64,000 nucleotides of DNA from Tubiluchus corallicola (taxonomy: Eukaryota; Animalia; Priapulida), in NCBI GenBank assembly GCA_030141605.1, contig JAQGDQ010000681.1:49539-113538 (forward strand), written 5' to 3'. How positions within the stretch are numbered: position 1 is the stretch's first letter; each line of letters begins with the position of its first letter. The translations under genes were made by a program, and so were the position numbers. Below are positions 1 through 64,000 of this stretch, in pieces. The notes beneath the pieces were generated by a model. That model was not told the DNA's origin. It worked only from the letters and a program-made list of their open reading frames with translations, and did not search any database.

Positions 1-149
1 ATGCATCGTGAAGAAGATCAGTCAGCACCTGAAATGAAGTGATTGAAAGTTCAGGACGCGCTACACTGCAATCCCACCACCAAGGCCGGTTTTAAGCCAA
101 TCTGATTTCATTCAGTGTCCGATTTGATCATGACAATTTTCTGAAGGAT

Positions 150-330
150 TTATAAAAAGTGAAGATCAATTATCAGTGATGTTAACTTGAATATCGTCCT
201 CAAGTATCATCCTACTAAATTGATACCAAACATTCCACGCACAGTGATTGCTTCAAAGGATCATATAAAAAGAAAGAGCACAGCCCCCAGGACTGAGCCT
301 TGAGGCAGACCAAAGTGGAGATGGTGATGT
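150..330 (-). mobile_element. Degenerate LINE (L2/CR1-like) reverse transcriptase fragment
   Basis: Minus strand translates GLPQGSVLGAVLFLF* (RT motif GVPQGSVLGP) with an in-frame stop; boundaries approximate. Confidence 0.65.
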
Positions 331-785
331 GCGTAGAACCTAGAGTGCTTCGTCATCTCATGAGCTGAATCTTCACAAGCCAGTCTTCCTGTCCTTTTGA
401 ACATTCAGAGGGCCTCCAAGAGGGGGCCCAGCACACACGCTCGAGCAGAGAACGCTACGATGAATTAATGAGCGTCCAGTTTACACAAAGTTTCTTGATA
501 CTGTGAACGTAGTCAAACGATTCAGTCTGTCGTCGTATTTCTACGTTTCGATGTTTTTACTGATCTTTTGTTTAGTTGTTTTGTAATTTCAGTTTGTCAT
601 CTCTTTTTAGAAGGTACAGGCACAAACAGTATGTTGGTAATTATCTTAACTTGTATCAAAATATTAAATATTTCATAGACGGTTTTAATTTCTATGACAT
701 ATCATTGTGGCTGATGATGGAGCTCCAAACTCTCAATGCTTTTTGGTTGGTGCTGGATTACTACACGAAGCATAAAGCATCAATC

Positions 786-1185
786 CAGGGATGAGAATAA
801 CAAATTGCAAAAAAAGTCTGAAACAAATTGCAATTTTGTGACAATAGAGAGCCTCTAAGTGGACTTTTTAAATTATGCTTTGGTATTTCGGTTGTTTGTG
901 TCTGGAGGCCTCAAAGCTTCACATTAGTCTGCAATGAAGATATGCCGCATTGCCGTAAAAGGCATGCTACAAATCGTACAGATTATCAAATAAACGATAT
1001 TTACGCTTTATTTGAACTATTTTAGCCAAAATTTTTCAGCGATTTTTAACATCTAGGAGATAAAAGGTAAACTGGATGAATACCTCGAAAAATGCTACTG
1101 AAAGTTTCGGTTACGATTTCGACGAAAACGAGGTTCAACCCCGAAAAATTTTGTTAACGAATTTATGCGATTTACAAAAATCTGC
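786..1185. mobile_element. Partial copy of the CAGGGATGAGAAT hAT-like MITE family
   Basis: Starts with the family TIR; body near-identical to 50050-50350. Confidence 0.7.
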
Positions 1186-1456
1186 AAATTAGGCATCGCA
1201 CTTCCTAGCACTTTCCCTGCCCCTAACCCCCCACACCCGCACACAATCAGCATTACCTGCCCAGGGTAATATCCTAAAAAAATATAGGACATTTTTTGAA
1301 AAAGATATACGAATTATAGGACATTTTCAAAAAATATATGAATTACAGGACATTTTCAAAAAAATATACGAATTATAGGACAAGTACGAGCCCTGCTGCC
1401 CTGCGCAGTAACAAGGACCATAACATTATTATCATTGGCCTTAGTAATATACTTAC

Positions 1457-1631
1457 AGCAACACCACCATATTCAACAAACTTCTCCTGAGACAGCGGAA
1501 AATGTCGAACGAGACACGAAAGGGCGTACAGCATGCGACTCCGTTCCGTATCCCCCGGCTGCGCGGAGAGGTGAAACAGGAGCGTGTGCAAAATGCCCTC
1601 TTCCAGTACAGAAATTTGCACCGGGGGATTG
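1457..1631 (-). CDS. SIL1: SIL1 coding exon 5
   Basis: [12 protein letters not shown]...[25 protein letters not shown]; tttag / gtaagt. Confidence 0.92.
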
Positions 1632-4600
1632 CTAAACAAACAAACAAACAAACAGACAAATGACGTCACATTTCAAAAAACTGAATGTTGGGCAGAAAAG
1701 TTGAATAATTTTGGGGATTTACACATTCCTACAAACGGAAGGAGTTTACATTTCTCCACACAATTTAAATACCCTAACCCTAGCCCTAGCCCTGACCCTA
1801 ATGCTACCCCATTACCCTACACCTAGCCCCAATTCCATGCTAGCTCAATGCTAACCCTACCCCTTACCCTAACCTTAACCCCAAACCTAACCTTAACCCT
1901 AATCGTAATCCTAACAATAATTCTAATCTTAACCCTAACCCTAATTCTAATCTTAACCCTAATCCTAATTCTAATCTTAACCCTAACCCTAACCATAATT
2001 CTAATGTTAACCCCAAACCTAACCCTAACCCTAATCCTAATCTTAACCCTAACCCTAATCATAACACAACTGCCACCACCGCCACCACTATTACCATCAC
2101 CATCACAACAACAAAAACAGTAATAGTAACAGCAACAGCAACAGTAACAATAACAACAACAACAACAGCAGCAGCAGCAGTAACTGAACCTAAACAAGGT
2201 TACAAAATGGTCTGCCGGGCCAAAGAAAACTGATTACAATTCAAGGATATACAAAGATATACCGTATTTTCCCGTGTATAAGAGACCCCTTCAATTTTTA
2301 GGCAAAAATTCTGGAAAAAAGTTTTTTCAGACGGACATTTTTAGAGGGTAAAGTACAACTTTTTTCAACTCAGTGCGGTACTGAAAACAAAATAAAACCA
2401 GTTAATGTGTTGTAGAAAAAGAGTACTGGTATATATTAAAGTGCGTACCTGCAAACCTGTAACAGGAAAAGAGAAAACGAGGAGATAATGCCTGTGTCAC
2501 GATGCTTGTATTGCTTACAACCGCTTCATAGTCGAACGCGACACGCAAAACAGTTGTAGAGCACTTATTTCTTTAAAATCATTAGTGTCACAATTTATGC
2601 ATCTTATTGAAAAGACTTACTCCCATGTATAAGAGACCCCCTATTTTTAAAGTGAAAATTCTGAGCAAAAAAGGGTCTCTTATACACGGGAAAATACGGT
2701 ATATATTTGAGTATATATATATATGTATATCTTTGAGTTGTAATCAGTTTTCTTGGGCGCGGCAAACCGTTTTGAATATATATTATATATATTTATATAT
2801 TTATATATATATATATATATAATCAAAAGCGTTTCCTTCGTTAGAAGCATTATAACAAGGTTTGACTGTACAATCCTGCATAGAACATACCTCTGAAGAG
2901 CAGAACCAAGTACAAGAGCAGCCTCTGTTCTCAGCGAGGAATCAGTGCTATTAAGAGCCTTCTTGATTAGTGGCAAGCCTCCGAATTTGACGAAATCTTG
3001 AGCAACATCAATCTGAAAGTGGACGGGATAATTTTAGTTGGAGCAATCCCATTCACCGGGAACGACAATACGGTAAAACAATGCTCTAATTTGATGATTA
3101 TTGTGTAACATAATCCTCTGAACCATAGTCAATGTCGTGTCGCTAAAGTTGTCGCTGGGGTGCTTTGGGGAGAGCCAACAACCGACATTGGCAAGTTTAT
3201 CAGACTGTTTTTGTAGTTGCGATGTTCGTGTTAAACAGATAAAATCACTTGATGAAAACATGGTTTAACTTTGCGATCTGTATTTTACTCAAAATCATAG
3301 ACTCATAGTCAGTCCACATATATGCAAAAATGGTAAACGTGATCAACAGTAGTAAACAAATGTTAAAGTAAATCCATCAGCCAATATATCATGGCACCTG
3401 AGTCAAAACGTTATTATACCCAAACCACTGTTTAAGCCCATTGCTTGTCCTCTAATCTTGCTACCAAGTGTGAAAAACTACTAGATTCACAGAGAAGCCG
3501 AGTAACCCAGTTCCATACAAACATATAGCAGTAGCAAGTACATACATATATTGGAAACTACCAAGTGTACAAACAGATGTCAGCACTGACTTAGTGATAA
3601 CGAAAAACTAAAGTTTAAAACTACAAATCAAAATTAATAATAAACTGTAAATTAAATGCTCGCAGTCAACAATTATCGTCAAAGCAAAGTAGGTTAACTA
3701 TCTAGAACTACATTAAAAAATTTAAGCAGCAGCAAGGGGGGTGGCAACAACAGCAGCAGCAGCCACAAGTGCCTCGACTGCCGCCGCCGTCAACACCACC
3801 ACCACCATCACGACAACAACAACAACAACAGCAATAACAGCAGCAGCAGCTGCTACAACTGCTGCCACCATCACCATCGCAACAACAAAAACAACAACAA
3901 CAACAATAACAAAAATGACGTTAACAACAACAACAGCAGAAGCTGCTACTACTGCCGCCACTACTACCATCACCATCACAACAACAAAAACAGTAACAAC
4001 AGCAGCAACAGCAAAAACAACAACAGCAGCTGCTACAACTGCCGCCACCACTACTACCATCACCATCACAACAAAAAACAGCAACAGCAGCACCAACAAC
4101 AACAATAACAAAAACAATGACAACAACAGCAGCAACAGCGGCACCAACGACAACAACAACAAAAACAGCAACAGCAATAACAACAGCAAAAATAACAACA
4201 ACAACAACAACAGCAACAACAACAACAACAACAACAACCACAACAACAGCAACAACAACAATACTAATATAAGAAAAAACAACTTGATAACCTGGAAGAA
4301 ATTTCCCACAATCATTCTAACAATCTCAAACATTAATAAAACTAATAAATTAACTGTGAATTAATTGCAACTCTGTACTTCGCTACCGACCTGATGCAAG
4401 TAGTATTCCAAATCGGTGAAAATTCTCACTTTCTCTGCGACGTCTGTGGACTTGTTGTAGCGCTGCAAAAGCTCAGTTACAATTTCCTGGTCGGTCCGAA
4501 CGTCCACTTTCTGGTCCGACAGCATTTTCTTCAGCTCGTCGTAGCTGCGGTGTGAACCGGCCTTTTCCTATGATATTATAATAAATAAAAACGTGTACTA

Positions 4601-5663
4601 AGATAATAATGAAGATAATAATAATAAGAAAATTCTTTGTCACACTTTACCGTCTTTATTGGATCAGCTCTGTTATTATCGGCACATAACTCAAGAATTA
4701 CACGCCAACAACCCTACACCTGCTACTATCTACAACCACATTTTTCATAAACTCAGATCAGGTCATCCATCCAGTAGCATTCTCTTCAATTGTTGCAGAA
4801 CTATATAAAGTACACTAAACGTTTTGCTAACTGATTGTACGTACAGTTGTATTTTACGTTATTATGTAGACTGTCTCTCATTCAAGTACTCATTAATAAA
4901 CAATTTATGCTAGAATCAACTATGCGTACTGCTGTAATAATTGCAATACTACATTAACCGTATTAATTCCATATGTATTGGATTTCTGATTTAAGTAGCA
5001 ACATTGTACATTACAATGTACAACTTGCACTTTGCGTGGGCGTATAGGATTATGTACATCCAGAATCGTTTCTGTTATCGTATCCGTGTATGGGTTTTGT
5101 AAATTTCAATTAAGTATTAACAAATGAACTAGTCGTATTTTTGAATTAACTATTATGCGTTATTACATACTCGAACTAACTAATTGCATATTTCTTCAAT
5201 GCACATAGTGGAAATACTGTGATCAGTAATAGTTACTGTGTTGCAAATCCACTCAAAATAAATAAAGTTATTCCATATATTCAATAAATATATATATACC
5301 AAGATGTTGTAGAACAAATATGGCAAAACATTTCATTAGTTATATGGGACCAGTCCTATAGAATAGACTAAGCCAAAATTCAAAATGTAGTCACTCCCTT
5401 TCAAGTTTTAAAAAAACCGTCAGAAAAGAAATGTTTCAAGAGTATTAAGAGTAACACAGTTTGATAATGGTAATCACCTGCATTCTTTTTCCACAGTAAT
5501 CTTAATCAAATGTGACTATGCTCAACAGGTTACTGAACACTTTATAATCATGATCACGGTTTTCTTAGTTCTCGCTCCATTTCATCATTCATTCACTACT
5601 CGCCCTACATCACAGTTTTTCTTAGTTCTTGCTCCATTTCATCTTTCATTCACTACTCCCCCC

Positions 5664-5707
<44 letters not shown>

Positions 5708-8700
5708 CATTATTTCAATTATTAATCATTTCTTTAAGATTTCCACATACGGTCTGGCCTGTCAAGCTATGCTTTTAGGCTCAAAATGTATGCATCAAAA
5801 TTATTCTGTAATGTAATTTGCACATGTATATGCTGCATAAGAATCTCTTTCGCAATTTCTGGATAACATTGCATTTATATTTATATTTAGTTCAGTGGAA
5901 AATTATCTGTATTTTTTTGTAACTGTAAGATGCAGTGTGGAAATAAATAAACTTAAACTTAACTTAAACTTAAACTATATATACTTTACTGTCTTGAGAA
6001 TCAGCTAGTTCATTCTTAAAGTTCTTCAGTGCTTTCTTTAACTCTTCGGGTGAATATTGTATTTCGCCTGATGCTGAATTTTCATTTTTCTCCATGAGTT
6101 TGGCCTGCTTTTCACCCGTCTGCAGGTCAAGCCTGATGTGAAGCCCGGCCGGAACTTTCTGACCTGCAAAAATCGGACGAATTTATTTATTCCACAGCAA
6201 CAAAAAATACATACAAATCGTTATTACATTGAAAAAAAAATTATAAACCAAACGAGTTACTGTGAGGAGGGGGAAGGAGCATTAAGCTTTCGAGTCCTCC
6301 TCCAGATAAGTGAAACAATTGACAATTAACATTACATTTTCATCAGTTATATCGAACATTAGAACAAAACAAGTTTTGTTAGTAACTTAAGATCAGGATG
6401 AGTAAAATTGTGAGTTAATTATACCGTTGTAGTAAGTAATTCTTTGATGCTTTTTTAAATTAATAAAGATTCAGTCGGAATTGATGACCACATTTTAATA
6501 GCATTATATTTAGATGACTATTTCATTATATTTGTTTTTGGAAGGGGGAGTACGTAGTTTCCGAATGAATATCTTGTGTAATGATCATGTTGATTTGAAA
6601 CAGGACTAAAGTATGACTGAAAAGCTGGTGGAAGTAGTGAATTATGATACTGATACAGGAAATGAAGAGAATGCATGCCATATATTTCTTTCACTTTAAC
6701 AGTTTTAACAGACAAGTAAATTATATTTGTAGGATGGTCATACCTTACATGATATATAAGTTCTGGGTAACTTGTAAAGCTTCCAATTTAATTTTATATA
6801 CACCATCCCACCCCGGATAAAAGCTTGTTACATCCGGGTAAAGAATTACCGGAAGGGCACGAATTTGCCCTTTGCCAAATACATTGCGCAATTGATATTT
6901 CCCTGCTGAATGTCAGATGATTAAAACAGTGAAGCAGTGGCAGCTCGTATATAGGTACTGTGGAAATGCAGCGCCCCCTATTTTCACTCAATATTATTGA
7001 TAATATTTAAGATAATAAGTTGTTTTTCTTTAGTTCTTTATACTTGTACGGAAACCATGTGTATAGGTACCGTGGAACTGCAGCGCCCCCTATTTTCGTT
7101 CATTAATATCGATAATATTCAATATAATAAGTCTTTTTCTTTAGTTCTTTCTTTGTACTTGATAAAAAAGCACAAAAATGAAATACAAGGGTGGTAGCAA
7201 GAGTAAGGAAATGACAATGGAGAGTGAATGAGATGACGGAGAAAATGAAGTTTAGATTCGCATGAGAATGTAACACTGATTTTTGTTACAACATAAATTA
7301 TGTAGACGTTTTTCATACAGTTCGCCCAATCGTGGTTCATGTATAGGTACCGTGGTACAGCAGCACCCCTTGTTTTCACTCATTAATATAGATGATATTC
7401 AATATAATAAGTCTTTTTCTTTAGCTCTTTCTTTATACTTGTACGGAACCAGAGCACAAGATGGTAGTACCGTTTGCTTTACGGCCCAGCACAGTGCGCT
7501 CCAGCAATGCGGTGTTTGGCCGTTATGTCCATGCGGCCATGTGCACATGTCTGAAATAATACGCCGTATGCTGCACTGCTAGTGTCTGCTGCTAAGTAGA
7601 GAAAGTACTGTCACTCACACAGGGTGTGTGCTGTCAGTTGTCACGTGCTCAAAAACTGTGTACTGGCATATTCTTGAACTTCTACAATTTAAGCTATTCG
7701 TAAGCAAAAATTTTATTTAGGATTTTATCAAGTTTATGTATAAATTTTTGTACGTTTGTTTGTTTAAAATTGCAATTAGAACACTAAAATTACATATGTT
7801 TATTTCGTTTTGCATAATATGAAAAAAAAGGCTAAAAATTTTCTAAAGCAGCACCTCCATTAATTTTAACTACGGGCAAGTAGTACGACTGTAAATTCAG
7901 AAAAACAAGTGACAGTATATGTGCAATAAAGCAAGCACACTACTGTAAACGATTTTTTCAAAGACAATTTTTCTTGTACATAAACAACAGAGAACTTTGT
8001 GTATATTGGCTATAAAATGTTTGTGTTTTACTTAAGAGAAAACAGCAATACTATTAAGCACAAAATTTGTGCATTGAGAAGAATATAAATCGACTCTATA
8101 TATTCCGCACCCTCAAAACGCATCCGTAAACGATGCCACGTAAACGCCACTTTAGGCTGTATAGGACAAGGCTTACTTATTAGCTGGTGTTGTGTTTTGT
8201 TTCTCTCGGAAGGCTCGTAGAGAAAACCAGAAAACACTTCATCAAATTAAACTAGTTTATTAAGCGAGAATTCTACAACACAAAAGTATGAAGGAACGTT
8301 TACAGTAAATGTGATAATCTGGAAAACGTTTGAGTGTATCTGAAAAAACAGGTATACAAGAGAATGTGTGCGTCCGTGTGAATCTGCATGTGTCCCTCAG
8401 CGACCTGCTTCGCCTTATATAGGGTGCCAGAGAACATTCTAGACGAGTCTTTCTAGAACATGCTACAAGGTAAGACGATTATTCTAACGGAACATTCTAC
8501 AATGCCAGCGATCTCCACAACAGCTGGGAAAATTCCTGCTTAGCAGTTTTAAAGTTTTTGCTTTTTTCTTTATTCTATTATGTTACGTCTTGTAACAGTG
8601 GACTATTTTAGCATTTCCTATTATCTCTCCCAAATACGCTGTCTTTAGTTTACTTTTACATACAAGACAATTTCCTTTTGTGAAAGTAACTATGTTGTTT

Positions 8701-9209
8701 GTTTTGCATTAAATCACGGATAAATAAGCAGGAATAATAAATTGCATAAATAATGTGCAAAAGCAACGCAACAATGGTAACAGTGCTAAAAACAACGACA
8801 ACAACATCAACAATGACAATAACAACAACGGTTTAGGAAATAGTGATGGCAACGACAATTGTGGCAACAGATACAGCAGCAGCAACACTGTTGGTGACAA
8901 TGACAGCAACAGTAAATACAACAACAGCAGTAAAAACACTGTCACAATAAGAGTGCAATCATCAGCATACATCATATGATTCAGGTTCTTACCAGGTTTT
9001 ATGTGCTGCCATTCCTCAGTTGGATGAAAAATGTCAGTCGCGTCCGCATCATCATCTTCATCGCTCTCCACATCGACACTAGCCTCGTCGTTGTCACCAT
9101 CAGCTTCAACTACGGTGAGAGCGTTCTGTCGTTGCACCATGACAGAAGCGCCTTGTTTCTCAGAACTTGCACAGACACAAAAAAGCAGAAAAATGGCAAA
9201 CTTATACAT
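1457..9209 (-). CDS. SIL1: SIL1 nucleotide exchange factor for BiP, 5' part (exons 8993-9209, 5985-6163, 4391-4567, 2891-3012, 1457-1631; continues left of window)
   Basis: Phase-compatible GT-AG joins give signal peptide [15 protein letters not shown], then [65 protein letters not shown] and [12 protein letters not shown], all SIL1-family motifs. Confidence 0.93.
1770..2060. repeat. Degenerate (CCCTAA)n telomere-like tract
   Basis: Tandem taaccc/taatct hexamers. Confidence 0.85.
2262..2699. mobile_element. Tc1/mariner-type MITE
   Basis: 27-bp TIR CCGTATTTTCCCGTGTATAAGAGACCC, TA on both flanks. Confidence 0.9.
2891..3012 (-). CDS. SIL1: SIL1 coding exon 4
   Basis: [13 protein letters not shown]...[11 protein letters not shown]; tttcag / gtatgt. 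Confidence 0.92.
3725..4265. repeat. Compound trinucleotide microsatellite (CAA/CAG/CAC)
   Basis: Directly visible; similar tracts at 2060-2185 and 8755-8945. Confidence 0.9.
4391..4567 (-). CDS. SIL1: SIL1 coding exon 3
   Basis: [14 protein letters not shown]...[10 protein letters not shown]; ag/gt boundaries. Confidence 0.9.
5320..5975 (+). mobile_element. LINE 3' end (L2/CR1-like) with short-repeat tail
   Basis: [11 protein letters not shown]...SLSSFKK ORF2-end-like peptide; AATAAA followed by (aaactt)n tail. Confidence 0.55.
5985..6163 (-). CDS. SIL1: SIL1 coding exon 2
   Basis: tttttgcag acceptor; [23 protein letters not shown]; phase-0 donor gtatat chosen to match the next exon. Confidence 0.88.
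6180..6750 (-). mobile_element. LINE 3' fragment (L2/CR1/Crack-like), copy 1
   Basis: LPPAFQSYF...[11 protein letters not shown]2 C-terminal peptide; near-identical to 25735-26310. Confidence 0.75.
8188..8522 (-). mobile_element. Solo LTR with heat-shock elements and TATA box
   Basis: TGTTGTG...CACAACA termini; 5-bp TSD GCTGG on both sides; on minus strand HSEs, then TATATAA (8421-8415), then AATAAA (8261-8256). Confidence 0.85.
8415..8500 (-). promoter_or_regulatory. Cluster of heat-shock elements upstream of a TATA box (in solo LTR)
   Basis: aGAAcaTTCt (8431-8440), tTTCtaGAAc (8450-8459), gGAAcaTTCt (8489-8498); TATATAA 8421-8415. Confidence 0.65.
8993..9209 (-). CDS. SIL1: SIL1 coding exon 1 (signal peptide, acidic linker)
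   Basis: ATG at 9209; donor G|gtaaga at 8992. Confidence 0.9.
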
Positions 9210-9316
9210 CGTGAGTACTCAGTAAGAGATACCGTCACTTTAAATGTTTGAAATTGGATCTTTAAGTGTTTGTGATGTGTTAGCACGACTGAGACTTATT
9301 AATGCACATGATAATG

Positions 9317-9535
9317 TCATTGCCAGAAAAGAATGCTAGCTGCCATTAAGACACAACATGCGGCAACATAGGGACTCTTTCGTTCGCCTATTCTGGCACA
9401 CTTCCAGAATATCCCGAGAAAACCCTCTTTGTTTCGGTCCAGAAAGCTCGGCGCCAGCGCACGCACGTAAGCACAGGTACAAATCAGTAGTAAAATAACA
9501 GTCAGTAGGCTCTGAAAATTGAATAGTGCAGACAT
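9317..9535 (-). CDS. TMEM167A: Protein kish (TMEM167A-like), 72 aa, intronless CDS
   Basis: [25 protein letters not shown]...[21 protein letters not shown]: full-length kish-A signature sequence. Confidence 0.96.
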
Positions 9536-10995
9536 GCTTGATGAAAACTTAAATCACCACAATGGTGTTGCGTTGACATTTGCCATGTCAAAGAAATACT
9601 GTCTTGATCTACGACGACACCTGCAAAAGCAAACTTGAATAATTATCAGGATGATTCACAAAAACGTATTATCCTTTTTTATAGCTTAGTTCAGTTTACA
9701 GTGTTCCCTCACTTATCGCGGGTGTTGTTTGGGGGTGTGTTGGGGGTGGGGTTTTTGTGTGTTGTGTTTTTTGTTTTGTGTGTTGTTGTTTGGGTTTTGG
9801 TGTTGTTTTTTTTTTTGTTGTTGTTTGTGTTTTTTGGGGTGTATTAATGATTTAAATAATGTGTCATAAGTTAGAACACTTATGAGGGATCAGTATTATG
9901 GAACTCTCTACCTACTCATATAACTTCTTTACCTCTGCATTCGCTAAAAAAACAGTACGCTAAGGCACTTCTTGAAACTTACAAATAAATCAGTTTTTTT
10001 TTGTCTGTTAGATGTACATTCTTATGGTAACTTTTGCTTAAAAACATTTTTTATGAGGTGCAAACTCACTTTTTTGCTGTTGTATTTTTGTTTTTTGTAT
10101 TTCTGTACGTTTATGTATTTATTAGATGTATTTATCAGAAACAATTGTAAGGTATTTTGCTTAGTAGTTCGTAAATTTGTCATGGTTTTTGATTTTTGTC
10201 TTTTGCTGTTGTATTTTTGTTTTTGTATTTCTGCACGTTTATGTATTTTTTAATATAGCTGTGTCTACTGTCCTTAGCGTCTTTTTGTTTACTGTCCTTT
10301 GAGAAGGGTGGTTGACTCGATAACCTTTGGTTTTTCGCCACCCTTTCTCCTATGTTTGTTTGTATTTTTGTGTATTTTATTGTCAAATTATTGTATATGG
10401 AGGAAAATAAATTACTATTATTACTATTAGTATTATTGTTATGTAGCTCTTGCGGATTTTCCGCTGTCCAAAATCGTAATAAATTATTAACACGAAATAC
10501 ACGCTATGTTATCTTTTTGATCGTGTAACTGAAAAGTTAGAAAATGTCATCTTGTTACAAAAAACGATCTCGAAAATTAATGTAAAATACTATGATACGT
10601 TACAAACTGAAATTGACAGGAAAGCAAGTTTGCGATAATAACACGTGTAATAACAAACAGCAACACAGCGACATCTTTTGCCAACCAATAACTTTTATTC
10701 GAAAATTTGTTGTGCATGTTTATTCACGAGTAAAACGTATCAAAAATATAATTGCGCAAACAAATAAACTACCTAGCTTTATTAATAATTCATTTCCTAT
10801 GATACGGTTTTGTAAACGAAAATCTAATTATTGGATAAAATATATTTTTCATTTACTGCCCTGGTGTTGAAATACAAAACTATTGCGTTCATATGCACTA
10901 TACAGTACTGTATGTAGTGTACTAAGTCCATTTCGCGTACTGTATAACAGTAAATTTTTAGTTAGGCATTTTTATAACATTTATGTAACATTTGT

Positions 10996-11236
10996 ATGGC
11001 TATGTATAGTCGCAGTCAACAACGTGCCTACTTTTTTGTGATAATATTGTTTAGTTTAGCTTCTGCAGCTCTCATTGCAACATCGGTTGGTACAGAAAGT
11101 TGGTTACAGTCTACACTTAATAGGACCGGTGCTGAAGGCGAAGATGGAATGATGTCAAAAGTCAATTTAGGCGTTTTTCTGGGAAACGGCAGCTTCCACA
11201 GAGGCGTACTTGGCTGGGATAACCAAGAATTTCGTG
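10996..11236 (+). CDS. Clarin-like exon 1
   Basis: TM1 then SVGTESW...VNLGVFLG; donor G|gtatgt. Confidence 0.85.
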
Positions 11237-14200
11237 GTATGTTTACAGTTTTTATAGTACCTTACATCACGTCGCGTTCTGACGATTTCAGTATTAAATT
11301 TTGTATTATTAAAGTTTGAACTTTTTTATAAAACAGTGTTGCACCCGATAACGATGATCATACAAATGCTAAATTAATTAAATTTGAAAGCAAACTCCTC
11401 GATAATGTGTGCACTTTCATATTCGTCTGAAGGGCGCATTTTATAACATACCACAGGGAGTTACTGAAAGCAGCTTTCATATAAGTGCCACATAACGAAC
11501 AGGTACAAGATATTACACAACAAGCAGTTGCGCAACCTGCTTGAATTGAAGAGCTATGTAATTAATAATGGCCACGTAGAAACTAAGTTAATAAAAAATA
11601 ATAATGTTTCTAATACACCACAAGTAATTGTTTAATCTGCTCATTACATAATAAGCAAGAGCTGTGCAAATACATGTAATTAATAATGACCACGTAGAAA
11701 CTAGGTTAATAGTGTTTCTAATACACCACAAGTAATTGTTTAATCTGCTTATTACATAACAAGCAAGCGTTATGCACATACATGTAATTAATAATGACCA
11801 CGTAGAAACTTGGTTAATAGTTTTTCTAATACACTACAAGTAATTGTTTGATCCACTCGATACATAACCAACCATAAATTCACAATAAAGATTGACGGGA
11901 CTGAACTATCGGCCTAGGGAGTCTTAAAGCATTGATACGCCGCTGATTATAGATGTGGACTACAGGTAGCTTTCTAAACTCTGTGGACTTCATAAAGGAA
12001 AACTGTATGATTGTTTAGACTCGATCTCATTTTAATTTACTCTACAAAATTTACGCTTTTTGCATATGAAAGTTAGCAAATGTTTCTTATATTTGAACAA
12101 TTAGCTTAGAAAGCTAGTTAACGGCAACTAAATGCAGCTATTGCTTACGTCAGAAACTAACCACAGTTTGTGCAATTTCTGGCATCTTCCCTTGCGCATC
12201 AAGCACGTTTGCGTAAGTGTTACTGTTTAAACGCATGATGTCATTACACTAGGCTCTACATCATATGACGTTAGAAACTAACACTGCAGTTCATGATCAT
12301 GGTTATCACGGTACCGCCTTCTATTTGTCGGACACGTGAATGTGTAGTTTTCAATATTATAGAGCATTCTTTGTCGAAACTAGTGTTTGCGCAATCATCC
12401 GGTTTTGTTTTAAGCTTTGAAGATTACTCCAAAACCTGTAAAATTATGCTTCATTACAGTTGTGTGTGGGCAAGGCTGGTGTATGTATAGCAGTGCTGAA
12501 AGTAAGGACGGACGTAAGCAAGAACTGGATGATGAGATTCTCAAATACGAGAACAACACCGATTCTGGTACGTACTGGGGCAAGCATTTGTACCTGAACT
12601 GCAAAACATTGCATTTCATATCGAGATAACCACACAGCAAGTGGTGCATCGTGTTCCAGGCGTGCCACCAGATGTCGCATCAGTCATTTCAATATGGCAT
12701 GTAGACCGAGTGTAATGGGTGACGTCAGAACAATGGCTTTGCGTCAGCAGTTTTCCAAGTGAAAATTGCCAAAAATAGAACATCTAATTAATTCCTCACT
12801 ACTACTCTTGGTGGATGTGTACTAAAATATAGCCCACATCATCGTGCAGCCCTGTTCCTCTTTCTAAAGAGCTATATATCTTTTTCCGAGAATCCCACCA
12901 GGCGCCGCTAGAACGTTTTTTCTATAGGCTGTTTGACCAAAATTTCCAAAAAAATCCGGAGTTTCAAGCTGAAAAGTCAAATCGACTTCGGCCACATTTT
13001 CCGGGCATAATTCTGAATAAAATAAACTGATATTCTGACAGCGTACTGGTGGCGACGCCTGTCAACCAAATCGCAAAACTTTGCCAGAATATGACACGGC
13101 TAATAAGTCGAACAAGCGTCAAGAAGAATGCTGCTTGTTAAACCACCTTCAAAACTTACTGCAAAACGGGCCATACCATTGATATTTTGAAGGAATTTTC
13201 CGAACAGGTTATGCCTCCAATGTGCTCAAATTCTATTTCCTTGTATTCAGATTGCGTCAAAATCACATTTAAACGTAACTTTTACGACATCGGCGGGTTA
13301 GACTCAATTTGAGAAGTGAGAGAATGCGACCTTCTACGCAAATTTTTATGACGCTCCGGAGGGCCATATGGCTGGTTTACTGGCAAGTGGAAAACAATGC
13401 AGCCACATGCGTCACGTTATCTCGATATGTATCTATCTTGCTTGAACAATTGTATTGGCAAGCGTTTGTACCTGAACTGCAAAACATTGGATTTATCTAC
13501 CTTGCTTGAACAATTGTATTGGCAAGCGTTTGTACCTGAACTGCAAAACATTGGATTTATCTACCTTGCTTGAACAATTGTATTGGCAAGCGTTTGTACC
13601 TGAACTGCAAAACATTGCATTTATCTATCTTGCTTGAACAATTGTATTGGCAAGCGTTTGTACCTGAACTGCAAAACATTGCATTTATCTTTCTTGCTTG
13701 AACAATTGTATTGGCAAGCATTTGTACCTGAACTGCAAAACATTGCATTTATCTGTCTTGCTTGAACAATTGTATTGGCAAGCGTTTGTACCTGAACTGC
13801 AAAACATTGCATTTATCTTTCTTGCTTGAACAATTGTATTGGCAAGCGTTTGTACCTGAACTGCAAAACATTGCATTTATCTTTCTTGCTTGAACAATTG
13901 TATTGGCAAGCATTTGTACCTGAACTGCAAAACATTGCATTTATCTGTCTTGCTTGAACAATTGTGTTAAGGAGAGCCGACGTTTAAACATGTACAGGGG
14001 AAAATGTAGTTATATTACTTAGCATTAAGTTTACTTACTTGATAGGTCTGTAACTAGGAAACAAAATGTCTAGTACAGTAAGACCTCGCTTAACGATGTT
14101 AATGCATTTCAGCAAAACGCATTAACGACGCTTACCACAGCAAAACGTCATTAAACAAAACTTCCATAGAAGTAATGTAAGAGAGCTGAGATTCATTCCA

Positions 14201-17200
14201 GAGGTAAAAATCAATGCTGCTTAAATCGTACAAATTAAACGTTTTATGAGTTTTTTATTGTTTCTACTGATTAATTTGTTTCTGCTCGCTTGAAACCACG
14301 TATCAGAAATGCATTGCACAGTGGCGACTCATGTATACATACTGCGGTACTGCAGCACCCCCTGTTTTCACTCATTATTGTCGATTATATTCAATATAAT
14401 AAGCCTTTTTCTTTAGCTCTTTCTTTATACTTGTACGGAACCCATGTGTATAGGTACCAATAAACAAAATAAGTAAAATACACCACGCAAATCAGCATTT
14501 TTCCCTTCAAAGTGTGAACTTGCCTTAATTAACATCAAGCATCATGCAATCTGAAATGCAGGTAAAAGTATTATTATTATTTATTATTATAATTTTTTAT
14601 TTTTAAAAACTATGTACAGAATACATGTATTTTGTATTTGTATCTGTATCTATCATTATCTGTATTTTTTTTAAAAAAACGAAGTAAAAAAGTTCGTGTA
14701 AGAGCTTGTTGGGGTTTAGCGAAAAATTTAAAAAGAAAATTAGAAATCAGTATACAGTGACTTTCGCGACATCCTGTATTAAGTACAGTATCTTCACTCC
14801 TCCCACCCAACAGAAATCAAGACTATGTGGTTATCTGTATTTTAAATAATAATTACTAGAGGAGCAAAAGCGCCTCCTTGTGGAACTCCTGATTAGCTCA
14901 CACAAAGTCAATTTTATTATTATTATTATTATTATTATTATAATTCTTTGTTTTTAAAAACTATGTACGGAATACATTCTCTCGATTTGTAGGGATATGT
15001 TTAAAATTTCTAAAAGCATTTACAACGTAAATATTCAACAAGTTGAACGATGACGATCTTATACAATAGACATAGTTACAAATTGTAATCCAACACCACA
15101 TACATACATAATAAAAGATAACAAACATGTTTTAATACTTAGTAACAAAAATTTACACACATTATGCACAATGAAAAACAGCGAGTAATCATAAATAAAA
15201 ACAAAACAGCATATAGCAAACACGACGAGAGTTGTAAAATTTTATCACCAACAGACTGGTTATATACGGGCGAAAGATGACAGGAATTCATCCGAGATAA
15301 GATTTCCATGAGAAAGTTCCAGTTAAGAAAATAATCCATTCTACACCTTCAAATATGACTGCAACATTTAAATTACACATGTTTGTTACATTTTACACAG
15401 TGTTTAAACAATGGCTAAACATGTTCTGAAGCAGCACCCCCACTAATCTTAGTTACGAACCGCCACTAGACACAATGATAGATTCAGATTTTAATCTGAA
15501 ATTTAAAGTCTTTATAGTTTAATAGTTTGATATATCTTAATAGTTTCTTCTTTACCAACCGCCCTATAACATCACGTCAGTGTAACAACGCATATATTTC
15601 TATGTACAAAAATATAGACTCAATTATAGCGAGTTATCTGAGTCAACTGCCAATAGTTTTTATATACTGTTACCCGTGGCCATCTCGTCACGCTGTCTAT
15701 AACCGTAGTCGTTACGCAATTTCCTATTATAATATAAGATATAACTCTATGTTGTTTCAACCTTGCTATTTGTCAGGACAGTGCACAAAAAAGGTGGTGT
15801 ACCTCTCACTTCAGAGGTACTGTGGAGAGCCTCGTTGAAGCACGCGTACTTTCATAACTACTAATTGAGATTAGTTGACGCTATTACTCACTCATTGTTT
15901 CAGACATTGATTACCACCATTACGGGTTGTTCGGAGTCGCCATGTACGTATTACTGTTTATTTTCGGAGGAATCGCCGTAATTTGGGCGTTCGTTTCCGC
16001 GACGTTTGCTCTGATCAACATCGTCACGAAGCCAATAGAAACGATAAACGGACCTCTGGGATTGTTTGCCTGGAACGGATTGGGGCGTAAGTAAAATTAA
16101 ACAGATTTACGCTACTGTAACTCCTCGCTAAACAATGCCTGCGTGTCCCAGAAAAACGCGATTGAGCGAAACATCATTAAAGGAAGCCAATACATTCCAT
16201 CGAAAGTAATGTAAAAGAATTGAGATACATTCCAGAGGTATAAATTAATGCCGCTTAAATCATATAAATTAAAGGTTTTATGAGTTTTACTCATGTTTCT
16301 ACTGATTAATTTCTTTCTGCATTCTAACAAAATGAGACGTTAAGCGAAACGTCGTCAAACGAAGCCAAGACTTCCATAGAAAGTAATGTAAAAGAATTGA
16401 GACACGTTCTAGAGACATAAATTAGTGCTGCTTAAATCACTCAAGATTTTATGAGTTTTACTCATGTTTCTGCTGACTAATTTCTTCCTGCTTGGTTAAA
16501 AGCACCTGTATATCATCAGCTAGCAGCAGGGATGAGAATTTTCCGCGGATACACGGAATTCCGAGTTTTTGGAAGACCAGTAGTGCCATTTTTGTAAATC
16601 GCGTAAATTCGTTGAGAAAATTTTTACGGACCCAGTACATTATTTCACAAGCTGACCGCTAGTTGGCAGGCCGTCACTTTGTTTACATCACATACATCAG
16701 TGTAACCACGTGTATATCTCTATGTATAAAAATATAGAATCAATTGTGTGGAGTTATTTGAGTCAATTGCAGACAGTTTTTGTATTCTTTTGCATAGGAG
16801 CGTCCAGTACTTAGGCATTTTTGAGACAATTAGGTATCATGTATCCTTGATAGTTGGGTATTTTAAATTATGCATGAAACATGCTAACTGATATTTTAAG
16901 GACACTTAGATACTCTCTAGGGTCACAAAATTGCACCAAAACCCCCGACCTGTTTCAGAGTTTTTTGCAATTTGTCATTCTCATCCCTGTAGCATTTAGT
17001 GGTCAGTCGGGAAGCAAAAACGTATATTTTTATAACAATTGCACTGTTTATGCTATTAACGCATTTTTAGAACAGAATAACGCATGCACCATTTTAATAC
17101 ATCAAATTAGGTAAAAAGGTTGTTGACAAAATAAAAATTAATTCACAATTTTATTAAAATTTTTAACTTACGTAGTTAAAAAATCATGCCAAAAGTTTCG

Positions 17201-17594
17201 GCAGAGCTACTGCTATCATCAGTGGTGACAACGGAAGTATGACTGTATTTCCTATTTTAATAAATTTGAATTTTTCTGAATTTGTGCTCTTTGATTGTAA
17301 TAACTAACGTCTTTTGTTCTTTCAGTTTTCTTTACCGTGGCCTCACTGTTTATGTACGTGGGGATCTTCACCAAAGATTTAAAGAACGGATTTTTGCCCA
17401 GCGAGTACGACCGGTTTCGCATAGAGACCTGCACCGTCAGCTGGTCATTCTACATCATGATCGGCGCCGTTGCGTGTTTTGCCGTCAACATCGTGCTCGT
17501 GTTCCTCTCCGGCGTGGATTTTGAACCGATGTGCAGGCGGAAAGGTTCGATATCCGGGCACGAGTACGACAATCCCGACATGATCATGTTTTAA
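10996..17594 (+). CDS. Clarin-family tetraspan protein, 230 aa (exons 10996-11236, 15904-16086, 17326-17594)
   Basis: Four hydrophobic segments; clarin motif INIVTKPIETINGPLGLFAWN; SWSFY before TM4; two phase-1 GT-AG introns; 693-nt open CDS. Confidence 0.88.
12617..13429. mobile_element. Non-autonomous TIR element inserted into a 64-bp satellite unit
   Basis: 14-bp TIR CATATCGAGATAAC/GTTATCTCGATATG; the flanks are the two halves of one satellite unit. Confidence 0.75.
13430..13965. repeat. 64-bp minisatellite, ~8 copies
   Basis: Unit tatcttgcttgaacaattgtattggcaagcgtttgtacctgaactgcaaaacattgcatt... Confidence 0.95.
15904..16086 (+). CDS. Clarin-like exon 2
   Basis: ttgtttcag acceptor; KPIETINGPLGLFAWNGLG; gtaagt donor. 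Confidence 0.9.
16527..16989. mobile_element. hAT-like MITE (TIR CAGGGATGAGAAT)
   Basis: TIRs at both ends; flanks tagcag / tagcat. Confidence 0.85.
17326..17594 (+). CDS. Clarin-like exon 3
   Basis: ctaac branch + ttctttcag acceptor; SWSFYIMIGAVACFAVNIVLV; stop TAA. Confidence 0.88.
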
Positions 17595-17778
17595 ATGTTA
17601 GATTTTCTCTTAGACTCTCGCGCGGTATCAGAACTTTGGCTCGGAAGTGGAACAGTTAAGATTAAACGCTGTCCGATTTGACGAGGTTGAAAAGTGCTTG
17701 TTGTCCGAACACCTCACAAGATGCCCTTTTAGCGCACTTGTCACGCGTTTATGTAAACATTTTTTTGGAAAGTAAATA

Positions 17779-18112
17779 CAGTCGACCCTCGTTAAACCGG
17801 ACCCCGTTAGCCAGGATATCGGATAAGACGGACGTCATCCGTGGTAAAGGAAACTGACCGATTTCCGTCCGAGCCGGAGCGCTAAACACAACACGGCCTA
17901 CCAACTGTACAATAATTTCTTTATCCTCACAGGTTAACTATTTTAGAGTAATATATAGTATAGTATATAGTGCAATGTATATTGGCCTTATTAAGGTGAT
18001 TATTCCTGTATAATATAGACCATACATAGGCATATCGGATAAATCGGACAATCGGCTAAACCGGACACACCCCCCCCCCCCCCAATTAGTCCGGTTTAAC
18101 GAGGGTTGACTG
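17779..18112. mobile_element. Tc1/mariner (pogo/Tigger-like) MITE
   Basis: TIR CAGTCGACCCTCGTTAAACCGGAC, TA flanks. Confidence 0.88.
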
Positions 18113-18847
18113 TATGTGTGAACCCACCAACACCTAAGACAGTATATTAACTCCTTCAGGATCGCACCGTTTGAAATAAGTCTTAAAAGCACTGCTACTG
18201 TATGACTTCTGCTACTATATGGGCACAGACATAACTAAATGATCACAAATTGTGCACTATTCTATTCAGTGAAATCTTGGCTATCCAATTATACACTTTG
18301 TTTAGACATTTATAAATGATTTAATAGGACAAAATTAAGGACAACTCGCCCTTTCCGGGCTCTCCAACGTAACCTATTGAGTAGCTTAGTCTGGTGTACA
18401 CTTGTGTGATCATGCACACTATTTTATTTACCTCACCCGCTTGCTACATCCCAAGAGAACCGTCTGCTGTACATGATTCCAGGAAAAGCCAACCGAGTAG
18501 CCGTGGAGAAATTAAGGTTGTTTCATCTTTTAACGGAAAATTCTCTTTAAAAATAGAGTAGACTTAAGGCAACTTTTAATGGAAATTTCTCGTTAAAAAT
18601 GGAGTAAACTTAAGACAAAAGTGTATCGAAGTGTCGTGCAGTGCACTGCTGCTATTCCAGGAAACACCAACCGATCAGCGAAAGAGAAATTAAAGTGTTT
18701 TCATCTTCTAACAGGAATTTCGCCTTAAAAATAGAGCAGACTTGAGACCAAAGTACATCAGAGTGTTGTGTCTAGAATCTAGAATCTAGACTCTAGATAG
18801 TTGAAACTTTCTGCATTAACCAATTTCACACAAGTGATATTGTACAT

Positions 18848-19263
18848 CAGGGGTGTGCAAATTGCGGCCCGCGGGCCACTTGCGGCCCGGGCGATTAATT
18901 GAGTGTATCCAGCTGAAGTCCGTGCCAGGATCCCAAAGATAGTGTGGGTAGTTTTTCTACTAGGTCGGTTGCAGCTTAATGTCACTGTACTACACAGACT
19001 GTGCGATACGCATTACTAATATGCATTGTATTGAAATTACCACTATCTGTCCTGAAAGTAGAAATATATGGTTTGTAATATAAATTTTAATAACTTCTAA
19101 AATAGTTTCTTGAGTGTAGTAGTAATGATATACGCAGGTCGGATGTAAAAAATCGTTATTAGGCCTTACTGTACTTGGCTCCTTGATCAAACTGCCTGTG
19201 GCCCGCTCGAATTGCGGGAAAGTTTAATGTGGCCCGGCTAGTCAGATAATTTGCACACCCCTG
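18848..19263. mobile_element. hAT (Charlie-like) MITE
   Basis: TIR CAGGGGTGTGCAAATT; GGCCCG subterminal motifs; 8-bp TSD ttgtacat/ctgtacat. Confidence 0.9.
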
Positions 19264-20029
19264 CTGTACATTGTTATAGTGCAAACACTGTAGTTATTGA
19301 AAGCTTTTTTCAATTTCTAAATCAAAAATCAATCTTTAGCGTAAGATGAGCAGTGACTTTCACATGTAATCTTGCACAAAAATCCATTGTGTGAGGAATA
19401 GAAACCTACAAAAATGATCAAATATAACGTAATCGTTGCTTAGCGAGACCGGTTTTTCATGAACCCGTGCAAAATGCAACAAACGCTTATGGTCCTGAAG
19501 GAATTAATTAAACACTCGTTTCCCTATACCAGGAAATAACTCCTACTTTACATTTGCTTGTGAAATGAAGGTAATGACGGTCATGCTGCAGTCAGTCACT
19601 GTTATTGCTCCAATTTCATTTCTGGGACGAATATCCCGAAAAGGGAAACTCGACGTTAAAGATGGGACAAGATAATGGCCACGAATGTCGCAACTTAGAA
19701 CTAACGTACCTTTTCAGTTTAGTAAATTTCCCATCTGTCTACGTCTTGTACCTGTTCTGTTATGCTTCCGAGCCCACGGGTGCCGTTGCGACAAATAGGA
19801 AGATAATTATGTGAACGCGCCTTTACAATCGTTTAAGTGATTTGTGATTACTTTTGCTTGTAAATAAGTTTTTACGACTTTTTACTCTAGTATTTTTATT
19901 ATTCGTACATTCCGTGGAATCAGGTTCATATAAGACTGTAATTATTGCCGTACCTGATCAAAACCTCAAGCATGCCCTTGTTTATCGTTAGCTTCGTTGT
20001 TGCCAAAGATTATGTTTACAGATGGAGCT

Positions 20030-20400
20030 TGGAGACGAGGCGGCTAGTAATGTAAGGCAAGGATTGCTTGGTTGTTGGCATCCTTCTGTCTCGGAAGACA
20101 ATGGCGTGTGCGCCAAGAGAGTCAGCTACTGATCACATCGATGGAGCTGCTGCATCGACTGTGGCTGAGCAGTGTGATCCTTGAACGTCTCCATGGCGCA
20201 CGCCTGGGCAAGGTTTATGGAGAATCTGAGTTGCCCAGACAATAGGAACCCCCTCTCTTCCGCCTTGGTGTAGTCCAAAGGAAAGCAGAGCGATACGTTT
20301 GGCATCAGGTTGGCTGCAGGAGCTGCCGGAGTCAGTGAGCATGCTGCACTGGTCCGCCTTCGGCGCTCCACTCCTGATTTGGAAGCTTTACCCCTCTACA
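20030..20400 (-). mobile_element. Probable RTE-clade LINE 5' region fragment
   Basis: GC-rich island resembling, from recall, RTE 5' UTRs (cagctcctgcagccaa..., ttcctttggactac, tgcccaggc.tgcgcc.tggaga); not database-verified. Confidence 0.45.
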
Positions 20401-21104
20401 CATGGCCGTCGGATTTGTAAACTGATATTTTTAACAAACGTATTTTTCAGCGATTTGTGGTAATGATTGGTTTAAGAAAGTTCATTTGATGTGATTAGTG
20501 TAATTTCGTGAGCACTGCTGTTGATCATAGGGTACTTTATGTGCAATGTAATTTACCTGGGTTTCTATTACGTGGGGCCCGAAGATATTGTCCCTTATAT
20601 CTGGGTACCTTATATACAAAGATTTTTACACAGGAAAAATGTAACAAAAAATCAGTACCGGTGCTTGTGGTCCCTTATAAGCGAGTGTCCCCTTATATAA
20701 GTGAATACCTTATACTCGAGGTTGACTGTATTTCAAATTCATTGCCGCTCTTTTGCTTGAAGAATTAATCTTAATATATTACTGTTGTACATAGTCTGTT
20801 ACTGTGTACTGAGCAAATTCTGGTTGGTACTGATTGGTGATCCGATAACTCTGTGTACTTAGCAAAAAAAGAAGATTAAGTAAACTCGTACTTTGTAAAC
20901 GTTATTGCTCACAGAACTGCTGATATAGCTGCTAGCAAGTGATGTGATATTCTTATCGCCTCGTTTGATTTCCGTAAATTAGTTTACAGTGTGTGACCCC
21001 GTGTTTAGCTTTTTGCCATACAACACAAGTCAATTGTCACTGTTACGTAGGGTTGCCAGAATAGAAAATTAGAAATGTGGGAGACTCTTTATATGTATAT
21101 ATGT

Positions 21105-21765
21105 AGTCCTGTTGATTTTTGTATTTGTGTAGTCCTGTCCTGTTATTTTTTGTATTTGTGTAGTCCTGTTATTTTTTTGTATTTGTGTAGTCCTGTCCTG
21201 TTATTTTTTGTATTTGTGTAGTCCTGTCCTGTTATTTTTTTGTATTTGTGTAGTCCTGTCCTGTTATTTTTTGTATTTGTGTAGTCCTGTCCTGTTAGTT
21301 TTTGTATTTGTGTAGTCCTGTGCTGTTAATTTTTGTATTTGTGTAGTCCTGTTATTTTTTGTATATGTGTAGTCCTGTTGTTTTTTGTATTTTTGTAGTC
21401 CTGTTATTTTTTGTATTTGTTTAGTCTTGTTGTTTTTCGTATTTGTGTGGTCCTGTTATTTTTTGTATGTGTGTAGTCCTGTTGCTTTTTGTATTTGTGT
21501 GGTCCCGTGGTTTTTTGTATTTGTGTAGTCCTGTTGTTTTTTGTATTTTTGTAGTCCTGTTATTTTTTGTATTTGTGTAGTCCTGTTGCTTTTTGTATTT
21601 GTGTGGTCCCGTGGTTTTTAGTATTTGTGTAGTCCTGTTGTTTTTTGTATTTGTGTAGTCCTGTCCTGTTAATTTTTGTATTTGTGTAGTCCTGTTGTTT
21701 TTCGTATTTGTGTAGTCCTGTTAACTTTTGTATTTGTGTAGTCCTGTCCTGTTGTTTTTTGTTAA
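21105..21765. repeat. ~25-32 bp minisatellite (tttttgtatttgtgtagtcctg) next to a hAT-like end TAGGGTTGCCA at ~21048
   Basis: Directly visible tandem array. Confidence 0.9.
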
Positions 21766-22085
21766 ACTGCCAACTACCAGGAAATTATCTGCACAGTTTG
21801 TAGTAATATGTTTTGAAAATGGGAATTTTTTCCACCTTTTTTGCTTGAAATGTTCATTATTTGATCTGCCAAATGTTTCACACAGATAAAACTCGAACGC
21901 CGGCCGTCATTATGTGTACTCTGAACTGGTTAAGTGTATTAAAGCTCGACAATTGTATTTGAATAGACAGTATATCTGCCAGCTAATCTAATCGCTGTCT
22001 CATTCTTATGTTTCGTATGGTTCTATAAATCTATTTATTTTTGTCTTGTAACGCTAAAATGTCATCATTGAATCATGTTTGTTAA

Positions 22086-22622
22086 AGGAAAACCGGATGA
22101 TTGTGTAAACATTAGTTCAGAATGAAGAATGCTCTAAATGTTGAAAACTACAATAGCTTATTTTAAATCAAAGCTTAGATTAAATAATATTTACCTCGGA
22201 TATTCAAATTTCGTTAAACTTTCAAAGCTACGTGTGGCTCAGTGAATCTACTAAGATTGGCAGCCGCGCCTTTTTGTCACATTTGCATGGCGGACAAATA
22301 GAAGGCGGTACCGTGATAACATGAAGTGTATAATTCTGACATCATATGACATAGAGCACACTTTTCGTGACATCATGCGTTTGAACAGTACTGTAACACC
22401 TATGCAAATGTTCTTGACGCGCAAGGTAAAGACGCCAGCCATTGCACAAACTGTGGTTAGTTTCTGACTTGAGCAATAGCTGTGTTTGGTTGCCGTTAAT
22501 TAACTTTCTAAACTATTTACTCAAATATAAGGAACAATTGTTAACTTTTATAGGCAAGAAAATGTATATTTTGGACACTAAATTAAAATGAGATTGAGTC
22601 TAAATAATCGTCCGGTCTTCCT
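22086..22622. mobile_element. Kolobok-like MITE, family 1
   Basis: TTAA flanks; TIR AGGAAAACCGGA; further copies at ~11995-12335, 26315-26698, 44684-45198, 47700-48235. Confidence 0.8.
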
Positions 22623-25068
22623 TTAACGATGATAGATTTTAATTATTAAATTAGTAACTATGACATTCAGTATAATTGTGTTGTGAATTTATGACTGATA
22701 TTGATACAATATTTTACATGTGATTCGTCGTAAAGCACCAAATTTATAATAATGATAAATATTTAAATCTTCTGTAAAGTCGTGATTTTATATTGATTAT
22801 CTTAATGATTACCTCTGTTACTTTGCACCAGCGCCATCTGGTTTGTGAGAGACAAGTTAATGCTGTATAAAATGGAATGCTTGTCAAACGGTGTTTTGAT
22901 TTTTGTGATTCTTATCGTGACTATGAAATCCGTCCAAAACTTCATTAATTCCGATTTTTAATTTTACTGACATGTGATAATCGTTTGTACGGAAGATAAT
23001 TAGATTCCCAGTTTTAGTGTCCCGGTCAAGCGGGCACAAATTTCCAGTTGATCGTGTGACATTGTAGATCAGAACCAATAATCTCTGCCATCCATTTATC
23101 ACATTGATGCCAAATCAATCACAATTTTTGCTCAAAATTCCACGAGCTGATACGTGTTTTAATTGTGGATGTAATTTTATTATATGCATCACGCCATTTT
23201 TGTCGCCAAACTGATCACAATTTTTGCTCAAAATTCCACGAGCCGATCTAGTGGTGGATGTTACATTTCCGTCGATGTGTACTATAATTTATATTTCGAA
23301 ATGTGGCTGTACCTGGTATTTTCTGTTTATGTAATATTGTTGATTATGCATTATGAAATGGGTAAATTTTTACTGTAAATAACCAAAATACATTTGTAAA
23401 CATGAGACAGTTGAAATTGCAAGCCACAATGCATTGTGTGACCAATCAGGTAACCTTACTGGCACGTGAAAGTACTGCATCATGGCAATTAATTATGTAA
23501 ATTGTGTACTTGTACTTTGAATAAACCTGTTTCAATGTAGCACTTCAATTATTTTGATGTCGAAAACATTGTACACCAATAAATTCATACATTGTCATCA
23601 CATTGATCTTTGGCATGTTTTTTTTAAAGTGTCTCGAAAATTGTGATCGTGTTGTATGCATTACTGTTACATATTTGTGTGCTTGCAAACCAAAACCGTG
23701 CATAAGTCGGCATAGATAAAACTATGTTATGATGCTTCAAAGTACAGTGTGCCAAAAATTTGGCCAAATTTCAATTTTTTGTTTTTTTTTATAAAAACAG
23801 ATGCAAAATATATTGGACTTTATATTCTAGCATCAAATTATCAATAAAATGTTCAAAAAATACAAAAAATCTAGTTTTATAACCCCATACCCACTTTTCT
23901 TGCTAGAAACTAGTACTGCAATTGTAAAAAAAATATTTTCAAACTCCAATAGCAGCTCTTGGCAGCTGTCATTTTGCCTCGGGGGGGGGGGGGGTTTCTG
24001 TTGCCAAACCCAGATCTTTACTGGATTTAAACATAACTTAAATATGTTCTAGGAAAGTCGATAGCAACCAACATTTGTGCAGTTGCTAAGTGTTTTGTAG
24101 AGACACGACAAAAAACAATGGCTAACTTTAACAGTGGTTTTCTCAAGATTATGTTTTTCAGTGCATAGCTTATACCTCAGCTTAGAAATAACATAGAGTG
24201 ATGAACTTGGTATCAAAATTTAGATTCAGGATATGTGAATAACTAGAAAGGCTTAATTGCCGACTAATGACTGATTTTGCTATGCAAGCTCAGATTTGTT
24301 CTAGGTGTTGATAGTTTGAATTTTTTGCTCCTCTTATGCTGATGCAGTTTATTAAACACCTCAAATATACATGAAAGGTGTAAAAAGGAATGTAAAGCAT
24401 CAATACTTAGCAAAAGATTTCCCACATTGAAGATAAGACAAACGTATAAAACAGGAATCACTTATATACAATTCTACATTTATTAACTAGGCTAAAATAC
24501 AGTAAAAGAGTTACGCACACGAGGTGCTGTTACATCAAGAACTCTATAAAAAAAATGGTGCTGACAGAAATATGCATTATTAAAGCATATTTTTCTACAC
24601 TAGCATGGTTGTGTCATAAGAAAAGTTGAAAAGCTGCACACCAAGTTCTGTACCATCAAGAAGCTGGTTCTGAAATAAACTTGTCAATTCAAAAACTGCT
24701 TATAAATTTCTAAACTTTTCCAAAAAATCTTGAGCTCAAGGTATTCTCGACGATTAGATATTCACTGGATATCATATTTAGACTGCCAAATGTTAATAAA
24801 TGAACGTTATTTCCCACAAACTCTTGCCAAAACTGATAAAAATTTGAAGCGATTTCCAAAAAACTTCAACTAAGCCTTGATCGACTTGAAAGTTTTAAGT
24901 CGGAAAAATCGAACTGTTAAAATAACGTTTGTTAAAATTAAGATTTTTCGACAAGCCGTCTCCGGTGCACAATAGAGTTAATTTAACGCTTTCACTTCGG
25001 GATTCACAACGCAACACGATAAATGAAGACAAAGAAAATCATCTCCTCTTGACTGGAGGAGCGGCTTC

Positions 25069-34348
<9,280 letters not shown>

Positions 34349-36249
34349 CGCAATCTCACAGCACGATAAATTTCCAACTCGTGAGAAGAACAAAGACGAC
34401 AAAACGTGATACAGAGGCACGTTCTTTCTTGCAATTGAAACTATGGTGGCGCCACCTATTAGTATTTTTTACAATAATACTTTTAGACGGGTAATAATAC
34501 CATTATAGTCTGGTACTGCACGGACGAGTTATTTATCGTTTTGCTAAATTTGAAAATTAATAGCATTTCAAACGCAAAACTGTAAAAATTTTAAGGTTTA
34601 GTGCGCTCTAATTTAAACCTAAAGTTATGCAGACAGTTGCTCTTATTTTTCTTGGATTCCATTACCCGACCATCTTTTGAATTTACCCGATCTTTTGTTA
34701 CATAGCAAACAAGATAGCAGAGGGGCCGTGATAGGCGTTTGCGTTCGATATTAAGCAACCCTGAGTCTAGTCAATAAATGGATAAGTCATTTTAAGGTCA
34801 TGAAAAGCAGTGAACAATAAAATTTAATATTATAACATGTACATCACTTATTTCTTTAGTAAGAATATAAATATTTCAATACCACCACATATAGTCATCA
34901 GATTTTTTGTATGTTATACTTAAAAAAATGTAAGAACAAGCACTATGAATTCCAAATTCATTTATTAAATTTAATATTCACAAGAATTTCACAAGTGAAA
35001 GAATAACGGGTGATTTTTTTACAACGAATCATAATCATTATAATTACGAACTGAAAAATCGGCTGCTTTGCATCAAAGTCAGATATGATAATGCTCTTTT
35101 AAACACAAATGCTAACATGAAACAGTCATCAACACTTAAATTCAAAACATTGAAACGTGTTCGCAAAACTACAGAAAGATTTATCACACTCAGTAATTGA
35201 AATTAGTAGAGACGATAATAACAAATTAATTTAGGTCGAAGTAAGAACGTCAATATCATAATATAAATATCAAAAAAGTTATTCCTCGAAATGCTGAGCT
35301 CTTGCGAATATTCACAAAGTTGGCAAAGGTGCGAGTTCGATGTTGCGCATTGCCGAAGATGGGAAAGCCTCTACTGCGAGAATGAGGCTACTGTATTCTA
35401 TTGTACATTTTCCTAAGAACTTTTTTATTGTGATTTTGCACAGTTATGACTTCTTGTATTAATGTGTGATGTATTATAAGATCTATTTTAAATTAGAATT
35501 GCTTTTATAATAACAATAATAATAGTAACAATACAAAAATGAAAAGCATTTCTCGACCTAGTTGATCAACACAAACACTGCAGCAGTTGAGTCTGTTCTC
35601 TAAACAAACGGCACAAACACCCTGGGTGTATCTAGATCTGTACTTTTACTCATATTTCTATGGATTATTGCTACACATTCCGGTGCAAATGGTATGTAAG
35701 AAGCTCCTTCAGCGATGCGAGGTGCATGTGACCGAGGAAACCGAGCTGTTTGAAGGCTGAGTTTGCGAAAAATTGAGGTTAAAGATCGATAAATTTCACT
35801 TTGGTCATAGGGTCCCTTATACGCGAGCTAATTTACCCGGGTTTCTATTATGCGGGACCCGCGTCCCTTACATACGAGTACCTTATATATGAAAATTATT
35901 ATAAGGAAAAACATTATGAAAAACTGGGACCGGTGTTGGTGGTCTCTTATAAGCGAGTACCTTACACCCGAGGTTGACTGTATAAAACTGCGACAGTAAA
36001 GATTGCTAATGACACTTCTTCCAAACGATTACGGTCATTGGAAGGATATATGATAAAATGTCTTATGACCACATTGTTGGCCATGACCAGTCCGCCAGTA
36101 ACGTTTATGTCTTAAGTGAAAAGATTTCATAATTAAAGACACATTGAGCACTAAGGAACATGAACTTCGTCTGAACAATCAGCAAAGTTCTACTCTCTAG
36201 AACTCTTCACATAACATTTCCCTTTCAAATTTTGCTCCACCATGTAGCT

Positions 36250-36670
36250 CTGCCCACATGAATTTTACTGTATTCAATACATACTGAATCCCTGTAAGCC
36301 CTAATAGCTTTAACCCATGACACCCTGTCACCCACAACTTCCCATGTCTCTGTATTTTTGATATCTAATGGTGTGTAGATAAGATCTTTTTGGATAAAAT
36401 TGCTGTAAGTCAGCAACTGTCCTCCTTGCAGTTTCTTTTCTTTCTTCAGTGCTTCTTTGAAAACTAATTTTAATGGACTGTCATCTGGTAGTCGTATAAC
36501 ATGTCCTGTCCATTTAAATTTTCTCCTTTTGATTTTAACTGTCCATTCCTCTGCCTTGTCTTTATTGTACAGATCTTGATTTCATATTTTCTTTGGCAAC
36601 TTTATTCGTAAAATCTTCCTGTAGTTTCTTCTTTGAAATGCATCTATTTCTGATTTGTGATCAGCTTTAA
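36250..36670 (-). mobile_element. RTE-clade LINE ORF C-terminal fragment
   Basis: KWTGHVIRLPDDSPLK matches the RTE W.GHV.R motif; disrupted frame. Confidence 0.65.
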
Positions 36671-36909
36671 TTGTCTACAATTGTGCGATGCACAGGAACG
36701 AACCTTAACAAGATTCTTGATTTTGCTTCTAGACTGACCTTCTTACGGTTCTCCTCTCCAGGACCAAGAGCTCGCCAGTGGAAACTTGCTTATATAAAGT
36801 TCCCCCGTTCCACTCTGAAAGCAATTATTAGCGCAGTACAACACCGTCTTGCAAAAAGAAAAGTACACCAGCATTTCAGACAGTACGTAAGGTTGTGATA
36901 GGTAAAATG

Positions 36910-37615
36910 CAGGGATGAGAATTTTCCGCGGATACGCAGAATTCCACGTTTTTGCAAGACCAGTAGTGCCATTTTTGTAAATCGCATAAATTTGTTGAGA
37001 AGATTTTTACGGACCCAGTACATTATTTCATAAGCCGACTGCTAGTTGGCAGGTCGGCACTTTGTTTACATCACGTACATCAGTGTAACCACGTGTACAT
37101 TTGTATGTATGAAAATATAGAATCAATTGTGCGGAGTTATTTGAGTCAATTGCAGACAGTTTTTATATACTTTTGCATAGGAGCCACCAGTAATTAGGCG
37201 TTTTTGAGACAATTAGGTATCATGTATCCATGATAGTTGGGCATTTTAAATTATTCACGAAACAAGGTAACTGATATTTTGAGTCCACTTAGAGGCATGG
37301 TCACAAAATTGAAATTTTGTCTCTATGGTCACAAAATTGAAATTTTTTGCTGGCTCCAAGGGGGCTTCGCCTACGTGGCCCCCAAACCCCCGGTCTGTTT
37401 CAGAGTTTTTTTGCAATTTGTCATTCTCATCCCTGCATCTATCCTGTCAATTATCGGTTGCCATTGTCTCTGACAGTAAGCTTGCAAGTGTACGATCCTT
37501 GATCCGTAATATCCTTGATATTAGGGTATTTTAAATTATGCATGAAACAAGGTAACTGATATTTAAAGTCCACTTAGAGGCATGGTCACAAAATTGCAAT
37601 TTGTTCTCATCCCTG
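36910..37615. mobile_element. hAT-like MITE (TIR CAGGGATGAGAA) with duplicated right end
   Basis: Perfect flanking AAAATG duplication; extra internal TIR ending ~37435. Confidence 0.85.
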
Positions 37616-37882
37616 AAAATGGTGGTTGAGCTGGCTTCGTTGTGCGTCACATACTGTCAGTGAGAAGAGAATGCAAAATCACTAACCAAAATTTTCTAAT
37701 ATAAACACAAAAGTACACAGAAACGATGTGTCAAAATGTGAACACAAGTGCGCCGGCAGGTAAATCAGCACGGCAACTGTTACTAAAACGGCAATAAATT
37801 AACAACGAGGCAATCAACTATATAACAGCGCAAACAGTGAGCTAGTTAAATTATTTGTTGACCATTCCCGCTTTGCCGGCGG

Positions 37883-59168
<21,286 letters not shown>

Positions 59169-60114
59169 CTACAAAAAATAAAAAAAGAAACGTATGAGTG
59201 CATGTGAGGTAGCAATTTATATACAAAGTGCAAAAAACTAATAATATTGAGTCAAAACTTTGTGAATAAAATACATTTATAAACTCTTTATGCAATGGGA
59301 AAATATCGGTAGACGGGCAATGGTATATCAAGACAGTACAAAGTCCTACGCTGATAGTTCAGTCTCAGCCATGTCTATTATGAATTTATGATTGTTTATA
59401 TATGAAGCAAAAATCATAACTGTTTGTGGTGTATTCCTACTCAGGAGCAACATAAAGGCTTGGTAATCCACACGGACCATTACGGGTCTCAAGGAAATTG
59501 ACTTAAATACAGATATAGAAAGAGCGCGGCTTGTTGCTAAAGGAGAAATTGATTAAAGCAAAACTGGACCCAATCTCAAACTGTAGGTCAAAAGAAAACG
59601 GGGTTTTTTAAAATATTGGAATGAAACACTATATTTTCAAAAATGATTTACGTGAAAGAATAATTAACACACAAACACAATTTCGCATTCGCGCCACTAG
59701 TTCTTCGCTGTTACATGCATTTCACCATTCCCTAGTTGATGCAGTGCTTAGTTCAGATGTGTTAGTTTGTAATGAACTACACAAGTCCGACAGCTCATGT
59801 TGAATGTCTTATAGTAGAACCTGCCTGTCATTAATTAAGTTTTGAATCTATTATTTAATTATCAGAAATGCCTTTGCAGGATTAATTGTGTTAAAATGTA
59901 TACCTTTTATCAAATTTGAAAGAGGGGTAGCATAAGAAAAATCATCCTGTCTTCGTTTAAATGTGATATTTTCATTTTTTTGACACTTACTGTTGTGATT
60001 TCTTTTCTAATCGTGTAAATTTTGTTTGCAGTAAATTGACTTTTTGCTACGTTTATGAGTTTTTGCTCGAACCTCAACTGGAAGATAAAATCTTTTTATA
60101 TTTTTTATAGAACC

Positions 60115-62688
60115 TCTCTCAGGAGGTATTTCTCCATGTCTATCTCTCTTAGAAGGTATTTCTGCATGTCTATCTCTCTCAGAAGGTATTTCTCCATGTC
60201 TATCTCTCTTAGAAGGTATTTCTGCATGTCTATCTCTCTCTGGAGGTATTTCCCCATGTCTATCTCTCTCAGAAGGTATTTCTCCATGTCTATCTCTCTT
60301 AGAAGGTATTTCTGCATGTCTATCTCTCTCAGAAGGTATTTCTCCATGTCTATCTCTCTTAGAAGGTATTTCTGCATGTCTATCTCTCTTAGAAGGTATT
60401 TCTGCATGTCTATCTCTCTCTGGAGGTATTTCCCCATGTCTATCTCTCTCTGGAGGTATTTCCCCATGTCTATCTCTCTCTGGAGGTATTTCCCCATGTC
60501 TATCTCTCTCTGGAGGTATTTCTCCATGTCTATCTCTCTCTGGAGGTATTTCCCCATGTCTATCTCTCTCTGGAGGTATTTCCCCATGTCCATCTCTCTC
60601 TGGAGGTATTTCCCCATGTCCATCTCTCTCTGGAGGTATTTCCCCATGTCTATCTCTCTCTGGAGGTATTTCCCCATGTCTATCTCTCTCTGGAGGTATT
60701 TCCCCATGTCTATCTCTCTCTGGAGGTATTTCCCCATGTCTATCTCTCTCTGGAGGTATTTCCCCCATGTCTATCTCTCTCTGGAGGTATTTCCCCATGT
60801 CTATCTCTCTCTGGAGGTATTTCCCCCATGTCTATCTCTCTCTGGAGGTATTTCCCCATGTCTATCTCTCTCTGGAGGTATTTCTCCATGTGTCTCTCTC
60901 TCTCTCTGGAGGTATTTCCCCATGTCCATCTCTCTCTGGAGGTATTTCCCCATGTCCGTCTCTCTCTGGAGGTATTTCTCCATGTGTCTCTCTCTCTCTG
61001 GAGGTATTTCCCCATGTCCATCTCTCTCTGGAGGTATTTCCCCATGTCTATCTCTCTCTGGAGGTATTTCTCCATGTGTCTCTCTCTCTCTCTGGAGGTA
61101 TTTCCCCATGTCTATCTCTCTCTGGAGGTATTTCCCCATGTCTATCTCTCTCTGGAGGTATTTCCCCATGTCTCTCTCTCTCTGGAGGTATTTCCCCATG
61201 TCTATCTCTCTCTGGAGGTATTTCCCCATGTCCGTCTCTCTCTGGAGGTATTTCTCCATGTGTCTCTCTCTCTCTCTGGAGGTATTTCCCCATGTCCATC
61301 TCTCTCTGGAGGTATTTCCCCATGTCCGTCTCTCTCTGGAGGTATTTCTCCATGTGTCTCTCTCTCTCTCTGGAGGTATTTCCCCATGGCTATCTCTCTC
61401 TGGAGGTATTTCCCCATGTCTATCTCTCTCTGGAGGTATTTCCCCCATGTCTATCTCTCTCTGGAGGTATTTCCCCCATGTCTATCTCTCTCTGGAGGTA
61501 TTTCCCCATGTCTATCTCTCTCTGGAGGTATTTCCCCATGTCTATCTCTCTCTGGAGGTATTTCCCTGTTTCTCTCTTGGGTTTTCCATGTCTATCTCTC
61601 TCTGGAGGTATTTCCCCATGTTTATCTCTCTCTGGAGGTATTTCCCCATGTCTATCTCTCTCTGGAGGTATTTCCCCATGTCTATCTCTCTCTGGAGGTA
61701 TTTCCCCATGTCTATCTCTCTCTGGAGGTATTTCCCCATGTCTATCTCTCTCTGGAGGTATTTCCCCATGTCTATCTCTCTCTGGAGGTATTTCCCCATG
61801 TCTATCTCTCTCTGGAGGTATTTCCCCATGTCTATCTCTCTCTCTGGAGGTATTTCCCATGTCTATCTCTCTCTGGAGGTATTTCCCCATGTCCATCTCT
61901 CTCTGGAGGTATTTCCCCATGTCCGTCTCTCTCTGGAGGTATTTCTCCATGTGTCTCTCTCTCTCTGGAGGTATTTCCCCATGTCTATCTCTCTCTGGAG
62001 GTATTTCCCCATGTCTATCTCTCTCTGGAGGTATTTCCCCATGTCTATCTCTCTCTGGAGGTATTTCCCCATGTCTATCTCTCTCTGGAGGTATTTCCCC
62101 ATGTCTATCTCTCTCTGGAGGTATTTCCCCATGTCTATCTCTCTCTGGAGGTATTTCCCCATGTCTATCTCTCTCTGGAGGTATTTCCCCATGTCTATCT
62201 CTCTCTGGAGGTATTTCTCCATGTGTCTCTCTCTCTCTGGAGGTATTTCCCCATGTCTATCTCTCTCTGGAGGTATTTCCCCATGTCTATCTCTCTCTGG
62301 AGGTATTTCCCCATGTCTATCTCTCTCTGGAGGTATTTCCCCGTGTCTATCTCTCTCTGGAGCTACTTCTGCATGTCTATCTCTCTCTGGAGGTATTTCC
62401 CCATGTCTATCTCTCTCTGGAGGTATTTCCCCATGTCTATCTCTCTCTGGAGGTATTTCCCTATGTCTATCTCTCTCTGGAGGTATTTCCCCATGTCTAT
62501 CTCTCTCTGGAGGTATTTCCCCATGTCTATCTCTCTCTGGAGGTATTTCCCCATGTCTATCTCTCTCTGGAGGTATTTCCCCATGACTATCTCTCTCAGG
62601 AGGTATTTCTCCATGTCTATCTCTCTCTGGAGGTATTTCTGCATGTCTATCTCTCTCTGGAGGTATTTCCCCATGTCTATCTCCATGT
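60115..62688. repeat. 30-bp minisatellite (tctatctctctctggaggtatttccccatg), ~2.6 kb
   Basis: Directly visible, roughly 80+ units; lies in a USP19 intron. Confidence 0.97.
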
Positions 62689-63103
62689 CTTCATTGTATG
62701 TATTATGCTATAATGACAATAAATTGCTTAATTACTTACTTATTTACCTGCTTAGTTACTTGCTTACTTACTTGCTTGCTTGCCTGCTTGCCTGCTTACT
62801 TAACATTAAGAGATTTTGTAGTGTGTTTTTGTGCCTTGTTTACTTTAGAGTCGTAAATGTACTCATTGTTTCGTTCTGCAAGATTTTTAACATCAAGAGT
62901 GCCATTTTTGCCAAAATGAGCGTCTGCACTCAAAATTGACCGTACTATCGTATACGGTCAATAAAAAGATATCACAAAACTACATCCTAAATTATAATAA
63001 TCACCTTAGTCAGGTAGCTAGGACAAAATAAACAAGACTAATCAAGTTTGTAAACAACTTACAACCCACTTCTCTGACTACTGTGCCCCAGGACGTATGC
63101 AAA

Positions 63104-63532
63104 CAGGGGCGGATGCAGGTTTTAGTACAACGGTGGGCCCAACAGACAAGTAGTTAGAGGGTCTGCGCGCTGCGTAAGCTCCCCTGCGAGGTCCACCCAA
63201 ACGACAATGCATTTTGCTGCATTTCAGACCACTTTTCTGCCTTCTAGGAGCCCCTTCGTCAAGGAAGCTCACTAGTTTAGAACAGGTGTCAACTCACCTT
63301 TGACTCAAAAATTACACACAAGCATTTTGATATACACTATACAGCATACATGATGTACATAACTTTCATCTGTTTTCTTGTGATATATGTTCTTTACAGA
63401 TATAAGGCACCTTTAAGATTTAGCAAATTGTTCTAATGCTTATAATTCAGTGATATAATTTGATGTGTGATAACAGTTGCTGAGCAAGGGAGGGCCCAGG
63501 CCCCTTGGGCTCACCCCCTAGATCCGCCACTG
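63104..63532. mobile_element. hAT-like MITE with 5-bp TSD
   Basis: TIR CAGGGGCGGAT/ATCCGCCACTG; GCAAA on both flanks. Confidence 0.78.
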
Positions 63533-63804
63533 GCAAACATCGCCTATCTACAAAGAGGGGGGACGAGTTCACTGGGTGCAGACAAGCGACAGACGCCAAG
63601 TTTCGATAAGAGTTTATCAATCAGCCATTTTTTTCTAGTGCAGTGGCAACCTGAAAGAAACGCGCATGTGACATTTGTGTTAAAAATTGCGGTGGAAGGC
63701 AGCGGTGAACACAGACGAGATTAGTGTAACTAGTATTGAAGAATTGCAAACAAGAAATGTGAGATGACGGGTCAAAATCGACATAATAATCAAGAATTTT
63801 GTAC

Positions 63805-63922
<118 letters not shown>

Positions 63923-64000
63923 GAGAGAGAATGAGAGAGAGAGAGAAGAGAGAGGAGAGAGAATGAGAGAGAGAGAGAGAGAGAGAGAGAAGAGAGAGAG

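What the first reader, a model, noticed from the sequence alone, without database searches (positions are those of the whole stretch)
8993..9620. Intronless kish sits 107 nt upstream of the SIL1 start codon: candidate bicistronic or operon-like secretory-pathway unit
Seen: an intact 72-aa kish ORF (9535-9317) and the SIL1 ATG (9209) are on the same strand with a 107-nt spacer. The spacer has no AATAAA/ATTAAA and only weak AG acceptors (ttaaag, tactgag). A good acceptor (tttgcttttgcag, ending 9621) lies upstream of kish, so one exon 9620-8993 would carry all of kish plus SIL1's first coding exon. Known: kish/TMEM167 is a small Golgi/secretion factor and SIL1 is the ER BiP exchange factor; vertebrate TMEM167A is multi-exon. 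Inference: 107 nt is too little for a separate 3' UTR plus promoter. The two proteins may share one mRNA (leaky scanning or reinitiation, with kish as a functional uORF tuning SIL1), be resolved by trans-splicing, or use alternative acceptors from one promoter.
Basis: partly seen in the sequence, partly recalled or inferred. Interest (0 to 1): 0.85.

Follow-up and report, generated by a model that had tools for sequence, protein, structure and literature searches.

The report
Kish hitchhiking on SIL1 messenger RNA
In this invertebrate genome a complete, intron-free gene for the tiny secretion factor kish ends 107 bases before the start of the ER chaperone helper SIL1, so the two likely share one messenger RNA; other, apparently animal, sequences place kish the same way in front of different genes, so this is likely a new case of a known two-gene arrangement rather than a dedicated kish-SIL1 module.

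Summary
In detail: an intact, intronless 72-aa kish-A ORF (9535-9317) ends 107 nt before the SIL1 start (9209). No RNA record covers kish or SIL1 exon 1, so a shared mRNA is inferred, not shown. Human kish and 18 intron-split loci carry introns at positions where this copy has none, which points to retroposition. The kish-SIL1 pair is not seen elsewhere: 0 of 80 kish loci, 0 of 119 longer kish models, and different contigs in a horseshoe crab and a snail. The architecture does recur: in 8 of 26 unbroken kish loci an unrelated, homology-supported ORF starts 15-61 nt after the stop (CHID1, TM2-domain, LipB-type, PWWP, MutL_C). A spliced-looking contig holds both kish and CHID1. Pure leaky scanning is not supported, because AUGs are not depleted. 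Best reading (0.6): a retro-derived kish as first cistron of the SIL1 transcript, of the STREMI-SLC35A4 type. New member of a known kind.

The parts
9317..9535 (-). kish-A (TMEM167A/DUF1242) ORF, 72 aa, intronless; start context -3 A, +4 U
   Evidence: 31-35 synonymous versus 12-14 amino-acid-changing codon differences against three other kish CDSs
9210..9316 (-). 107-nt spacer: no AATAAA/ATTAAA, one ATG (9309, 9-codon ORF), longest A run 3
8993..9209 (-). SIL1 coding exon 1: hydrophobic signal-peptide-like start, acidic stretch, conserved FHPTxEW motif; donor GTAAGA follows
5985..6163 (-). SIL1 exon 2
   Evidence: X2 contig joins it to exon 3
4391..4567 (-). SIL1 exon 3
   Evidence: X2 contig
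2891..3012 (-). SIL1 exon 4
   Evidence: X2 contigs
1457..1631 (-). SIL1 exon 5 (the rest of the gene was not found in the window)
9651..9683 (-). candidate core promoter: TATAAAAA at 9683 with TCAT whose A (9652) lies 31 nt downstream; predicted start site about 9652
   Evidence: chance 0.02-0.06 per 200 nt, found post hoc, untested
   Evidence: chance about 0.23
9573..9591 (-). 7-bp inverted repeat (5-nt loop) overlapping two upstream ATGs: 9586 (10 codons, in frame with kish, stops before it) and 9579 (25 codons, overlaps the kish start)
   Evidence: local z -2.4 on a window chosen around it; whole leader z -0.3
9287..9292 (-). TCAGTC: initiator-like motif and CAG acceptor candidate, downstream of every internal ATG; possible start of a SIL1-only RNA
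   Evidence: chance 0.07-0.16 per 107 nt; DPE-like motif is 2 nt off the canonical spacing
9240..9320 (-). 26-codon ORF whose ATG overlaps the kish stop (AUGA); in the SIL1 frame but stops 30 nt before SIL1
8569..8574 (-). first canonical AATAAA downstream of kish, inside SIL1 intron 1; possible end of a kish-only RNA

Best explanation
An intron-free kish gene lies directly ahead of SIL1's first coding exon and is likely transcribed with it from one promoter, so that a spliced RNA would carry kish as a first, abundantly translated reading frame and SIL1 as a second. Kish likely lost its ancestral introns by reverse transcription and settled in the SIL1 leader. Most scanning ribosomes would make kish. 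SIL1 would be made at a lower level by ribosomes that skip the kish AUG or pass through the short 7-9-codon ORFs and re-initiate over the last 70 AUG-free bases. A shorter SIL1-only RNA starting or spliced near 9290 may add to this. Shown: the ORFs, spacing, exon structure, intron loss, and recurrence of the layout with other partners. Inferred: the shared RNA, the promoter, the translation mode and the origin.
For: (1) No canonical poly(A) signal lies before the exon-1 donor; the first is in intron 1. This is compatible but weak on its own. (2) A TATA-plus-initiator candidate lies 117 nt upstream of kish. (3) An intron right after the ATG and one at codon 38 are seen in the 18 split kish loci inspected and in human TMEM167A (PMC12618065 passages); both are absent here. 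(4) The same layout occurs elsewhere. Genomic L017 has kish, 24 nt, then exon 1 of a TM2-domain gene and an intron. P0293/P0298 have kish, 51-54 nt, the CHID1 start, then loss of similarity where L007 continues. L007 and L003 carry kish plus an uninterrupted 395-399-aa CHID1 after 15 and 45 nt. Most listed full-length members of the L007 CHID1 cluster lie on contigs of 1.7-1.8 kb, the size of the two-ORF unit. (5) 107 nt lies in the -34 to 319 nt range of Drosophila loci that make only polycistronic transcripts (PMC4528330 passages). (6) Precedent for a long conserved first ORF with many AUGs: SLC35A4 has a 102-codon uORF and 11 leader AUGs, with stress-resistant downstream translation (PMC4383229, PMC13303939 passages).
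Against: No RNA record spans the two ORFs here. AUGs are not depleted between the two starts (5 seen, 5.5 expected), against a median ratio of about 0.5 in algal bicistrons (PMC11892635 passages). The kish start has -3 A like the SIL1 start, so it is not weak. Intronless kish can be monocistronic: L002 has AATAAA shortly after its stop and no close partner, and 16 of 26 unbroken loci have no ORF of 60 codons or more within 110 nt. Short-read contigs can merge overlapping neighbours (L001 holds kish and a convergent MBD gene). No poly(A) remnant marks a retro-insertion. In human bicistrons the intronless ORF is more often the downstream one (50% versus 14.3%).
Confidence: 0.6

Rival explanations
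1. Two overlapping monocistronic transcripts. Kish is cleaved at a non-canonical signal in the spacer, or reads through and ends at the AATAAA in SIL1 intron 1. SIL1 starts from its own initiator near 9290, with promoter elements inside the kish ORF.
For: AATAAG (9300) and TTTAAA (9244) are in the spacer, and a U-rich stretch follows in the SIL1 signal-peptide codons. A perfect TCAGTC at 9292-9287 would give an AUG-free 81-nt leader. AATAAA lies at 8574. FlyBase finds downstream promoters and upstream poly(A) sites to be the usual source of monocistronic alternatives. A related RNA-like run has SIL1 exon 2-5 contigs at depth 41-99, which shows spliced SIL1 exists but does not rank it.
Against: TCAGTC is expected in 7-16% of such windows, and the DPE-like motif is 2 nt off. 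Spacers of 15-24 nt at the analogous loci leave no room for this arrangement.
Confidence: 0.2
2. An operon resolved by spliced-leader trans-splicing: one pre-mRNA is cut after kish and a leader is added at an AG in the spacer.
For: The roughly 100-nt spacing resembles nematode operons (recalled). The strong acceptor-like site at 9621 has no convincing donor in the nearby single-copy DNA. Gene predictors fuse kish to varied neighbours in flatworms, a rotifer and nematodes, groups with trans-splicing (listing; rotifer recalled).
Against: The spacer AGs are weak: the only YAG has 5 pyrimidines in 11, and the AG nearest the ATG is GAG. No Rfam match at 8500-11500 (a leader gene need not be local). 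Searches listed no paper on trans-splicing in priapulids, the group that unchecked earlier notes suggest.
Confidence: 0.1
3. A shared upstream non-coding exon splices either to 9620 (kish-bearing RNA) or to 9288/9217 (SIL1-only RNA).
For: The 9621 site scores like the real exon-2 acceptor, and SIL1's own exon-3 acceptor is also pyrimidine-poor, so weak acceptors work in this gene.
Against: Strong donors upstream (10069, 9982) lie in DNA that is highly repeated in run X1. The TATA-initiator candidate would put the start only about 30 nt upstream of 9621.
Confidence: 0.07
4. The kish ORF is a silent or recent processed copy, and the working gene lies elsewhere in the genome.
For: It is intronless, and no whole genome was available to look for a parent gene.
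Against: The ORF is intact and highly conserved, with mostly synonymous differences. It lacks the poly(A) signal and tail that a recent copy would carry.
Confidence: 0.03

Closest known systems
Human STREMI-SLC35A4 and the 14 human bicistronic transcripts, 'gene symbiosis' by retroposition (PMC13303939, abstract and passages; PMC4383229, passages)
   Same: A conserved small membrane protein ORF ahead of an unrelated secretory-pathway ORF; an intronless partner whose orthologues have introns; many AUGs in the leader; both genes older than their pairing.
   Different: There the shared mRNA and stress-induced downstream translation are shown; here they are inferred. There the downstream ORF is the intronless one; here it is the upstream ORF.
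Drosophila dicistronic loci, e.g. Tim9b and Mocs2-CG42503 (PMC4528330, passages and File S1 search) and sloth1-sloth2 (PMC9681215, passages)
   Same: Small housekeeping protein as first cistron; unrelated partners are the majority (82% lack similarity); stop-to-start distance in the same range.
   Different: ksh/kish and Sil1 were not found in the 12 supplementary files searched (control terms found; file 1 not searchable; CG numbers recalled). sloth1 has a weak start and a 5-nt spacer; kish here has -3 A and five intervening AUGs.
Green-algal leaky-scanning bicistrons (PMC7896298, supplements searched; PMC11892635, passages)
   Same: Short first ORF, short spacer, long second ORF.
   Different: The weak first start and AUG depletion typical of those loci are absent here; kish and SIL1 terms had 0 hits in the 7 supplementary files of PMC7896298.
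Spliced-leader operons of nematodes, flatworms and tunicates (search listing; details recalled)
   Same: About 100 nt between same-strand genes; kish is often tightly packed in such genomes.
   Different: No strong acceptor or canonical poly(A) signal in the spacer; no evidence of a spliced leader in this animal.

Membership tests
kish-A / TMEM167A | 72-aa protein with DUF1242 (PF06842) | tested here: met
SIL1 | Signal-peptide-like start, N-terminal conserved motif and ARM-type exchange domain; best hits named SIL1 | tested here: met
   single exons alone gave no SIL1 Pfam hit
Eukaryotic bicistronic mRNA | Two distinct conserved ORFs, same strand, stop-to-start distance of -34 to 319 nt | tested here: met
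Eukaryotic bicistronic mRNA | One mature RNA holds both ORFs | tested here: inconclusive
   No RNA holder listed; X2 contigs cover exons 2-5 only. Contig-level support only at the analogous kish-CHID1 locus.
Eukaryotic bicistronic mRNA | Both proteins are translated from that RNA | not testable with these tools
   needs ribosome profiling or reporters
Retroposition-derived bicistron (STREMI type) | One ORF is intronless although its orthologues have introns | tested here: met
Retroposition-derived bicistron (STREMI type) | Poly(A) remnant after the inserted ORF | tested here: not met
   longest A run in the spacer is 3; expected to decay in an old insertion
Retroposition-derived bicistron (STREMI type) | Stress-induced translation of the downstream ORF | not testable with these tools
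   known for SLC35A4 only
Leaky-scanning bicistron (algal / sloth type) | Weak start context on ORF 1 | tested here: not met
   -3 A at both starts; judged by the general -3 purine rule, no species-specific matrix
Leaky-scanning bicistron (algal / sloth type) | AUG depletion ahead of ORF 2 | tested here: not met
   5 seen, 5.5 expected
Spliced-leader operon | Spliced-leader RNA and leader-bearing reads in the organism | not testable with these tools
   no genome, no raw RNA reads
Spliced-leader operon | Strong acceptor just ahead of the downstream gene | tested here: inconclusive
   only a weak CAG (9289) and a GAG (9218), but a real acceptor of this gene is also weak
Conserved microsyntenic gene pair | kish next to SIL1 in other lineages | tested here: not met
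   0 of 80 loci, 0 of 119 longer models, different contigs in Tachypleus and Nucella; no close relative was available

The most novel reading that the evidence does not exclude
Kish has repeatedly and [13 protein letters not shown] lost its introns and moved into the leaders of mRNAs for signal-peptide proteins (SIL1, CHID1, a TM2-domain protein). The long downstream protein would tether the RNA to the ER, where a 72-residue membrane protein too short for efficient co-translational targeting is then made in place. At this locus the kish ORF would also make the BiP exchange factor SIL1 rise during ER stress, as STREMI does for SLC35A4.
Probability: 0.2. Interest if true: 0.7.

Novelty: new member of a known kind. 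Interest (0 to 1): 0.4.

Why it matters
Annotation pipelines usually keep one CDS per transcript (general knowledge), so an essential trafficking factor (TMEM167A variants cause a neonatal diabetes syndrome, PMC12618065) could be missed when it sits in another gene's leader; this kish protein is absent from the 15-billion-protein collection. Kish appears as first ORF with at least five different partners, which makes it a natural series for asking how two-gene mRNAs arise and whether partner identity matters. If the kish ORF couples SIL1 output to ER stress, it would extend the STREMI model to an invertebrate ER chaperone cofactor. The kind of arrangement itself is well known: 2.5% of Drosophila genes have a polycistronic transcript.

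Tried and rejected
No whole genome is held. The run search gave 2 runs, with no RNA holder listed; this says nothing about expression. Laying X1 and X2 on 1000-12500 and X2 on 5900-11400 at 80% likeness gave X2 contigs on SIL1 exons 2-5 and on repeats, and none on exon 1 or kish; holes prove nothing because records are filtered. A homologue search with SIL1 exon 2 among longer proteins found nothing; exon 5 against the representatives worked. Rfam on 8500-11500 gave 0 matches. Folding: leader z -0.3, spacer z +0.65, so no IRES-like or other structure is suggested. Viral contigs held no kish relative; genome contigs gave 1 locus, not analysed. A stop-start (AUGA) reinitiation into SIL1 was rejected, because that ORF stops at 9240 and a second in-frame stop follows. 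An in-frame kish-SIL1 fusion was rejected: different frames, and no fused model among 119. Enrichment of secretory partners is not significant: 3 of 5 kish-A partner types, P 0.16 at an assumed 30% background. Literature searches listed no paper on kish or SIL1 in a bicistronic setting. The one paper in one search (PMC10655558, listing only) concerns IER3IP1. PMC2276209 had 0 hits for kish or SIL1 terms in its main text. The supplement of PMC7530721 (animal conserved uORFs) could not be read and may bear on novelty. The animal's taxon was not established here.

Full report
What is there. The minus strand carries an intact 72-codon ORF at 9535-9317. It matches DUF1242 at E 1.4e-21, and its best hits among 766 are kish-A proteins of spiders, ticks, insects, annelids and molluscs at 83-88% identity. 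Its stop lies 107 nt before an ATG at 9209. From there five exons (9209-8993, 6163-5985, 4567-4391, 3012-2891, 1631-1457), all GT-AG, give 290 codons without a stop. This sequence aligns from residue 4 to full-length proteins at about 41-44% identity for the best hits; sources name several of them SIL1, in abalone, brachiopod, amphioxus and horseshoe crab. An RNA-like run of a related organism has contigs that join exons 2-3, 3-4 and 4-5. The animal is an invertebrate; unchecked earlier notes on this genome suggest a priapulid, which I did not test.

The missing poly(A) signal carries little weight, since 470 of 552 107-nt windows of SIL1 introns lack it too. Acceptor-like sites as strong as 9621 occur at 1.75 per kb in this window.

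Direct RNA evidence. None. The run search listed one probable DNA holder and one run guessed to be RNA. Neither laying showed an X2 contig on exon 1 or kish, and the tool warns that such holes prove nothing.

Is the pair conserved? Not in what could be examined. Local tblastn of the SIL1 exons found nothing in 80 kish loci, the best 80 of 88 found in metagenome contigs; many of these are short or fungal. None of 119 longer kish-containing proteins resembles SIL1. In Tachypleus tridentatus the two genes lie on records of 275.9 and 196.3 Mb, and in Nucella lapillus on records of 5.16 and 0.66 Mb with distant locus tags. No close relative was available, so clade-level conservation is open.

Is the layout recurrent? 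Yes. Of the 80 loci, 19 were dropped for lacking the kish 3' end or 300 nt downstream and 4 were partial. Of 26 with an unbroken match (one, L020, has a short intron near the start), 10 have an ORF of 60 codons or more starting within 110 nt; of 31 split loci, 4 do, all short and untested for homology. Eight of the 10 have homology support and start 15-61 nt after the stop: CHID1 in L003, L006 and L007 (L003 versus human CHID1 E 1e-93), a LipB-type enzyme in L004, a PWWP protein in L011, a TM2-domain protein in L017 and a MutL_C fragment after kish-B in L059/L060. The comparison of unbroken with split loci is biased, because many unbroken loci are probably transcripts, and no other small gene was run as a control. 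Two cases copy this window's anatomy. L017 is genomic: intronless kish, 24 nt, a first coding exon with a hydrophobic start, then introns. P0293 and P0298 read from kish through a 51-54-nt spacer into the CHID1 start and lose similarity at the point where L007 continues, as expected for a genomic intron that is spliced out in L007. Short-read contigs do not prove single molecules, but a 15-nt spacer leaves no room for separate ends.

Origin. All 18 split loci inspected have an acceptor directly before codon 2 and a donor at codon 38. Human TMEM167A has the same two introns and four exons (PMC12618065, passages). Their absence here indicates loss through a reverse-transcribed copy (inference). 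Mostly synonymous differences to other kish CDSs and the lack of an A tract argue against a recent dead copy.

Mechanism. The kish start has A at -3, as does SIL1's. Five AUGs lie between them, against 5.5 expected, so the two signatures of leaky-scanning bicistrons in algae and of sloth1-sloth2 (PMC11892635 and PMC9681215, passages) are not met. L004 and L017, by contrast, have a single in-frame AUG. Re-initiation after 72 codons is generally poor (recalled). The workable route is leakage to the short 7-9-codon ORFs followed by re-initiation over the last 70 nt, giving much kish and little SIL1. SLC35A4, with a 102-codon conserved uORF and 11 leader AUGs, is a precedent and is translated more under stress (PMC4383229 and PMC13303939, passages). 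Human TMEM167A is induced by ER stressors, so co-regulation with SIL1 would make sense, but secretory partners are not significantly enriched (3 of 5, P 0.16). A SIL1-only RNA from about 9290 and a kish-only RNA ending at the AATAAA at 8574 remain possible; FlyBase describes such alternatives as common (PMC4528330, passages).

Novelty. Two-ORF mRNAs with a small first protein are known in flies (159 pairs), algae and humans. Searches listed no paper describing kish or SIL1 in one. The terms were absent from the searchable supplements of PMC4528330 (positive control; one file unsearchable) and PMC7896298; the supplement of PMC7530721 could not be read. Earlier unchecked notes on other genomes describe similar cases (BBIP1, CENP-S), which is not independent support. 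Verdict: observation confirmed, interpretation partly supported, new member of a known kind, interest 0.4. The more interesting lead is kish's repeated placement ahead of changing partners rather than the SIL1 pairing itself.

Noticed in passing
window 10996-17594 (+): Clarin-like gene (PF25807 on one exon) head-to-head with kish, its first ATG 1.46 kb from the kish ATG; much of the DNA between them is highly repeated in run X1.
   Followed up: partly
L003 171-1622, L006, L007 171-1604; P0293, P0298: kish followed after 15-54 nt by CHID1 in divergent sequences (61% and 42-43% GC contigs), in both spliced-looking and intron-bearing forms: a good candidate for a conserved two-ORF transcript in an unidentified, probably animal, group.
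   Followed up: partly
L017 3748-4330; L018 1452-2318: kish lies 24 nt upstream of a TM2-domain gene in L017, while in L018 a related TM2-domain gene lies head-to-head about 70 nt from kish.
   Followed up: partly
L004 33-999; L011 14-1622: kish followed by a LipB-type lipoyl transferase after 52 nt (ATTAAA in the spacer) and by a PWWP protein after 61 nt.
   Followed up: partly
L059 37-1665, L060: A kish-B (cluster includes Hydra vulgaris kish-B-like) followed after 54 nt by a 449-aa MutL C-terminal fragment; it may be a chimeric contig or a nested gene.
   Followed up: no
P0256, P0258, P0259, P0265, P0267, P0270, P0315, P0317: Public gene models fuse kish to unrelated neighbours in schistosomes, Macrostomum, Brachionus, an ostracod and nematodes, probably prediction merges of tightly packed genes.
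   Followed up: partly
window 4391-4567 and 2891-3015, run X2: X2 differs from the window by about 10-14% in SIL1 exons although it was added under a 'same species label', while X1 differs by about 3% at 8627-9169; possible cryptic species or loose label.
   Followed up: no
window 31926-32249 (-) and 44305-49530 (-): Exons resembling an SRSF10-type RRM protein and a USP19-type deubiquitinase (names recalled from the translations, not tested).
   Followed up: no
window 60007-62939: Long tandem repeat giving stop-free frames of up to 874 codons on the + strand.
   Followed up: no
L081 2321-2537: A kish match, apparently interrupted by an intron, inside a Dysgonomonas MAG contig; probably eukaryotic contamination.
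   Followed up: no
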